Origin: Clostridia bacterium
GTDB lineage: Bacteria; Bacillota; Clostridia; Oscillospirales; Acutalibacteraceae
Assembly: GCA_017398425.1 (NCBI GenBank)
Contig: JAFQFZ010000039.1
Location: 5,006-69,005, forward strand
Direction: 5' to 3'
DNA length: 64,000 bases
The notes beneath the pieces are model-generated. The model was not told where the DNA came from. It made no database searches and saw only the letters and a program-made list of their open reading frames with translations. The stretch's first letter is position 1. Every line of letters begins with the position of its first letter. Made by a program: the position numbers and the translations under genes. This document shows, piece after piece, positions 1 to 64,000 of the stretch.

Positions 1-1542
1 CGTGCGCCCTCGATCGCGGAGGACATCGGCATGACGGCAGGCTGTGCGCGTGTGACCCTCACCGCTCAAGACAGTGGTTTGACGCTGTATTACACCACCG
101 ACGGCACCACCCCGACCTTGTCGTCCAAGCGCTACACGGGACCGATGGACATCCCCTGTGACACGACGCTCAAGGTGATCGGTATCGACAAATTCGGCAC
201 ACGCACTCCCGTCGCCTCCAAACGTATCGAAAAGCAGTACGACGGCGTGTTTGACGCAAGCTACTATCTGTCGCGCTATCCCGAATTGCATCAGCAATAC
301 GGCACGGACGAAAAAGCGCTTCTCGACCACTTCCTGAAAACCGGCTTGTACGAGGGACGTCAGGCAAGTCCTTTGTTTGCGATCGACTATTATATGACGC
401 AGTACCGCGACCTTTCGTCGATCTACGGTGCCAACCGCACCGCTTATATGGCGCACTTCCAATCGACGGGCATGAAAGAGGGCAGAAGAGGCTCGGTGCA
501 ATTCGATCCCGTGTCCTATCGCTTGCAGTATGCGGATCTGCGCCGCGCGTTCAAGAACGACTGGAAAAAATATTATATGCACTATCTGCGCGCAGGCATG
601 AAGGAGAATCGTGCCGGCACCGGTTGCCGCTACATGGAAAACGCCTTGACCGTGTATGAGGGACGAGACTATGCGTCGGTCTACAACTACGCCTATTATA
701 CGACCAAGTACCCCGACATCCTGAAAGCCTTCGGCTACGACGACGAAGCGACCCTGCGCCACTTCGTCAAAGCGGGTATGAAAGAGAAGCGTCAAGGCAA
801 CGCGCAGTTTGACGTGCGCTCTTACTATCGGCAGTATCCCGACCTGCGCCGCGTCTACGGTCAGAGCTTCGAAAAGTACTACCTCCATTACATTGCCAAC
901 GGCAAGCGCGAGGGACGCGCGTCGCGCGGATGCGCGGTGATGATGTCGCCGACGACGGTGTACGCCGGGGTCGACTACGCCGCCGTGTATGACTACACCT
1001 ACTACCTTGAGCATCAACCGCAGGTGCTTGCCGAATGCGGCGAGGACGACACCGCTGTGCTTCGCCACTTCGCCACCGTCGGTATGCCCAAAGGCGTGCA
1101 AGGAAATGAAGCCTTTTCGGTGGAGTCGTATTATAAGCAGTATCCCGATCTGCGCCGCGCGTTCGGTACGGACCTGACGCGCTACTACTATCACTACATC
1201 AAAGTCGGCAAGCGTGAGGGGCGTCGCACGAGCGGTTGCACCGCCATGGTCGGTTACACCACCGTGCAAAACGGGGTGGATTACGCCGCCGTATACGACT
1301 ACAACACCTACATGCGGTTGCATCCCGATCTCGCTAAGGTGTACAAATGGAACGAAAAGGCGGCGCTGGCGCATTTCGTGCGCTTCGGTGTGCGCGAGGG
1401 TCGTCAAGCGTCCGATGCCTTCAGCGTCAAAACGTATCGCGCACGGTACGCGGATTTGCAAAAGGCGTTCGGCGATGCGTATGAAAAGTACGTCAACCAT
1501 TATCTCAAGTGCGGCATCCGCGAAGGTCGCCGCGGTATCTAA
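1..1542 (+). CDS. Secreted repeat protein, 5'-truncated at window edge: Fn3-associated/chitobiase-C-like module followed by nine copies of a ~35-aa Y-x-x-YPDL...G...HY-x-x-G-x-x-EGR motif
   Basis: Frame 1 is open from base 1, with no stop before the ATG at 31. Stop is TAA at 1540-1542. TLYYTTDGTTPTLSSKRYTGPMDIP resembles CHB_HEX_C/Fn3-assoc modules. The motif recurs nine times, e.g. SYYKQYPDLRRAFGTDLTRYYYHYIKVGKREGRR. A terminator follows. Confidence 0.8.
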   Translation, partial: RAPSIAEDIGMTAGCARVTLTAQDSGLTLYYTTDGTTPTLSSKRYTGPMDIPCDTTLKVIGIDKFGTRTPVASKRIEKQYDGVFDASYYLSRYPELHQQYGTDEKALLDHFLKTGLYEGRQASPLFAIDYYMTQYRDLSSIYGANRTAYMAHFQSTGMKEGRRGSVQFDPVSYRLQYADLRRAFKNDWKKYYMHYLRAGMKENRAGTGCRYMENALTVYEGRDYASVYNYAYYTTKYPDILKAFGYDDEATLRHFVKAGMKEKRQGNAQFDVRSYYRQYPDLRRVYGQSFEKYYLHYIANGKREGRASRGCAVMMSPTTVYAGVDYAAVYDYTYYLEHQPQVLAECGEDDTAVLRHFATVGMPKGVQGNEAFSVESYYKQYPDLRRAFGTDLTRYYYHYIKVGKREGRRTSGCTAMVGYTTVQNGVDYAAVYDYNTYMRLHPDLAKVYKWNEKAALAHFVRFGVREGRQASDAFSVKTYRARYADLQKAFGDAYEKYVNHYLKCGIREGRRGI

Positions 1543-1548
1543 ACTATG

Positions 1549-1582
1549 AAAAACCGCCGCGCTATGCGGCGCGGCGGTTTTT
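1549..1582 (+). terminator. Rho-independent terminator
   Basis: GC-rich hairpin aaaaaccgccgcgc-tatg-cggcgcggcggttttt immediately after the stop codon. Confidence 0.85.
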
Positions 1583-1608
1583 GATATTTAGCAAAGGGGC
1601 GATATAAG

Positions 1609-2481
1609 ATGAAACTGGTATCCTTCGGTGAAGTCCTGTTTGATGTATATCCCGATGCGGCGCACATCGGTGGTGCACCGCTCAACGTGGCGGCGCACAC
1701 GGCATTGCACGGTGCGACGGTGCAGATGCTTTCGGCGGTCGGTGACGACGCGCTCGGTCAGCGCGCGCTCGAGCAGATGCGCGTGTGGGGCATCGGTACG
1801 GATTTGGTGACGGTGCATACCGATCTGCCGACGGGCGCTTGTAACGTGACGCTCGATGCCAACGGCATCCCGTCCTATGCTCTGGCAGAGAACACGGCGT
1901 GGGATCGCATCGAAGCGCCCGCTGCACCGCTCAACGCCGACGTGCTGTATTTCGGCACGCTGGCCCTGCGCAGTGAAGCCAACCGCAACACGCTGTCTCG
2001 TGTGCTTGCGGAAAACACGTTTGCCGAGGTGGTGGCGGATGTCAACATCCGCCGTCCGTTCTTCAACGAAACGACCATCCTCTTTGCACTCAAAAATGCG
2101 ACGATCCTCAAGCTCAGCGACGAAGACTGGGAGCAGATGCGTGCGTTTGTCCCGTCGGTGACCGCCGAGGAACCCGAAGCGATCTGCCGTGCGCTTGCGT
2201 CGCTCTTTGATAACCTGCGCGTGATCCTTTGGACGCAGGGTGGCGACGGTGCGTGCGCGTGGGAAGCGGCGACCGCCACGTGGATCCATCAACCTGCCGT
2301 GAAGGCGACGGTGGTGTCCACCGTCGGTGCGGGCGACAGCTTTGCGTCGTCGTTCCTGGCGCGCCGTCAGGAGGGTGCGTCGATCGCCGCGTGTTTGAAG
2401 CACGCCGCAACGGTGGCGGCGCTGGTCGTCTCGAATGAGTCGGCAGTCCCCGCCTACGACCCGAACGTCTTATCCGTCTGA
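1609..2481 (+). CDS. PfkB-family carbohydrate kinase (fructokinase-like)
   Basis: RBS AAGGGG upstream of the ATG. N-terminal FGEVLFDVYPD..IGGAPLNVA and C-terminal GAGDSFASSFLA match the PfkB signatures. Confidence 0.8.
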   Translation: MKLVSFGEVLFDVYPDAAHIGGAPLNVAAHTALHGATVQMLSAVGDDALGQRALEQMRVWGIGTDLVTVHTDLPTGACNVTLDANGIPSYALAENTAWDRIEAPAAPLNADVLYFGTLALRSEANRNTLSRVLAENTFAEVVADVNIRRPFFNETTILFALKNATILKLSDEDWEQMRAFVPSVTAEEPEAICRALASLFDNLRVILWTQGGDGACAWEAATATWIHQPAVKATVVSTVGAGDSFASSFLARRQEGASIAACLKHAATVAALVVSNESAVPAYDPNVLSV

Positions 2482-3243
2482 CTGCTTGCGGAAGGCGGTC
2501 GGGGACATGCCGTACTGCTTTCGGAACACGCGATTGAAGGTGCGGATGGTCGCAAATCCCGCCATATCCGATACTTCGGTCACGGAATAGGTCTTGTTTT
2601 TGAGCAACTGCACGGCGTTGTTCAGCCGCAGGGTATTGATATGGTCGCAAAACCCGATGCCCAGTCGCGTGCTGAAAATGTGCGACACGGTGCTTTTGCT
2701 CAGTTCCAACTCGGCGGCTACGGAGGCGATGCTGATGTCCTCTTTGTAGTGCTCCGTGCAATATTGCAGAATGCGCAGAACGGTATCACTCGATACCGTT
2801 CCTTTTTCTATGGAGTAAAAGGTGATCAGCTTTTCAAAGAACGCCGTCAAATACGCTTCGATGACGGTGCTGTAGCCGTCTCGCTCGAATTCTTCAAGTG
2901 CCATGGTCAGGAGCGCCACGGTGTTCGTGTCCGCCGCGGTGGTCGCTTGTAAGGGATAGCCTTTCAAGAACAGCTCATATTGGTTCGGGAGCATCGTCGG
3001 CTTGAGAACGAGGAGAATGTAATCCCCGTTACTGCTGTCGGTGTAGTGATGCACCTGGTTGGGGAAAACCAGGAAAAACTGCCCCTCCTCCACGCGGTAG
3101 GCGCGACCGTCGCAGTAGGCGATCGAAAAGCCGCGCTTGACAAACACCAGCTCAATATCCTCGTGGATGTGGGCAGGATAATCCAATTGCTTCGTGGAAT
3201 AAAACGCAGGCTCTTGTTTGGTTTCACGAAAGACTTTCCGCAT
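2470..3243 (-). CDS. AraC-family transcriptional regulator (cupin sensor + HTH)
   Basis: Cupin-like N-terminus (HIHEDIELVFVKRG) and C-terminal AraC HTH (SIASVAAELELSKSTVSHIF...TVTEVSDMAGFATIRTFNRVFRKQYGMSP). The 3' end overlaps the kinase gene convergently by 12 nt. Confidence 0.85.
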   Translation of the reverse strand: MRKVFRETKQEPAFYSTKQLDYPAHIHEDIELVFVKRGFSIAYCDGRAYRVEEGQFFLVFPNQVHHYTDSSNGDYILLVLKPTMLPNQYELFLKGYPLQATTAADTNTVALLTMALEEFERDGYSTVIEAYLTAFFEKLITFYSIEKGTVSSDTVLRILQYCTEHYKEDISIASVAAELELSKSTVSHIFSTRLGIGFCDHINTLRLNNAVQLLKNKTYSVTEVSDMAGFATIRTFNRVFRKQYGMSPTAFRKQSDG

Positions 3244-3292
3244 AGAATCCCCTTCTTTTGCATTTTTTGTCCGATAAACACCGTTTTATGAC

Positions 3293-3321
3293 TTGTATTG
3301 TAACAGAATTTGTCCTATAAT
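3293..3321 (+). promoter_or_regulatory. Sigma-70-type promoter for the 3459 gene
   Basis: TTGTAT, 17 nt, TATAAT in the AT-rich intergenic region. This leaves a ~135-nt leader. Confidence 0.55.
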
Positions 3322-3458
3322 ACAATAGGATACATAAGATTTTAATTATTTTGAACCGTTTTGGATATGTTGCACAAAAGCTGTGCGGTGTTTTTGGAAA
3401 CAAGGTTGGTACAAAAAGGTATGTATACCTGATCACATAATCTTTAGGAGGAAACAGT

Positions 3459-5549
3459 ATGAAGCAGATCATCAAAAGCAGCATCGGCATCCTGTGTGCG
3501 CTGGCGTTATTGTTGACGGCGCTTCCCGCCATCGTCTTGACGACGGAGCCGCTCACGGCGGATGCGGCGGTGACGCACCTTCCCGTGCAACGCCAGTACG
3601 ATGCAAAATGGAAGAACTATTACATCGGCGGTCGTTCCATGTATCAGACCGCTTGCGGTATCTTCTCCATCGTCAACTCGGTCGGTTGGTTGACCGGCAA
3701 GTCGATGGACGTTATGGAAGTGGGTCGTTGGGCGTACAGCATCAAGGCGTTCAACTACTCTTCCGGCGGCACGACACGTTCGTTGCTCTATCCGAAGCTC
3801 CAAGCGAAGTACGGCGCGCAGTACGGCTTCACCGTGGACTGCAACGGCACGCAAGGCTACTGGGCCGGTGCGTCCAGCTCCCGCCTGAAGAATCACCTTG
3901 AGAACGGCGGCGTGGCGATCGCGCACGTGAAGGGTCACTTCATCGCGGTCGTTGATTACGATCGTTCCAGCAACAAGTTCCGCATCTTTGACAGTGCTCC
4001 CAGCTCGGCGCGCGGCAGTAACGTCTACGGCGAGTATGGTCTCGGTGACGTGTGGCTTTCGCAGAGCTTCCTGCAGACGACGGCCAAGATGACCATCGAC
4101 TGGTACTGCCTGCTCTCGAGCACTACGCCCGTGACTCCCGCGGACACCGCGGAAAAGATCGGCACCTGGCAGCTCAACAGCAAAGCGCCCGCCAGCGACC
4201 CCCTCAACGTCCGTGAGGGCCCCGGCACCTCCTACACCGATATCGGTGACTTGGTCCAGGGCGACATCGTCTACACCAGCGAGCTTTCGGGCAGCTGGGG
4301 CAAGATCAAGAAGATGGACAGCGGTCTCGAAGGCTGGGCGAGTGTTTCGAGCTACGCGGATTACATCGGCGTGGACGCGCTCGGCGGCACCCCGACGCCC
4401 GCGTGGGGCGATGTGAGCACCTATCTGGACGAAAACGGTCGCCGCACCATCATCAACAACTCCGCCACCGACACGGTGGGTTACGATTTGCTGTTGCCCA
4501 TCGATATCGGTGTGGACACCACGCCCTACATGAGCCTGCAGATCACCCCGAACTACGGCAACGGCTACTATTTCGGTATTTCGCAAAACGGCAGCAGTCA
4601 CTTCATGTTGCGCGACTGCAGCTCGAGCAGTCAGCTGGTCGTGGCGGAAACCGCGCCTTTCATGACCACGTGGGAGAAGTTGGAGATCGACCTGCGTGAC
4701 TGGTGGAAACCCGAAGGCGGCGAGAAAATCAACATGGTGCGTATCTATGTGGCGCCCTCCTCTTCGATCACGGTTGATTATTTCTACTTTGCCGCGGCGA
4801 GCGGTAAGGTCACCGATACGACCTACAACCTCATTCGTCAAGCGACTCCCATCATTAACGAGAACCTGATGGATCCCAACTCGATCGCAGTCGAGAGCTA
4901 TGATCGCAAAGGTTCCTATTCCTACGACAACGGTCGTTTGACGGTCACCTCCAACAGCCCTGAAGGCTACTCGGTCGTGTTCAACCTCAACAAGGACTTC
5001 AAACCCGCCGAGACGAAGAACTGGCTCTTTGACCTGACTTCGACCACCGGCTTTGACGTGCAGCTCGTGGCGACGACCTCGGTCGGTGATTGGAACTACG
5101 GCTTGGTTGCCGACTTCTGGCCGGGTCTGTGCGATACCCTCGAAGACGGCTATCTCCCCGCCGAGACCTACAAAGGCGAGTGCGACGTGTACAGCTGCTA
5201 CACCTGGAACAACAACCTGCCCGCCAACGGTGTCAGCACCATCAAGCAAGTGCGTGTGGTTCTGGCAGGCGAAGGCACCCTGACGCTGAACTCTTTGCAG
5301 GTTTCCAATACGACCGACATCGTGCGTTATGCGGACGGTCTGCAGAAGGAAGAGACCACCACCGGCGGTCTCAAGGGCGACGTGGACGGCAACGGCTCGG
5401 TTTCGACCGCGGATGCGCGCGAACTGCTGATGCTGCTCCTCACCGGTACCGGTATGGACGACAGCATGAAGGCGATCGCGGACTTCAACGGCGACGGTGA
5501 GGTTTCGACCTCCGATGCCCGTGAACTGCTCCTTTCGGTGCTTCTCTAA
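3459..5549 (+). CDS. Secreted C39-like (papain-fold) cysteine peptidase domain + SH3b + beta-sandwich region + C-terminal dockerin
   Basis: RBS AGGAGG and a signal peptide. Candidate Cys/His pair in YQTACGIFSI and GHFIAVVDYD. SH3-like LNVREGPGTSYTDIGDLVQGDIVY. Dockerin duplicate GDVDGNGSVSTADARELL / DFNGDGEVSTSDARELL. Confidence 0.75.
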   Translation: MKQIIKSSIGILCALALLLTALPAIVLTTEPLTADAAVTHLPVQRQYDAKWKNYYIGGRSMYQTACGIFSIVNSVGWLTGKSMDVMEVGRWAYSIKAFNYSSGGTTRSLLYPKLQAKYGAQYGFTVDCNGTQGYWAGASSSRLKNHLENGGVAIAHVKGHFIAVVDYDRSSNKFRIFDSAPSSARGSNVYGEYGLGDVWLSQSFLQTTAKMTIDWYCLLSSTTPVTPADTAEKIGTWQLNSKAPASDPLNVREGPGTSYTDIGDLVQGDIVYTSELSGSWGKIKKMDSGLEGWASVSSYADYIGVDALGGTPTPAWGDVSTYLDENGRRTIINNSATDTVGYDLLLPIDIGVDTTPYMSLQITPNYGNGYYFGISQNGSSHFMLRDCSSSSQLVVAETAPFMTTWEKLEIDLRDWWKPEGGEKINMVRIYVAPSSSITVDYFYFAAASGKVTDTTYNLIRQATPIINENLMDPNSIAVESYDRKGSYSYDNGRLTVTSNSPEGYSVVFNLNKDFKPAETKNWLFDLTSTTGFDVQLVATTSVGDWNYGLVADFWPGLCDTLEDGYLPAETYKGECDVYSCYTWNNNLPANGVSTIKQVRVVLAGEGTLTLNSLQVSNTTDIVRYADGLQKEETTTGGLKGDVDGNGSVSTADARELLMLLLTGTGMDDSMKAIADFNGDGEVSTSDARELLLSVLL

Positions 5550-5558
5550 AGAGTAACG

Positions 5559-5594
5559 AAAAATCCCCTCGACATTGGTCGAGGGGATTTTTTT
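5559..5594. terminator. Bidirectional terminator between convergent genes
   Basis: aaaaatcccctcgac-attg-gtcgaggggattttttt, with an A-run on one side and a T-run on the other. Confidence 0.85.
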
Positions 5595-5601
5595 GCGTTT
5601 T

Positions 5602-6249
5602 TCACAGTGTGATGATGTGCAGGTCTTCGATGGTGGTTCCAGCGCATACGGCAATGCGCGCACCGCTCGGAAGACGAAATTCACGAAATTGCCACGACGC
5701 ATCGACGGGGGCGGTCACAAGTGTCGCGCCGTTGTTCGTGAGCGAAAAACAAAAGCGCTCCATCCCGACGGACAATCCCTTGCCGCACGCCTTGACCGCA
5801 CTTTCCTTGAGCGTCCAAAAGCGCAACGCGGCATCGAGGCGTTCGTGTGGTGGGAGGGACGTGAGAAACGCTTTCTCGGCATTACCGCAAACGCGTTCTG
5901 TGACCTTCAGGAGCGCGTCTCGCGGATGCTCGACGTCACACCCGACTTCCGTGTCCGACACGGCACAGACCGCCACAGAACCGCTGTGTGAGAGATTAAA
6001 ACCGAACGGCTTCCCTTCTGGGTGCGGCTTGCCGTGTGCGTCGCGCACAAGCGACGCTTTGGGCAAGCCCAGAACATTCGACGCGCGCCACAGCAGAAGC
6101 TCCGCACCAAGTGAGGCGCGCTGTGCAACGGGAGAGTGCAGGCGGTCGACCGCCGCGCGCCGCGCGTCGCTCACCGCGTCATAGGCACGGCGGTACGCGT
6201 CACCGACGAGTGCACTCGTGTCGGCAACGAAAACGTGGGTCGTGTTCAA
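5602..6249 (-). CDS. Sfp-type 4'-phosphopantetheinyl transferase
   Basis: FNLSHSGSVAVCAVS..EVGCDVE and WTLKESAVKACGKGL are the PPTase signature blocks. Confidence 0.8.
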   Translation of the reverse strand: MNTTHVFVADTSALVGDAYRRAYDAVSDARRAAVDRLHSPVAQRASLGAELLLWRASNVLGLPKASLVRDAHGKPHPEGKPFGFNLSHSGSVAVCAVSDTEVGCDVEHPRDALLKVTERVCGNAEKAFLTSLPPHERLDAALRFWTLKESAVKACGKGLSVGMERFCFSLTNNGATLVTAPVDASWQFREFRLPSGARIAVCAGTTIEDLHIITL

Positions 6250-6393
6250 GCATTTCCCTCCTTAGCGGTATCGTTTTCTTCAGTATATCACAGTTCTTTC
6301 GCAGTCGCAACGTGGAATTGTTATTGAAAATCGAGAGCGGTTGTTTTATAATAGAACCGGATGATATTACCTTGCCTCAAAGGAGGATGCTGT

Positions 6394-9300
6394 ATGAATA
6401 TGTTCGGTCGTATAGTGGGGATCGTGGGCGTTGTGTGCGGACTGTTGCTGTCACCGTTCACGCTGTGCGGTGTCGCACAGGCAGAAAATGCCCCTTTGCT
6501 TCAAAGCGGACGCTTTGAGACGGACAACAGCTTTTTGACCTACGAGCAATATGAAATGCTCGGGTTTGTCGGTTTGGGGTCTGCCGCGTCGCAGGATCTG
6601 GACCCGACCGCGCACCCTCTGCAGGATTACAACGACCCGTCCCTGACCTACACGGGAAACGTGGAATACGGTTGGTCGAATCCGCAGGTGCTCAGCGTGA
6701 TGCTGTCCTCGCCCTACTGGGATGAGCTGAACTACGGTGCGGACATGGGAGCCGCCGGCAGCACCAAATACACGGTGACAAGCGGTGTGGATATCGGCGG
6801 TACACTGGGGTATGACATCACGCTGTCCACCTCCTGCTCGGTGGCGGCGCGCGCGACCGCGGTCGGAAACGGAGCCGGTGCCGGTTTTGATGTGGGGGCG
6901 GCCGCCGGCTTTGCGCAAACGGTGCAGAGAAACAAAACCCAAAGCACGAGCTTTACCTTCGAAGCCGGTGCCGGGGACGACCACGTGGCGATGGTGGTGT
7001 TCCCGATGGCGGTGTATCAGTACGAATGGACGGTGAACGGCGAGAAGCAGTATGTGTTTGCCACAGTCCAGCTTACGCCGGTATTTGCCATGCAGACGCT
7101 CACCAACTACAACCGCGTTGCCAAACGATACAATCTGAACACCGACAGCACGCACTTGGTGCTTCCCGTGTTTGATATGCAGGATATTTGCCCCGGCTAT
7201 ACCCCGGGAGACCCGACAGGATGCTTCTCTGTGGAAAAGGGGTTACCGCAAGGCTTCACGATGATCAACGGAGCCTGGATGCCCTCGACGGTCGGTGACA
7301 CGCCCACCGCCGACCAAATTCGCGGCGAAACGCTGGTCTCCGCCTACGATTACACCGTCAGCCTCGGCAACGCCGACACCGGCGCGGAATCGAGTCTGGA
7401 AGTGTCCACCGCCGTCGGCGTATCGGGCGAAGTGCATGTGGCACTTTCCGGCTCGGTCTACGGCGAAGCCATCGGCGGATTTGATCTGTTTGGGTTTAAC
7501 GGTGAGGTCGCCGTACGGTCCACGTGGGGTGTGGAGTGCGGCGTGTCGCTGAGCACTTCACGCGTGATCAGCCGCGGCAACGCCTATTCCATGGAGTTTA
7601 TCGATCTTCCGTCTTCGGCGGCGACCGGTGTGACGGGACAAAATATCCCGAAAAGCGACTATGCGTTTCAAGCGCGGCTGGCGGTGTGGATGCCGACGGC
7701 CAAAGGGGAAAACGTAGCGTATGCCCCGTGCATCATCAGCCCCTTGACGGAGTTTTCCTCTGCAATGCCGTTGTATTTGCCCGACGATCTGCACGTGTCC
7801 GCTGTGACGCGTGACAGCATCACGCTGGCATGGTCGAACCCCGAAGAGTCGCCGCGCCTGCCGGATGTATATGCAGTGCATATGAAATCGGTCGGCGTCA
7901 CGTCGGCGTATTCCGAACGCACCACCGTCGATGCCGCGGCGCAGTCGATCACGATCGAGGGTTTGACTCCGAACACCACCTATGAGTTCGCGCTGTCGGC
8001 GCGCAAGGGCGAGCAAAACGGCGTGATCGGTCCATCGGTGACGGTGACTACGGTCGGCGACGGCTATCCGACCGTCACAAAGCAACCGACCGATCTGGTG
8101 GCTAAAGAGACGGAGAGAGCGGAGTTTTCCGTCGAAGCCGTGCCGTTTGAAAACGGCGCGAAGCTGACCTATCAATGGTATCGGTTGGACGAGGGACGCT
8201 ACGGCGCTTCGTGGACAAAGCTGATCGGACAAACCTCCGCCGTGTTCAACGCGGCGTACTATACCGCCGACGGTACGATCGGACGTGAAGATCGGGAAAC
8301 GCTTGACGGTACGATCTACGCCTGCCTCATCACCGAACAGCGCGCGTCGGGTGCGGTGAACATCAATTCCAACGCCGTGCGCCTGACCATCGATAACACC
8401 TACACTATCAAGAATTACAAAGAGCTTCGCGAACTGGCGCTCAGGGTGTCGCTCGGTGATCGGGAGGCGGCAAAGGCTACCTACTATCTCGACAACGACA
8501 TCGATGCCGCCGCGGGAGTGGAATGGGACGTCCCCATCGGTAGTGAGAGCGTTCCGTTTGTCGGAGCGTTTGACGGCCGCGGTCATACCATCCGCGGTCT
8601 GCATTACAGCGGCTACGATGCGCTCGGCTACCACGGTTTGTTCGGCGTTGTGTCCGATGCCGAACTGACGCGCATCTCGCTGGAGCAGGTGAACTTCAAT
8701 GTACAAGCCGCGTCGTTCGGTACGATCTGCGGCATGGCCACAAACGCAACAACCATCCGCGATTGCGCGGTCAGCGGCAAGATCAACGTCATCAACCGCA
8801 CCTATGCCGGCGGCATTTGCGGGTATGCGGCGTCGGGCAATGTGACGGTCGAACGTTGCCTTGTGAATGCCGAGATGGACACACGCGTCACCTATGCCGG
8901 CGGCATCTGCGGCTTTACCCGAGGTGATGTTCGCAACGTCGGCGTGGTTGGATCGCTCAAGGCGAAAAACCCCGCGTCTGACGGTCCCGACGGCGATGCA
9001 CCCGCCGGCTACGCGGGCGGTGTGTGCGGCTATTCGAAGGGCACTGTTTCCGATTCCTATTGCCGCGCCGACGTGGCCTACGGTCCGCACTATCGCAGCA
9101 ATATCACCAACGGCGCGCAAAGCAATTGCTATTACTACACTCCCACCGGCAACGGATCGGGTAATGTGCGCAGTGCGGCGGCGTTTGAAAGCGGTCAGGT
9201 CGCCTTTGAACTGAACAACGGCGTGACCGACGGCACACAGCCGTTCTATCAAGATCTCGATAACGGCAACACTCCGCAAGCTTATCCCGTGCTTGTCAAC

Positions 9301-9513
9301 AACGGAGACAACACGGTCTACGCCACCGAAGCGGGCGGTTATTCCAACGTGCAGATCATCGGTTCGTCGCCCGACCGCCCGCAGGACGATGCCGTGTCGT
9401 CGCCGCCGACGGGGGAATCGGATCCGATGTGGCTGTGGATGATCGGTTTGACGGCCATCTCGTTGCTGTCGGTGACTCTGATCGGCAAACGCCGAAAAGC
9501 CAAATCGTATTAA
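6394..9513 (+). CDS. Large surface protein: signal peptide, ~450-aa uncharacterised N-terminal domain, FN3, Ig-like, GLUG-repeat region, C-terminal TM anchor
   Basis: Start moved to the ATG at 6394, 7 nt after AGGAGG (the track starts at 6361). FN3-like LHVSAVTRDSITLAWSNP. YAGGICGY/YAGGVCGY recur as in GLUG motifs. C-terminal WLWMIGLTAISLLSVTLIGKRRKAK. Confidence 0.75.
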   Translation: MNMFGRIVGIVGVVCGLLLSPFTLCGVAQAENAPLLQSGRFETDNSFLTYEQYEMLGFVGLGSAASQDLDPTAHPLQDYNDPSLTYTGNVEYGWSNPQVLSVMLSSPYWDELNYGADMGAAGSTKYTVTSGVDIGGTLGYDITLSTSCSVAARATAVGNGAGAGFDVGAAAGFAQTVQRNKTQSTSFTFEAGAGDDHVAMVVFPMAVYQYEWTVNGEKQYVFATVQLTPVFAMQTLTNYNRVAKRYNLNTDSTHLVLPVFDMQDICPGYTPGDPTGCFSVEKGLPQGFTMINGAWMPSTVGDTPTADQIRGETLVSAYDYTVSLGNADTGAESSLEVSTAVGVSGEVHVALSGSVYGEAIGGFDLFGFNGEVAVRSTWGVECGVSLSTSRVISRGNAYSMEFIDLPSSAATGVTGQNIPKSDYAFQARLAVWMPTAKGENVAYAPCIISPLTEFSSAMPLYLPDDLHVSAVTRDSITLAWSNPEESPRLPDVYAVHMKSVGVTSAYSERTTVDAAAQSITIEGLTPNTTYEFALSARKGEQNGVIGPSVTVTTVGDGYPTVTKQPTDLVAKETERAEFSVEAVPFENGAKLTYQWYRLDEGRYGASWTKLIGQTSAVFNAAYYTADGTIGREDRETLDGTIYACLITEQRASGAVNINSNAVRLTIDNTYTIKNYKELRELALRVSLGDREAAKATYYLDNDIDAAAGVEWDVPIGSESVPFVGAFDGRGHTIRGLHYSGYDALGYHGLFGVVSDAELTRISLEQVNFNVQAASFGTICGMATNATTIRDCAVSGKINVINRTYAGGICGYAASGNVTVERCLVNAEMDTRVTYAGGICGFTRGDVRNVGVVGSLKAKNPASDGPDGDAPAGYAGGVCGYSKGTVSDSYCRADVAYGPHYRSNITNGAQSNCYYYTPTGNGSGNVRSAAAFESGQVAFELNNGVTDGTQPFYQDLDNGNTPQAYPVLVNNGDNTVYATEAGGYSNVQIIGSSPDRPQDDAVSSPPTGESDPMWLWMIGLTAISLLSVTLIGKRRKAKSY

Positions 9514-9518
9514 AAAAA

Positions 9519-9557
9519 CGAATCGCCCCTGCTTTTGAAAAAAGCAGGGGCGATTCG
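9519..9557. terminator. Bidirectional terminator
   Basis: cgaatcgcccctgctttt-gaaa-aaagcaggggcgattcg between convergent genes. Confidence 0.85.
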
Positions 9558-9574
9558 CGTTTCAGATCACGCGA

Positions 9575-12007
9575 TCATCCCAGGAGACTGAGGATGATCT
9601 GACGTGCATCGACGGTGGAGACGGTACCGTCGTGGTTGTAATCGGCGTAGGTGAGTTGTTCTTCGGTAAGTACATTGGGATCGATGGTGTATTTAAGCAC
9701 TTCGCGGCAATCGGTGGTGTTGACCGCGCCGTCCATGGTGACGTCACCGATGTCGTAGGTCGGCTCATCGGGATCGACGGGCGGTTCCACGGGCGGCTCG
9801 ACAACGGGCGGTGCGTTCGGATCGACCGCTGTAATGACGTAGGTGGGCTTACCGGCAAGACCCGGCTTGTGGTAATCAATGCCGTTCTTGTGGCGGTAGA
9901 CCACGCGGTAGAAGGTGTTGGGAGTCAATCCCGTAAAGGTGCCCGATTCCTGCCATGTCTCGCCGCCGTCGATGCTGATATCGTATCCGGTGCGCTCCGA
10001 CACGACGACCGTATCGTGGGTGAAGGACACCAGCGGCGGTACCTGCGAGGTGGCGGTGGTCTTGGTGGTGTATTCTAAGGTGATCGGCTCACTTGTCAGC
10101 GAACCGCGATAACTGCCCGTTGCCGTCACCTTAACGGTGATCTGCGAGCCGATGTACGACACGGCCGGCGTGTAGGTGCTCTTCGTTGCACCCGAGATCG
10201 CTTTGCCGTCGGCGTACCACTGATAGGAGAGCGTCGCGGCGTACGGTTTGACGGTAAACGTACCGGCAGTCAGCGTCGCACGGTATTCGGGAGCGCCGAG
10301 GATCTCCACTTCGCCCGAGATGGTCTTGCCGCTCGCCGTCGCGTAGCCGAACTGCTCGTCCATCCAGGCGATACGACCCTTCATATAGTTCTTCAGATAT
10401 TGCGTCTGCGCAAGCCACGATGTTTCACCGAGCTGAATGGCAGGAACGGAGAGCCACGAGGTGTTCGCGACCGCCGAGTCGTAGTTGTCGTGCCACAGCG
10501 CAAAGTTGTCGTTGGCGGCATCTTCAAGGTAGGGGACAAGACGGTCGATGTCTTCGAAGATCTTCTCAAGGATACCGCGGTCGTGCAGATCGGCCCAGCG
10601 TTTTTCCACCGCTGTGACGAAGCTGTCCATCTCGAACAGATTCTCATACCAGTCGGCGCGTTCGGTTTCGCGCGTGCGCCAACCGGTGGGATCGTCAATC
10701 TTGCTGTAAGCCACGGCACCCGAGCCGAGGTCGAAGTCCCATGCGGGACCCATAAAGAGCTTGCCGTCCTTATCCTTGAACAGCTTGACGCTGGAGAGGA
10801 AGTTGGAGTCGGTGTTTTTGAACGTCTCGTTGATGAGATACCAGTCGATGAAGCCGTCCATGTCGATATAATCCCACACGCGCTCGTCTTGTGCGCGGAT
10901 CAGATCGTTGACGGTTTGCAGATAGGTTTCGATGTAGTTGAGTTGTTCTTTGGAGGGGATCTCCGGCGTTTTGACCTGCACATACAGCTCTTGCTTGGAA
11001 TAGCCGCCGGTGTTTTCGATCACGAAATACGCCGCACCCTCCGATTCGTATTCCGCAAGAACGCGGGAGGAATCCTCGATCTCGAGGTAGTAGCCGACGT
11101 TGCCTTCGGGATAGAGCTGGACATCGTTGTCATCGAATTCGTCGCCGCTTTCGTCGATGGCGATGCGGGTGTCGTCGACCTGCACATGGTCGCCCATGTC
11201 ATACAATCCGAGGTAGGTACCGTTGAGGTACACTTCCACCGGGCGCATGCGCGGCACATAGACTTGGAAACCGGTGGTTTCGGCGGTGAAGGCGCTGAGT
11301 CGCGCACCGAAGCTGTAGGCAACGTCGTTGCGGATGGAAGCGGGATCCAGGAAGTTCGCCAAAAGCACCCAGCTCTTGGCTTTTCCGAGACCGAACACGT
11401 TTTGTTTGCTGTCAAACTTGATGCGATAGGGCTTCTTGTCATACAGCGAGGTGGAGTTGCCGCGCAGTTTGATGCCGCCCGTTGCCGCGATGATGTCCTT
11501 GCCGCCGTAGATGTCCGCACCGAGGACGGAAATCTCCGTCGGAACGTAATTGATCTTGTCGGGAATGGGAGCGTTCTCGGTATCGATGAGCACCACAGGG
11601 ATGCCGTTGTTTTCATCTACGATGGAGATCTGATATTCGGCGCGCGTGTTGTTGCCGTATACGATCAGCTCGTTTTCTTTCTTCAGCGTCACAGCCGTCT
11701 CGCCCGAGGTGATCTCGGTGCCGTTGAAGGTGACGGAATCTCCTTCAAACGCAAACTGCGGGATCAGCTCCGCGCCGACAAGGAGCGGATGGATTTTGGC
11801 GTTTTCCAGCACACGTCCGTCGCAAAGGGCGGTAAATTCCACGTCCCACGCAAGCCAGGCGTTGAGGGATTTCGGGAACGTCAGGGATGTCAGTTGGCAT
11901 CCGTTTTGCCCCCGGTAGACGGTGTAGCTGTCGAATGCCCAAACGGTACTCGGAAGAAGACCGATCAGCATCACGACAGCCAACAGAGTGGCAACGATTT
12001 TTTTCAT
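9575..12007 (-). CDS. cotH: CotH-family atypical kinase with Ig/FN3-like modules and C-terminal dockerin
   Basis: RBS GAGGAGG and a signal peptide. CotH blocks YDKKPYRIKFD, LLANFLDPASIRNDVAYSFG and VYLNGTYLGLYDMGDHV. Dockerin GDVTMDGAVNTTDCREVL / DYNHDGTVSTVDARQIIL. Confidence 0.8.
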   Translation of the reverse strand: MKKIVATLLAVVMLIGLLPSTVWAFDSYTVYRGQNGCQLTSLTFPKSLNAWLAWDVEFTALCDGRVLENAKIHPLLVGAELIPQFAFEGDSVTFNGTEITSGETAVTLKKENELIVYGNNTRAEYQISIVDENNGIPVVLIDTENAPIPDKINYVPTEISVLGADIYGGKDIIAATGGIKLRGNSTSLYDKKPYRIKFDSKQNVFGLGKAKSWVLLANFLDPASIRNDVAYSFGARLSAFTAETTGFQVYVPRMRPVEVYLNGTYLGLYDMGDHVQVDDTRIAIDESGDEFDDNDVQLYPEGNVGYYLEIEDSSRVLAEYESEGAAYFVIENTGGYSKQELYVQVKTPEIPSKEQLNYIETYLQTVNDLIRAQDERVWDYIDMDGFIDWYLINETFKNTDSNFLSSVKLFKDKDGKLFMGPAWDFDLGSGAVAYSKIDDPTGWRTRETERADWYENLFEMDSFVTAVEKRWADLHDRGILEKIFEDIDRLVPYLEDAANDNFALWHDNYDSAVANTSWLSVPAIQLGETSWLAQTQYLKNYMKGRIAWMDEQFGYATASGKTISGEVEILGAPEYRATLTAGTFTVKPYAATLSYQWYADGKAISGATKSTYTPAVSYIGSQITVKVTATGSYRGSLTSEPITLEYTTKTTATSQVPPLVSFTHDTVVVSERTGYDISIDGGETWQESGTFTGLTPNTFYRVVYRHKNGIDYHKPGLAGKPTYVITAVDPNAPPVVEPPVEPPVDPDEPTYDIGDVTMDGAVNTTDCREVLKYTIDPNVLTEEQLTYADYNHDGTVSTVDARQIILSLLG

Positions 12008-12029
12008 GTTGAGAACCTCCTCTTATCAA

Positions 12030-13433
12030 TCAGTCGTCCCTCTCGGAGGAGAACGACAAAATGTCTCCGTTGGCGGCGTCGATGAGATATTCGTATTCGA
12101 CGCCTCGATATTGAAACTCAAGTGCGTAGCGGATGTGGCCGCCTTGGTTTCTTGTGCGGATGTCCACGCGAATCGACAAATCGGGCACGTTGGCGTGCCG
12201 GAGTGCGATCTCCCGCGCTTGCTCGGCGGTAATGGGCATCGCTTTCGTTGCGGTCGTCGCAACGACCGTTGTCGTCGTGAGCGTTGTGGATTTCATGGTG
12301 GTTGAAGTCGCCGGCGTTGTCGAAGTCACCGTTGTGACCGGTGCGATCGTCGTTGCGGGAACCGATGCTTTGGTGGGGATAGTCACTTTGGTGGGTGCCG
12401 TGGTACGGATCTCCGTAGGACGGACGGTGCTTTCGGGACGGTCGTCCGCTTCTTTCTCCGCTTTCAGGATCGTGCCGTCCACGGCGTGAACGAGATATTC
12501 GTATTCCGTGGATTCAAACGTGAATTCCACTTCATAACACAGGACTCCGTTTTCACAGTCCCACTCCGCTTCCAGCTCGGTCACCGCGTCGGCCGTCAGC
12601 GTGGCATGCGCCAGCGCCGCCGCGGTCGCACGTTCGCGCCCGATGTACGCCCGTTCGCTTGCGTGACCGCGTCCGTGGACGGCAGGGAGCGCGATCTTTT
12701 CTGTCAACAAATGCAGGTCGTTGATCGGAAGTGTCGCCAAGCTCTCGAAGGTCTTAGTTTGGAGCGGATCGGCTTCGAGAATGCGACGCACCAACGCCGC
12801 TTTGCCAAGGCTGATGCCATGGGCATCGGCAAGCGCTTTCAGCTCGTCGTCCTTGACGACACGCTGGCTGAGTACCGCGCCCTCGACCTGTTTGTCGGCC
12901 ATGGTGCCGATCACTTCGTCGGTCAATTGTTGTTGCAACGTTTGCGCGTAGGTGTCATCGTCGTTATCAATGGTGATGAGAACGGAGTTTGCGGTATCGC
13001 TCAGATACCCGCCCTCCACCATAGAATCCACCAGCGCATCCACGGTATCGTTCAGCGAACGATCTTTCCAGTCGGTTTTTGCGAGGATCGCCTCGCCGTC
13101 GGCGTTCAGGGCGCGGACTTCAAGCACGGTTTCTTCTTTGTCCATAGAAATGGATACGCTGGGGTTGACGTCGAGCGAGACGACCGTCTCTGTCTTTGAT
13201 GCGAGGGGTAAGGGAGTATCCCTTCTCGAGAAATGCGAGATCATCGCACCGCCGATCACGGTCAACACCAGGGCGGCGGCGACGCTCATGGCGATATAGC
13301 GCCGAAAATGGGTTATTTTCGGGGGAGACGGAGGCGATTCCTCGCACGCGTCCAAAACTTCCTCGGATAAAGGCGGAACGGATAGCGCACCAAACCCATG
13401 TTGAACGTATTGTTCGATCTGTCGTTTTTTCAT
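12030..13433 (-). CDS. Anti-sigma-like single-pass membrane protein with two PepSY-like domains and a Thr-rich linker
   Basis: Start set at the ATG at 13433, forming an ATGA overlap with the sigma gene stop. TM segment YIAMSVAAALVLTVIGGAMISHF. PepSY-like ends (GVLCYEVEFTFESTEYEYLVHAVDGTIL; IRYALEFQYRGVEYEYLIDAANGDIL). No zf-HC2 motif is present. Confidence 0.65.
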   Translation of the reverse strand: MKKRQIEQYVQHGFGALSVPPLSEEVLDACEESPPSPPKITHFRRYIAMSVAAALVLTVIGGAMISHFSRRDTPLPLASKTETVVSLDVNPSVSISMDKEETVLEVRALNADGEAILAKTDWKDRSLNDTVDALVDSMVEGGYLSDTANSVLITIDNDDDTYAQTLQQQLTDEVIGTMADKQVEGAVLSQRVVKDDELKALADAHGISLGKAALVRRILEADPLQTKTFESLATLPINDLHLLTEKIALPAVHGRGHASERAYIGRERATAAALAHATLTADAVTELEAEWDCENGVLCYEVEFTFESTEYEYLVHAVDGTILKAEKEADDRPESTVRPTEIRTTAPTKVTIPTKASVPATTIAPVTTVTSTTPATSTTMKSTTLTTTTVVATTATKAMPITAEQAREIALRHANVPDLSIRVDIRTRNQGGHIRYALEFQYRGVEYEYLIDAANGDILSFSSERDD

Positions 13434-14002
13434 GCAGTATCCCCTTTTTCTAAAATCACACGTAGCTTCTTCAAAGCGCGGCTGTATTTGGACAGCACGG
13501 TCGGTAACGCGAGATGTAAGATTTGGGCAATTTCGCGATGGCGAAAACCACTCACCGCATGCAACACCACGATCTGTCGTTCTTCGTCGGACAGACGGTT
13601 CATGCAAGCGGACAAGGCCAATCGATCTTCGGTCGTGCACGGTATGCGGTCGTCGATCCATCCTTGCTCATCTTCTTCGGAGAGCGGGGTGGTTTTTTGC
13701 CGTGTGCGCAGCACCTGTACACAACGGTTATGTACAATGGTATAGATCCATGCTTTCGCTTTCCCTTGCGGGCGATAGGTTTTAGTGCCATGCACGATGG
13801 AAAGAAAGCTGTCCTGCAACACGTCCTGCGCGTCGTGCTCGTTTTGCACGACGGACAAGGCATAACCGTAGACCTCCTTGGAGATCGCTTCGTACAGACG
13901 CTGTAAGGCGTCACGGTCTCCCTGTCGTACGCGGTCAAGGAGATCGTCCAAATCCGGTGAGGCTGTGCTGTTCGCTACCGACGTCAAGTAGACTGTCAGC
14001 AC
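13430..14002 (-). CDS. ECF (sigma-70 family) RNA polymerase sigma factor
   Basis: Regions 2 and 4 are recognisable (DALQRLYEAISKEVYGYALSVV; LSDEERQIVVLHAVSGFRHREIAQILHLALPTVLSKYSRALKKL). Start set to the GTG at 14002, 9 nt after AGGAG. The track's TTG at 14011 directly abuts the RBS. Confidence 0.85.
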   Translation of the reverse strand: MLTVYLTSVANSTASPDLDDLLDRVRQGDRDALQRLYEAISKEVYGYALSVVQNEHDAQDVLQDSFLSIVHGTKTYRPQGKAKAWIYTIVHNRCVQVLRTRQKTTPLSEEDEQGWIDDRIPCTTEDRLALSACMNRLSDEERQIVVLHAVSGFRHREIAQILHLALPTVLSKYSRALKKLRVILEKGDTA

Positions 14003-14119
14003 ATTTCTCAACTCCTTTCATATACTTTAACGCGTGAACAAGGCATTTTATTGCACCGAATATAAAAAATTACGCGCCGCGACCGAAATTATCAGCCGCG
14101 ACGCGTTGTCGTTGGTAGA

Positions 14120-15235
14120 TCAGCGTTTGGCGCTGAGACGTTCTTTTTTGGCTTTTTTCGAGAAATAGATCTCGTTGCTGACCACAAAGATCAGCGAGAT
14201 CACCATCACAAGGTAGTAGCTGAGCAGTCGCCAGATCAGCATCACGCTGCTGGCATCGAGTTCAATGGCTTCGGTCACGATCTTCTCACCGATCAAGAAC
14301 ATAATGATGCATTTGAACACCTGACAAGCCGAGCCTTCCGTCGAACCCGAGGCACCGGGTGTGGGGATGAAGCCGACCGCAGTGATGGCAAACGACGTGC
14401 CGCACAGCACCATGAAGAAGTGCGAGAAATTGACGGGGATCCCGAGCGCCAACAGCGCAAAGAAGGTCGAACCGTAGAAGAAGACGAATGCGGCGATCTT
14501 GGTCAGCACCGCCAAGAGGCATTCCTTTTTGTGCTTCATCAGATCCGAAAACGCTTCCTGAACCTGCGTGAAATACTCTTTCGCACCGGCTTCTTTGGAC
14601 TTCAAGAACGCGAGCAAGCGAAACTTGCCGAAGAAGCGGATCATGCGAAGAAGCGCGTTGCGAAGTCCTTTGCTGGTGCCCAGCGCGATCATGATGACCA
14701 TCATCGAGAAGTTCAGCGCATAGCCGATGACAATGACGGGAATGAACGCAGGGTCGATGTGAGCGGTCAACTCCTCAAAATAGAACAAGCCGAGCAGCGA
14801 AAAACCGGTCGTCACGATCATGTAAATGATGAGGTTGGTGAGCAACAGACCGGTCGATTCGCCGATCTTCACCTTTGCGCGGGAGAAGGAGTGCGCCTGG
14901 AACGGTTGACCGCCTGTCGCGAGCGGCGTGATGCCGTTGAAGAAAAACTCCGTCATCGCGATCGAATAGGTCAGCTTGCCGGAGATCTTGCATCCGCGCG
15001 CCTTGGTGAGAATGCACAGCGACAGCGGATACAACGCCATGTACACAAGAAGCATGCAGGCACCCAGCAGGATGTACACCGGGTTGGCAGAAGCGAGCTT
15101 TTCCATAATACCCGGCAGGTCGTTGAACGACAACACCGTAAAGAACAGACACACCGCAATCAGCGCATACACCAAGAACAAGACGATCTTTTTTGCGCTG
15201 AGAGGGTTTTTTTGAGACGAATTATCCAAAACCAT
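14120..15235 (-). CDS. Polytopic membrane protein, lysyl-phosphatidylglycerol-synthase TM / flippase-like (UPF0104) family
   Basis: About 8 predicted TM helices. Architecture and length are typical of the MprF-TM-like family. Start set at the ATG at 15235, because a TTGACG-17-TATAAT promoter covers the track's TTG at 15313. Confidence 0.55.
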   Translation of the reverse strand: MVLDNSSQKNPLSAKKIVLFLVYALIAVCLFFTVLSFNDLPGIMEKLASANPVYILLGACMLLVYMALYPLSLCILTKARGCKISGKLTYSIAMTEFFFNGITPLATGGQPFQAHSFSRAKVKIGESTGLLLTNLIIYMIVTTGFSLLGLFYFEELTAHIDPAFIPVIVIGYALNFSMMVIMIALGTSKGLRNALLRMIRFFGKFRLLAFLKSKEAGAKEYFTQVQEAFSDLMKHKKECLLAVLTKIAAFVFFYGSTFFALLALGIPVNFSHFFMVLCGTSFAITAVGFIPTPGASGSTEGSACQVFKCIIMFLIGEKIVTEAIELDASSVMLIWRLLSYYLVMVISLIFVVSNEIYFSKKAKKERLSAKR

Positions 15236-15284
15236 GCTCCTTTCACAGCAAGGCAGAACACCGCTGAGATATGTAGTACAGTAT

Positions 15285-15313
15285 ATTATACCGAATAATT
15301 CGTGATTCGTCAA
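15285..15313 (-). promoter_or_regulatory. Sigma-70-type promoter for the flippase-like gene
   Basis: The minus strand reads TTGACG, 17 nt, TATAAT. Confidence 0.6.
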
Positions 15314-15363
15314 ATGTTGTCGACAGAAATTTACCGATTGTTAAGAAGTTGTAATTAACGCAT

Positions 15364-15405
15364 CTCCCGAAAGCGTCACCGAATCCTCGATGACGCTTTC
15401 GGGAG
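15364..15405 (-). terminator. Long hairpin just downstream of the 15408 gene (possible terminator)
   Basis: A 15-bp stem, ctcccgaaagcgtca...tgacgctttcgggag, with no clean U-run. Confidence 0.45.
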
Positions 15406-15407
15406 GG

Positions 15408-16379
15408 TCAGTCGACGGAAAGATGGACAAAGTTTCCGCTGAAAGACCACACGAAGTCCTCCTCCGGATTGCTTGAGGAAGAGATAAAGTTCAAATCCGA
15501 AATGAGGATTTCGGAATAGGAGGCAGGTGCCAGTGCTTTGAACGTGAGTCGGAAGAGCGGTTCGCCGTTTGTGTGGTTGCCGACCGAGCGGTGCGTGTCA
15601 AATTCGATGCGCACCGTGCCGTCTTCCGATTTGGAGGACGAAAACGCCGTGCCGTCCGGGAAGGCGGTGGCGGCGATGCCGTTTACATAGGGGTTTTGGA
15701 CACCCTCGCCGTTGACTGCGACCAATTCCATCACGTTCGCGTCGTAGGCGACGGTGAGCGAGCCTTTCACAAGGCAGGTCGTTCCGTTTGAGGAAAACGG
15801 GACGGTAAACAGCTCACCGACCGTTCCCACGGTTTCTACGGGAGAAAAGCGGACGAAGTGTACGATCGCTCCGAGCGGCGGCAACATACCACCATCGTGT
15901 TTTGTGGTTGTGGTGGTTGAAGGAACGGTGGTCGGGGAGGTGCTTCCCGTTGTAGAGACCGCGGTCGGCACGGTGGTCGGCGGCACGGTGGTCGGCGGCA
16001 CGGTGGTCCCGACGGTCGTTTGCACTGTAGTGTCGACTGTTGTGACGACGGTGCGGTCGGTGTCCTGCGTTACTTCGGTAGAGCCGGTGGTGGAGACGGC
16101 GGAGACGTCGGTCGATTCGCTCGAAGGCGGAGATGTTGTGTCATGCGGTGAAACGACGGTCGTCGTAACGGACGTAGGAATGGTCGTGGTGGTATCGGTG
16201 CCGAGCGGCACGGGTGTGCGATTGGCAGTGAAAAAGGTGGTTACCACCAACGCCATGGCACCGCAGAGCACGGCACCGCCGCAGATGGCGCGTGTGCGAC
16301 GACGCACCTTGGCAATGTGAATGATGCGTTCTTCACCGCGGCGGTGAATTTCTTGCTTCAACTCTTGCAAATCTCTCAA
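15408..16379 (-). CDS. Single-pass membrane protein: short basic cytoplasmic tail, TM, Thr/Pro-rich linker, C-terminal cohesin-like domain (putative anti-sigma-like partner)
   Basis: TTG start 7 nt after GGAGG, overlapping the sigma stop (TTGA). TM segment AICGGAVLCGAMALVVTTFF. The C-terminal ~150 aa follow the cohesin pattern (GELFTVPFSSNG..LVKGSLTVAYDANVMELVAV...DGTVRIEFD...GEPLFRLTFKAL). Confidence 0.55.
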   Translation of the reverse strand: MRDLQELKQEIHRRGEERIIHIAKVRRRTRAICGGAVLCGAMALVVTTFFTANRTPVPLGTDTTTTIPTSVTTTVVSPHDTTSPPSSESTDVSAVSTTGSTEVTQDTDRTVVTTVDTTVQTTVGTTVPPTTVPPTTVPTAVSTTGSTSPTTVPSTTTTTKHDGGMLPPLGAIVHFVRFSPVETVGTVGELFTVPFSSNGTTCLVKGSLTVAYDANVMELVAVNGEGVQNPYVNGIAATAFPDGTAFSSSKSEDGTVRIEFDTHRSVGNHTNGEPLFRLTFKALAPASYSEILISDLNFISSSSNPEEDFVWSFSGNFVHLSVD

Positions 16380-16921
16380 AACGGCACCTCCTCTCTCGAT
16401 AACAGTTCTTTGAGTTCTTTGCGTGCGCGATACAGCAGGTTGTCTATCTGTTTGGCGCTTTTCTTCATGACGCGCCCCGCGTCCTCGTAGGACAGATCCT
16501 CGAAGTACACTAAGTGTACCGCACTTTGCATGTCGGACGACAATTTTTCGATCGCGGCGGCCAGCGCCAGTGACTGATCGGATTTTTCGATGGGGTTTGC
16601 CTCTTGTGCTTCGTCGATCAACTCGCTGACGTCGGCAAAGCTGTGCGTGTTGCGCCGCTTATGATGGCGCAGATACGTCAGCGCACGGCTGCGACCGACC
16701 ATGAAAACGTACGTTTTCAATGACACCTTGAAGTTGTAGCGATACTTGTAGGCAAACAATTCAACAAAGGTGTCCACGGCAATGTCCTCAGCCGCTTGAT
16801 AATCCTGCACATAGCGATTCAGATAGTTCACAAGCTTGTGGAACATATCGTCCACGATGGCGTCGAATGCGTCTTTATCGCCGTCTATGTAGCGTTGATA
16901 GTGTTCGGCGTTGGTATCCAT
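16376..16921 (-). CDS. ECF (sigma-70 family) RNA polymerase sigma factor
   Basis: RBS GGAAAGGAG. Region 2 (DAFDAIVDDMFHKLVNYLNRYV..AEDIAVDTFVELF) and region 4 (YFEDLSYEDAGRVMKKSAKQIDNLLYRARKELK). Confidence 0.85.
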   Translation of the reverse strand: MDTNAEHYQRYIDGDKDAFDAIVDDMFHKLVNYLNRYVQDYQAAEDIAVDTFVELFAYKYRYNFKVSLKTYVFMVGRSRALTYLRHHKRRNTHSFADVSELIDEAQEANPIEKSDQSLALAAAIEKLSSDMQSAVHLVYFEDLSYEDAGRVMKKSAKQIDNLLYRARKELKELLSREEVPF

Positions 16922-17039
16922 ACGGCTCTCCTTTCCTGCGGAAAACGTCTCACTCTTTATACGACTGCAGAGAGGGGGATTTCCTTATAAAATATCTTTT
17001 TTTTTCAAAATTCGACCTTCGTACTCATGAAAAAGCGGC

Positions 17040-17075
17040 AAGCACCGTGGTGCTTGCCGCAAAAACGAAATGCAG
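17040..17075 (-). terminator. Terminator after pyrE
   Basis: gcggcaagcac/gtgcttgccgc hairpin, followed by TTTTT on the minus strand. Confidence 0.8.
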
Positions 17076-17078
17076 AGG

Positions 17079-17732
17079 TTATTTCGCGCCGTTGACCGCC
17101 AAATAATTCTTGATGCGAGTCACGTTCTCTTCGTTGGCGGGATCTTCTTCGAGGTACTCGATGATGTCGTACACGTCGACGACCGAGTACACAGGGAAGC
17201 CGAATTGCTCGGCGATCTCCTGCATCGCGCCCTTTTCGGTCTGACCCTTTTCTTTGCGGTCGACCATGATGAAGGTCGCAATGACCTTGGTGCCGTCGAG
17301 GTGGCTGAGGATCTCCATCGACTCGCGGATCGCCGTGCCGGCGGTGATGACGTCCTCGATGATGACGATCTCTTCGCCCGCTTGCGGGACATAGCCGACA
17401 AACATGCCGCCTTCGCCGTGATCCTTGACTTCCTTACGGTTGAAGAAGAAGGGGACGTTCAAGCCGTTCTTGGACAGCGCGACCGCCGCCGAGATGGACA
17501 GCGAAATGCCCTTGTACGCAGGACCGTACAGTACCGCATCCTTCTTGCCCAGCTTGTCGAAATACGCCTTGGCGTAAAACTCGCCCATCTTGGTGATCTG
17601 GTCACCGGTCTTGATCATACCGGCGTTGACGAAATAGGGGATCTTGCGACCGGATTTGGCGGTGAAGTCACCGAACTTCAGCACGCCCGCTTCTTGCAAG
17701 AACTCAATAAACTCTCTTTTGTACGCTTCCAT
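17079..17732 (-). CDS. pyrE: Orotate phosphoribosyltransferase
   Basis: MEAYKREFIEFLQEAGVLKFGDFTAKSGRKIPYFVNAG and the PRPP-binding loop IVIIEDVITAGTA. Confidence 0.9.
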   Translation of the reverse strand: MEAYKREFIEFLQEAGVLKFGDFTAKSGRKIPYFVNAGMIKTGDQITKMGEFYAKAYFDKLGKKDAVLYGPAYKGISLSISAAVALSKNGLNVPFFFNRKEVKDHGEGGMFVGYVPQAGEEIVIIEDVITAGTAIRESMEILSHLDGTKVIATFIMVDRKEKGQTEKGAMQEIAEQFGFPVYSVVDVYDIIEYLEEDPANEENVTRIKNYLAVNGAK

Positions 17733-17766
17733 GACAGACTCTCCTTTTTGTGAATCCTTGAAACTT

Positions 17767-20700
17767 TTATTGCGCGTCGATGGTCGAGATCGTCAGCGTA
17801 GTTTCCTCGAGCACGTCGAGCAGCGCTTTGACCGTATCAAGCGAGGTGAACATCGTCACGTTGTATTCCGTCGCGACCTGACGCAGTTTCGCACCGTCGG
17901 TGTCGCTGTTGGAACCGGGGTTTTTGGTATTGATGAGGTAGGCGATGTGACCTTGGCGCAGGGCGTTGGGGATCTCGTCGCTGCCGTCGCTGATCTTGGT
18001 GCGCACATGGGTGCGGATGTTGTGCTCCTTGAGGAAGGAGGCGGTACCCTCGGTCGCTTCGATGTTGAAGCCGAGCTGATAGAAACGGCGGATCAGCGGG
18101 AGCGCTTCTTCCTTATCCTTGTCGGCGATGGTGCAGAACACGGTGCCGTAGTTCTGCAGATGCATGCCCGAAGCCTGGAGTGCTTTGTAGACGGCACGGG
18201 TCATGGTGCGATCGTAGCCGATGGCTTCGCCGGTGGACTTCATTTCGGGAGACAGATACGCGTCGAGGCCGCGGATCTTGTTGAAGGAGAAGACGGGAGC
18301 CTTGACGTACCAGCGCTCTTTCTCATCGGGATAGATGTCAAAGAAGCCTTGCTCCTTGAGCGTCTTGCCGAGAATGACTTCGGTGGCGATGTCCGCCAGC
18401 GAGTAGCCGGTCGCCTTCGAGAGGAACGGAACCGTACGCGACGAACGCGGGTTCACCTCGATGATATAGACGTTGTCCTCGTTGTCAACGATGAACTGGA
18501 TGTTGAACAGACCGACGATGCCGATGCCCAGACCCAGCTTCTTGGCGTATTGCAGGATAATGCCCTTGACCTTGTTGGAGATGGAGAAGGGAGGATACAC
18601 GGAGATGGAGTCGCCCGAGTGAACGCCCGTGCGCTCGACCAGTTCCATGATGCCGGGCACGAACACGTCGCGACCGTCGCAAATGGCGTCGATCTCGACC
18701 TCGCGGCCTTGGATGTATTTATCCACCAAGACGGGTTTGTCTTCGTCGATCTCCACCGCCGTCTTCAGATAGTGGCGCAATTGCTCTTCGTTGGCGACGA
18801 TCTGCATCGCACGACCGCCCAACACGAAGGAGGGACGCACCAGCACGGGATAGCCGATGTCGGTCGCGGCGGCAATGCCGTCTTCCATGTTGGTCACCGC
18901 TTTGCCCTTGGCGCGCGGAATGTTCAGCTCGTTGAGCAGGTTTTCAAACTCGTTGCGGTCCTCGGCGCGGTCGATGGCGGCGCAGTCGGTACCGATGATC
19001 TTCACACCGCGATCGTGCAGGGGTTGCGCCAGATTGATGGCGGTCTGACCTCCGAGCGACGCGATCACGCCTTCGGGTCTCTCAAACTCGACGATGTTCA
19101 TCACGTCTTCGGGCGTGAGCGGCTCGAAATAGAGCTTGTCCGCGGTGGTGTAGTCGGTCGACACGGTCTCGGGGTTGTTGTTGATGATGATGGCTTCGTA
19201 GCCGGCGTTCTTGATGGTCATGACCGCATGGACGGTGGAATAGTCGAATTCCACGCCCTGTCCGATGCGGATGGGGCCTGCACCCAGCACGATGATCTTT
19301 TTCTTATCGGTCAAGCGCGAGGTGTTCTCGCCGGTATACGACGAATAGAAATACGGGATATACGCATTGGTGTGGCAGGTGTCCACCATCTTGAACACGG
19401 GGAACAGGTTGAGCTCCTTACGCATGTTGTAGACATCCAGCTCCGCGCAGTTCCACAGACGGGCGATATACTTATCCGAGAAGCCCATCTTCTTGGCGGC
19501 GGTGAGGATCTCGCCGTCCTTGCGCGTGCGAAGCACTTCCTCCATGTCGATGATGTTCTTGATGGTCTCGAGGAAGAAGGGGGTGATCATGGTGATCTCG
19601 TGGATCTTCTCGAGCGACACACCGTGGTAGATCAGCTCCGCGATCGCAAAGATGTTGTCCGAGCGGAATTCCGAAATGTATTCGAGAAGCTCCTCGACAC
19701 TCATGTGATCAAATTTGGAAAGGTACATATGATTCGCACCGATCTCCAAAGAGCGGATACCCTTGAGGAGCGCTTCCTCGAGGTTGGAGCCGATGCCCAT
19801 GATCTCGCCCGTCGCCTTCATCTGGGTACCCAGCTTGTTGGTGGCGGAAGCGAATTTATCAAACGGGAAACGCGGGAGCTTTGCGATGACGTAGTCGAGC
19901 TTCGGCTCAAACGCCGCGTTGGTGTTGGCGATCTTGATGTCCTCGAGCGCCATGCCCACCGCGATCTTCGCGGTGACGCGGGCGATGGGATAGCCCGAAG
20001 CCTTCGATGCGAGCGCCGACGAACGCGACACGCGCGGGTTGACCTCGATGAGGTAGTATTCCGAACTGTGCGGATTGAGCGCGAACTGCACGTTACAGCC
20101 GCCTTCGATCTGCAACTCTTTGATGAGCTTGATGGCGGAGTCGTTGAGCATCTTCTCGTCTTCTTTGGAGAGCGTCATGATCGGCGCCACGACGCAGGAG
20201 TCGCCGGTGTGCACGCCGACGGGATCGATGTTTTCCATGCCGCAGATGGTGATGGCGTGGTCGTTGGAGTCACGCATGACCTCAAACTCGATCTCCTTGT
20301 AGCCCTTGACCGACTTCTCGATCAACACCTGATGCACAGGAGAGAGATTGAACGCGTTGACGCCGATCTCCATCAGCTCGTCGTCGTTGTAGGCAAAACC
20401 GCCGCCGGTGCCGCCCAGCGTGAACGCGGGACGCAGAACGACGGGATAGCCGATGCGGTTGGCGGCCGCTTTGGCTTCTTCCAGAGAATAGGTGATCTCC
20501 GAGGGGATGACCGGCTCACCGATGGACTCGCACAGCTCTTTGAACATTTCGCGGTCTTCCGCGCGCTCAATGGAGGCGCTCGATGTACCGAGCAGTTCGA
20601 CACAGCACTCCTTGAGGATGCCCTTCTTTTCGAGCTGCATCGCCAGGTTCAGACCGGTTTGTCCGCCGATGCCGGGGATGATGGCGTCGGGGCGCTCGTG

Positions 20701-20937
20701 ACGGATGATCTTCGCCACGTATTCCAGCGTCAGCGGTTCCATGTAGACTTTGTCGGCGATGATGGTGTCGGTCATGATGGTGGCGGGGTTCGAGTTGCAA
20801 AGAACCACCTCATAGCCCTCTTCCTTCAGCGCCAAGCACGCTTGCGTACCGGCGTAGTCAAACTCGGCGGCTTGACCGATCACGATGGGACCGGAGCCGA
20901 TGATCAGGATCTTTTTGATGTCTGTTCTTTTTGCCAT
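17767..20937 (-). CDS. carB: Carbamoyl-phosphate synthase large subunit
   Basis: Start at MAKRTDIKKILIIGSGPIVIGQAAEFDYAGTQA, with RBS GGGAGG. Two ATP-grasp halves plus an MGS-like C-terminus. Length is 1056 aa. Confidence 0.95.
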   Translation of the reverse strand: MAKRTDIKKILIIGSGPIVIGQAAEFDYAGTQACLALKEEGYEVVLCNSNPATIMTDTIIADKVYMEPLTLEYVAKIIRHERPDAIIPGIGGQTGLNLAMQLEKKGILKECCVELLGTSSASIERAEDREMFKELCESIGEPVIPSEITYSLEEAKAAANRIGYPVVLRPAFTLGGTGGGFAYNDDELMEIGVNAFNLSPVHQVLIEKSVKGYKEIEFEVMRDSNDHAITICGMENIDPVGVHTGDSCVVAPIMTLSKEDEKMLNDSAIKLIKELQIEGGCNVQFALNPHSSEYYLIEVNPRVSRSSALASKASGYPIARVTAKIAVGMALEDIKIANTNAAFEPKLDYVIAKLPRFPFDKFASATNKLGTQMKATGEIMGIGSNLEEALLKGIRSLEIGANHMYLSKFDHMSVEELLEYISEFRSDNIFAIAELIYHGVSLEKIHEITMITPFFLETIKNIIDMEEVLRTRKDGEILTAAKKMGFSDKYIARLWNCAELDVYNMRKELNLFPVFKMVDTCHTNAYIPYFYSSYTGENTSRLTDKKKIIVLGAGPIRIGQGVEFDYSTVHAVMTIKNAGYEAIIINNNPETVSTDYTTADKLYFEPLTPEDVMNIVEFERPEGVIASLGGQTAINLAQPLHDRGVKIIGTDCAAIDRAEDRNEFENLLNELNIPRAKGKAVTNMEDGIAAATDIGYPVLVRPSFVLGGRAMQIVANEEQLRHYLKTAVEIDEDKPVLVDKYIQGREVEIDAICDGRDVFVPGIMELVERTGVHSGDSISVYPPFSISNKVKGIILQYAKKLGLGIGIVGLFNIQFIVDNEDNVYIIEVNPRSSRTVPFLSKATGYSLADIATEVILGKTLKEQGFFDIYPDEKERWYVKAPVFSFNKIRGLDAYLSPEMKSTGEAIGYDRTMTRAVYKALQASGMHLQNYGTVFCTIADKDKEEALPLIRRFYQLGFNIEATEGTASFLKEHNIRTHVRTKISDGSDEIPNALRQGHIAYLINTKNPGSNSDTDGAKLRQVATEYNVTMFTSLDTVKALLDVLEETTLTISTIDAQ

Positions 20938-20994
20938 ATAGAAAGACCTCCCATTTTTGCACGGAATAGACGGTTGCCTAAATTTTTTCATTTT

Positions 20995-21023
20995 ATTATA
21001 GCACAGCCCATGTTAATCGTCAA
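20995..21023 (-). promoter_or_regulatory. Sigma-70-type promoter for carB
   Basis: The minus strand reads TTGACG, 17 nt, TATAAT, about 55 nt upstream of the carB ATG. Confidence 0.6.
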
Positions 21024-21141
21024 TCAAAATTATGATCGGATTTTCAAGTTTTTACCGATGTTTTTTGTACCGTATTCCGCCCTCGCTTTTGAAGTATTAG
21101 GATGGTGTATATATTATATACCATAAAAAAAGATTCCCCTC

Positions 21142-21170
21142 TTGACAATTAGGAGGAAAAGTAGTATGGT
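21142..21170 (+). promoter_or_regulatory. Sigma-70-type promoter for the glycine riboswitch and symporter
   Basis: TTGACA, 17 nt, TATGGT. Confidence 0.65.
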
Positions 21171-21199
21171 TAGCAGGTTGAACTGAATAGCGCTATGTG

Positions 21200-21362
21200 A
21201 AATCAGCAGGAGATAAGGCTTCGGCCTTTCCAAAGGGGTAATACTCTCGGGTGTCTTAATGACGAAGACTGTTGACGGATGGCAATCTGGAGAAGTCCGC
21301 CGATGCGCGGATGCCGAAGGGGCAAGGGGTAACACCGCAATCTCTCAGGCAAAAGGACAGAT
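21200..21362 (+). ncRNA. Glycine riboswitch (clear 3' aptamer; degenerate or ghost 5' aptamer)
   Basis: The 3' aptamer CTGGAGAA..GCCGAAGGGGCAA..AATCTCTCAGGCAAAAGGACAG matches the glycine aptamer core. The upstream CAGGAGA..CCAAAGGGGTAA..TCTCGGGTG..GAC is a weaker copy. The downstream gene is an alanine/glycine symporter. Confidence 0.75.
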
Positions 21363-21407
21363 CAAAAGCTTTGCACGCTTCACGCGTGCGGTATCGTGTT
21401 CTTTTTT

Positions 21408-21445
21408 CACCGCTGTCCGCATAGGATCAGCGGTGTTTTCGTTTT
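21408..21445 (+). terminator. Riboswitch expression-platform terminator
   Basis: caccgctg-tccgcatagga-tcagcggtg followed by ttttcgtttt, about 40 nt before the symporter ATG. Confidence 0.75.
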
Positions 21446-21483
21446 ATTCGGTCGACAAATATTTTGAGGAGGTTCATAGGGGT

Positions 21484-23037
21484 ATGAACGAATTTTTATC
21501 CACCGTCGAAAGCGTCAACGGCGAAATCAACGGATTCGTCTGGGGCGCGTTCGGTCTGATCCTTTTGATCGGTACGGGTGTGGCCATCACCGTGATGACC
21601 AAGTGCTTCCAGGTGTCGCACATCGGTCTGTGGTTTAAGAACACGCTCGGCAGTCTGTTCAAGAAGGATGTCATCAAACACAGTAAAGAAAAAGGTTCCA
21701 TCTCGCCGTTCCAGGCGCTGTGCACGGCACTCGCCGCGACCGTCGGCACAGGCAACATCGCGGGTGTTGCGTCGGCGATCTGCGTCGGCGGTGCGGGTGC
21801 GGTGTTCTGGATGTGGGTCGCCGCCTTCTTCGGTATGATGACCAACTACGCGGAAAACGTCCTCGGCATCTACTACCGCCGCAAGAACGAAAAGGGCGAG
21901 TGGTCCGGCGGCGCGATGTACTATCTGCGCGACGGCCTCGGCAAGAAAAAGGGCATGAAGCACGTCGGCAAGGTGCTGGCGGTGCTGTTCTGCATCTTCA
22001 CGATGCTCGCTTCCTTCGGCATCGGCAGTATGGGTCAGGTCAACAAGATCGTCACCAACGTGGCGCAGGCATTCGACGTGTCGGCGCTGTCGTCCATCCA
22101 AGTGTTCGAAGGCGTGTCGCTGTATAACCTGATCCTCGGCATCGCGATCATGGCGCTGACCGCGCTCATCACGCTCGGCGGTCTGAAGCGTATCGCCAAC
22201 GTCGCGGAAAAGATCGTCCCCGTGATGGTGGTGCTCTTTGTGTTCGGTAGCCTTGTGGTCATCGGGGTCAACTACGCGAACGTCCTGCCGGCGTTCGGCG
22301 CGATCTTCAAAAATGCGTTCTGTCCGGAAGCGTTCGTCGGCGGCGGCATCGGTGCCGTCATCAGCAAGGTCGTCACCCAGGGCTTCAAGCGCGGCGTGTT
22401 TTCCAACGAAGCGGGTCTCGGCTCGTCGGTTATGGTGCACTCCAATTCGAACATCAAAGAACCCGTCAAGCAGGGCATGTGGGGTATCTTTGAAGTGTTT
22501 GCCGATACGATCGTCGTCTGCACGATGACCGCGCTTGTCATCCTGACGGCGGGCGGCCTGAACGGCGGCGTGTTCAACGCGGTGACCGGTGAGATCGCCG
22601 CGGGCTACAGCGACGCGACGCTGGTCGGCGGTGCGTTCAACTCCGTGTTCTCGTGGGGCGGCATCGGCGAGAAGTTCATCGCCATCGCCATGTTCCTCTT
22701 TGCGTTCACCACGGTGCTCGGCTGGTCGCACTACGGCTCCAAAGCGTGGGAGTACCTCTTCGGTGCGAAGACCACGATCATCTTCCGCATCATCCACGTG
22801 CTCACCGTGGTGCTTGGTGCGGTGCTTACGTCGTCGCTTGCTTGGGATATCTCCGATACCTTCAACGGCTTGATGATGATCCCCAACTTGATCGGTGTGC
22901 TGGTGTTGTCTCCGCTGGTCGTCAAGATCACGAAGAACTATCTGCGCCGTGTCAAGAAGAAGGAAAACATCGAACCGATGTACAACTTCGATCCCGAGAC
23001 CCAATCCGCCGAGCTGACTCGCGAGGTCGAAGAATAA
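21484..23037 (+). CDS. Sodium:alanine/glycine symporter (AGCS family)
   Basis: Start at MNEFLSTVESVNG after GAGGAGG. Contains ISPFQALCTALAATVGTGNIAGVA. Polytopic membrane protein. The track's upstream extension covers the riboswitch. Confidence 0.9.
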   Translation: MNEFLSTVESVNGEINGFVWGAFGLILLIGTGVAITVMTKCFQVSHIGLWFKNTLGSLFKKDVIKHSKEKGSISPFQALCTALAATVGTGNIAGVASAICVGGAGAVFWMWVAAFFGMMTNYAENVLGIYYRRKNEKGEWSGGAMYYLRDGLGKKKGMKHVGKVLAVLFCIFTMLASFGIGSMGQVNKIVTNVAQAFDVSALSSIQVFEGVSLYNLILGIAIMALTALITLGGLKRIANVAEKIVPVMVVLFVFGSLVVIGVNYANVLPAFGAIFKNAFCPEAFVGGGIGAVISKVVTQGFKRGVFSNEAGLGSSVMVHSNSNIKEPVKQGMWGIFEVFADTIVVCTMTALVILTAGGLNGGVFNAVTGEIAAGYSDATLVGGAFNSVFSWGGIGEKFIAIAMFLFAFTTVLGWSHYGSKAWEYLFGAKTTIIFRIIHVLTVVLGAVLTSSLAWDISDTFNGLMMIPNLIGVLVLSPLVVKITKNYLRRVKKKENIEPMYNFDPETQSAELTREVEE

Positions 23038-23057
23038 ACCCGAATTGCATATACAAT

Positions 23058-23092
23058 AAAAGCGGAGAGTGCTGTGCACTCTCCGCTTTTTC
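23058..23092. terminator. Terminator between convergent genes
   Basis: aaaagcggagagtgc-tgt-gcactctccgcttttt. Confidence 0.85.
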
Positions 23093-23117
23093 TGTCGTTG
23101 CTTCGATGTTGGGGTTC

Positions 23118-26100
23118 TCAGCTTCCCGATACGGTTTTGAACAGACGAAGCGCGTCCATCATATTGATGGTGCCGTCTCCCGTATAATCCGCGATCGCTT
23201 CTTGTTCCGCGGTCATCTCTCTGGCACCGTTGACGCAACCGAAGAGAAGCAGCGCATCCATCGTGTTGAGCATACCGTCTCCGTTCATGTCGCCCAGAAG
23301 CGCGGCCGTGCCGACGGTGATCTCAACGTAATCGTATTCGTCGAATCCCGTCGTGCCGTCCCACGGGGTCATCGCGTCACTGCCGTATTCGCTGACTGTC
23401 ACCGTGGCGCCGTCAGCGATCGACACATCGCACCATGCGATCGCGTAATCGATGGGTGTACGGGCAATGAGCGTGCCGCCGTTGACCGTCACCGGCGGAT
23501 AATCGTCGCCGTTGATGCCGCACTGCGGCCCGTACACGTCCAGTGTGCCGCCGTTCACCGTCAGGCTTTTATACAGCCAGAGGCCGTCGTATTTATTGTC
23601 CTTCACGACAACCGTGCCGCTGTTCACCGTGACGTCGCCCGTTGCAAAAATTCCTTCGCCGTTCGTGATCAGCGTCAAGTCGCCGTCACCCTCCAACGTC
23701 AGCGAGCTGCCGGTGACGATGCCGTTGGCGTTCGGCGACGTCAGTGTCGAGGACAGCTCCGTCTTGATTGTCAGCGGGTGATAGGCGTCAACCATGTTAT
23801 AATCGCCCTGCGCTGTCCACGTAAAATCATGCAGCGTCAGTACGCCGTCTTTGTAGTAGGCGTAGCCTGCGTCCTTGTCAACAGTATCTTCGGTTCGGAC
23901 ACCCCAATGATCGCTGTCGAGATACAGGCCGTCCCGCAACCACATACCGCCGACGAACACGCCGTCGACGTTTTTGGCAAGTTCGAAGGTGCGTGCCGCT
24001 TCGACCGTGTTCACGGCACCGTCATCCGTGTTGCTGTCGGTCGAATAGACAAAGCTTGCGGGAACGCCGTCCACGGTGACGTTAACGGCAAGGGTGCCTT
24101 CGTTATCGGTGGCAAACCAACCGCCGTCGTACGTTTCCAACGTCGCGTACACCTGATGGCGGCGATCGGATTTGAACTTACCGTCCAGTCGGCTGAAGCC
24201 GGCTCCCGCCGTACCCGGATTGGTTTCATAGTACCACTCCAGCCCCGTGTAATTTACAAGGTCGGTTTTGACGACTGCGTCGCTGTCGGGTGTTTTGCCG
24301 CCGATCGGATACTGCACGTCCACGATCTCGATATCGGTGATGCACGAGGCGGTGTCGTATTCGGCGTACACAACCGCCGCTTCATCCGTCAGATAATAAT
24401 ATTGTGCGAACTCGCCGTTGAGCACCGCACCGCGGGAGTCAAGATTGATGGACCGTCCCGCAGACGGAAGGAGACGGATCTCGACCCGATACACGGTGTT
24501 CTTCTTGAAGCATTCCTCATAGGAAAGCGAAGCGATCCGATATCCGTTGTCATCCAGCTCATACCACGTCACACCGCCGAATTGTGTGTAGGGACTGCTG
24601 ATCGTCACGTTAAAGTCGGGCGCTTGTCCCGGCGCAGGGCGCATCAGTTCGCCGATCTCCGCATAATCGGTCACACCCGTATAGGAAGCCTCCCCAAGCT
24701 CACCGTATGCCCACAGAACGCTCGCCGTACATCCGTCATCACTAACAACGATGTTCAGACCGGTAGAGCCGTCATAACCGTTATACAGGGTTTCGTTGCC
24801 GTTGACCGATCCGCGGATCACGGCGGTCTGTGCAAACGTATACGGTTCTGCCGCTTCCACGGTATACACCGCGCTGTACGTATTTCCTTTTCGGAACGTC
24901 GTGTTCTCGGCCATCGTATGGCCGTTTTCGATCCACGTCACGCCGGTGACGGTGGCATAGGGCATCAACGCTTCCGTCAGCGACGCGTCGGCATAGGGGC
25001 GCTGTCCGACGGACGGTGCCACCGCGCCGATAACGTCGATGCGGTTGATCGGATCCGGTAAGGAAGCGAGCGGAATATAAAGCGCGGCCACCTGGATCTG
25101 TTTTGAAGATACCGGCTGAAAGTTCGTTTGAACCGCACCGCGGACAGACACGTTGAGCGGTTGCTCGTCCGTTGAAAAGTCACTCAAAGAATCCGCGGAT
25201 ACGCCGACCACCCACGCATAGAGGTAACCTTCTTCAAAAACGTCATTTACGGTCAGCTCACGGATCTCGGATTCGTTCTCGCTGATGCGCAACCACGTAA
25301 GATCTACGGATTCTTTAGCGGCGGGAATATCCTCTTTGTATCCGTATTCTACGGTGGCCACCGTATCCACCTTGTTTCCGACTACGGGAGTACGGATATC
25401 GGTGAAGGTGATATCCTCAATGGTACGGGACGTGCTGTTACAGGCGGGAAAATCAAATGTGACCTGCACGATCTGTGCAGGACTTTGATCGCCGTACGGT
25501 TCCACTCGTGCAGGCAATCCGTTGACAGTGGCACGGATATACGGATCGACCGTGCCGTCCTCGTGCAAAAGGTAACAAAGGCGCGTGCTGTCCTGGAAAA
25601 TCGATTTGGCTTTCACCAGTACCGTGACGCTGTAGTCGGCGCCCTCGTTGAACACCGAATTGCTGTTACACGTGAAATGATTTGTGCGGTTGACCCATTT
25701 GACACCGTCATAAAACCCGTTCGCGGTCACGGGTGCGTATTCGCAGTTTTCGCCGTAAAGTGTCGGCGCGTACGACGCTTTTTTGCCTGCCACGGGATAC
25801 GGGATATTCAGACCGATACGGTCGGCACCGCCGCCGAGAACATCGGTGTCGGCGCAGGTGAATTTGGTGCGAAGCTTCAAGTAGCGGCTCTGATCCTCTT
25901 CTTGCGCCGAGATATTGACAGCCTCAATGCCTTCAACGGTTGCGTTTACGGCACTTTCTCCGCCTTCGGTGGCAAAACGGTAAGGATCTTTGGCTCTCAG
26001 CTGTATTTCCATGGTATAGGTTTCGCCCGCTTTAAAGGTATCGGTTTCGTCTAAAATGGAATACGTATTGCTGTTATACCACGCAACGCCGTTGATAAAC

Positions 26101-26684
26101 GCCGTGCCTGCGTAAGGATCGATCTCCATACGCTCGTGATCGTACGCCAGTGTAAAGACGGGAGCTTCCCCTGCAACGGGGCGAAGATTACCGCCGACCG
26201 CCACTTCGGCAATATCGGGAGGCGGATTTTTACATACCCCGAAATCGTATGTCACCACGGCCTTACTGGCATAGCCGTTCGTAACGACGGCAGGTTCGCC
26301 GTTGACCGTTGCTTCCAATGAGGAAGAAAATTGATAGAAATAGTTTTGGACGTACACGGCCACGTGCACCGTATATGCGTGTCCCGCGACGAAAAGTTCT
26401 CCTTCCTCCAGATAACGTCCGTCGGTATAATCGTACCAACCGACACCGCGATGGTAATGGAGATTGTCTTTCTGCTCCACATATACACGCGCGGCGTTGG
26501 TCGGCAACGCACCGACTCCGACGTCAAAGTCCGCTTCACGCCCTGCCATCGGTGCCTCGGCGTATACTTTTAAAAAAGTCAATGTGTCAATATGCAGTCC
26601 GTCGGCCAACGCTGACAGCGGCAATGCATTACACAGCATGAACAAAACCGCAACAACGGCGGTTATCGCTTTCTGCATTTTCAT
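23118..26684 (-). CDS. 1188-aa secreted modular protein: ~8 reiterated ~120-aa beta-sandwich-like modules, a beta-helix-like segment and a C-terminal dockerin
   Basis: RBS AAAGGAGG and signal peptide MKMQKAITAVVAVLFMLCNALPLSALA. Modules repeatedly end in ..ATVNG.PA.V. The segment LTLEGDGDLTLITNGEGIFATGDVTVNSGTVVV..LTVNGGTLDV is beta-helix-like. Dockerin GDMNGDGMLNTMDALLLF / DYTGDGTINMMDALRLF. Confidence 0.75.
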   Translation of the reverse strand: MKMQKAITAVVAVLFMLCNALPLSALADGLHIDTLTFLKVYAEAPMAGREADFDVGVGALPTNAARVYVEQKDNLHYHRGVGWYDYTDGRYLEEGELFVAGHAYTVHVAVYVQNYFYQFSSSLEATVNGEPAVVTNGYASKAVVTYDFGVCKNPPPDIAEVAVGGNLRPVAGEAPVFTLAYDHERMEIDPYAGTAFINGVAWYNSNTYSILDETDTFKAGETYTMEIQLRAKDPYRFATEGGESAVNATVEGIEAVNISAQEEDQSRYLKLRTKFTCADTDVLGGGADRIGLNIPYPVAGKKASYAPTLYGENCEYAPVTANGFYDGVKWVNRTNHFTCNSNSVFNEGADYSVTVLVKAKSIFQDSTRLCYLLHEDGTVDPYIRATVNGLPARVEPYGDQSPAQIVQVTFDFPACNSTSRTIEDITFTDIRTPVVGNKVDTVATVEYGYKEDIPAAKESVDLTWLRISENESEIRELTVNDVFEEGYLYAWVVGVSADSLSDFSTDEQPLNVSVRGAVQTNFQPVSSKQIQVAALYIPLASLPDPINRIDVIGAVAPSVGQRPYADASLTEALMPYATVTGVTWIENGHTMAENTTFRKGNTYSAVYTVEAAEPYTFAQTAVIRGSVNGNETLYNGYDGSTGLNIVVSDDGCTASVLWAYGELGEASYTGVTDYAEIGELMRPAPGQAPDFNVTISSPYTQFGGVTWYELDDNGYRIASLSYEECFKKNTVYRVEIRLLPSAGRSINLDSRGAVLNGEFAQYYYLTDEAAVVYAEYDTASCITDIEIVDVQYPIGGKTPDSDAVVKTDLVNYTGLEWYYETNPGTAGAGFSRLDGKFKSDRRHQVYATLETYDGGWFATDNEGTLAVNVTVDGVPASFVYSTDSNTDDGAVNTVEAARTFELAKNVDGVFVGGMWLRDGLYLDSDHWGVRTEDTVDKDAGYAYYKDGVLTLHDFTWTAQGDYNMVDAYHPLTIKTELSSTLTSPNANGIVTGSSLTLEGDGDLTLITNGEGIFATGDVTVNSGTVVVKDNKYDGLWLYKSLTVNGGTLDVYGPQCGINGDDYPPVTVNGGTLIARTPIDYAIAWCDVSIADGATVTVSEYGSDAMTPWDGTTGFDEYDYVEITVGTAALLGDMNGDGMLNTMDALLLFGCVNGAREMTAEQEAIADYTGDGTINMMDALRLFKTVSGS

Positions 26685-26918
26685 GCCGGATTCCTCCTTT
26701 GTGATATGGTTTCACAGGTTTGTATACACTCGCAGAAGTATCCCGTCGATACTTCTGTGCGGTATTGGATGGTGCCCCGAGGATTCTTTTGCGTCAGAAC
26801 CGCCGTGTCGGTAAAATGCGGATCCGCGTTTTACCGGATTTATAAGGCATCACTCCTTAAGCGTCGGTTCTGTTCATGTTTGTGCGGCGGGCACTTTTGC
26901 CAAGTATTTGCTGAATAC

Positions 26919-26947
26919 AGTATAGCATGCCGAAACCGAAAAGTCAC
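26919..26947 (-). promoter_or_regulatory. Possible promoter for the 23118-26684 gene (long leader)
   Basis: The minus strand reads GTGACT, 17 nt, TATACT. The -35 is weak. The ~230-nt leader contains two strong hairpins (26734-26758 and 26809-26836). Confidence 0.3.
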
Positions 26948-27351
26948 TAGTGTTATCATAGTTTTTATGTGAAAAGGCGGCAAAGAAAATTCGCCGCCGG
27001 CAATTCAACGACTGCAGCTTTACCGTTGCCGACACGATGAATCGCTCACCGCCACGCTGACAAATATTCATTAACGATTTGGAAATGACAGTCCGCTGCA
27101 CTTGTGCTGCACTAACGATGCTTGGGTGCGCATATAAGGCGTGAAAAGGCGGTAGAACCGCGTGGCGTATACGCAAAAGCAGAGGCGTCATCGTAGGGCG
27201 GGGGCTTGCTCCCGCCGTTTTGCGTAATTTCGCGGTGGCACCAAGGCACCGCCCTACGCAAAAACAATCATTATTGGACGGACTCGAAGTCGCTTCGCGA
27301 CCCCTCCCCAGATGCCCGAAAATCACGGCGGGCGCATCCGCGCTGATCCTT

Positions 27352-27532
27352 GACAGTGAAATCACTCGCGTTCGCTCGTGGTGAAATCGAAACCTGACGG
27401 TTTCGGTGAAATTTTCTGCTACGCAGAAAGTGAAATTAAATCCACCCATCCGGCGTCGAGCCGGATTTCATCCCCGTAGGGGATTTCATCGTCGAAGACG
27501 ATTTAATCCACCCGACAGGGTGGATTTAACTG
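27352..27532. repeat. Array of seven or eight short perfect hairpins separated by a constant 7-nt A/T-rich spacer (GTGAAAT(C/T) in the left half, ATTT(C/A)A(T/C) in the right half)
   Basis: Read directly: GTGAAATC[gaaacc-tgac-ggtttc]G GTGAAATT[ttctgc-tac-gcagaa]A GTGAAATTaaatccacccat[ccggc-gtcga-gccgg]ATTTCAT[cccc-gta-gggg]ATTTCAT[cgtc-gaa-gacg]ATTTAAT[ccaccc-gaca-gggtgg]ATTTAAC. Confidence 0.7.
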
Positions 27533-27565
27533 AAAAAGACGATTGCTTTCGCAATCGTCTTTTTC
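27533..27565. terminator. Bidirectional terminator-like hairpin
   Basis: gaaaaagacgattgc-tttc-gcaatcgtcttttt. Confidence 0.7.
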
Positions 27566-27566
27566 T

Positions 27567-27587
27567 TGGCAGGGGCAGAAGGACTCG
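27567..27587 (-). repeat. 21-nt exact copy of the tRNA-Trp 3' end (T-loop to CCA): att-like direct repeat / tRNA fragment
   Basis: tggcaggggcagaaggactcg at 27567-27587 is identical to 27785-27805, the 3' end of tRNA-Trp. Confidence 0.85.
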
Positions 27588-27749
27588 TCCGTTTGCGGTG
27601 CCCGAAATTCGCTGTTCTCGCTCACGCTCGGCGAATTTCGACCGCGGCACACACTTATGCCTCGCTGTATCGTCCGCAGGACGCGCTCGGCAACGTGTCC
27701 CTCAGCACGCTCCGCGTGCCTCGGGTTCGAAGCACTTTACCGATACGAA

Positions 27750-27784
27750 AACAAAAAGCACACCGCATGGTGTGCTTTTTGTTT
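27750..27784 (-). terminator. Terminator after the tRNA operon
   Basis: gcacacc-gcat-ggtgtgc hairpin, followed on the minus strand by tttttgtttt. Confidence 0.8.
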
Positions 27785-27860
27785 TGGCAGGGGCAGAAGG
27801 ACTCGAACCCTCGGCACGCGGTTTTGGAGACCGCTGCTCTACCAACTGAGCTATGCCCCT
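27785..27860 (-). tRNA. trnW: tRNA-Trp (anticodon CCA), CCA-encoded
   Basis: The reverse complement aggggcatagctcagttggtagagcagcggtCTCCAAAaccgcgtgccgagggttcgagtccttctgcccctgcca folds as a cloverleaf with a CT-CCA-AA anticodon loop. Confidence 0.95.
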
Positions 27861-27919
27861 ATATTCGATTTCGGAGAAGGCGGAAGACCGAGGGCTCGGT
27901 CTTCCGCGGCTTCACCGTT

Positions 27920-27996
27920 TGGTGGGCCTTCAGGGACTCGAACCCGGGACCGACCGGTTATGAGCCGGTGGCTCTAACCAACTGAGCTAAAGGCCC
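27920..27996 (-). tRNA. tRNA with CAT anticodon (elongator Met or lysidine-type Ile2; not initiator)
   Basis: The reverse complement gggcctttagctcagttggttagagccaccggCTCATAAccggtcggtcccgggttcgagtccctgaaggcccacca forms a cloverleaf with one T-stem mismatch. The G1-C72 pair argues against an initiator. Confidence 0.85.
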
Positions 27997-28039
27997 GTTT
28001 TCTCCGTTTTGCGCTCGTTTCCAAGCGGGAACAAGAAAC

Positions 28040-28068
28040 ATTTTACCATAAAAGCGCAGGATGTCAAG
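28040..28068 (-). promoter_or_regulatory. Promoter of the tRNA operon (extended -10)
   Basis: The minus strand reads TTGACA, 16 nt ending in TGg, then TAAAAT. Confidence 0.65.
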
Positions 28069-28172
28069 ATGTTTTTTTGTTTCTTTGAAAGAAACTTTCA
28101 TGGGGTGGTGTATTTTTCGGAACATGCGGGCATACTTCCGATAACCACCGAATCGAGAAAGGAGAAAAACCG

Positions 28173-28607
28173 ATGATCGAACAAGATACCATCCGCCTGC
28201 TTCGCGAGTGCGATGCGGGGGTAAAAATGGGTACGGCGTCCATCGACGACGTTCTGCCTCACGTCAAGTCCGAGACGCTCAAGACTCGTCTCAAAGACTG
28301 CAAGCAACAACACAACAAGCTCCAAGACGAGATCCAAATCGAACTCGACCGCTACGGCGACGAGGGCAAAGCGCCCAATCCCATGGCCAAGGGGATGTCG
28401 TGGGTCAAAACCAACGTCATGCTCGCGATGGACGAATCCGACAGCACCATCGCCGATCTGATGACCGACGGGTGCAACATGGGGGTCAAATCCCTCAATC
28501 AATATCTCAACGAGTATGAAGCCGCCGATGAGCGATCCAAAGACATCACCAAACGCCTCATTCAACTCGAAGAACGCCTTGCCGTAGATATCCGCGATTT
28601 TCTTTGA
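28173..28607 (+). CDS. Small all-helical hypothetical protein (four-helix-bundle-like)
   Basis: RBS AAAGGAG. Coding-like composition. I recognise no family signature. Confidence 0.6.
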   Translation: MIEQDTIRLLRECDAGVKMGTASIDDVLPHVKSETLKTRLKDCKQQHNKLQDEIQIELDRYGDEGKAPNPMAKGMSWVKTNVMLAMDESDSTIADLMTDGCNMGVKSLNQYLNEYEAADERSKDITKRLIQLEERLAVDIRDFL

Positions 28608-28610
28608 CCT

Positions 28611-28643
28611 TGGAGCCGTATGCGCCTTGCGTGCATACGGCTT
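28611..28643 (+). terminator. Terminator
   Basis: gccgtatgc-gccttgcgt-gcatacggc followed by tttt. Confidence 0.65.
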
Positions 28644-28688
28644 TTGTGATATGATAGGGTATACTTTTATACAAGAGAGGGTGGCGGC

Positions 28689-31172
28689 ATGGAACGCTTT
28701 GCATGGGAGGTGCGCCCGAAGGCGCACAAGGATGCGATCGTCACGATCGGCGCGGCGCGGTTCACGGTGTTGACCGATCGTCTGCTCCGCTTGGAATACG
28801 ATGCACGCGGTGTGTTTGAAGACCGCGCGAGTCAGGCGGTGTTTTACCGCGATTTTCCCGCCGTGGAGTTTACTGTAACACAGCAAGACGGCGTCTTGAC
28901 GCTCGACACAGGCGCACTCGCGCTGACCTATCGTCTCGGCACACCGTTTTCCGAAGAGACGCTGTCGATCGCCTTACATACCGAACCCGCAAGCACCTGG
29001 CACTTCGGCGAAGAATTTGAAGATCTCGGCGGCACGGTACGTACGCTCGACGGCGTCGACGGGGCGATCCCGCTTGGGCGCGGCGTATGCTCGCGTTTTG
29101 GTATCGCGGTGATCGATGACAGTCGCTCGATGCTCCTCGGCGAAGACGGCTGGGTGGAGGTGCGTTCCTCCGATACCCGCGACGTTTACGTCTTCGGCTA
29201 CGGCTACGACTATCGCGGCGCGGTCGCGGATTTCATGCGCCTGACGGGCGAGCCGCCGCTGTTGCCGTCGTATGCGCTGGGCAACTGGTGGAGTCGGTAT
29301 CACCGCTACACCCAGCAAGAATACATCGACCTGATGGAACGCTTCAAGCAAGAAGCAATTCCGTTTTCGGTGGCGGTCGTCGATATGGACTGGCACATCA
29401 CCGAGATCCCCGAATCTCTTCAAGAAACGGAAGAACGCGTCCGTGACGGTTGGACAGGCTACACGTGGAATGAGGAGTTGTTCCCCGATTACAAAGCCTT
29501 TCTTCGCTATTTGCATGACAGCCGACTCAAAACCGCTTTGAACCTGCATCCGCACGCGGGCATTCGCCGTCACGAAGCGATGTACGAAGACATGGCTCGG
29601 GCTTGCGGCATCGATCCGAACAGCGGTGAGCGTGTGCGGTTCGACATCCTCTCCAAGACTTTTATGGCGCACTATTTCGACATCGTGCACCACCCCTACG
29701 AAGAGGACGGGGTCGACTTCTGGTGGATGGACTGGCAACAGGGCACGGACTATTTCTGGATCCATGAACCGAACAAGGACGGTCAGCTTCGCGATGAGCG
29801 CGAAGTGCTCGATCCCTTGTGGATGCTCAACCATTTGCACATTCTCGATATTTCCCGCGGCGGCAAACGCCCGATGTTTTTCTCGCGGTACAGCGGACCG
29901 GGCAGTCAGCGGTATCCCGTCGGCTTTTCGGGCGATACCTTTGTGTCGTGGGAATCCTTGAAATTCCAGCCGTATTTCACCGCCACGGCGTCGAACATCG
30001 GCTATCCGTGGTGGAGCCACGACATCGGCGGTCACATGTTCGGCTATCGCGACGACGAGCTGACGCTTCGCTGGATGCAACTGGGTGTCTTTTCGCCCAT
30101 CAACCGCCTGCACAGCACCGCCAATGAGTATCAACGCAAAGAGCCGTGGTGCTATGGGGATGAGGTCGCGCCGATCATGGGGGATTGGCTTCGTCTGCGC
30201 CACCGTTTGTTCCCGTATCTTTATACCATGAATCATCGCACGCACACGGCGTGTGAGCCGCTCGTGCAACCGATGTACTATTCGCATCCGAAATGCAGTG
30301 CGGCGTATGAAGTGCCGAATCAGTATTGGTTCGGAAGCGAATTGATGGTCGCCGCGATCACCGCGCCGCGCAGTCCGATCAGCCGTCTGTCGCGCACCGA
30401 AGCGTGGCTGCCGAAAGGCGATTGGTTCGACTTCGAAAACGGACTGCACTATGCGTCGCGTTGCGGTCGAAAAACGATCCTCAACCGCGCGCTTTCGTCC
30501 TATCCCGTCCTTGCCAAAGCGGGTGCGATCGTGCCGACGGCGGTGTTTGAGGACAACCGCCTCGAAAGCGCAAAGACGCTTGAAATTTTGGTGTTCCCGG
30601 GAGCGGACAACACCTTCACGCTCTACGAAGACGGCGGCGACGGACAGGACTACCGCGACGGTGCGTTTGCCACCACCGCCATGCACTTGGCATACGGCGA
30701 CGAAGCGGTCTTCACGATCGATGCCGCCAAAGGCGACCTCTCACTGTTGCCGCAAACGCGGCGGTACCTTTTGAAATTCCGCGGCTTCCACCGCGACGTG
30801 CAAGCAGCGATGACGGTGGACGGCGATCCCGTTTCGACGACCGCCTCCTACGACCGCGCGACCAACACGCTGTGCCTTGCGGCGGAAGCTTCGCCCGCGC
30901 AGACGGTGCAGGTGACGCTTACGGGCGCTTGCTTGATGCACGATAACGCCGACGTGACCGAACGCCTGCTCGACGTGATCCAAAAATCGCAGATGCAGAT
31001 CGCCTGGAAATGCGAGTTGCACGATGCGATGACGGGGGAGGACGCGATCCATCGCAAGCTGATGCGTGCGTCTGCCCTCGGCTACGGATGCGACGCGGTG
31101 CGCGATGCACTCAAAGAACTGCTCACCCTCACGGAAGACGAATACGAAGGCGACCAATCCACGTGGTTGTAA
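28689..31172 (+). CDS. Glycoside hydrolase family 31 (alpha-glucosidase/alpha-xylosidase-like)
   Basis: GH31 blocks SVAVVDMDWH, GVDFWWMDWQQG and RYSGPGSQRYPVGFSGD. No signal peptide. Confidence 0.8.
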   Translation: MERFAWEVRPKAHKDAIVTIGAARFTVLTDRLLRLEYDARGVFEDRASQAVFYRDFPAVEFTVTQQDGVLTLDTGALALTYRLGTPFSEETLSIALHTEPASTWHFGEEFEDLGGTVRTLDGVDGAIPLGRGVCSRFGIAVIDDSRSMLLGEDGWVEVRSSDTRDVYVFGYGYDYRGAVADFMRLTGEPPLLPSYALGNWWSRYHRYTQQEYIDLMERFKQEAIPFSVAVVDMDWHITEIPESLQETEERVRDGWTGYTWNEELFPDYKAFLRYLHDSRLKTALNLHPHAGIRRHEAMYEDMARACGIDPNSGERVRFDILSKTFMAHYFDIVHHPYEEDGVDFWWMDWQQGTDYFWIHEPNKDGQLRDEREVLDPLWMLNHLHILDISRGGKRPMFFSRYSGPGSQRYPVGFSGDTFVSWESLKFQPYFTATASNIGYPWWSHDIGGHMFGYRDDELTLRWMQLGVFSPINRLHSTANEYQRKEPWCYGDEVAPIMGDWLRLRHRLFPYLYTMNHRTHTACEPLVQPMYYSHPKCSAAYEVPNQYWFGSELMVAAITAPRSPISRLSRTEAWLPKGDWFDFENGLHYASRCGRKTILNRALSSYPVLAKAGAIVPTAVFEDNRLESAKTLEILVFPGADNTFTLYEDGGDGQDYRDGAFATTAMHLAYGDEAVFTIDAAKGDLSLLPQTRRYLLKFRGFHRDVQAAMTVDGDPVSTTASYDRATNTLCLAAEASPAQTVQVTLTGACLMHDNADVTERLLDVIQKSQMQIAWKCELHDAMTGEDAIHRKLMRASALGYGCDAVRDALKELLTLTEDEYEGDQSTWL

Positions 31173-31186
31173 AGGAGTAACGGAAT

Positions 31187-32134
31187 ATGAAGATTGTGAT
31201 AACCGATTGGAAAACGGTTACGGACGGTGACCTGTCGCTCGACAGCCTCCAAGCGATCGGCGAGGTGACGGCGTATCCGCTCACAAAACCCGAAGAAATC
31301 GTCGAGCGCATCTGCGACGCAGACGTCGTGCTGTGCAACAAAACACCGCTCACGGCGGAGGTGCTGAAAGACGCGCCGCACCTGCGCTACATCGGTCTGT
31401 TTGCGACCGGCTACAACAACATCGATCTGGCGTATACGAACGCCCACGGCATCACCGTGTGCAACGCGGGCGGCTATTCGACCGACGCGGTGGCGCAACA
31501 CACCTTTGCCATGTTGCTCAGTCTTGCCAGCCGCACCGAAGAGTATCGCCGCTTCACCGCCGAAGGACATTGGATCGGGAGCGACGTGTTTTCGCCGTTT
31601 TGCTACCCGATGTTTGAACTCAGCGGACTGACGCTCGGCATCGTCGGCTACGGCAACATCGGCAAAGCGGTTGCGAAGATCGCCAACGCCTTTGGCATGA
31701 AGGTGCTTTGCTACACGCGCACCAAGCGGGCCGATGCGGAGGTGGAGTTCGTCGACTTTGACGACCTGCTCGCCCGTGCCGACATCGTGTCGGCGCATTG
31801 CCCTTTGAATCCGCAGTCGGAGCGACTCTTTAACGCCGACGCGTTTTCGAAGATGAAGGACGGCGCGATCTTCCTCAACACGTCGCGCGGCGGCGTGGTG
31901 GACGAAGCGGCGCTCAAAGCGGCGCTCGAAAACGGCAAGCTCCGTGCGGCGGGACTCGACGTGTTGCAAACGGAGCCGATGGCGGCGGATTGTCCGCTTT
32001 TCGGTGTGGAAAATTGCCTCATCACGCCGCATGTGGCGTGGGCACCTCTCCAAACCCGACAGCGCCTTTTGGCACTTGTTTGCGACAATTTGCGCGCGTT
32101 TTTGGACGGAACGCCGCAAAATGTGGTGAAATAA
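31187..32134 (+). CDS. D-isomer-specific 2-hydroxyacid dehydrogenase (glycerate dehydrogenase-like)
   Basis: NAD-binding GIVGYGNIGKAVAKIA. Catalytic region FLNTSRGGVVDE...ITPHVAWA. Confidence 0.85.
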   Translation: MKIVITDWKTVTDGDLSLDSLQAIGEVTAYPLTKPEEIVERICDADVVLCNKTPLTAEVLKDAPHLRYIGLFATGYNNIDLAYTNAHGITVCNAGGYSTDAVAQHTFAMLLSLASRTEEYRRFTAEGHWIGSDVFSPFCYPMFELSGLTLGIVGYGNIGKAVAKIANAFGMKVLCYTRTKRADAEVEFVDFDDLLARADIVSAHCPLNPQSERLFNADAFSKMKDGAIFLNTSRGGVVDEAALKAALENGKLRAAGLDVLQTEPMAADCPLFGVENCLITPHVAWAPLQTRQRLLALVCDNLRAFLDGTPQNVVK

Positions 32135-32219
32135 TGCAAAAACCACTTGCGTGAACGAGGCTTTCCTTGTACAATAGAGACAGACCTTGAATAAAAACGG
32201 AAAAAGGAGTTGCGATTTC

Positions 32220-34397
32220 ATGGGTATTACCTTTGACAAATCCACACAATTCTTTCATCTGACCACGAAAAATACCAGCTATCTGTTCGGTATTTTTGAC
32301 AACAACTACCTCTACAGTCCGTACTACGGTCGTCGCCTGCGTGAGGGAACCGATCTCAAGCGCTTGTGGCAAAAATATCCGTCGGGCTTTTCTCCGAACT
32401 ACGAAGGCGCGCCGTCGGTAGACTATGCGCTCGATCTGATCCCCACCGAGTATCCTGCGTACGGCGGCGGCGACTATCGTAATCCCGCTGTGGGTGTGCA
32501 CTTTGAGGACGGCAGCCGCATCATCGACCCGAAGTTCGTGTCCTACACCATCACCGACGGCAACGAAGAACTCAAAGGTCTTCCGAGCCTGTCTGGCGGT
32601 GACCAAACGCTGGAAGTGCTCCTGCGCGACGAGCCGTCGGGCGTGGAGATCGTGCTCCACTATGTGATTTTCGAAGACATCGACATCATCGCCCGCAGTG
32701 CCCGCATCATCAACGGCACGAATGAGGCGATCCGGGTGACCCGTGCGCTCAGTATGAGCATGGATCTTCCCATCGCGGATTACGATATGATCGGTCTGTA
32801 CGGCACCCACATTCGTGAGCGCCAGATCGACCGTTCGCCGCTTCGTCACGGCATCCAGTCGGTGGGTAGCCGCCGCGGCACCTCGTCGCATCATCACAAC
32901 CCGTTCATCTCCTTCGTCTCCAAAACGACGACCGAAGAGCAGGGCGATGCCTACGGTTGCGCGCTGATCTACAGCGGCAACTGGATCGGCGTTGCCGAGG
33001 TCGATCCGTTCGGCGGTGCGCGTGTGCAGATGGGCATCCATCCGGCGGACTTCTCTTGGAAGCTGAATCCCGGCGAGGAGTTCGTCACCCCCGAAGCGGT
33101 CATCACCTATACCCACAACGGCATGAACCGTATGTCGCAAAACTTCCACGACGCGTTCCGCTATCATCTGGGTCACACCAAGAATCGCAACAAGCGTCGT
33201 CCCATCGTTGTCAACAACTGGGAAGCGACCTACTTTGATTTTGATGAAGAGAAGCTCCTTGGTATCATCGAGAGCTGCAAGGGTCTCGGCATCGACACCT
33301 TCGTCCTCGACGACGGTTGGTTCGGTCATCGCGACACCGACAACAGCTCGCTGGGTGATTGGTTTGTCCACACCGGCAAGCTCCCCAACGGCTTGACCCC
33401 GCTCATCGAGAAGTGCGAAGAGCAGGGCATGACCTTCGGCCTCTGGTTCGAACCGGAGATGATCTCCGAGGACAGCGAGCTGTACCGCGCGCATCCCGAT
33501 TGGGCGCTCAAGAAGAACGGTCGTCCGTTCTGCCGCGGTCGTCAGCAGCTCATCCTCGACCTCTCGCGTGAGGACGTTCTCGAATACCTGCAAGAGACGG
33601 TCGGCGGCGTTCTGCGCAACAACCGCATTTCCTATGTGAAATGGGATATGAACCGCCACTTCACCGAAGCCTATTCCGAGGCGCTTCCGCCCGATCAGCA
33701 GGGCGAAGTGTTCCACCGCTTTGTGCTCAACCTCTATCGCTTCATGGCGTACCTCAACGAGAACTTCCCCGATCTGGTGATCGAGGGTTGCTCGGGCGGC
33801 GGCGGACGTTTCGACGCCGGCGTGCTGTACTATCAGCCGCAGATCTGGACGTCGGATGACTCCGATGCCATCGAGCGCCTTAAGATCCAATACGGCACGT
33901 CGATGTGCTATCCGCCGCAGGCGATGACGGCGCACCTTTCGGCGTCCCCGAACCATCAGATGAACCGCGTCACGCCCTACAACACGCGTGCTCTGGTGGC
34001 GCAGAGCGCGTCGTTCGGCTATGAGCTGAACCCCTTGCACCTCACCGACGAGGAGCGCGCTCAGATCAAGACACAGACCGACCGTTATCGCGAGGTCAGC
34101 GATATGATCCTCAAGGGCGACTTCTACCGTCTCATCAACCCGTTCAACACCAACGCTTGCGCGTGGATGTTCGTCCTGCCCGATAAGAGCAAGGCGTATG
34201 CGGTGTATGTCCGTCAGCTCAACCTGCCGGCGGATCCGGTCAAGGTGTTGAAGTTCCAGGGTCTGGATCCCGAGGCTGTCTACCACATCGACGAGCTGGA
34301 TGCCGACTTCGGCGGCGACGAGCTGATGTATGCCGGTGTTGCTTTGAAGCATCTGTGGGATTTTGAAGCGACCAGCTTCACGCTCACGAAGAAATAA
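32220..34397 (+). CDS. Alpha-galactosidase, GH36
   Basis: Start at the ATG at 32220, 10 nt after AAGGAG. GH36 blocks YVKWDMNR, EGCSGGGGRFD and WTSDDSDAIERLKIQYGTS. Confidence 0.9.
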   Translation: MGITFDKSTQFFHLTTKNTSYLFGIFDNNYLYSPYYGRRLREGTDLKRLWQKYPSGFSPNYEGAPSVDYALDLIPTEYPAYGGGDYRNPAVGVHFEDGSRIIDPKFVSYTITDGNEELKGLPSLSGGDQTLEVLLRDEPSGVEIVLHYVIFEDIDIIARSARIINGTNEAIRVTRALSMSMDLPIADYDMIGLYGTHIRERQIDRSPLRHGIQSVGSRRGTSSHHHNPFISFVSKTTTEEQGDAYGCALIYSGNWIGVAEVDPFGGARVQMGIHPADFSWKLNPGEEFVTPEAVITYTHNGMNRMSQNFHDAFRYHLGHTKNRNKRRPIVVNNWEATYFDFDEEKLLGIIESCKGLGIDTFVLDDGWFGHRDTDNSSLGDWFVHTGKLPNGLTPLIEKCEEQGMTFGLWFEPEMISEDSELYRAHPDWALKKNGRPFCRGRQQLILDLSREDVLEYLQETVGGVLRNNRISYVKWDMNRHFTEAYSEALPPDQQGEVFHRFVLNLYRFMAYLNENFPDLVIEGCSGGGGRFDAGVLYYQPQIWTSDDSDAIERLKIQYGTSMCYPPQAMTAHLSASPNHQMNRVTPYNTRALVAQSASFGYELNPLHLTDEERAQIKTQTDRYREVSDMILKGDFYRLINPFNTNACAWMFVLPDKSKAYAVYVRQLNLPADPVKVLKFQGLDPEAVYHIDELDADFGGDELMYAGVALKHLWDFEATSFTLTKK

Positions 34398-34408
34398 TAC
34401 CTACCCCT

Positions 34409-34442
34409 ATAGGGCTGTCGGTTTTCGACAGCCCTATCTTTC
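34409..34442 (+). terminator. Terminator
   Basis: atagggctgtcg-gttt-tcgacagccctat followed by cttt. Confidence 0.7.
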
Positions 34443-34460
34443 GGAAAAAGGATCGATAAT

Positions 34461-35345
34461 ATGCAAGGATGGATCGTTTACAACGGCTTTTGGAACAAAG
34501 AGGAACCGCCGTTTGCCGTCAAGTCGCTTGTGCAAGCGGGTGAAAAAGAGGGCGTCACCCTCAAAGCCGTCCCCAACACCGCCGTTTACGCGCACCTGAC
34601 GAGCGACGCGGCGCTCACCGAAGAGCGCCCGCCTTTTGCGCTTTTTTGGGACAAGGATGTGCGTTTGGCGCGCGCGATGGAAGCGACGGGAATGCGGCTG
34701 TATAACACCGCGTCCGCTGTTGCGGTGTGCGATGACAAGTCCGCCACCCAGCTCGCTTTGTGCGGTCACGGCATTCCGATGCCCGAGACCTTCGTCGCCC
34801 CGATGACCTATGTGGCGTACGACGAGGCGGGGGAGCGCTTTCTGCAAACTGCCGAGCAACAGCTTGGCTATCCGCTCATCGTCAAGGAGTGCTTCGGCTC
34901 GCTCGGCGGTCAGGTGTATTTGGCGAAAACCCCCGAAGAGCTTCGTTCTTTGGCGGCATCGATGGCGGCGCGCCCCTTTGTATTGCAGCGGTTTATCGCC
35001 GCATCGAAGGGCATGGATCGCCGATTGTACGTCGTCGGCGACGAGGTGGTCGCTGCGATGACCCGTCAAAACGACACCGATTTTCGCGCGAACGTCGGGT
35101 CGGGCGGACACGGCACACCGTACACGCCCACCCCCGAAGAAACGGCACTTGCGTTGCGTTGTGCGAAGATCCTCGGTTGCGGCGTGGCGGGCGTCGATCT
35201 GTTGTATGAAACGGACGGATCGCCCTTTGTGTGTGAGGTCAATTCCTCCGCACAAACCAAAGAGCTGTCGGCGTGCACGGGTGTCGACGTCGACCGCGCG
35301 ATCGTGCGGTACGTTAAGCGTTGCGAAGCGGCGGTTGGATATTGA
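34461..35345 (+). CDS. RimK-type ATP-grasp ligase
   Basis: ATP-grasp pattern YPLIVKECFGSLGGQVYLAKT...RLYVVGDEVVAAMTR...DFRANVGSGG...GVDLLYETDGSPFVCEVNSS. Confidence 0.75.
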   Translation: MQGWIVYNGFWNKEEPPFAVKSLVQAGEKEGVTLKAVPNTAVYAHLTSDAALTEERPPFALFWDKDVRLARAMEATGMRLYNTASAVAVCDDKSATQLALCGHGIPMPETFVAPMTYVAYDEAGERFLQTAEQQLGYPLIVKECFGSLGGQVYLAKTPEELRSLAASMAARPFVLQRFIAASKGMDRRLYVVGDEVVAAMTRQNDTDFRANVGSGGHGTPYTPTPEETALALRCAKILGCGVAGVDLLYETDGSPFVCEVNSSAQTKELSACTGVDVDRAIVRYVKRCEAAVGY

Positions 35346-35408
35346 CAACCGTCCCTTCATGCACTATACTGTATAGCGGCAAAAATGAGTAAGGAAGTTG
35401 AAAAGCAT

Positions 35409-37235
35409 ATGGCAACGATTGAAAACTTGAGAAATATTGCGATCATCGCGCACGTTGACCACGGCAAAACCACCCTGGTCGACCAACTGCTTCGTCAAAA
35501 CGGCATCTTCCGTGCCAACGAGCAGGTGGCAGAGCGCGTGATGGACTCGGGCGATCTGGAGCGTGAGCGCGGCATCACCATCCTCGCCAAAAACACCGCC
35601 ATCATGGTGGGCGACACGAAGATCAACATCGTCGACACGCCCGGTCACGCCGACTTCGGCGGTGAGGTGGAGCGTATCCTCCTGATGGTGGACGGCGTGC
35701 TGTTGCTCGTCGACGCGTTCGAAGGCTGTATGCCGCAGACGAGATTCGTTCTGAAGAAGGCGCTCGGTCTGGGCAAAAAGCCGCTCGTGGTCGTCAACAA
35801 GATCGACCGTGAGGGCGCGCGCCCCGACGAAGTGATCGACGAGATTTTGGATCTGTTTATCGAGCTCGGTGCATCGGATGACCAGCTCGACTTCCCCGTG
35901 GTGTACGCTTCGGGGCGCGACGGTTATGCGTCGCTCGATCCGACGGTGCGCGAGGGCGACATGAAGCCGCTCACCGACGCGATCCTCGAGCATATCCCCG
36001 CACCGGAGGGTGACCCCGACGGTCCGCTTCAAATTTTGTTTTCTAATATCGATTACGACGAATACACGGGACGCATCGGCGTCGGTCGCGTGGAACGCGG
36101 CAGCGTCAAAAACGGACAAGGCGTCATGATGTGCTCCGAAAACGGCAAAAACCGCCCTGCGCGCATCGGCAAGCTGTATCAGTTTGAAGGCCTGCGTCGC
36201 GTGGAATGCGAAAGCGCCTCGGTCGGCGATCTGATCGCCGTCAGCGGCATCACGGACATCAACATCGGCGAGACGGCGTGCGCGCCCGATGCGCCCGAGG
36301 CGTTGCCGTTCGTGCGCATCGACGAGCCGACCATTTCGATGCTCTTTATGGTCAATAACAGCCCCTTTGCCGGCAAGGAAGGCAAATTTGTCACCTCGCG
36401 CAATCTGCGCGACCGCCTCTTCAAAGAGGTGCAGACCAACGTCAGTATGCGTGTGCGTGAGACGGAGACGACCGATGCGTTTGAGGTGTCGGGACGCGGC
36501 GAGCTGCATCTGTCCATTTTGATCGAGACGATGCGCCGCGAGGGTTATGAGTTTGCGGTGTCCAATCCGCGCGTGATTTACAAAGAAGAAGACGGCGTGC
36601 TGTATGAGCCGATGGAGCTGTTGATGATCGAGGTGCCTGAGATGTATGTCGGCGCCGTCATGGAAAAGCTCGGCTCGCGCAAGGCGGAGATCGTCAACAT
36701 GGGAACGCGCGATACCGGTACGAGCCACCTCGAATTCCGCATCCCGTCGCGCGGTCTGATGGGTTATCGTCAGCAATTCCTGACCGATACCAACGGCAAC
36801 GGCATCATGAACAGCGTGTTCGAGGGTTACGAGCCGTTCAAGGGCGAGATCTCCCAGCGCTTGCAGGGTTCGCTCGTGTCTTATGAAACGGGCGAGACGA
36901 GTGCTTACGGTTTGTTCAACGCGCAGGATCGCGGCGACTTGTTTGTCGGCGCGGGTGTCGCGGTGTACGAAGGCATGATCGTCGGTCAGTCCCCGAAGAA
37001 CGAGGACATCACCGTCAACGTCTGTAAGAAGAAACACGTGACCAATATGCGCGCCGCCGGTTCGGACGACGCGCTTCGCTTGACACCGCCGACGGTGTTG
37101 TCTTTGGAGCAATCGCTCGAGTTCATCAACGACGATGAGCTTGTGGAGGTCACGCCCAAATCCATCCGTCTTCGCAAGCGCATACTTTCGCACGAACTGC
37201 GCATGAAAGCACTTTCCAAGAAAAAGGATAAGTAA
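35409..37235 (+). CDS. typA: Translational GTPase TypA/BipA
   Basis: [22 protein letters not shown] and [14 protein letters not shown]. Full-length EF-G-like domains. Start could also be the ATG at 35385. Confidence 0.92.
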
Positions 37236-37261
37236 TACAGTTGAATAGGAGGCGACGCCGC

Positions 37262-39445
37262 ATGATCAAAAGACCGTTTCTGATCCTGGGCGTCGCTTCG
37301 TTTTTGTCGGCGTTTATTGCGTCGTTTTTCTCGCTGTGGATCATGATCGTGGCGGCGTTGACAGCGGCGGTCGGAGCTCTTTTTGCGTGGCTGTTGCGCG
37401 CGAAAAAGGGCATGACGACCGTGTCACTTGCTTGCATCGGTGTGTTGCTGGCAAGCGGTGTGTATGCGCTCGAGGAATGGACAGTCGTGCGTCCGGCGTT
37501 GGCGCTCGACGGCACGATCGCCTATGCGGTGATGCGCGTGGAGGAGCAAACGAGCGAGAACGGCTACAAGGTCACCGTGGAAAGCGGCGACCTGCCGCAG
37601 GGACTGCGTATGTATCTGCAGATCAATGACTACACCGTTAAAGCTACGCGAGGTGACGTGTACGTCGGTGAAGTGGTGTTATCGGCGGCGTATACCGAAG
37701 AAAGCCCGTACGGAGAACAGCAAGCCAAGGCAAGCGGTGTCTATCTGTATGCCGAGACGAGCGGCGATCCGTTCTTGTGGTACGACAAACAGTCCGAACG
37801 CCCATGGTGGGATCGCGCTCTTTACGGCGGACGCGAGGCACTTCATAAGTCGCTGCTTGAGCATCTCGATGCGTCCGACGCGGCGCTTTGTGAGAATATG
37901 ACGGTCGGGTCGGGGGCGATCCTCGACGAAACGACCCAAACGGCGTTTCGCCGGTGCGGTGTCTATCATTTGCTGGTGGTATCGGGGTTGCACGTGAGCT
38001 TGCTCACGGGTGCGGTGCTCGCGTTGCTCAAGGCGTGCCGTGTGCATCGTCTTGTGCGCATGATCGCGGCGATGGTGACGGCGGTTCTCTTTGCGGCGTT
38101 TTGCGGATTTTCCATGTCGGTCGTGCGCGCGATGTGGATGATGCTCATCACCCTGTTTGCGGGACTCGTTCATCGCCGTGGTGACGGGCTCAATTCCGTC
38201 GGCCTTGCGGCGCTGGTGATGGTGTGTGTCGACCCGTTTTGCGTGGCCGATATCGGCTGGCAGCTGTCGTTTGTCGCGACGATCGGCATGGTGGGACTTC
38301 TGCCCGTTTGGACACGGGACGTCACCACGCGGATCGCACAGCGTTGGCCTCGTTTCGAACGCTTGACCGTGCCCGTGTTGACCACCGTCGGAGCGAGCCT
38401 TTGTGCCACGCTTGTGACACAGCCGCTCACAGCGTTTTATTTCGGTGAGCTGTCGCTCGTATTTTTGCCTGCCAATTTGTTGTGTGTGCCCGTCGCGTCT
38501 CTTCTCTTGGTGCTGTGCTTTGCGGCGGTGACGATCGGCGGCGTGATACCGCCGATCGCGGATGCGCTCTATGTCGTGATCGCTTGGCTCTGCGATGGGA
38601 TCTCCGGCTATACCGCATGGCTGTCTTCGGCGCCGTGGTCGTCGATCATCGTGTGTACACCGCCGCTTCTTTTGTGGCTGTTTGCGTTGCCCTTTGCGGT
38701 GATCGCGGCGTATCGTGTGCAGAAGATGCAAGGGATCTTGCGCGTAACAGCGTTGATGCTGTGCGTGGTGTGCGTGGCGCAAACGGCGTTTCTTTGGATG
38801 TCCAACGGGGTGACGACGGTGGCGTTTGCGCGGTCCTCGTCGCTGACTGCCCTTGTCAAAACCGACCGCGGTTGCGGGTTGCTGTGCACCGAAAATGAAG
38901 AATCTCTCGCGGCGATCCCGTCGCTTCTTCGCAGGGAGGACGTGTCGAGCTTGGCGTTTGTCGTCGTGTTCCCCGATGAGAACACCGAAAAGCCGCTTGC
39001 GTGGCCGAGTATCCCTGTGGATCATGTGGTGCTGACCGCTCCGAAAAGAAGCTATGCCTCCTTGCCGATCGCCGCGCGCTTCAGTACCCTTTCGGACGGC
39101 GAAGCGTTGCGCTTCGGCGCGCAAAGCGCGTTGGAGCGGGAAGGGGAGAGCTATCGCCTGCGCATCGGGAATACGTCGATGCTGCTCGTTTCGAAGGCGT
39201 GTGATGCGGCGGCACTTCCCGATGCGTGGAAAACCGTCGACGTATTGCTGCTTCGCGGTTCCGTTCCGCAAAATGCGGATGCGCTCACCGCCGATCAGGT
39301 GGTGGTGTATACCGTGCCGATCGCGTCGTATCGCTTGCGTGACACCTTGCCGCATCGGTTCGGTACGTTGTGGCTGCCGTCGTGTTACAAAGCCCCCGTG
39401 TTTTTGACGCGTGGATCGCACGATCTCATCTTGCGCACCTATTAA
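37262..39445 (+). CDS. comEC: ComEC/Rec2-family DNA internalisation channel protein (C-terminal MBL domain lacks the HxHxDH motif)
   Basis: ATG 9 nt after AGGAGG. Competence-domain block FRRCGVYHLLVVSGLHVSLL. Polytopic membrane protein. No HxHxDH anywhere in the C-terminal ~200 aa. Confidence 0.85.
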   Translation: MIKRPFLILGVASFLSAFIASFFSLWIMIVAALTAAVGALFAWLLRAKKGMTTVSLACIGVLLASGVYALEEWTVVRPALALDGTIAYAVMRVEEQTSENGYKVTVESGDLPQGLRMYLQINDYTVKATRGDVYVGEVVLSAAYTEESPYGEQQAKASGVYLYAETSGDPFLWYDKQSERPWWDRALYGGREALHKSLLEHLDASDAALCENMTVGSGAILDETTQTAFRRCGVYHLLVVSGLHVSLLTGAVLALLKACRVHRLVRMIAAMVTAVLFAAFCGFSMSVVRAMWMMLITLFAGLVHRRGDGLNSVGLAALVMVCVDPFCVADIGWQLSFVATIGMVGLLPVWTRDVTTRIAQRWPRFERLTVPVLTTVGASLCATLVTQPLTAFYFGELSLVFLPANLLCVPVASLLLVLCFAAVTIGGVIPPIADALYVVIAWLCDGISGYTAWLSSAPWSSIIVCTPPLLLWLFALPFAVIAAYRVQKMQGILRVTALMLCVVCVAQTAFLWMSNGVTTVAFARSSSLTALVKTDRGCGLLCTENEESLAAIPSLLRREDVSSLAFVVVFPDENTEKPLAWPSIPVDHVVLTAPKRSYASLPIAARFSTLSDGEALRFGAQSALEREGESYRLRIGNTSMLLVSKACDAAALPDAWKTVDVLLLRGSVPQNADALTADQVVVYTVPIASYRLRDTLPHRFGTLWLPSCYKAPVFLTRGSHDLILRTY

Positions 39446-39491
39446 AAATGTGCTATACTGAAGAAAATCGAAATGCAAAGGAGGCGGGGAT

Positions 39492-40547
39492 ATGCCGATG
39501 ACCGAACAAGATCTCAAGCAACATTTGAGCGGTGGTGCGCTGTCACCGCTCTACTTTTTCTACGGTGAGGAACCGTATCTGATCGCGCATTATGCCACGC
39601 GATTGGTCGACAAAGCCGTTCCTCCCGATGATATGGCGGCGTTCAATCTGCATGTGTTTGACGGCACATCGCTGTCGCTCGATGAACTGGAGGCGGCGGT
39701 GGAAGCGTTGCCGCTAATGGGGGACAACACCTGTGTATGGGTGAAGGATTACGATGCCGGTGCGGCGAATGCCGCTGTGACCGAGCGCATGACCGCCATC
39801 CTCAAAACGGTGGCGGAGCCTTGCGTGCTTGTGTTTTCGGTCACGGCGTTTGAACCCGATATGAAGAAAAACGCCAAATGGAAAGCGTTCTTGAAAGAAG
39901 TGGACAAGCGGGGTGTGTCGGTGGCGTTTGTGCGCCGCACCACCTCCGAAACGGCGGCGCTGTTGGTGCGCGGTGCCAAGAAGCGCGGTTGTGCACTCGA
40001 CACCCCGACCGCCAATCTCATGATCGAGCAATGCGGCAACGAGCTGTTCTTGTTGCTCAATGAGCTGGATAAGTTGTGCGCCGTGGTCGGCAACGGCGGC
40101 ACCATCACCCCCGACACGGTCAAAACGGCGGCGGTCAAACAGCTCGATGCTTCGGTGTACGAGCTGTCCAAAGCGTTGTTGCAAAAGCGGTACGACGCGG
40201 CGTACGACTGTATCATGCGGTTGTTTGCGTGCGGCGAAGAACCGATCCGCATTCTGGCGGTGCTGTCGGAATCCTATGCCGATTTGTACCGCGCCAAGAT
40301 CGCGGCGATCGGCGGCGTGCAGGCGAGTGCGCTGTCGCAGGACTTTGTCAGCTACCGCGGACGTGAATTCCGTTTGCGCAATGCGGCGCGCGATTGTCGC
40401 AGTTTGTCGGTGCCGGCTCTGCGCGAATGCTTGCAGATCCTCGGTGTTGCCGACACGCGCATGAAGAGCAACGCTTCGTCGCTCCATCGCCTGATTTTGG
40501 AGGAAACGGTGGCGCGGTTGATCCTCGTTGCGAAGGAGAGCCGCTGA
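39492..40547 (+). CDS. holA: DNA polymerase III delta subunit
   Basis: Conserved comEC-holA order. N-terminal LSPLYFFYGEEPYLI. About 350 aa. Confidence 0.85.
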   Translation: MPMTEQDLKQHLSGGALSPLYFFYGEEPYLIAHYATRLVDKAVPPDDMAAFNLHVFDGTSLSLDELEAAVEALPLMGDNTCVWVKDYDAGAANAAVTERMTAILKTVAEPCVLVFSVTAFEPDMKKNAKWKAFLKEVDKRGVSVAFVRRTTSETAALLVRGAKKRGCALDTPTANLMIEQCGNELFLLLNELDKLCAVVGNGGTITPDTVKTAAVKQLDASVYELSKALLQKRYDAAYDCIMRLFACGEEPIRILAVLSESYADLYRAKIAAIGGVQASALSQDFVSYRGREFRLRNAARDCRSLSVPALRECLQILGVADTRMKSNASSLHRLILEETVARLILVAKESR

Positions 40548-41134
40548 TGAGGCAGGTACACAAGGCGATCGTGGTGGAAGGCCGCTACGATACCATCCGT
40601 CTGCGCACACTTGTGGACGCGGTGATCGTGCAAACCAACGGCTTTCGCATCTTTAAAGATAAAGAATCGATGGCGATGCTTCGCCGTTTGGCGCAAGAGC
40701 GCGGTCTCATCGTGCTGACCGACAGCGACGCGGCGGGATTTCTCATCCGCGACCACATCGCTTCCGCCTTTCCGACGTCACAGGTCGCACACGCGTATAT
40801 TCCTCCCGTCGTCGGCAAGGAATCACGCAAGGACGCTCCGTCCAAAGAAGGGTTGCTCGGCGTGGAGGGAATGCGCGATGAGGCGCTGCTCAAGGCGCTC
40901 GAGCAGGTCGGTGCATTTGAGGAATCTCCCCCGCAAAGGAAACCGTTTTTGACGACGGCGCGCTTGTTTGACGACGGCTTGACGGGACGAAAGGACAGCA
41001 AGAAAAGACGGGAGCAACTGTGTCTGGCGCTGTCGCTCCCGACGCATCTGTCCACAGCGCGATTGTCGGAGGTGCTCAACGCCGCCTACACGGAAGAGGA
41101 GTACACTGCGGCACTGGCATCGCAGAAAGGATGA
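40547..41134 (+). CDS. Toprim-domain protein (RNase M5-like / DUF4093 type)
   Basis: ATG overlaps the holA stop (TGATGA). AIVVEGRYDTIRL...IVLTDSDAAGFLIRDHI is a Toprim signature. Confidence 0.7.
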   Translation: MRQVHKAIVVEGRYDTIRLRTLVDAVIVQTNGFRIFKDKESMAMLRRLAQERGLIVLTDSDAAGFLIRDHIASAFPTSQVAHAYIPPVVGKESRKDAPSKEGLLGVEGMRDEALLKALEQVGAFEESPPQRKPFLTTARLFDDGLTGRKDSKKRREQLCLALSLPTHLSTARLSEVLNAAYTEEEYTAALASQKG

Positions 41135-41140
41135 ATCGGT

Positions 41141-41965
41141 ATGAAACTGCAATATCTCGGTACCGCGGCGGCGGAAGGGTTTCCGGCGATGTTCTGCGAC
41201 TGCGAAACGTGTGAGCGTGCGCGCAAGGCAGGCGGAAAGAATTGGCGCTTGCGAAGCGGTATGCTCGTCAACGACACGGCGATGATCGATTTCGCGCCCG
41301 ATGCGTTGACGATGGTGCAACGCTTCGGCGTGCGGCTGTCGGCGGTGCGTGATCTGTTTGTTACCCATTCGCACCACGACCATTTCAACACAGCGGATCT
41401 GTCAACGCGGGAAAACGGTGCGTTTTGCGTGCTGAAGGACGCGCGCCCGATGAACGTGTTTGCGAACGAAGCGGCGAAAAACCGCTTGGATGCGTATGTC
41501 GGACGTGCCGGATGTGATCACTATCTGAACGTGACGACGGTGTCCTATTTTCAAACCTATGAAGCGGAAAACGGGATGCGTTTCACCTTTTTGCCCGCCG
41601 ATCACGCGCCGTTTGAAAAAGCGGGGTTTTATGTGATGCAGGAGGGGGACAAGACCGCCGTCTATATGCACGACACCGGCATCCCGCCGCAGGAATCGAT
41701 GGCGTATTTGCAGACACTGTCCATCGATTTTCTGAGCGTCGACTGCACCTACGGCTTAGGCAACGAGGAACACGGACACATGGGTGTTCCGGCGATTCGC
41801 CGTGTGGTCGAGGGGCTTCGCCAAAGCGGTGCACTCAAAGCGGATGCCACGGTGGTACTTCACCATTTCACGCACTTTTGCGGTATGCTTCATGAGGAAT
41901 TGGAGCAGGCGGTCAAAGAGGACGGCTTTTTGGTGGCGTACGACGGCATGATCGTCGAAATTTAA
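41141..41965 (+). CDS. MBL-fold metallo-hydrolase (PhnP-like)
   Basis: HSHHDH motif. N-terminal GTAAAEGFPAMFCDCETCERARKAGGKNWRLRS is typical of the PhnP-like subgroup. Confidence 0.75.
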   Translation: MKLQYLGTAAAEGFPAMFCDCETCERARKAGGKNWRLRSGMLVNDTAMIDFAPDALTMVQRFGVRLSAVRDLFVTHSHHDHFNTADLSTRENGAFCVLKDARPMNVFANEAAKNRLDAYVGRAGCDHYLNVTTVSYFQTYEAENGMRFTFLPADHAPFEKAGFYVMQEGDKTAVYMHDTGIPPQESMAYLQTLSIDFLSVDCTYGLGNEEHGHMGVPAIRRVVEGLRQSGALKADATVVLHHFTHFCGMLHEELEQAVKEDGFLVAYDGMIVEI

Positions 41966-41976
41966 CGCGCGGCGTC

Positions 41977-42005
41977 TTGACTTTTGCACGCCGCGAGAGT
42001 ATACT
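41977..42005 (+). promoter_or_regulatory. Promoter of the FMN riboswitch-ribU unit
   Basis: TTGACT, 17 nt, TATACT. Confidence 0.65.
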
Positions 42006-42019
42006 CATATCATGATAAC

Positions 42020-42135
42020 AAGAGTCTTCGGGGCGGGGTGCGATTCCCCACCGGCGGTGAAAGTCCGCGAGCCGCTTGCGCGGTTGATTCGGTGCAATTC
42101 CGAAACCGACGGTACAGTCCGGATGGAAGAAGACG
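42020..42135 (+). ncRNA. FMN riboswitch (RFN element)
   Basis: cttcGGGGCGGGGTGCGATTCCCCACCGGCGGTGAAAGTCCGCGAGC...GGTGCAATTCCGAAACCGACGGTACAGTCCGGATGGAAGAAG matches the RFN consensus blocks. Confidence 0.9.
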
Positions 42136-42163
42136 AAACGACAAGATCGCTTGCGTTTGTATT

Positions 42164-42198
42164 CGCCCCGCGCTTTTTCGGCGCGGGGCGTTTTTGTT
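42164..42198 (+). terminator. FMN riboswitch terminator
   Basis: cgccccgcgc-tttttcg-gcgcggggcg followed by tttttgttt. Confidence 0.85.
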
Positions 42199-42219
42199 TC
42201 GTTAGGGGAGTGTTTGACC

Positions 42220-42885
42220 ATGAAAACCGATCGTATCCGCCATATGTCCGTCACAGCCATGCTGTGCGCGGTGGCATATCTCATCACGTTTGTGTTCCAT
42301 TTCAAGGTGGGTTTCTTGACCTTTGATTTTAAAGACGCGATGTTGGTACTCACGTCGCTGTTGTTTGGGCCGCTCTACGGTGTCGGTTCGGCATTGCTTG
42401 TGGGTCTGCTTGAATTCATCACCATCAGCGACACGGGCTTTTGGGGTCTTGTAATGAACGTGTTGTCCTCCGCGACGATGGCGCTCGTAGCGGGCTTGAT
42501 CTACAAACGTCGCCGTAACCTCGGCGGTGCGGTGGTCGGCTTGGTGAGCGCGGTGGTCGCGACGGTCGCGGTGATGTTGCTCGCCAACCTGTTCATCACC
42601 CCGATCTACACCCCCACTTTGACGCTTTCGGACGTGGCGGCGATGATCCCGACCATGCTGTTGCCGTTCAATCTTTGTAAGGCGGTCATGAATGCGGCGG
42701 TGGTGATGTTGCTTTATAAACCGCTTATCTCGGCTCTGCGCCGCACCGGCATGATTCCAGGGAGCGATAAAGCTTACCGCGTCGGAACGGCGTCGGTGGC
42801 GGTCATCGTTTCGGCGGTTGCGGTGTTTGCGGCGGCTTGTGTGGCGGTGGTCGTTTGGATGGGCGGCTCGGCACAGTTCTTTTAA
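42220..42885 (+). CDS. ribU: ECF-transporter S component for riboflavin
   Basis: ATG after AGGGGAG. Small ~6-TM protein (MKTDRIRHMSVTAMLCAVAYLITFVFHF...) directly behind an FMN riboswitch. Confidence 0.8.
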   Translation: MKTDRIRHMSVTAMLCAVAYLITFVFHFKVGFLTFDFKDAMLVLTSLLFGPLYGVGSALLVGLLEFITISDTGFWGLVMNVLSSATMALVAGLIYKRRRNLGGAVVGLVSAVVATVAVMLLANLFITPIYTPTLTLSDVAAMIPTMLLPFNLCKAVMNAAVVMLLYKPLISALRRTGMIPGSDKAYRVGTASVAVIVSAVAVFAAACVAVVVWMGGSAQFF

Positions 42886-42894
42886 AGAAAACGG

Positions 42895-42922
42895 TTGACA
42901 ACGCCGAAATTTGTGGTATACT
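42895..42922 (+). promoter_or_regulatory. Promoter of the SAM riboswitch-metK unit (extended -10)
   Basis: TTGACA, 16 nt ending in TGg, then TATACT. Confidence 0.65.
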
Positions 42923-42941
42923 GTCAGTGGTCAATTGAATA

Positions 42942-43047
42942 CCCCTTATCAAGAGTGACGGAGGGAACAGGCCCTGTGATGTCCGACAACCTGCCGACGG
43001 AGACGTCGGTAAGGTGCCAAATCCTGCGGGTAAAACCGAAAGATGAG
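42942..43047 (+). ncRNA. SAM-I riboswitch (S-box)
   Basis: CTTATCAAGAGTGACGGAGGGAACAGGCCCTGTGATGTCCGACAACC...GGTGCCAAATCCTGCGGG...AGATGAG matches the S-box consensus. Confidence 0.9.
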
Positions 43048-43057
43048 TTTGCTTTGT

Positions 43058-43090
43058 GTGCGCCGTTCGGTTTTCGAACGGCGCATTTTC
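43058..43090 (+). terminator. S-box terminator
   Basis: gcgccgttcg-gttt-tcgaacggcgc followed by atttt. Confidence 0.85.
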
Positions 43091-43113
43091 GATGTTGAAA
43101 GGAGTTTGATACT

Positions 43114-44298
43114 ATGGCTACCCATTTCTTTACGTCTGAATCGGTGACGGAAGGTCACCCCGATAAAGTGTGCGATCAGGTGTCTGACGCGGTGCTCGAC
43201 GCGATCCTGGCGCAAGACCCTGCGGCGCACGTCGCGTGCGAGACGGTCGCCACCACGGGCATCGTGATGGTGATGGGCGAGATCACCACAACGGCCAAGG
43301 TGGACATCCCTGCCATCGTGCGTGAGGTCACCACCGACATCGGCTACGACGGTCGTGATGAAGGCTTCGACGGCAACACCTGCGAGATCGTGGTGCGCCT
43401 GGATGAGCAATCTCCCGACATCGCCATGGGTGTCAACGACGCGATGGCGGTGCGCGGTCAGAAAGCGGATCCCTATGACGTGACGGGTGCGGGCGATCAG
43501 GGCATGATGTTCGGCTTTGCGTGCGACGAAACGCCCGAATTGATGCCGCTGCCCATCGCGTTGTCTCACAAGCTCGCGCGTCGTTTGACGGCGGTGCGCA
43601 AGGACGGCATCTTGCCGTATCTGCGTCCCGACGGCAAGACGCAGGTGACGGTGGAATACGACGGCGACAAGGCGCTGCGCGTGGAGACGGTCGTGGTGTC
43701 CACCCAGCATGACGCCGACGTGGATCTCGAGACCATTCGCCGCGATCTGATCGCCGAGGTCATCCGTCCGATCGTTCCCGCTGAACTGCTCGACGATAAC
43801 ACGAAGATCCTTGTTAACCCGACGGGTCGTTTCGTGGTCGGCGGACCGCAGGGCGACAGCGGCTTGACGGGTCGCAAGATCATCGTTGATACCTACGGCG
43901 GTCGTGCCGGTCACGGCGGTGGTGCGTTCTCGGGCAAAGACCCGACGAAGGTGGACCGCAGTGCCGCGTACATGGCGCGCTACGCCGCGAAGAACGTCGT
44001 GGCGGCGGGTCTTGCCAAGCGTTGCGAAGTCCAGCTCGCCTACGCCATCGGTGTGGCGCAACCGGTGTCGGTGTTTGTCGATACCGAAGGCACGGGTATT
44101 GCGTCCGACGATGCGATCGCAACGGCGATCAAATCGGTGTTTGATTTCCGTCCCGCCGCCATCATCGATACGCTGAAGCTCCGCCGTCCGCAGTACCGCG
44201 ATGTCGCGGCGTACGGTCACATGGGTCGTGAGGATCTCGACGTGATGTGGGAAAAGACCGACAAGGTCGACGCGCTCAAGGCGGCGCTGAACGCCTAA
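43114..44298 (+). CDS. metK: S-adenosylmethionine synthetase
   Basis: [37 protein letters not shown] and [16 protein letters not shown]. Confidence 0.97.
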
Positions 44299-44314
44299 AA
44301 CCGAATCTTCAAAA

Positions 44315-44356
44315 AACGTCGCATCTGTTCTTTTGGGGGTGGATGCGGCGTTTTTT
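44315..44356 (+). terminator. Terminator after metK
   Basis: acgtcgcatc...gatgcggcgt followed by ttttt (one G-T pair in the stem). Confidence 0.7.
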
Positions 44357-44407
44357 CGTCCATATAGCGGCATATGAGGAAAATTCGAAGAAAATGCGCA
44401 GTTCGGC

Positions 44408-44436
44408 TTGACGAAAATGGATAAAAAGTATATACT
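44408..44436 (+). promoter_or_regulatory. Promoter of the 44480 gene
   Basis: TTGACG, 17 nt, TATACT. This overlaps the track's alternative TTG start, which supports the ATG at 44480. Confidence 0.6.
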
Positions 44437-44479
44437 ATATCCTGGAATTTTGGGGATTATGTCTTTATTGGAGGTTTTT

Positions 44480-46390
44480 ATGAAAAAGGTTCGAAAATCG
44501 AAGCGCGTGCTTTCGCTGGTGCTTAGTGCCGTTCTGCTGATGGGCGGCGTTGTCTTTGAGGGCGCTTCGACGGCGATGGCGGCGAGTGAATTCGATTATA
44601 CGTTCAATACCGGTGATGCGCGTGCCGTTTTGATGAGTGTGTTGACGGGACAGGAAGCCGACACAAAGCTCGGTTCCCTGAGCGATCGCAACACGGACAA
44701 TCGTATCAATACGACCGATGTGCGCATGATGCTCAACGAGATCATCGCCGGCACCAATACGGTCACGTTGGTCAACAATGCGTTCCGCCTTTCGACCATC
44801 TCCGATGTGACCGATTCGTCGGCAACGCGCACCTATACGGTGTATGCCCCTTACACCGACACCTACACGCTCAAGTGCAGTAATGCCTCGTCCATCACGA
44901 TCTACCGCGGCGATACGCTGGTTGCTTCGGGTACGACGACGGTGAATGCTTCGTTGACGGAAGGCACCGGTTACAAGCTGACGGTGAAGACGAGGACCGC
45001 GAACGCGTCGTTTGAGATGAGCTGTGTCGCGAACAACCACCAGGTCACCCTGCCCTACGATGTGGCAAAACCTGCCGACATCAGCGGCATTTCGCTCGAT
45101 AACAGCGGCGGCTACACCATTGCTTCGTCGGATCTGAACTATCAAAAGCGTGAGGGCGGCACCTACATCTATTGCAACAATCCCGAACAGATCATGTCCA
45201 CCTCCGTCGGCAAGGCGTTTATGCGAGATAAGGGCTTGACGGGCGATGTCTTTATGACCTTCGAGCACACGAATTTCTCGAATCAGTCGGTGTATTTCGG
45301 CTATCAGGTCTTGAACGAGACCGACCACGACGTGTATGTCACCGTCACCAATGTCGGCTACCAGACGAGCGGCTCATGGTACGGTCAAAAGGCGTGGTAC
45401 GATTTCTACAACACGTCCTTTGATCTCATCCCCGAAAATACCTACGACAACGCAGATTACCTTTTTGAATCCTACACGCCCCGCGTGTTCCAGCCGATCA
45501 CCTATCGTTTGCCCGCAGGTCAATATTTCTATGTGGTCGGCGGCACGTCGAGCGATGCCTACCGCAACATCAACGTGGACGGCACCGCCAACAAGTACGT
45601 CTACAACAGCGGTTGCGCCAACGCGGCGGTGAAGTTCAGCGTCACCGGCGGCGAAGTGACCGGCACGATGTATTGCTATCGCCGTACCTCGCAGGTGGCG
45701 GCGAAGCCCGCCGAGATGGGCTACCGTTGCGATACCAACACCAGAACGGGCGAGAGCTACGGTCTGCAGTATCAAGGTACTGCCGATCATCACGGTGTCA
45801 TCGACAGCTACCTGAGCTGGACGTTCAACGATTCCATCGGTGGCGGTATGTTGCCCGTCAGCTACACGACGTCCTATGCGTCGCCTGCGAACATTCAAGC
45901 AACGGGTGCCTACGGTCTCTATGACAACAAGGATCACACCTATTCGCGCCGCTTTGACTGGCAGACCCACATCAATCAACAGGATGTCAACACCGCCGTC
46001 GGCACGGACTTGGTCGGTTTCCGTTGTCGTGATGCCAACGGTGTGGAACGCCTGGTCGATTCCTACCACGCCGACGGCACAGGCAACTTCGGTAACTTCG
46101 GCAACTGGATGATCGAATATCAGGAACACTTCTCCTTCGTCAACCAAGGCAATAAAACGCGCACCATCACCTTGAATTACATGGACAACGGTGCCATGTT
46201 GATGATGCCGCGTGACAGCCAAACAGGCGAAGTGCTGGAAGCGAAGCTCCCCGTCGGTGGAAGCCAAACGGGCTACAACTACAGCTACTCGATCACCATC
46301 CCGCCGCACAGCTCCAAGCAGATCACCATGACGTATCTGCTGTTGCCGATGTCGGCGGGCACCGTCACCCACAGTGCGGTCATTGCGTAA
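44480..46390 (+). CDS. Secreted protein with an N-terminal dockerin-like module and a ~480-aa uncharacterised C-terminal domain
   Basis: ATG after GGAGG. Signal peptide ...GASTAMA. Dockerin-like GDARAVLMSVL / DRNTDNRINTTDVRMMLNEII directly after the signal peptide. I do not recognise the remainder. Confidence 0.7.
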   Translation: MKKVRKSKRVLSLVLSAVLLMGGVVFEGASTAMAASEFDYTFNTGDARAVLMSVLTGQEADTKLGSLSDRNTDNRINTTDVRMMLNEIIAGTNTVTLVNNAFRLSTISDVTDSSATRTYTVYAPYTDTYTLKCSNASSITIYRGDTLVASGTTTVNASLTEGTGYKLTVKTRTANASFEMSCVANNHQVTLPYDVAKPADISGISLDNSGGYTIASSDLNYQKREGGTYIYCNNPEQIMSTSVGKAFMRDKGLTGDVFMTFEHTNFSNQSVYFGYQVLNETDHDVYVTVTNVGYQTSGSWYGQKAWYDFYNTSFDLIPENTYDNADYLFESYTPRVFQPITYRLPAGQYFYVVGGTSSDAYRNINVDGTANKYVYNSGCANAAVKFSVTGGEVTGTMYCYRRTSQVAAKPAEMGYRCDTNTRTGESYGLQYQGTADHHGVIDSYLSWTFNDSIGGGMLPVSYTTSYASPANIQATGAYGLYDNKDHTYSRRFDWQTHINQQDVNTAVGTDLVGFRCRDANGVERLVDSYHADGTGNFGNFGNWMIEYQEHFSFVNQGNKTRTITLNYMDNGAMLMMPRDSQTGEVLEAKLPVGGSQTGYNYSYSITIPPHSSKQITMTYLLLPMSAGTVTHSAVIA

Positions 46391-46410
46391 GTTCACAATC
46401 GTATAAACAC

Positions 46411-46443
46411 AGCGCGGTGCAGAAACTCTGCACCGCGCTTTTT
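46411..46443 (+). terminator. Terminator
   Basis: agcgcggtgcag-aaact-ctgcaccgcgct followed by tttt. Confidence 0.85.
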
Positions 46444-46450
46444 GTATAAC

Positions 46451-46489
46451 AAAAAGATATCCCCCGTTCCGTTCGGAACAGGGGATATC
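46451..46489 (-). terminator. Terminator after gdhA
   Basis: gatatccccc-gttccgttcggaac-aggggatatc, followed on the minus strand by ttttt. Confidence 0.8.
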
Positions 46490-46502
46490 CGTGTGTTTAA
46501 AA

Positions 46503-47852
46503 TTACACCACGCCTTGCGCAAGCATCGCTTCCGCGACCTTCTCGAAGCCGGCGATGTTGGCACCGGCGATGAGATCGCCTTCCATGCCGTACTTCTTCG
46601 CCGCCGCCACGGAGGACTCGAAGATGTCCTTCATGATCTGCTTGAGCTTCGCGTCGACTTCTTCCGCCGTCCAGCTGTAACGCATGGAGTTCTGCGACAT
46701 CTCGAGACCCGAGACCGCCACGCCGCCGGCGTTGACCGCCTTGGAGGGAGCCACGACCACGCCGTTCTCCTTGAAGTACGCCACGGCGTCCGCGGTGGTG
46801 GGCATGTTGGAAACCTCAACGTAGTACTTGATGCCGTTGGCAACGATCTTCTTCGCGTCCTCAAGCACGACCTCGTTCTGGGTCGCGCAGGGCATCACAA
46901 CGTCGACCTTCACGCCCCACGGCTTCTCGCCGGGGAAGAAGGGAACGCCGAACTTGTCGGCATACGCCTTGACTTCGTTCTTGCCGGAAGCGCGCATCTC
47001 GAGCATGAAGTTGATCTTCTCCTCGGTGGTAACGCCTTCCTCGTCGTAGATGTAGCCGTCGAGGCTCGAAAGCGTGACGACCTTACCTCCGAGCTGAGCA
47101 ACCTTCAGCGCGGTACCCCAAGCCACGTTGCCGAAGCCGGAGATCGCAACCGTCTTGCCCTTGATGTCTTCGCCCATGGACTTGAGCATCTCGACGGTGT
47201 AGTACACCGCACCGAAGCCCGTCGCTTCCGGACGGATGAGCGAGCCGCCGTAGGGGCGACCCTTACCGGTCAGAACGCCCGTGAACTCGTTGCGCAGGCG
47301 CTTGTACTGACCGTACATATAGCCGACCTCACGCGCGCCGACGCCGATGTCACCGGCAGGCACGTCGGTGTCCGCGCCGATGTGGCGCTGGAGCTCGGTC
47401 ATGAAGCTCTGGCAGAAACGCATGACTTCGCCGTCGCTCTTGCCGGCGGGATCGAAGTCGGAACCGCCCTTACCGCCGCCCATGGGGAGGGTGGTCAGGC
47501 TGTTCTTGAAGGTCTGCTCAAAGCCGAGGAACTTGATGATGGACGCGTTGACCGTCTTGTTGAAACGGATGCCGCCCTTGTAGGGACCGATGGCGGAGTT
47601 GAACTGCACGCGATAGCCGCGGTTCACCTGCACCTTGCCGTTGTCGTCGACCCACGGCACGCGGAAGAAGATCTGGCGCTCCGGCTCGACCATGCGCTCG
47701 ATGATGCCGGCTTCCTGATACTTCGGGTTTTGCTCGATGACGGGCTCGAGAGACTCGAGAACCTCGTAGACGGCCTGTTGGAACTCAGGCTCGTTCGGGT
47801 TGCGCGCCTCGACATCGGCGTACACTTTCTTCAAATACTCATTGTTGATCAT
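46503..47852 (-). CDS. gdhA: NADP-specific glutamate dehydrogenase
   Basis: Start at MINNEYLKKVYADVEARNPNEPEFQQAV after AAGGAGG. Active-site block LPMGGGKGGSDFDP. Confidence 0.95.
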   Translation of the reverse strand: MINNEYLKKVYADVEARNPNEPEFQQAVYEVLESLEPVIEQNPKYQEAGIIERMVEPERQIFFRVPWVDDNGKVQVNRGYRVQFNSAIGPYKGGIRFNKTVNASIIKFLGFEQTFKNSLTTLPMGGGKGGSDFDPAGKSDGEVMRFCQSFMTELQRHIGADTDVPAGDIGVGAREVGYMYGQYKRLRNEFTGVLTGKGRPYGGSLIRPEATGFGAVYYTVEMLKSMGEDIKGKTVAISGFGNVAWGTALKVAQLGGKVVTLSSLDGYIYDEEGVTTEEKINFMLEMRASGKNEVKAYADKFGVPFFPGEKPWGVKVDVVMPCATQNEVVLEDAKKIVANGIKYYVEVSNMPTTADAVAYFKENGVVVAPSKAVNAGGVAVSGLEMSQNSMRYSWTAEEVDAKLKQIMKDIFESSVAAAKKYGMEGDLIAGANIAGFEKVAEAMLAQGVV

Positions 47853-47938
47853 GAAAACTGCCTCCTTACAGCGGAATTCCTGAGAATGGGTCAACCTTGC
47901 ACCTGCAAAATTGACGCGTTGCATTCGCAACAAAATCA

Positions 47939-47967
47939 ATTATAGCCCCTTTTTTTGCGTTTGGCAA
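47939..47967 (-). promoter_or_regulatory. Promoter of gdhA
   Basis: The minus strand reads TTGCCA, 17 nt, TATAAT. Confidence 0.6.
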
Positions 47968-48021
47968 GCGTTTTTTGCAAGTTTTTGGTTCAAAAAATGC
48001 AAAAAATTTTTAAAAACCGTA

Positions 48022-48050
48022 ATGACTTTTTTGTCTTTTTGTTGTATAAT
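48022..48050 (+). promoter_or_regulatory. Possible promoter of the 48088 gene
   Basis: ATGACT, 17 nt, TATAAT. Confidence 0.45.
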
Positions 48051-48087
48051 GGGCGTAGAGATACTATCAACAGCGGAGGTGTTTGGG

Positions 48088-48858
48088 ATGAAAAAATGGA
48101 TTTGCTTGATTTTGAGCTTTACACTGACCTTAACGATGGCAGTGATTCCGATGACAGCGTTTTCCGCATCGCACATCGTTTCGACCGAAAATCCCGCGTT
48201 TACCTATGAGATCCTTGAGGACGAAACGATTCGCATTCGCGGCGTTAACTCCCGAATGGTGCAGTCGTATCCTTTGGTGATCCCCGAAACGCTTGACGGT
48301 TACACCGTGACGATGGTCGGCGGTTTTGACCTTCCGAAACCGGGCGGACTCGTGTTGCCGAAGACGGTGAAGCATCTGTATGAATGGTCTTTCGAGGGAT
48401 TGTATGTCGGAGAGCTCTATCTCCCTGAGGGATTGGAAACGATCTCTTATCACATTTACGATGAAGGAGACAACATTGTCATCCCGCGATCCGTCACCTC
48501 CATCGAGATGCGTGCGTTCGGATGGGGTGGCACACCAACCACCCTTGCGGGGCAACCCCTGCCGCCCGGCACCATCACGCATACACCGGGATTTACCGTG
48601 TATTCCGACGGCAATGAGGTGGCGCGCGCCTATGCGGAGTCGGAGGGGCACGACTATGTAGATCTGAGCACCTTTGCGCGAGGCGATATGGATTTGAACG
48701 CAACAACGAATACGATGGATGCCTTGACGGTGTTGTCGATCGCGAGCGGCGATCAATACGGCACGGCGGTACACCGTGTGATGGCGGACGTCGACCGCAA
48801 CGATACCATCAATATGATGGACGCGCTTTTGGTGTATCGAGAGGCCTCCGGTGAATAA
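48088..48858 (+). CDS. Secreted BspA-type leucine-rich-repeat protein with C-terminal dockerin
   Basis: ATG after GGAGG. Signal peptide MKKWICLILSFTLTLTMAVIPMTAFSA. LRR_5-like IPETLDGYTVTMVGG..LPKTVKHLYEWSFEG..LPEGLETIS..IPRSVTSIEMRAF. Dockerin GDMDLNATTNTMDALTVL / DVDRNDTINMMDALLVY. Confidence 0.7.
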   Translation: MKKWICLILSFTLTLTMAVIPMTAFSASHIVSTENPAFTYEILEDETIRIRGVNSRMVQSYPLVIPETLDGYTVTMVGGFDLPKPGGLVLPKTVKHLYEWSFEGLYVGELYLPEGLETISYHIYDEGDNIVIPRSVTSIEMRAFGWGGTPTTLAGQPLPPGTITHTPGFTVYSDGNEVARAYAESEGHDYVDLSTFARGDMDLNATTNTMDALTVLSIASGDQYGTAVHRVMADVDRNDTINMMDALLVYREASGE

Positions 48859-48870
48859 AAACAAAGGGGA

Positions 48871-48898
48871 AGCGACCACGTTTTGTGGTCGCTTTTTT
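48871..48898 (+). terminator. Terminator
   Basis: agcgaccac-gtttt-gtggtcgct followed by ttttt. Confidence 0.8.
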
Positions 48899-48899
48899 G

Positions 48900-48928
48900 T
48901 TGCATTTTTATGATGGGAATGGTATAAT
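48900..48928 (+). promoter_or_regulatory. Promoter of the pyrC operon (extended -10)
   Basis: TTGCAT, 17 nt ending in TGg, then TATAAT. Confidence 0.6.
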
Positions 48929-48960
48929 ACATCTATATGCGACCTCACGGAGGGATATGG

Positions 48961-50250
48961 ATGGCAAAACGACTTTTGAAAGGGGCGCGCGTGATCGATC
49001 CGTCGGTCGGATTCGATGCGATCGCCGATCTGTTGTACGACGAAGACCGCGGTGTGATTCTGGCTCTGGAGCGCGAGATCGCGCCGACGGAGGACACCGT
49101 CGTGACCGACGTGAGCGGTCTGGTGGCGGCACCGGGTCTTGTGGACTTGCATGTGCATCTGCGCGATCCCGGTCAAACTCATAAAGAAGATGTGTTCAGC
49201 GGTTGTGCGGCGGCGGCAGCGGGCGGCGTGACTTCGGTGTTCGCGATGCCCAATACGACCCCCGCACTCGACTCGCCCGAGGTGATCGAAGCGCTCCTCG
49301 AAAAGGCGAAGACCGCGACGGCGCGTGTGTATCCCGTGGGTGCCGTGACCAAAGGACTCAAAGGCGAAGAGATGACCGATTTCGCATCACTCAAAGCGGC
49401 GGGCGCGGCGGCGTTTTCCGACGACGGGCGCCCGGTTCTGACGGCGGATTTCACGCAAAAGGCGCTGGAAAACGCCAAGGCAGTCGGTCTGACCTATATG
49501 GCACACTGCGAGGAATTGACGCTCGTGCGCGGCGGTTTGATGAATGAAGGCGACGTGTCGCGCGAAATCGGCGTACCCGGTGTGACGCGTGCCGCCGAGG
49601 AAGTCGGCACTGCGCGTGAGATCGCGTTGGCGGCGCAGACGGGTTGCCCCGTGCACATTTGCCATGTGTCCACCCGAGGGGCGGTGAACATGATCCGCGC
49701 CGCGCAAAAGGACGGTGTCAAGGTGACGGGCGAAACCGCCCCGCACTACATCGCCCTGACCGATGAAGCATTGCGTGCAAAGGACGCGGACTACCGCATG
49801 AGTCCGCCGCTTCGCACGGCGGACGACCAAGCGGCGCTCATCGAAGCGTTGCAGGACGGCACGCTCTCGTCGATCGCGACCGACCATGCACCGCACTCGC
49901 CCGAAGAAAAGGCGGACTTTTCCAAAGCGCCCAACGGCTCGATCGGCATGGAAACGTCGCTCGCGGCGAGCCTTACCTATCTCGTGCACAGCGGCAAGCT
50001 GACGCTTCCCGCGCTCATCGCCTTGATGTCGACGAATCCTGCGAAGATCGCCGGCATTCCTGCCGGCACGTTGCAGGCGGGCGCGGCGGCGGACGTCGTG
50101 CTGTTTGATCCCGACGAGGAGTGGACGGTCGATGTCGAACGTCTGCACGGACGCTCCAAAAACTGTCCGTTCAAGGGCATGACCCTGAAAGGACGCGTAA
50201 AAATGACGATTTGCGGCGGTCGTGTGGTTTACGACGCCGCTGAAAGATAA
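48961..50250 (+). CDS. pyrC: Dihydroorotase
   Basis: ATG 6 nt after GGAGGG. Metal-binding DLHVHLRDPG. Also ...SIATDHAPH. Confidence 0.92.
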   Translation: MAKRLLKGARVIDPSVGFDAIADLLYDEDRGVILALEREIAPTEDTVVTDVSGLVAAPGLVDLHVHLRDPGQTHKEDVFSGCAAAAAGGVTSVFAMPNTTPALDSPEVIEALLEKAKTATARVYPVGAVTKGLKGEEMTDFASLKAAGAAAFSDDGRPVLTADFTQKALENAKAVGLTYMAHCEELTLVRGGLMNEGDVSREIGVPGVTRAAEEVGTAREIALAAQTGCPVHICHVSTRGAVNMIRAAQKDGVKVTGETAPHYIALTDEALRAKDADYRMSPPLRTADDQAALIEALQDGTLSSIATDHAPHSPEEKADFSKAPNGSIGMETSLAASLTYLVHSGKLTLPALIALMSTNPAKIAGIPAGTLQAGAAADVVLFDPDEEWTVDVERLHGRSKNCPFKGMTLKGRVKMTICGGRVVYDAAER

Positions 50251-50264
50251 GGAGGAACTGACAA

Positions 50265-51179
50265 ATGGGAATGAAACGACTGGTGGATGCGGTTCGCGCC
50301 AAGCAAAATCCGACGGTGGCGGGTCTCGACCCTCGCCTTGACTATCTGCCTGAATTTTTGAAAGAGAAAGCGTATGCCGAGTTCGGCAAAACGCTCGAAG
50401 GCGCGGCGGCGGCCGTGCTGGAATACAACAAAGCTCTCATCGACGCGATGTACGACATCGTCCCCGCGATCAAACCCCAAGCGGCGTACTATGAGCTGTA
50501 CGGCTGGGCGGGTGTGAAGACGCTGGCGGAAACCATCGCCTATGCACGCGACAAGGATATGTACGTCATCACCGATGGTAAGCGCAACGACATCGGCACC
50601 ACGATGGAAGCCTACGCGGCGGCGCACCTCGGTTTGGTGGATGTGGACGGCGAGCAGTATGCGCCGTTTGACGGCGACGCGCTGACCGTCAACGGTTACC
50701 TCGGCGCGGACGGCATCAAGCCGCTCCTCTCCATCTGCAAGGAGCGCGATCGCGGCATCTTCGTGCTGTGCAAGACTTCGAACCCCTCGTCGGGTGAACT
50801 GCAAGACCGTCTGCTCGACGGCGAAGCGCTCTACGCGCGCATGGGCGACCTGTGCGAAGCGTGGGGTGCCGATACCATCGACGAAAGCGGCTATTCGGCG
50901 GTCGGCGCGGTGGTGGGTGCGACCTATCCCGCTCAGCTTGCCGAGCTCCGCGCTCGCTTGCCGCACACCTATTTCCTCGTGCCCGGCTACGGTGCGCAGG
51001 GCGGCGGCGCGGCGGATGTCGCTCCTGCGTTTGACAAGGACGGCATGGGCGCAATCGTCAACTCCTCGCGCGGCATTTTGTGCGCGTGGAAGAAAGAAGG
51101 TTGCGACCCGGCGGACTTTGCCGGTGCGGCGCGCCGCGAAGCGATCCGTATGAAAGCGGATCTGACCTCCGTTTGGTAA
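50265..51179 (+). CDS. pyrF: Orotidine-5'-phosphate decarboxylase (long, type 2)
   Basis: RBS AAGGAGG. VAGLDPRLDYLP, ...DGKRNDIGTT and ...LVPGYGAQGG. Confidence 0.9.
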   Translation: MGMKRLVDAVRAKQNPTVAGLDPRLDYLPEFLKEKAYAEFGKTLEGAAAAVLEYNKALIDAMYDIVPAIKPQAAYYELYGWAGVKTLAETIAYARDKDMYVITDGKRNDIGTTMEAYAAAHLGLVDVDGEQYAPFDGDALTVNGYLGADGIKPLLSICKERDRGIFVLCKTSNPSSGELQDRLLDGEALYARMGDLCEAWGADTIDESGYSAVGAVVGATYPAQLAELRARLPHTYFLVPGYGAQGGGAADVAPAFDKDGMGAIVNSSRGILCAWKKEGCDPADFAGAARREAIRMKADLTSVW

Positions 51180-51196
51180 CGGACAAGGAGACGGGT

Positions 51197-52402
51197 ATGA
51201 AACGTTCGATTCGTTGGATCGTCTGCTTTTTGACGATGATGATGACCGTCGGTGTGCTCCCGATGTCGGCGGCGCCGGCCGTTTCGACGGTGGATCTGGC
51301 ATCGGCGGCAGAGAATGTCAAACTCCTTGGACGCACGACGGTGAGTGAAAAGGGCATCGAGCCGCATTCGACGGGTGCCGGCATTGCGTTTTATGCGGAA
51401 TGCGGTGGCGACATCACGCTGACGATGACCGGAAAACCCACCAAATTCAGCTCGCTGTACTTGGCGGTGTTCGTCGACGGCGAACAGCACCGCGTGGAAT
51501 TTCCGTGCGAGCTCAATCGCCGCTCCACCGAAGAGTTGGTGATCGCGACGGATCTCGAACCGGGCAAGCACACGATCGAGATCGTGCGCGAGACCGAAGA
51601 AAACTATGGCACCTACCTCTGGGAGTCGATCTCACTCGACGGAGTGATCTCGCCGATGGAGGAGCGCCCCTTGCTGATCGAATTTGTCGGAGACTCTCTT
51701 ACGGCGGGTTACGCTTCGTACCCCGAAACGGAGGATCGCCAAGGGCTGTCCGTCGAACACCCCGCCTATGAAGCGGGCGTGAAAACGTACGCCTACCTGA
51801 CTGCCGAAGCGCTTCATGCCGATTTTCAATCGGTGTGCGCCAGCGGTTACGGTGTTGTGCGCGGCTATAACAACGACGGCGTGACCGTCCCCGAACTGTA
51901 TGAATACGCCGGCTACTACCACAATAAGAGCGACGACGGCAAGTGGTCGTTTGCGCGGCAAGCGGACGTGGTGGTCATCAACCTCGGCTCCAACGACGCG
52001 GCACGCGGCGTTTCCGAGGACGAGATGCGTGACGGCGCGAAAGCGTTTTTGCAGTCGGTGCGTGAGCACAATCCCGAAGCGTCTGTTGTGTGGATGACGG
52101 GCAAGTCGAGTGCAAAGTATGACGACGTGCTCAGCGCCGTCGTGGAGGAACTCGGCGGGGCAGAGGAGAAGTTCCATTTTGTCAACCTTCCCGAAGGCTC
52201 GAGCGGCGGCGCGGGTCACCCGAATCTTGATGAACACGCCGAAACAGCCGATGCCTTGACGCAGTTCCTGCAGGAATCGGTGATCCCTGCACCCGCTGAA
52301 GACGGAACCCTCGGCACCGTGTTGTGGGTTTGCGGTGCGGTGCTTCTCGCGGTGATCGTCGCGGTGGCGTTTTTCGTTTGGAAGAAAAAGGCGGCGGGTT
52401 GA
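51197..52402 (+). CDS. SGNH/GDSL hydrolase (CE2-like: N-terminal beta-sandwich + esterase) with signal peptide and C-terminal TM anchor
   Basis: ATG after AAGGAG. Block I IEFVGDSLTAGY, block III VVINLGSNDA and block V GHPN. C-terminal VLWVCGAVLLAVIVAVAFFVWKKK. Confidence 0.8.
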   Translation: MKRSIRWIVCFLTMMMTVGVLPMSAAPAVSTVDLASAAENVKLLGRTTVSEKGIEPHSTGAGIAFYAECGGDITLTMTGKPTKFSSLYLAVFVDGEQHRVEFPCELNRRSTEELVIATDLEPGKHTIEIVRETEENYGTYLWESISLDGVISPMEERPLLIEFVGDSLTAGYASYPETEDRQGLSVEHPAYEAGVKTYAYLTAEALHADFQSVCASGYGVVRGYNNDGVTVPELYEYAGYYHNKSDDGKWSFARQADVVVINLGSNDAARGVSEDEMRDGAKAFLQSVREHNPEASVVWMTGKSSAKYDDVLSAVVEELGGAEEKFHFVNLPEGSSGGAGHPNLDEHAETADALTQFLQESVIPAPAEDGTLGTVLWVCGAVLLAVIVAVAFFVWKKKAAG

Positions 52403-52439
52403 CCCGCCGCGGATATCATAGTAGGAGGAATGTTCCGAT

Positions 52440-53216
52440 ATGCGTTATGTACAAGAGCAATGTACTCTGATTTACAAAGAGGAGATCGCCAAGGGTGTGT
52501 TCTCCTTCACCCTGAAAGCGCCGCAGATCGCGTTGCGCGCGGAATGCGGACAATTTGTCAACGTGCTGTGCGACCCGTTCCAGTTGCGCCGTCCGATCTC
52601 CATCGGCGGTTTCGATGCCGATGCGGGCATCCTGCGTCTGGTGTTTGAGGTGCGCGGCAAAGGTACCGACTGGCTCGCATCCTTGGAAGACGGCGCGACG
52701 GTCGACCTGCTCGGCCCGCTCGGTCACGGCTTCCCCTTGATGGCATCAGACAAGAAAGCGGTCATGATCGGCGGCGGCATCGGCACGCCTCCGCTCCTTC
52801 CGCTGTGCCGTCGCTACGGCAAGAACGCCACGCTCATCAGCGGTTTCCGCACGGCGTCAGCGGTGATTTTGAAGGAGGATGCCGAGGCGTTCGGCGCACG
52901 CAACGTGGTGTGCACCGACGACGGCACGAGCGGCTTTGCAGGCTTCACGACGCAAGCGCTCGAAGAGGAACTCAAGAACGGCACGTTCGACGTGGTGTAC
53001 ACCTGCGGTCCGAAGATCATGATGAAAAAGGTCGCCGAACTTGCCAAGGCCTACGATATCCCGTGCTATGTCTCGATGGAAGAGCGCATGGCGTGCGGCG
53101 TAGGTGCGTGCCTCGGTTGCGCGTGCAAAACCAAGAAAGAGGACGGCTCGTCGGCGATGACGCGTGTGTGCATGAACGGTCCTGTGTTTGAAGCATCGGA
53201 GGTGGATTTCGAATGA
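52440..53216 (+). CDS. pyrK: Dihydroorotate dehydrogenase electron-transfer subunit
   Basis: RBS AGGAGG. FAD/NAD fold. C-terminal 2Fe-2S motif CGVGACLGCAC. Confidence 0.9.
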   Translation: MRYVQEQCTLIYKEEIAKGVFSFTLKAPQIALRAECGQFVNVLCDPFQLRRPISIGGFDADAGILRLVFEVRGKGTDWLASLEDGATVDLLGPLGHGFPLMASDKKAVMIGGGIGTPPLLPLCRRYGKNATLISGFRTASAVILKEDAEAFGARNVVCTDDGTSGFAGFTTQALEEELKNGTFDVVYTCGPKIMMKKVAELAKAYDIPCYVSMEERMACGVGACLGCACKTKKEDGSSAMTRVCMNGPVFEASEVDFE

Positions 53217-54124
53217 CGGATATGCGAGTATCGATCGCCGGCGTGGAGATGAAGAATCCCATCATCACCGCTTCGGGCGCGTTTGGCTACGGCATGGAAT
53301 ACAACGAGATGTACCCGATCGAAAAGCTCGGCGGCATCTCCTGCAAAGGCACGACCTTGAACGAGCGTCAAGGTAACCCCGGCCCGCGTATTGCGGAGAC
53401 CCCGTCGGGTATGCTCAACAGCGTCGGTCTGCAAAACCCCGGCAGCGAAGCGTTCATCAACATCTATCTGCCGTGGCTTCGCCAGCGCGACATCACCGTG
53501 ATCGCGAACATTGCCGGTCACAGCCTCGACGAATATCGCGAGGTCGCGCGTCGCGTGTCCGACGCGAACGTCGACCTGGTGGAGCTCAACATCTCCTGCC
53601 CCAACGTCAAAGAGGGCGGCATGAGCTTCGGCACGTCTTGCGAGAGCGTCGAAGCGGTCGTGTCCGAGGTACGCAAGGTGTGCAACCGCCCCTTGGTCGT
53701 CAAGCTGACCCCCAACGTCACGGACATCGGCTCCATCGCGCAAGCGGCTGAAGCCGCCGGTGCGGATGCCGTGTCGCTCATCAATACCATCACGGGCATG
53801 CGCATCGACATTCGCACGCGCCGCCCGATTCTCAAAAACAACATCGGCGGTCTGTCGGGTCCGGCGGTGTTCCCGGTGGCGGTGCGCATGGTGCGCGAGG
53901 TCTACAAAAAGGTCAACATCCCGATCATCGGCATGGGCGGCGTGTCCACGTGGGAAGATGCCGCCGAGATGATGATGGCGGGTGCCGCCGCGATCCAGGT
54001 CGGTGCCGCGCTGTTCCGCGATCCGTTTGCACCGCTCAAGATCATCGACGGTCTGCAGACGTTTGCCGATCAGCAAGGTCTCAAGTCCATCACCGAGCTG
54101 ACCGGTTCGGTGCAGGAGTGGTGA
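53213..54124 (+). CDS. pyrD: Dihydroorotate dehydrogenase B, catalytic subunit
   Basis: ATGA overlap with pyrK. NPIITASGAFGYG, ...ELNISCPNV and ...GGLSGPAVFPVA. Confidence 0.93.
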   Translation: MTDMRVSIAGVEMKNPIITASGAFGYGMEYNEMYPIEKLGGISCKGTTLNERQGNPGPRIAETPSGMLNSVGLQNPGSEAFINIYLPWLRQRDITVIANIAGHSLDEYREVARRVSDANVDLVELNISCPNVKEGGMSFGTSCESVEAVVSEVRKVCNRPLVVKLTPNVTDIGSIAQAAEAAGADAVSLINTITGMRIDIRTRRPILKNNIGGLSGPAVFPVAVRMVREVYKKVNIPIIGMGGVSTWEDAAEMMMAGAAAIQVGAALFRDPFAPLKIIDGLQTFADQQGLKSITELTGSVQEW

Positions 54125-54128
54125 ACCG

Positions 54129-54554
54129 ATGATCATAATGGCGATCGATTTCGGTCATGTGCGCACGGGTGTGGCGGTGTCGGATGCAACCGAACTGCTC
54201 GCGTCGCCCGTCGGCACCGTCACCGAACGGAAGGATGAGGTGCTCCTCAAAAAGCTGGCGGTCATCGCCAAGGAACGAAGAGCCGAGATGCTGGTTGTCG
54301 GCTTACCGCGCAACATGGACGGTTCGTGCGGCGACAGCGCCAAACGGTGCGAAGCGCTCGGCAACGCTCTCGGAGAAATGACGGGACTGCCCGTGACTAT
54401 GTGGGACGAACGGTTGACGACCGTCTCCGCGATCGGCTACCTCAACCAAACCGACACGCGCGGCAAAAAGCGCAAAGCGGTGGTGGACACCGTCTCTGCG
54501 GTGATCATCCTGGAAGATTATCTGCGCCGTCGAAAAAACGGAATCGGATTATAA
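54129..54554 (+). CDS. ruvX: Holliday-junction resolvase-like RuvX/YqgF
   Basis: MAIDFGHVRTGVAVSD and ...VVGLPRNMDGS. 141 aa. Confidence 0.88.
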   Translation: MIIMAIDFGHVRTGVAVSDATELLASPVGTVTERKDEVLLKKLAVIAKERRAEMLVVGLPRNMDGSCGDSAKRCEALGNALGEMTGLPVTMWDERLTTVSAIGYLNQTDTRGKKRKAVVDTVSAVIILEDYLRRRKNGIGL

Positions 54555-54615
54555 AGAATCGAGTGAGATGAGGATGTTCATTGTGTCTGTTGTTTAAAGC
54601 AAAGGAGTGGATGTT

Positions 54616-55011
54616 ATGTACTTCCGTAAGTCGTTGATCTTTTTGACGATGATGGCGTTGTTATTGACGTTGACTTCATGCACAACAGTTGTCCCCGATT
54701 CTTACGAAAACGGACAAGCCGTGTTTAAATATTCGGATAAGGACATCCAAGTGACCCTTTCCGAAGAAGAACTGGCGATGGTATGCGATATGTTTGCCGG
54801 TAAAGAGTTGTATATGGGTAATCCTTCTTGTGGGTTTACAGAAGATGTAGCCATCAAGTTGGATAACAAGGACACGTTCTGTATCGCGTGTGATAAATGC
54901 GGAATCGTGTTTTGGAAAGAACAACTGCGGTATTTTAGGCTTACAGATTCCGAAAATGAACAATTGCGTGCCATGCTGGAGTCGCATGGATTTCGATTCC
55001 CGTGCATTTAA
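54616..55011 (+). CDS. Small Cys-rich lipoprotein, hypothetical
   Basis: ATG 9 nt after AAGGAG. Lipobox LLTLTSC. Visibly lower GC than its neighbours. A terminator follows. Confidence 0.6.
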   Translation: MYFRKSLIFLTMMALLLTLTSCTTVVPDSYENGQAVFKYSDKDIQVTLSEEELAMVCDMFAGKELYMGNPSCGFTEDVAIKLDNKDTFCIACDKCGIVFWKEQLRYFRLTDSENEQLRAMLESHGFRFPCI

Positions 55012-55027
55012 AAGAATACGAGAAAAA

Positions 55028-55058
55028 GCAGTCGAGACGGTGTTCTCGACTGCTTTTT
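55028..55058 (+). terminator. Terminator
   Basis: gcagtcgaga-cggtgt-tctcgactgc followed by ttttt. Confidence 0.85.
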
Positions 55059-55164
55059 CTTGCGCCTCGTGCGCGGATTTGCGACACCTCGGCGGGGAGG
55101 TGTTGCGTCGGATGCGCGATTGTGCTATACTGAAGGTATCGTATTTGAAAAGGGGGAGAGCGCG

Positions 55165-58100
55165 GTGTTGCAACTGATTTTGGGACGTTCGGGCTTCGGT
55201 AAAACGCACGAAGCGACCGAGCGCATCGTCGCGGCGGCGCACGCCCAAACGGGCGGTGCGTCGGTGCTCATTGTGCCCGAGCAAGCCTCGTTTGAAACGG
55301 AACGTGCGTTGGTGCGTCGCCTCGGAGATGCGGATGTCGCCAAGGTGCAGGTTCTCAGCTTCACCCGCATGATCGAAACGCTGATGAAGGAGCACGCGGG
55401 TCGCCCGCTCTCAAACGGTGCCAAGATCATGCTGATGAGCCGTGCCGTGGCGGAGTGTGCCGATCGTCTGACGCTGTATGCCGACGCGAAGCGCGCCGAC
55501 ACCGTGTCCGCCCTTCTTGACGCGGCGACCGATTGCCATCAGGCGGCGGTCACCCCGTCGGCACTTAGCGAGGCAGCGGACAAGCTCCCCGAAGGGGCGT
55601 TGCGTCAAAAGACAGCAGAGATCTCCCTGCTTTTGGAAACCTATCATACGCTCAAGGCAGATTGCGGCTACGATCCGCAGGAGAGCCTCAGTGTGTTTGC
55701 CGCATTTTTGGAGGAGACGCGTCCGTTGCAAGGGGCTACCGTGGTGGTGGACGGCTTTCGCAGTTTCACCGCCCCCGAATTGCAGGTGCTGTCCGCCTTG
55801 ATGGCGCAGGCAGCTTCGGTGACGGTGACACTCTGCACCGATCGTGTGCACGACGATACCGACGGTCTTGATCGCTTTTCGGTGGTGATGCAAACAGCAC
55901 GTCGTTTGATGCGCGCCGCCGAGGAGCGCGGCTGTGCGGTGGAAAAACCGCAGTTGCTGATGACTCCGCACCGCTTCCGAAACGATACGCTCGAGGCGCT
56001 CGAAGCCACCGTCTTCACCCCTGAACAATGGGAGGTCGAGCCGTCTGAGGCGGTGCGGTTAACCGTGTGTTCGGATATCTATGAAGAGTGCAGTTTTGTC
56101 GCACAGACGATTCGTCGTTTGATGCGCACCGAGGGTCGCCGCGCCCGTGAATTTGCGGTGGTGGCGCGTGATCTGACGTCCTATGTCGGCGTGCTGGATG
56201 CGGCGTTCGATGCCGCCGAGATTCCCTACTACCTCGACCGTCGCGCTCCCATTGCGGGCGAGGGATTGATCGCGGCGGTGACGGCGGCGGTCAAGATCGC
56301 CGTCGGCGACTGGCGCACCGAGTCGCTTCTGCGCTTGATGAAGACGGGTTTGCTCGGCTTTTCCGCGTCGTCCGCGGCAACACTCGAAAATTACGTATAC
56401 GTTTGGAACATCACCGGTGCGCAGTTTAAAAACGAATGGCAGGCGCATCCGCGCGGCTTTGTGCCGACGCTCACGGCGCGTGATGAGGGACAGCTTGAAC
56501 GTCTCAACCGCTTGCGCCGTCGGTTGGTGCGTCCGCTTGTGACGCTGGCAAAATCGCTGTCGTCGCCTTTGAACGGCGAGGAGTTTGCCACGGCGGTCTA
56601 TAAGTATGTCCGTGCGGCACGCATCGATCGCATGATTGCCGGGCGGATCCGTCGTTTGCGCAAAACCGACCCGTCGCTCGCCGAACACACCGAACAGGTG
56701 TGGAACGCGTTTGTTTCGATTTTGGATGACATGGCAACGGTGCTCGGAGAGGATCGTCTCGACGCCGCGCACCTGCTTGAATTGTTCCGCTCGGCAACGG
56801 TCAAGACCGACGTCGGCACCATTCCGCAATTGCTCGATGCGGTACAGATCGGCGCCGCGGATCGGATGCGGTTCGCCGCACCGTCGATCGTGTTTGTGTT
56901 GGGTGCCAACGAAGGCGTGTTCCCGTCGTTGCCGTCGGGCGGCGGACTGTTCAGCGACCGCGACCGCCGTATGCTCGGTGAGGTCGGCGTGCAATTTGAG
57001 GACGACCGTGAAGAGCACACCGCGACCGAACGCTTTTTGGCGTACACGGCGCTCTCGGCGGCGAGTGAGCAGGTCTACGTTTCGACGCTTCTGCAAACGC
57101 CGGACGGCGAGCGTGGCGAGCGCTCGTCCATCTGGCAAACCGTTACAGCGCATCTGCCGTTTGTCACGGAACGAGCCGCTGTTGCGGATGACGGCTCCGA
57201 TATCGAAACCGTCGGAGCGGCGTTTGAGCGGATGGCGGACGGCTTTTGCGCGGGCACGCCGTTGTCGCGCGCGTTGTACCGCTTGCTGTGGGAGGATGAA
57301 TCGCTTCGCGGACGGCTGTCCGCCATGACGCGCATGCGCGAGGAAACCCCCGTGACCTTCGCGTCTGAAGCGGAGGCGGCTCGTTTCTTCGGCGACCGCA
57401 TGGTGCTGTCGCCGTCGCGTGTGGAGCGGTATCATCAATGCCGCTTTGCCTATTTCTGTCAGTACGGTTTGCGCGCGTTGCCGCGTCGCACCGCTGAACT
57501 CGGTGCGCTGGAATTCGGCACGCTGACGCACTATGTGATGGAGCATACGTTGCCGCAGTATATTGCCGAAGGCATCGACACCATCCGTAAGGCGCGGTGC
57601 TTTGAGGATGCCAAGGCGACGTCGATGCGCTTTGTGGACGACGAGATGGGCGGACTTGAAGACAAACCGCCGCGCTTTACCTATTTGCTGATACGCTTGC
57701 AGGGTGTGTGCGGCAACTTCCTGTGGCAAGCGGTGCGCGAACTGTCGCAAAGCCGCTTTGTCCCGACGGATTATGAGCTGTCGATCGGCTACGGCGACGA
57801 TAATGTGGAGCCGATGACCTTCACCTTGCCCGACGGAGCGCAGGTCGCGATGATCGGGCAGATCGACCGCGTCGATGTCTACGATCAAGGGACGACGCGC
57901 TATGTCCGCGTCATCGATTACAAGACGGGCAGTAAGCAGTTCCGTCTGGAGGACGTGGTCGAGGGTATCAACCTGCAAATGCTCATCTATATGATGACAC
58001 TCTGGAAGAACGGCGGCAAACGGTACGGCGAGGTGCTCCCCGCAGGACTGCTGTATATGCCGTCAAAGACCCCGATGGTCAAGGCAGAGGAGGCACCTAC

Positions 58101-58500
58101 CGAAGCGGCACGCGAACAACAACAAATGAAGCAAATGCGCATGAACGGTCTGCTTCTCGACGATGAGCAGGTGCTTCGCGCGATGGAGCCGGGCGTGCAA
58201 GGGGTGTTCATCCCCGCCAAGCTGAAAAAGGACGGCTCGCTCTCGAAAACCAGCTCGGTGGCGACGCTGGCGCAGTTCGGTGCGCTTGGTCGCCGCGCAC
58301 AAAAATTGCTCACGGATATGGCAAAGACTCTGCGTGCGGGTGATGTGGATACCTGTCCGTTCGTGACCTCGTCGAACGATCCGTGCCGCTATTGTGATTA
58401 TCGCGCGGTGTGCGGTCACGAATCGGACGATCGTGTGCGCGAGCCGTCGTGCAGCAGTACGGAAGAGGTACTTGCATCCTTAACGGAAACGGAGGAGTAA
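55165..58500 (+). CDS. addB: Helicase-exonuclease AddAB, subunit AddB (RexB)
   Basis: GTG start after AAGGGGGAG. N-terminal LILGRSGFGKTH. C-terminal PD-(D/E)XK nuclease with Fe-S cysteines (..CRFAYFC.. and CPFVTSSNDPCRYCDYRAVC). Confidence 0.88.
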   Translation: MLQLILGRSGFGKTHEATERIVAAAHAQTGGASVLIVPEQASFETERALVRRLGDADVAKVQVLSFTRMIETLMKEHAGRPLSNGAKIMLMSRAVAECADRLTLYADAKRADTVSALLDAATDCHQAAVTPSALSEAADKLPEGALRQKTAEISLLLETYHTLKADCGYDPQESLSVFAAFLEETRPLQGATVVVDGFRSFTAPELQVLSALMAQAASVTVTLCTDRVHDDTDGLDRFSVVMQTARRLMRAAEERGCAVEKPQLLMTPHRFRNDTLEALEATVFTPEQWEVEPSEAVRLTVCSDIYEECSFVAQTIRRLMRTEGRRAREFAVVARDLTSYVGVLDAAFDAAEIPYYLDRRAPIAGEGLIAAVTAAVKIAVGDWRTESLLRLMKTGLLGFSASSAATLENYVYVWNITGAQFKNEWQAHPRGFVPTLTARDEGQLERLNRLRRRLVRPLVTLAKSLSSPLNGEEFATAVYKYVRAARIDRMIAGRIRRLRKTDPSLAEHTEQVWNAFVSILDDMATVLGEDRLDAAHLLELFRSATVKTDVGTIPQLLDAVQIGAADRMRFAAPSIVFVLGANEGVFPSLPSGGGLFSDRDRRMLGEVGVQFEDDREEHTATERFLAYTALSAASEQVYVSTLLQTPDGERGERSSIWQTVTAHLPFVTERAAVADDGSDIETVGAAFERMADGFCAGTPLSRALYRLLWEDESLRGRLSAMTRMREETPVTFASEAEAARFFGDRMVLSPSRVERYHQCRFAYFCQYGLRALPRRTAELGALEFGTLTHYVMEHTLPQYIAEGIDTIRKARCFEDAKATSMRFVDDEMGGLEDKPPRFTYLLIRLQGVCGNFLWQAVRELSQSRFVPTDYELSIGYGDDNVEPMTFTLPDGAQVAMIGQIDRVDVYDQGTTRYVRVIDYKTGSKQFRLEDVVEGINLQMLIYMMTLWKNGGKRYGEVLPAGLLYMPSKTPMVKAEEAPTEAAREQQQMKQMRMNGLLLDDEQVLRAMEPGVQGVFIPAKLKKDGSLSKTSSVATLAQFGALGRRAQKLLTDMAKTLRAGDVDTCPFVTSSNDPCRYCDYRAVCGHESDDRVREPSCSSTEEVLASLTETEE

Positions 58501-58505
58501 ACGAT

Positions 58506-59744
58506 ATGGAGATCGGAATTTTGATCGCCGCTTCGGTGGCGGCGGTCGCGGCGGTCGCGGCGCTTTGTGTCACACTCGCGCGTGGGCGAAACGACCGCTC
58601 CCTGCGCGATGTCAAGGAGGATATCGTCGCCGCCAACGATCGCGCTCTCTCGGCGGCGACGACCGCCAACACGCGGCAAACCGCCTTGATGGATCAGCAC
58701 ATGAAAGAACGTCAAGAAGCGTTGCAACAAGCGGTCACCACCTCGATGACGCAGATGGAACAGCGCCTGCGTACCATGGAAGCGATGAACGAGCAAAAGC
58801 TCGATGCGATCCGCACGTCGATGGAGCAACGCCTGCAATATCTGCAAGAAGACAACAACCGCCGTTTGGATGAAATGCGCAAAACGGTGGATGAGAAACT
58901 GCAAAAGACGCTTGAAGACACGATGACGCAGTCTTTCCGCTTGGTCAACGAACGCCTCGAGCAAGTGTACAAAGGACTCGGCGAGATGCAAACCCTTGCG
59001 GGCGGTGTCGGGGATCTCAAAAAGGTGCTGTCGAACGTGAAAACACGCGGCATCCTCGGCGAGATCCAGCTCGGTGCGATTTTGGAAGAAATTTTGGCTC
59101 CCGAGCAGTATGAAGTCAATGTCGCCACCGTGCCGTCGAGCACGGCGGTGGTAGAATTTGCCGTGAAGCTTCCCGGCACCGACGGGGAGACGGTCTATCT
59201 CCCGATCGACTCGAAGTTCCCCGGCGACGCCTATGCGGCGTTGCAGGATGCCTACGACAGCGGCAATCCCGAGGCGGTCAACCAAGCGGCGGCGGTGCTG
59301 ACCACCCGCCTTAAGAGCTTTGCCAAGGACATCCGCGACAAGTACATCGAGCCGCCCTTCACGACGGATTTCGCCATCATGTTTTTGCCGTTTGAGGGAC
59401 TGTACGCCGAGGCGGTCAACCGCGGACTGGTGGAGGTGCTTCAGCGCGATTATAAAGTCAACCTCGCAGGCCCCAGCACGATGGCGGCGCTTCTCAACAG
59501 CCTGCAGATGGGCTTCCGCACGCTCGCCATTCAAAAGCAAAGCGGTGAAGTGTGGAAACTGCTCGGTGCGGTGCGCACGGAATTTGACAAATTCAGCGAT
59601 ATTTTGACGATGACGCAAACGCGACTCGATCAGGCGAACAAAGAACTCGACAAGCTGGTCGGTGTGCGCACCCGCGCCATTCAGCGCCGTCTGCGTGATG
59701 TGGAGCGGGTGGAGGAATCCACCGCCGCGTCACTCTTGGAATAA
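58506..59744 (+). CDS. rmuC: DNA recombination protein RmuC
   Basis: ATG after GGAGGAG. N-terminal TM, long coiled coil, then the RmuC nuclease-like block VEFAVKLPG...YLPIDSKFP. Confidence 0.88.
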   Translation: MEIGILIAASVAAVAAVAALCVTLARGRNDRSLRDVKEDIVAANDRALSAATTANTRQTALMDQHMKERQEALQQAVTTSMTQMEQRLRTMEAMNEQKLDAIRTSMEQRLQYLQEDNNRRLDEMRKTVDEKLQKTLEDTMTQSFRLVNERLEQVYKGLGEMQTLAGGVGDLKKVLSNVKTRGILGEIQLGAILEEILAPEQYEVNVATVPSSTAVVEFAVKLPGTDGETVYLPIDSKFPGDAYAALQDAYDSGNPEAVNQAAAVLTTRLKSFAKDIRDKYIEPPFTTDFAIMFLPFEGLYAEAVNRGLVEVLQRDYKVNLAGPSTMAALLNSLQMGFRTLAIQKQSGEVWKLLGAVRTEFDKFSDILTMTQTRLDQANKELDKLVGVRTRAIQRRLRDVERVEESTAASLLE

Positions 59745-59756
59745 GGAGGAGAATCT

Positions 59757-60206
59757 ATGTTGACGATACGCGCTGCCGTCCCCGCCGATCGCGAAACGTA
59801 TTTCGCGATGGCAAAGGCATTTTATCAAACCGACGCCGTGATGCATCCCATTCCCGATGTCCATTTCGAAACCACATGGGAAGAAGTGATGCGCTCCTCG
59901 CTCTATGCCGCGATCGATATCCTCGAAGCGGACGGCGAGACGGTCGGCTATGCGCTCTACGCCAAAACCTATTCGCAAGAGGCCGGCGGTATGGTGTTGT
60001 GGGTGGAGGAATTGTTCCTTTGCGGGGAACACCGCGGAAAAGGCTACGGTCGAGCGTTTTTTGAACAGCTTTTGAAGACACTTCCGCCCGAGGTGCGCCG
60101 TGTGCGTCTCGAAGCGGAACGCGACAACGCGCGAGCGGTTCGCTTGTACGAATCGCTCGGCTTTGAGTGGATGGAATATGAATCCATGATGCTTGAACGC
60201 GCATGA
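59757..60206 (+). CDS. GNAT-family N-acetyltransferase
   Basis: RBS AAGGAGGAG. Acetyl-CoA motif CGEHRGKGYGRAFFEQL. Confidence 0.85.
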   Translation: MLTIRAAVPADRETYFAMAKAFYQTDAVMHPIPDVHFETTWEEVMRSSLYAAIDILEADGETVGYALYAKTYSQEAGGMVLWVEELFLCGEHRGKGYGRAFFEQLLKTLPPEVRRVRLEAERDNARAVRLYESLGFEWMEYESMMLERA

Positions 60207-60327
60207 GAAAACACGTTTGCACCTTCTCGGTGCAAACGTGTTTTTTTGTCGAAACAACGGTTGTAAAGCGCGACCGAATGCAGTATACTGTAGAAAAGGA
60301 ACCGTTCTTTTGAGGAGTGTGAAGGCT

Positions 60328-61242
60328 GTGAAATGTGCGTCTTGCGGTTTTGAAAATCAAAAAGGCAGTCGCTTTTGCGAGCAATGCGGCGCCGCGCTTG
60401 TGAAAAAACCGAAATTGTGGGTGTGGATCGTGCCGCCGATCGTGTTTGCACTTGCGGTGATCGCGGTGATCGTGATCGTTGTGTGCGGAGGCGGACACAA
60501 TCACGAGGAGTCGTGTCATCCCTCCACCTCTTCCGCCACACAGGTGACTACGACCGTGACCAACCCGACGACCACTCCGACGACCGCACCAACGACCGTT
60601 TCGACAACGACGGTGCCCACGGTCGCTCCCAAAACGCCGTTGACGCTCGATGACCAAGGGCGCTACGATATCAATATCTTCTTGAGCAACTTCTCCGAAC
60701 AGCATTTTGCGGAATCGGTGTCGTTCGATGCGGCAAACGCGGACACGGAGACGCTGATCGAATTTGTGCATTTGTTCAATTACATCAATCGCTACAGCGT
60801 CTTGCACGACAACCACTATCGGCAAGACGGAAAAGAGTATGTCTACTTGACGTTTGACGAGATCAATCGCGATCTGGAACGCTTCTCCGGCTTGTCGGTG
60901 ACGGCCTCACAAGCACAGACGGCGATGCCTGCAACGGAGTTTCGTTTTGTGACGAATGACCGCGTGTGTTGGATGCCGGCGGCGGGTGCGTCCCACGGCA
61001 GTTTTACGATTGTCGACGCCATGTATGCGCGCCCCGACGGCACGTATGAGGCGGAGTTCACCATCTACGATTTTACCGATATGGGCGGCGGCAACCACAT
61101 TACCGATGAATCGGTGTATTACATGACGGCCACTGAGGCGTTGCGCCTTGCAAACGTCGAAGTGTACGCAAGCGGTCGTGCGGTGGTGCGTGCGGCGAAC
61201 GGCGATTCGCCCTATCATTTGATCGCCTACGACGTGTATTGA
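60328..61242 (+). CDS. Zinc-ribbon / TM / Thr-Pro linker / extracellular-domain protein, hypothetical
   Basis: GTG 10 nt after GAGGAG. CASCGFENQKGSRFCEQCGA zinc ribbon. TM WVWIVPPIVFALAVIAVIVIVVC. Linker TTTVTNPTTTPTTAPTTVSTTTVPT. Confidence 0.65.
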   Translation: MKCASCGFENQKGSRFCEQCGAALVKKPKLWVWIVPPIVFALAVIAVIVIVVCGGGHNHEESCHPSTSSATQVTTTVTNPTTTPTTAPTTVSTTTVPTVAPKTPLTLDDQGRYDINIFLSNFSEQHFAESVSFDAANADTETLIEFVHLFNYINRYSVLHDNHYRQDGKEYVYLTFDEINRDLERFSGLSVTASQAQTAMPATEFRFVTNDRVCWMPAAGASHGSFTIVDAMYARPDGTYEAEFTIYDFTDMGGGNHITDESVYYMTATEALRLANVEVYASGRAVVRAANGDSPYHLIAYDVY

Positions 61243-61263
61243 GAAGAACGGAGGGGAGATTCC

Positions 61264-62490
61264 ATGAAACGAATCGTAATGATCGTGTTGGCGTTGACGC
61301 TGATGCTCGCGTCCCTATCGGCGTGTTCTTCACAGTCCGCGTTGCCGCAATGGGGCATACCGGACGATCGGAATGAGCCGTTGACTCCCGTCACTCAACC
61401 GCAGGAGGACGAAGAGGAGATCGACCCATCGTATCAGGCGGTGCTCAAAGCGATTGCGGAATCGCTTCCGTGGGACGCAGAGCCGCTGTATCTGAACGGC
61501 GAGCCTTTGAGCGCGATGTATTACGGCGCCGACTCGTCTGACATCGGCTATGCACTGCACGATGTGAACGGCGATGGTGTGAAGGAATTGGTGGTTGCAG
61601 AGATCGCCCAATCGGATCACGTTTTCCTTGATCTGTTCACGCTGTGCAACGGGCGCGCCAAACTCGTGTGCAGTTCGGACAACAAAACCCGCTACAGTCT
61701 GCGCACCGACGGCACGATCTTGTACACTTGGTCGGTCGGTATGGGACAGGGGGTAAGCGGTTGCGATCGGTATCGGCTTGACCCCCAAACGGGCGAATTG
61801 ACGCTGGAAGTGCGCGTTTGCCAAGATATGGAATACGCAAGATCGCTCGGCATGTCCAACCAAAGCTGGTTTGTTTCCTATACCGACACCGACCGCTCGT
61901 CTTACAGCGCGATTTCACAAGTCGATGCCACCGCCAAGGAAGAAGAACTGACGGATGAGACGATGCGGTGTCGACTGTCTTATACCCCCTTGTCGGAGTT
62001 GACGTTTGATAACGTGTCCGATACCGTCGACACGCAAGCCCCCAAACCGAAGACTATGATGGATTACCGCGGTTACACCATCGGTGACGTGACCGATCTG
62101 TACGGCATCGACTACAAGATTCAAGATTTTCTCTATATGGGCGGGTGGGGCGAGATCGTCTACCCCGACGACAAAACACCGGTCTGCTTCTTTTATTCGT
62201 GCTACGCCGGCGACATGGGAAAACCCGTCAGCAACGATGAACGTGTGGCGGGCGTCGGATTGGGCGCGGCCGATTGTGAGGATCAAACCCTGCTCATCCA
62301 TGAAGGCGCCCCCATCACGATGAAGGCCTCGGATTATCGAGCAAAATTCCCCGATGGTGTCTACAGCGAGAATTATGACAGCTTAGGTATGTTGTATTCT
62401 TACACATACAATGGCTGTGATATTACCGCTTCGTGGCACGACAACAATACCGAACGTGCCGCGGATTGGATCGTGATCAGCTATAACTAA
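61264..62490 (+). CDS. Lipoprotein, hypothetical
   Basis: RBS GGAGGGGAG. Lipobox LMLASLSAC. I recognise no family signature. Confidence 0.65.
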   Translation: MKRIVMIVLALTLMLASLSACSSQSALPQWGIPDDRNEPLTPVTQPQEDEEEIDPSYQAVLKAIAESLPWDAEPLYLNGEPLSAMYYGADSSDIGYALHDVNGDGVKELVVAEIAQSDHVFLDLFTLCNGRAKLVCSSDNKTRYSLRTDGTILYTWSVGMGQGVSGCDRYRLDPQTGELTLEVRVCQDMEYARSLGMSNQSWFVSYTDTDRSSYSAISQVDATAKEEELTDETMRCRLSYTPLSELTFDNVSDTVDTQAPKPKTMMDYRGYTIGDVTDLYGIDYKIQDFLYMGGWGEIVYPDDKTPVCFFYSCYAGDMGKPVSNDERVAGVGLGAADCEDQTLLIHEGAPITMKASDYRAKFPDGVYSENYDSLGMLYSYTYNGCDITASWHDNNTERAADWIVISYN

Positions 62491-62494
62491 AGGA

Positions 62495-62535
62495 ACTCCC
62501 CCGAAGCATTTTTACATGCTTCGGGGGAGTTTTTT
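62495..62535. terminator. Terminator between convergent genes
   Basis: aactcccccgaagcat-ttttac-atgcttcgggggagtt followed by ttttt. Confidence 0.85.
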
Positions 62536-62541
62536 GTACGA

Positions 62542-63432
62542 TCATATAAGGTCGATGGTGGTTGCCAACATGCTTCTCGCATCGCCGGTTTCGATTTTGC
62601 CGTTACCGTCAAAATCCGCGGTGCTCAGCCAATCGTCGCTGAGCGGCATCACCCCTGATAAGCAATACGACAGCACAAGTCGTGCGTCACCGGTGGTCAG
62701 CTTGCCGTCTTGGTTCACGTCTCCCTTGGGAAAGCAACCTACCTCTACTCCTTCGATGGTCAAATACGCATACGCGCCGAACGCGCAATCGTTCTCGCGG
62801 ATATAGAGTTTTGCCTCTCCTTCGGCAAGCGCCGTCACATACACTGTGTCACTGCCGTCTTCATAGGAGATTGCAATGTTCGTCGACGTGGTGTCAACCG
62901 AGCCGCCGCGCGCAATCTTGGTGACGGGATGGTAGAACTGAATCGCGCGGGTTTCACCGACCTGCATAGGAGAGCGGTCGTAGGACAGCTGTGTGATATA
63001 ATCGGGGACAACCGTGGTCGTGGTGGTTTCCGCTTCGATGGTCAAATACGCATACGCGCCGAATGCGCAATCGTTCTCGTGGATATAGAGTTTTGCCTCT
63101 CCTTCGGCAAGCGCGGTCACATACACCGTGTCACTGCCGTCTTCATAGGAGATCGCAATGTTCGTCGATGTGGTGTCCACCGAGCCGCCGCGCGCAACCT
63201 TGGTGACGGGATGGTAGAACTGAATCGCGCGGGTTTCACCGACCACCATAGGAGAGCGATCGTAGGAGAGCTGTGTGGCGTAGCAAGCAACGGCGGTGGT
63301 CGTGGTGGTGGTTTCGTTGTCGGCGGCGACCGCGACGGAGGTGTTCGCGGTAATCGTCGATGCGCATACACAGGTCGTGAGCAGAACGGGCGTCACAAGA
63401 AGGCTGAGGTGTTTCAAAAAATGTCGTTTCAT
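62542..63432 (-). CDS. Secreted protein with two near-identical Ig-like (Big_2-like) domains and a C-terminal dockerin
   Basis: ATG at 63432, 8 nt after AGGAG (the track's GTG at 63441 abuts the RBS). Signal peptide present. Duplicated TQLSYDRSPM.VGETRAIQFYHPVTK.ARGGSVDTTSTNIAISYEDGSDTVYVTALAEGEAKLYI. Dockerin GDVNQDGKLTTGDARLVL / DFDGNGKIETGDARSML. Confidence 0.75.
   Translation of the reverse strand: MKRHFLKHLSLLVTPVLLTTCVCASTITANTSVAVAADNETTTTTTAVACYATQLSYDRSPMVVGETRAIQFYHPVTKVARGGSVDTTSTNIAISYEDGSDTVYVTALAEGEAKLYIHENDCAFGAYAYLTIEAETTTTTVVPDYITQLSYDRSPMQVGETRAIQFYHPVTKIARGGSVDTTSTNIAISYEDGSDTVYVTALAEGEAKLYIRENDCAFGAYAYLTIEGVEVGCFPKGDVNQDGKLTTGDARLVLSYCLSGVMPLSDDWLSTADFDGNGKIETGDARSMLATTIDLI
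62755..63290. repeat. Tandem direct duplication (~235-bp homologous cores about 270 bp apart, roughly 13 mismatches)
   Basis: gatggtcaaatacgcatacgcgccgaa...ggtttcaccgacc occurs at about 62755-62990 and again at about 63037-63260, differing at scattered positions. Confidence 0.9.
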
Positions 63433-63453
63433 CAAGATCACTCCTTTTTGAGA

Positions 63454-64000
63454 TTACGGTGCGGTGGTGGTTGTGGTGGTCGTCGTGGTGGTTGTCGTGG
63501 TGGTCGTCGTAGTGGGGCGTGTATGAAACGTGCGCGTTGTCTGTGATGTGGGAAAGAGACTCGGTGCACTGTTTGTCGGTTCCGACGGCGTCGTGGACGG
63601 GGTGGTGCTGATGACAGCGGTCGTCGGTACGGTCGGCGACGTGGTCGGCATGGTCGTTACGCGCGCGGTCGTGCGTACAGTCGTGGACGGTACAGTAGGG
63701 CGTGCAGTGGATTCGATTGTCGTCGGTGTCGTCGGCGCGTCGGTGGGACGGACCGCGGCGGTGGTGTGTGCGACCGAGGGGGAAGAGGATGGAGTCGTGC
63801 CGACTGTCGTTTCGGTTACTTCGGTCGTTTGCGACTGCGATGAGGTGGAGGCGGTGGGGACTGCCAAGAGCGTCTGCGGCTCGGGGGACGGCCACGTTGC
63901 CAAAAATGTCCACACAATCAAGGAGAGCGAGGAAGTCAGCAAAAGCGCGTGCCGCACACGGCGTGCCGCGCGACGGCGAGCGACGAGACGCTCTTCGCCT
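63454..64000 (-). CDS. Single-pass membrane protein with a Thr/Pro-rich extracellular tail, N-terminus beyond the window; paralog of the N-terminal part of the 15408-16379 protein
   Basis: The frame stays open to base 64000. The upstream codons read GEERLVARRRAARRVRHALLLTSSLSLIVWTFL. Compare GEERIIHIAKVRRRTRAICGGAVLCGAMALVV in the 15408 gene. The protein ends in a 17-residue poly-Thr run. Confidence 0.6.
   Translation of the reverse strand, partial: GEERLVARRRAARRVRHALLLTSSLSLIVWTFLATWPSPEPQTLLAVPTASTSSQSQTTEVTETTVGTTPSSSPSVAHTTAAVRPTDAPTTPTTIESTARPTVPSTTVRTTARVTTMPTTSPTVPTTAVISTTPSTTPSEPTNSAPSLFPTSQTTRTFHTRPTTTTTTTTTTTTTTTTTAP

Follow-up and report, generated by a model that had tools for sequence, protein, structure and literature searches.

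The right edge of the window (the whole stretch of 64,000 nt analysed here, equivalent to C32:5006-69005 of the full contig) probably belongs to a three-gene, self-activating ECF operon controlling one cellulosome accessory protein. The host is a fibre-degrading bacterium of the gut or rumen. The proposed order of this operon (locus B) is promoter, ECF sigma factor (sigma B), anti-sigma-like membrane partner (asB), cargo gene and terminator. The locus is one of a widespread family in which an ECF sigma factor is paired with a short-headed membrane protein lacking annotation; the family has its own promoter motif, and dockerin proteins are a frequent output.

Genes and putative promoter of locus B

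All coordinates refer to the minus strand. The features of the locus were as follows:

C32:69036-69587 (beyond window base 64000), minus strand: sigma B, ECF sigma factor gene (PF04542 and TIGR02937)
63454..64000, minus strand: asB, anti-sigma-like partner gene, cut by the window edge; the complete gene reaches window-equivalent 64041 (ORF and full contig)
63433..63453, minus strand: 21-nt spacer separating asB (stop codon TAA) from the cargo gene and containing AAAGGAG (sequence)
62542..63432, minus strand: cargo gene, 296 aa, ATG at 63432 (PF00404, AF2, Foldseek)
62751..63277, minus strand: tandem duplication within the cargo gene, with 1.9 copies of a 282-nt period at 95% matches (repeat analysis)
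62494..62531, minus strand: intrinsic-terminator-like hairpin directly 3' of the cargo stop, 16-bp stem with 9 G-C pairs

The sequence-only reading had predicted an ECF sigma gene past base 64000, overlapping the start of the edge ORF, and such a gene is present on the full contig, its stop overlapping the asB start by 14 nt. The 184-aa product falls within the ~180–200 aa of the ECF (group IV) type and consists of sigma-70 regions 2 and 4 only (PF04542, 46.1 bits; TIGR02937, 86.1 bits versus a cut-off of 42.9), while none of the specific sigma subfamily models reached its cut-off. Approximately 33 nt 5' of the sigma B start, with the terminator of the preceding gene immediately 5' of it, sits the motif TGAGAG-N16-CGACTAAT, combining a conserved -35 with a CGTC-like -10 element. 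This motif is single in the assembled genome, with 37.2 bits for the copy ahead of the locus B operon, 15.9 for the runner-up site and ~14 in shuffled genomes; as the genome is 79% complete, further sigma B targets may be unassembled. Of the 76 related loci with enough upstream sequence, 45 carry an ungapped GTGAGAG-N16-CGTCTAAT ahead of the sigma gene, and a weight matrix scored at least 18 bits at the promoter position in 113 of 146 loci. We infer from these patterns that sigma B would use the promoter of its own gene.

Within the window, the asB ORF (63454..63999) encodes GEERLVARRRAARRV, a transmembrane segment (TM) and a Thr/Pro-rich tail ending in 17 Thr, AP and TAA. The gene is completed just past the window, starting at C32:69046 (window 64041) with the N-terminus MKSYEQFTESVLKKGEER..., and the full protein of 195 aa comprises a 30-aa charged head, RRRAARRVRH, one TM (~ residues 31–50) and a 145-aa Thr/Ser/Pro stalk closing with T17-AP-TAA. 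The succession of the basic RRRAARRVRH, a ~20-aa hydrophobic stretch and the Thr-rich tail reads as an N-in, single-TM topology. By analogy with cellulosomal linkers, the stalk is probably O-glycosylated. Scanned in 60-aa segments, the asB ectodomain reached an FWYILMC fraction of at most 0.08, versus a median of 0.38 in 140 relatives, in agreement with the earlier description of a protein that stops after its Thr run with no globular domain; such a sensor-less design is rare among the relatives (about 3/140).

No Pfam or NCBIfam family matched asB, scans of both collections gave no recognisable anti-sigma domain (zf-HC2/RsiW-like, RskA and similar), and the head returned no matches as a query in a large-database search. 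Against a profile compiled from 99 proteins that partner orthologous sigmas, the head scored E = 2e-9, the top value among the genome's 16,910 ORFs. Because the head is without a known anti-sigma domain, it is from position and conservation only that we infer binding to sigma B and a role for asB as its anti-sigma factor.

The cargo gene starts 21 nt past the asB stop, behind its own ribosome-binding site (AAAGGAG) and in the same reading frame as asB. Its product opens with a signal peptide, continues with two Ig-like domains, each preceded by a Thr linker, and closes with a dockerin; the earlier proposal of a separate secreted protein with two Ig-like domains and a dockerin is borne out jointly by AF2, Foldseek and PF00404. 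The AF2 model had a mean pLDDT of 79, with both beta-sandwiches above 90 and the C-terminal helices modelled. Top Foldseek matches were tandem Ig-like domains (SbsB/SbsC S-layer proteins, invasin, intimin and LigA; E 3e-8 to 1e-6), and no Pfam sequence family matched the Ig-like domains. The dockerin scored 27.6 bits with PF00404 (cut-off 22.9), which places it in type I, and its duplicated calcium-binding loops can be read from the sequence as DVNQDGKLTTGD and DFDGNGKIETGD. Several of the 25 cargo homologues found are single-domain proteins (195–203 aa), and the repeat structure of the gene indicates that the second Ig-like domain arose by tandem duplication.

Four observations support an operon: the 14-nt overlap, the 21-nt gap, the lack of an internal terminator and the strong terminator after the cargo gene. 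A consensus scan of the spacer gave neither terminator-like nor promoter-like sites, and the hairpin past the cargo stop likely marks the operon end.

The two downstream genes are separated by TAA and seven codons in one frame. A fused gene interrupted by a stop codon, or translation through that stop, was rejected for locus B because the cargo has its own ribosome-binding site and signal peptide, and its homologues are free-standing secreted proteins. In three related loci (L204, L207 and L208), the partner-cargo frame continues without a stop.

Sigma/partner pairs in the genome and in related bacteria

A whole-genome search gave four sigma/partner pairs:

Pair A: partner asA ends in a cohesin
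Pair B: the asB locus at the right edge, with a dockerin cargo downstream
Pair C: followed by dockerin genes; the tail of asC is Thr-rich only
Pair D: without cohesin or dockerin

Pair A lies within the window:

15408..16379, minus strand: asA, paralogous partner with related head, TM, Thr-rich stalk and C-terminal cohesin
16376..16921, minus strand: sigma A, paralogous ECF sigma factor gene, its stop overlapping the asA start by 4 nt
16957-16987, minus strand: sigma A promoter motif, TAAGGA-N17-CGTATAA

The 4-nt sigma/partner overlap is shared by pairs A, C and D, and the A-type promoter motif was found only ahead of these three sigma genes. The asA cohesin matched PF00963 with 29.2 bits (cut-off 24.1) on the isolated C-terminal 164 aa and with 28.4 bits in a six-frame search; a Pfam scan of the full-length protein missed it, and a PDB sequence search for it gave no matches.

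Smith-Waterman alignment of residues 1–30 of asB and asA scored 51, versus 22.3 ± 4.2 for shuffled sequences (0 of 2000 shuffles reached 51), and head profiles of the two subfamilies aligned with an hhalign probability of 97.9% (E = 5e-13). A profile of B-type heads only does not retrieve asA (E = 1.0), and the relatedness is therefore argued from the pairwise shuffles and the profile-profile comparison. Sigma A and sigma B are likewise related (E about 1e-27), at 31–32% identity and with differing promoter motifs, and on these sequence comparisons A and B represent different subfamilies. The sequence-only reading had taken asB for a second copy of the 15408 protein, in a family present at least twice and always next to cohesin or dockerin parts. 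The N-terminal likeness and the recurrence stand, and cohesin or dockerin parts accompany three of the four pairs; membership of a single subfamily does not hold, nor does the association extend to pair D.

Ruminococcus flavefaciens and its relatives encode orthologues of sigma B at 50–63% identity. In every case the sigma gene runs into an overlapping partner gene whose product has this type of head, and partner starts in the related loci that were inspected overlap or abut the sigma stop. Scans of genomes and metagenomes stop at about 60–63% identity, with nothing closer than 63%. Two genomes of the same genus gave no sigma B match when searched and share only the rmuC/GNAT flank. RefSeq names the family partners "hypothetical protein", and Pfam returned almost nothing, with no cohesin and no dockerin, for 74 partner ectodomains. 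Judged by their shared head, TM and stalk and their hypervariable outer domains, these proteins make up a family that is large, lacks annotation and occurs in Ruminococcus and related Oscillospirales.

Operons of this family very often end in dockerin proteins. Across 160 related loci from R. flavefaciens and its kin, 98 same-strand downstream genes were found, and 35 of them, in 14 sequence clusters, carry a dockerin. A dedicated dockerin subtype for cassette cargos was looked for and not seen. Dockerin density was 0.117 per kb downstream versus 0.037 per kb upstream (157 related loci), a three-fold excess concentrated in the first downstream gene, and in one locus (L056) a second copy of the promoter lies directly 5' of the dockerin gene. 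These figures bear on the idea that a dockerin gene stands beside an ordinary ECF pair merely because dockerin genes are dense. Dockerin ORFs do number ~73 over the 1.68 Mb of genome, with six inside the window, and four pairs, two with downstream dockerin genes, make weak statistics by themselves. However, the downstream excess in the related loci, the 21-nt same-strand gap free of promoter-like and terminator-like sites, and the sigma-B-type promoter being single in the genome make such a coincidence extremely improbable.

A conserved linkage between the cargo lineage and the sigma B family was considered and rejected, as no sigma gene was seen near four secreted, dockerin-tagged cargo homologues whose contexts were examined. 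Three membrane-anchored homologues are preceded by a different ECF sigma gene or by a cut upstream gene. Cargo homologues are thus not found beside this sigma family, and the dockerin link belongs to the sigma family overall rather than to the cargo lineage. In the membrane proteins P0017 and P0020-P0022, the outer domain is a cargo-type Ig-like domain (44–45% identity); two of these have a readable upstream gene, in both cases a different ECF sigma gene with a 4-nt overlap. In addition, nine related loci have a partner whose outer domain shares 28–53% identity with a domain of the cargo from that locus.

Such fusion-versus-neighbour (Rosetta-stone) patterns, together with the paralogy of sensor and cargo domains in the nine loci and the presence of the cohesin-tipped asA in the genome, would fit a cargo that serves as a detachable sensor head docking on a surface cohesin, possibly that of asA. 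We regard this arrangement as distinctly improbable: the cargo dockerin is of the genome's common type (45–53% identical to dockerins of large enzyme-sized proteins), and at least ten cohesins could receive it. Moreover, the promoters of sigma A and sigma B differ, and cross-talk between the two would for this reason be indirect. Were the arrangement real, the assembly state of the cellulosome would feed into ECF signalling. In its broader form, cohesin-dockerin pairing would be wiring for transcription control: asB and asA would represent alternative states of one modular ECF receptor, with a dockerin-tagged protein (here the cargo) as the sensing head added in trans, and the cell could monitor the proteins docked at its surface. 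We give this form very little chance of being correct.

With its sensor domain missing, a condition rare in the family, asB may be a decayed copy. Loss of that domain by deletion, with no signalling meaning in the position of the cargo gene, would leave the operon locked off, or constitutively on if the stub ectodomain were open to site-2 cleavage. The extreme composition of the asB ectodomain is consistent with decay, as are the location of the cassette in a variable region absent from same-genus genomes and the encoding of the cargo family normally elsewhere. Yet nothing is broken in the asB head or TM, in the coupling overlap, or in the promoter and terminator; the paralogue asC likewise has a Thr-rich tail only and precedes dockerin genes, and stalk-only partners occur in other lineages (L107/L212 and L204/L207/L208). 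Repetition of the design in these loci suggests that stalk-only partners are a recurring functional type, and decay appears unlikely.

Proposed mechanism and its significance

Under the preferred reading, that of a functional self-activating operon, the 30-residue cytoplasmic head of asB would hold sigma B at the membrane, and removal of asB would free it. This removal would probably proceed by regulated proteolysis, as in RsiW, RsiV and RsgI, ending with the M50 site-2 protease encoded in the genome. Free sigma B would then read the sole motif-fitting promoter of the assembled genome, ahead of its own operon; self-activation would amplify the switch and yield the cargo, a secreted two-Ig-like protein whose dockerin would plug into a cohesin. 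The input could be an attack on, or the state of, the asB stalk, or else a partner acting in trans.

To our knowledge, no regulation of cellulosome make-up has been described for ruminococci. According to a 2024 survey, RsgI receptors are used only by Acetivibrio-type cellulosome producers, and RsgI/SigI accounts for cellulosome regulation only in those bacteria (PMC11557425). The sigma/partner family may reveal how ruminococci control cellulosome parts. For accessory parts it points to concrete candidate regulators, with their promoters, in rumen strains that are in culture; orthologous cassettes are carried by R. flavefaciens ATCC 19208, ND2009 and Ruminococcus sp. XPD3002. Since one genome has both stalk-only and cohesin-tipped forms, it is also a question how switches of this kind sense anything.

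Comparison with known systems

SigI/RsgI pairs sense biomass in Acetivibrio (Clostridium) thermocellus and Pseudobacteroides cellulosolvens (PMC4711584, PMC6056542, PMC10328401), and sigma-I has been assayed with reporters in Bacillus subtilis (PMC4711584). The present system resembles them in that a cellulosome producer has several paralogous pairs of a sigma factor and a membrane-bound (here putative) anti-sigma factor. Self-activating promoters and cellulosomal (dockerin) gene targets, both predicted here, are further common features, as are, in the nine related loci, sensor domains similar to parts of the proteins under control. It differs in that sigma B is a plain two-domain ECF factor rather than a sigma-I, and that asB has a head of only ~30 aa and no sensor domain; a Pfam scan found neither RsgI_N nor RsgI_M in asB or asA. 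A separate, neighbouring gene in the window (12030-13661) matches RsgI_M with E = 1e-28.

Among Firmicutes ECF pairs controlled by regulated intramembrane proteolysis (RIP), SigW/RsiW and SigV/RsiV consist of a sigma factor co-transcribed with a single-pass, N-in anti-sigma factor, and show positive autoregulation through a CGTC-type -10 element. Locus B shares the ECF pair, with co-transcription, N-in topology and positive autoregulation predicted, the CGTC-type -10 and an M50 site-2 protease in the genome, but no zf-HC2 or RsiV-type domain was detected in asB, the -35 is TGAGAG instead of TGAAAC, and the predicted output is one dockerin protein instead of an envelope-stress regulon.

In class II anti-sigma factors of the CnrH/CnrY type, a very short cytoplasmic sigma-binding segment replaces the four-helix anti-sigma domain, and CnrY acts with a separate periplasmic sensor, CnrX. 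A short cytoplasmic segment is common to CnrY and asB, although there is no detectable sequence relation and the phylum is different.

ECF sigma/anti-sigma pairs also reside within, and control, the glycan-degrading surface machinery of Bacteroides polysaccharide utilization loci (PMC3463488). There, a TonB-dependent transducer signals across the outer membrane, whereas locus B belongs to a Gram-positive cell and features a wall-spanning Thr-rich stalk and cohesin/dockerin parts.

Gene content of the probable right-edge operon

The window spans C32:5006-69005 of a 1.68 Mb assembly (70 contigs, 79% complete). Contig C32 extends 4.9 kb beyond the right edge of the window, which made both the gene truncated there and the one upstream of it readable. 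Together with a dockerin gene they make up a probable minus-strand operon, termed locus B.

Features of locus B (window positions unless prefixed by contig)
C32:69036-69587, minus strand: sigma B, ECF sigma gene, 184 aa, directly upstream of asB
C32:69046 (start) to window 63454 (end), minus strand: asB, anti-sigma-like membrane partner, 195 aa
63432-62542, minus strand: cargo gene, 296 aa, starting 21 nt past the asB stop with AAAGGAG ahead
62531-62494, minus strand: hairpin terminator, 16 bp, just after the cargo gene

The sequence-only reading had placed an ECF sigma gene past base 64000, and it is indeed there: sigma B matches PF04542 (46 bits) and TIGR02937 (86 bits, cut-off 43), with none of the narrower NCBIfam models above cut-off, and its stop overlaps the asB ATG by 14 nt. 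The complete asB consists of MKSYEQFTESVLKKGEERLVARRRAARRVRH, a hydrophobic segment of ~20 residues and 145 residues that are nearly all Thr, Ser, Pro, Ala or Val, with 17 Thr and Ala-Pro just before the TAA stop. At most 8% of residues in any 60-residue window of its ectodomain are FWYILMC, against a median of 38% for 140 relatives, and asB therefore lacks a globular outer domain, as proposed from the partial gene.

The separate dockerin gene was also correctly recognised. Its product carries a signal peptide and two repeats (95% identical), the Ig-like domains, which arose by a recent tandem duplication of 282 nt (window 62751-63277); among cargo homologues several have one such domain and others three. 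Both repeats were modelled as beta-sandwiches (AlphaFold, pLDDT >90), and Foldseek paired them with tandem Ig-like domains from S-layer proteins, invasin, intimin and LigA. At the C-terminus lies a dockerin that passes the Pfam cut-off and belongs to the genome's common type. Scanning the asB-cargo spacer gave neither a terminator-like nor a promoter-like site.

Four sigma/partner pairs in one genome

A genome-wide search downstream of all 17 sigma-70 region-2 matches extended the two copies of the membrane protein first noticed to four sigma/partner pairs, and the sigma stop overlaps the partner start in all of them. Profiles of the partner head (the ~30-aa charged cytoplasmic N-terminus), built from other genomes only, were searched against 16,910 six-frame ORFs of this genome.

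Sigma/partner pairs and E values of partner heads (B-type profile; A-type profile)
Pair A, window 15408-16921: asA 1.0; 8e-7
Pair B, locus B: asB 2e-9; 0.06
Pair C, C52:29443-30683: asC 1e-3; 1e-3
Pair D, C29:3482-4644: asD 1e-3; 6e-7

With the A-type profile, the four partners were the genome's top four ORFs, and the two profiles aligned to each other at 97.9% probability (E 5e-13); the partners thus form one superfamily with two subfamilies. The suspected likeness of asB to the 15408 gene (asA) was borne out over residues 1-30 (Smith-Waterman score 51; shuffles 22.3 +/- 4.2, n = 2000, none reaching 51). Judged by sequence identity, the sigma factors likewise divide into two subfamilies: A, C and D are mutually 45-49% identical, whereas B shares 31-37% with these and 50-63% with orthologues in other genera.

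The outer ends differ. That of asA is a cohesin (PF00963, 29.2 bits, cut-off 24.1). Full-length asA (window 15408-16379) gave no cohesin at E <= 0.01 in the Pfam scan, the 29.2 bits being obtained with the isolated C-terminal 164 aa; masking by the Thr-rich stalk seems to be the cause. asC has a Thr-rich tail alone, as in asB, with two dockerin genes downstream. On closer view, an acidic, Trp-rich motif, GDSWLGGDDGDGNWWEDW, interrupts the tail of asC (C52:29443-30138), which ends in GGVWWN; the first protein downstream bears an N-terminal dockerin and is followed by the second dockerin-bearing protein. In asD the ectodomain is small and non-Thr, and the lipoprotein-like gene downstream of it has no dockerin. 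The idea that each copy lies beside cohesin or dockerin parts consequently stands for A (cohesin), B and C (dockerin genes) and fails for D. A split "plug-in" sensor exploiting cohesin-dockerin pairing is an alternative reading of locus B that we regard as improbable.

Promoters and relatives in other genomes

Strains of Ruminococcus flavefaciens, further Ruminococcus species and numerous Oscillospirales MAGs carry sigma-B orthologues; the same-genus genomes G045 and G216 had no A- or B-type sigma at the thresholds used. Their DNA-level match to the window comprises the rmuC/GNAT flank only (about 58100-60200), followed in G216 by an alcohol dehydrogenase gene instead. In the related loci examined, sigma stop and partner start either overlap or abut, and the partner consensus is MKSYEEMAESVFERRDEYLAEKKRKRK plus a transmembrane segment; the ectodomain that follows is hypervariable and 130 to 640 aa long. 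Almost none of 74 ectodomains matched Pfam, no Pfam or NCBIfam family matched the head, and R. flavefaciens partners are "hypothetical protein" in RefSeq.

Upstream of the sigma gene, 45 related loci align ungapped as GTGAGAG(A/T)TTT-N-CGTCTAATAAGTG, and the derived weight matrix scored >=18 bits at the expected position in 113 of 146 loci (some being training sequences; 80 metagenome loci lay outside training). In this genome the motif is TGAGAGATTTTTCGCATCGTAACGACTAAT (C32:69615-69657, 37.2 bits), directly preceded by the upstream gene's terminator; the second-best site reached 15.9 bits, shuffled genomes ~14, and the core regular expression was also unique. Within the 79% of the genome that is assembled, sigma B thus has no evident target beyond its own operon. 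The gene upstream (C32:69712-70860, minus strand; window-equivalent 64707-65855) encodes a 383-aa secreted Thr-rich protein with a C-terminal dockerin (PF00404, 25.3 bits) and its own hairpin terminator. A different, A-type motif, TAAGGA-N15-17-(C/T)(G/T)TATAA, has exactly three copies, one each ahead of sigma A, C and D at a distance of 28-35 nt (window 16957-16987; C52:30718-30747; C29:4673-4701).

At one related locus (L056), a second promoter copy stands immediately ahead of the dockerin gene. Twelve others (L047, L064, L068, L070, L076, L078, L157, L181, L183, L186, L191, L201) have a second, divergent sigma-B-type promoter 150-450 nt upstream of the sigma gene, preceding a secreted protein of ~545-590 aa in nine (dockerin in only one of the twelve proteins); their regulon has two arms.

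With ~73 dockerin ORFs (0.043 per kb), dockerin genes are dense enough to make neighbour statistics weak in this genome alone. Of 160 related loci, 140 have a complete partner gene and 98 of these a same-strand ORF starting within 350 nt, bearing a dockerin in 35 cases (14 clusters at 30% identity). Dockerin density was 0.117 per kb downstream of the partner versus 0.037 per kb upstream of sigma, counts that are descriptive only, the relatives being non-independent. In nine loci (L210, L217, L222, L225, L227, L230, L233, L234, L236), the C-terminal domain of the partner (~180 aa) shares 28-53% identity (E 1e-20 to 1e-60) with a repeated domain of the dockerin cargo encoded just downstream; here the sensor is a paralogue of its own cargo. 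That the dockerin gene of locus B is a chance neighbour we consider very unlikely.

Peculiarities and interpretation of locus B

Among the 140 relatives, only L107 and L212, and partly L117, resemble the sensor-less asB. The cargo homologues, in the contexts examined (four secreted, three membrane-anchored), were not adjacent to the sigma-B family: the secreted, dockerin-tagged ones had no sigma gene in their surroundings, and the gene ahead of the membrane-anchored ones encoded another ECF sigma or was truncated. Four membrane-protein homologues (P0017, P0020-P0022; 44-45% identity) combine a different head, one transmembrane segment, a Thr-rich linker and 2-3 copies of the cargo's Ig-like domain, and lack a dockerin; two start after a different ECF sigma (21-29% identical to sigma A-D) with a 4-nt overlap, and a third after a gene cut by the contig end. 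The cargo domain thus serves elsewhere as an ECF-partner ectodomain. Locus B could be a decayed, sensor-less remnant, a reading to which we give a small chance.

Metagenome loci L204, L207 and L208 (sigma at ~3501-4049) each encode, in a single uninterrupted ORF of ~545 aa, a stalk-only partner of this family, then a signal-peptide-like segment and a dockerin-bearing protein. The layout equals that of locus B, except that there asB and its cargo are set apart by one TAA and seven codons.

The analysis demonstrates the order and coupling of the genes, a promoter that is conserved and unique, the terminator, the domain content and, across the family, an association with dockerin genes; we think it probable that locus B is a self-activating ECF operon controlling one dockerin protein. 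The asB head would bind sigma B, to be released via regulated proteolysis (the genome encodes an M50 protease); the Thr-rich stalk may span the wall and be glycosylated, and the cargo would dock onto a cohesin.

Our search of the literature on ECF or anti-sigma factors and Ruminococcus cellulosomes found no description of such a system. SigW/RsiW- and SigV/RsiV-type ECF pairs share the layout, but their anti-sigma domains are missing from locus B. Among cellulosome producers, only those of the Acetivibrio type use RsgI receptors, according to a 2024 survey (PMC11557425). The operon would work similarly to SigI/RsgI of Acetivibrio thermocellus, yet is not a member, lacking both RsgI_N and RsgI_M; RsgI_M does occur in a neighbouring gene within the window. 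RsgI sensors resemble the proteins they regulate, which the partner/cargo likeness in the nine related loci recalls.
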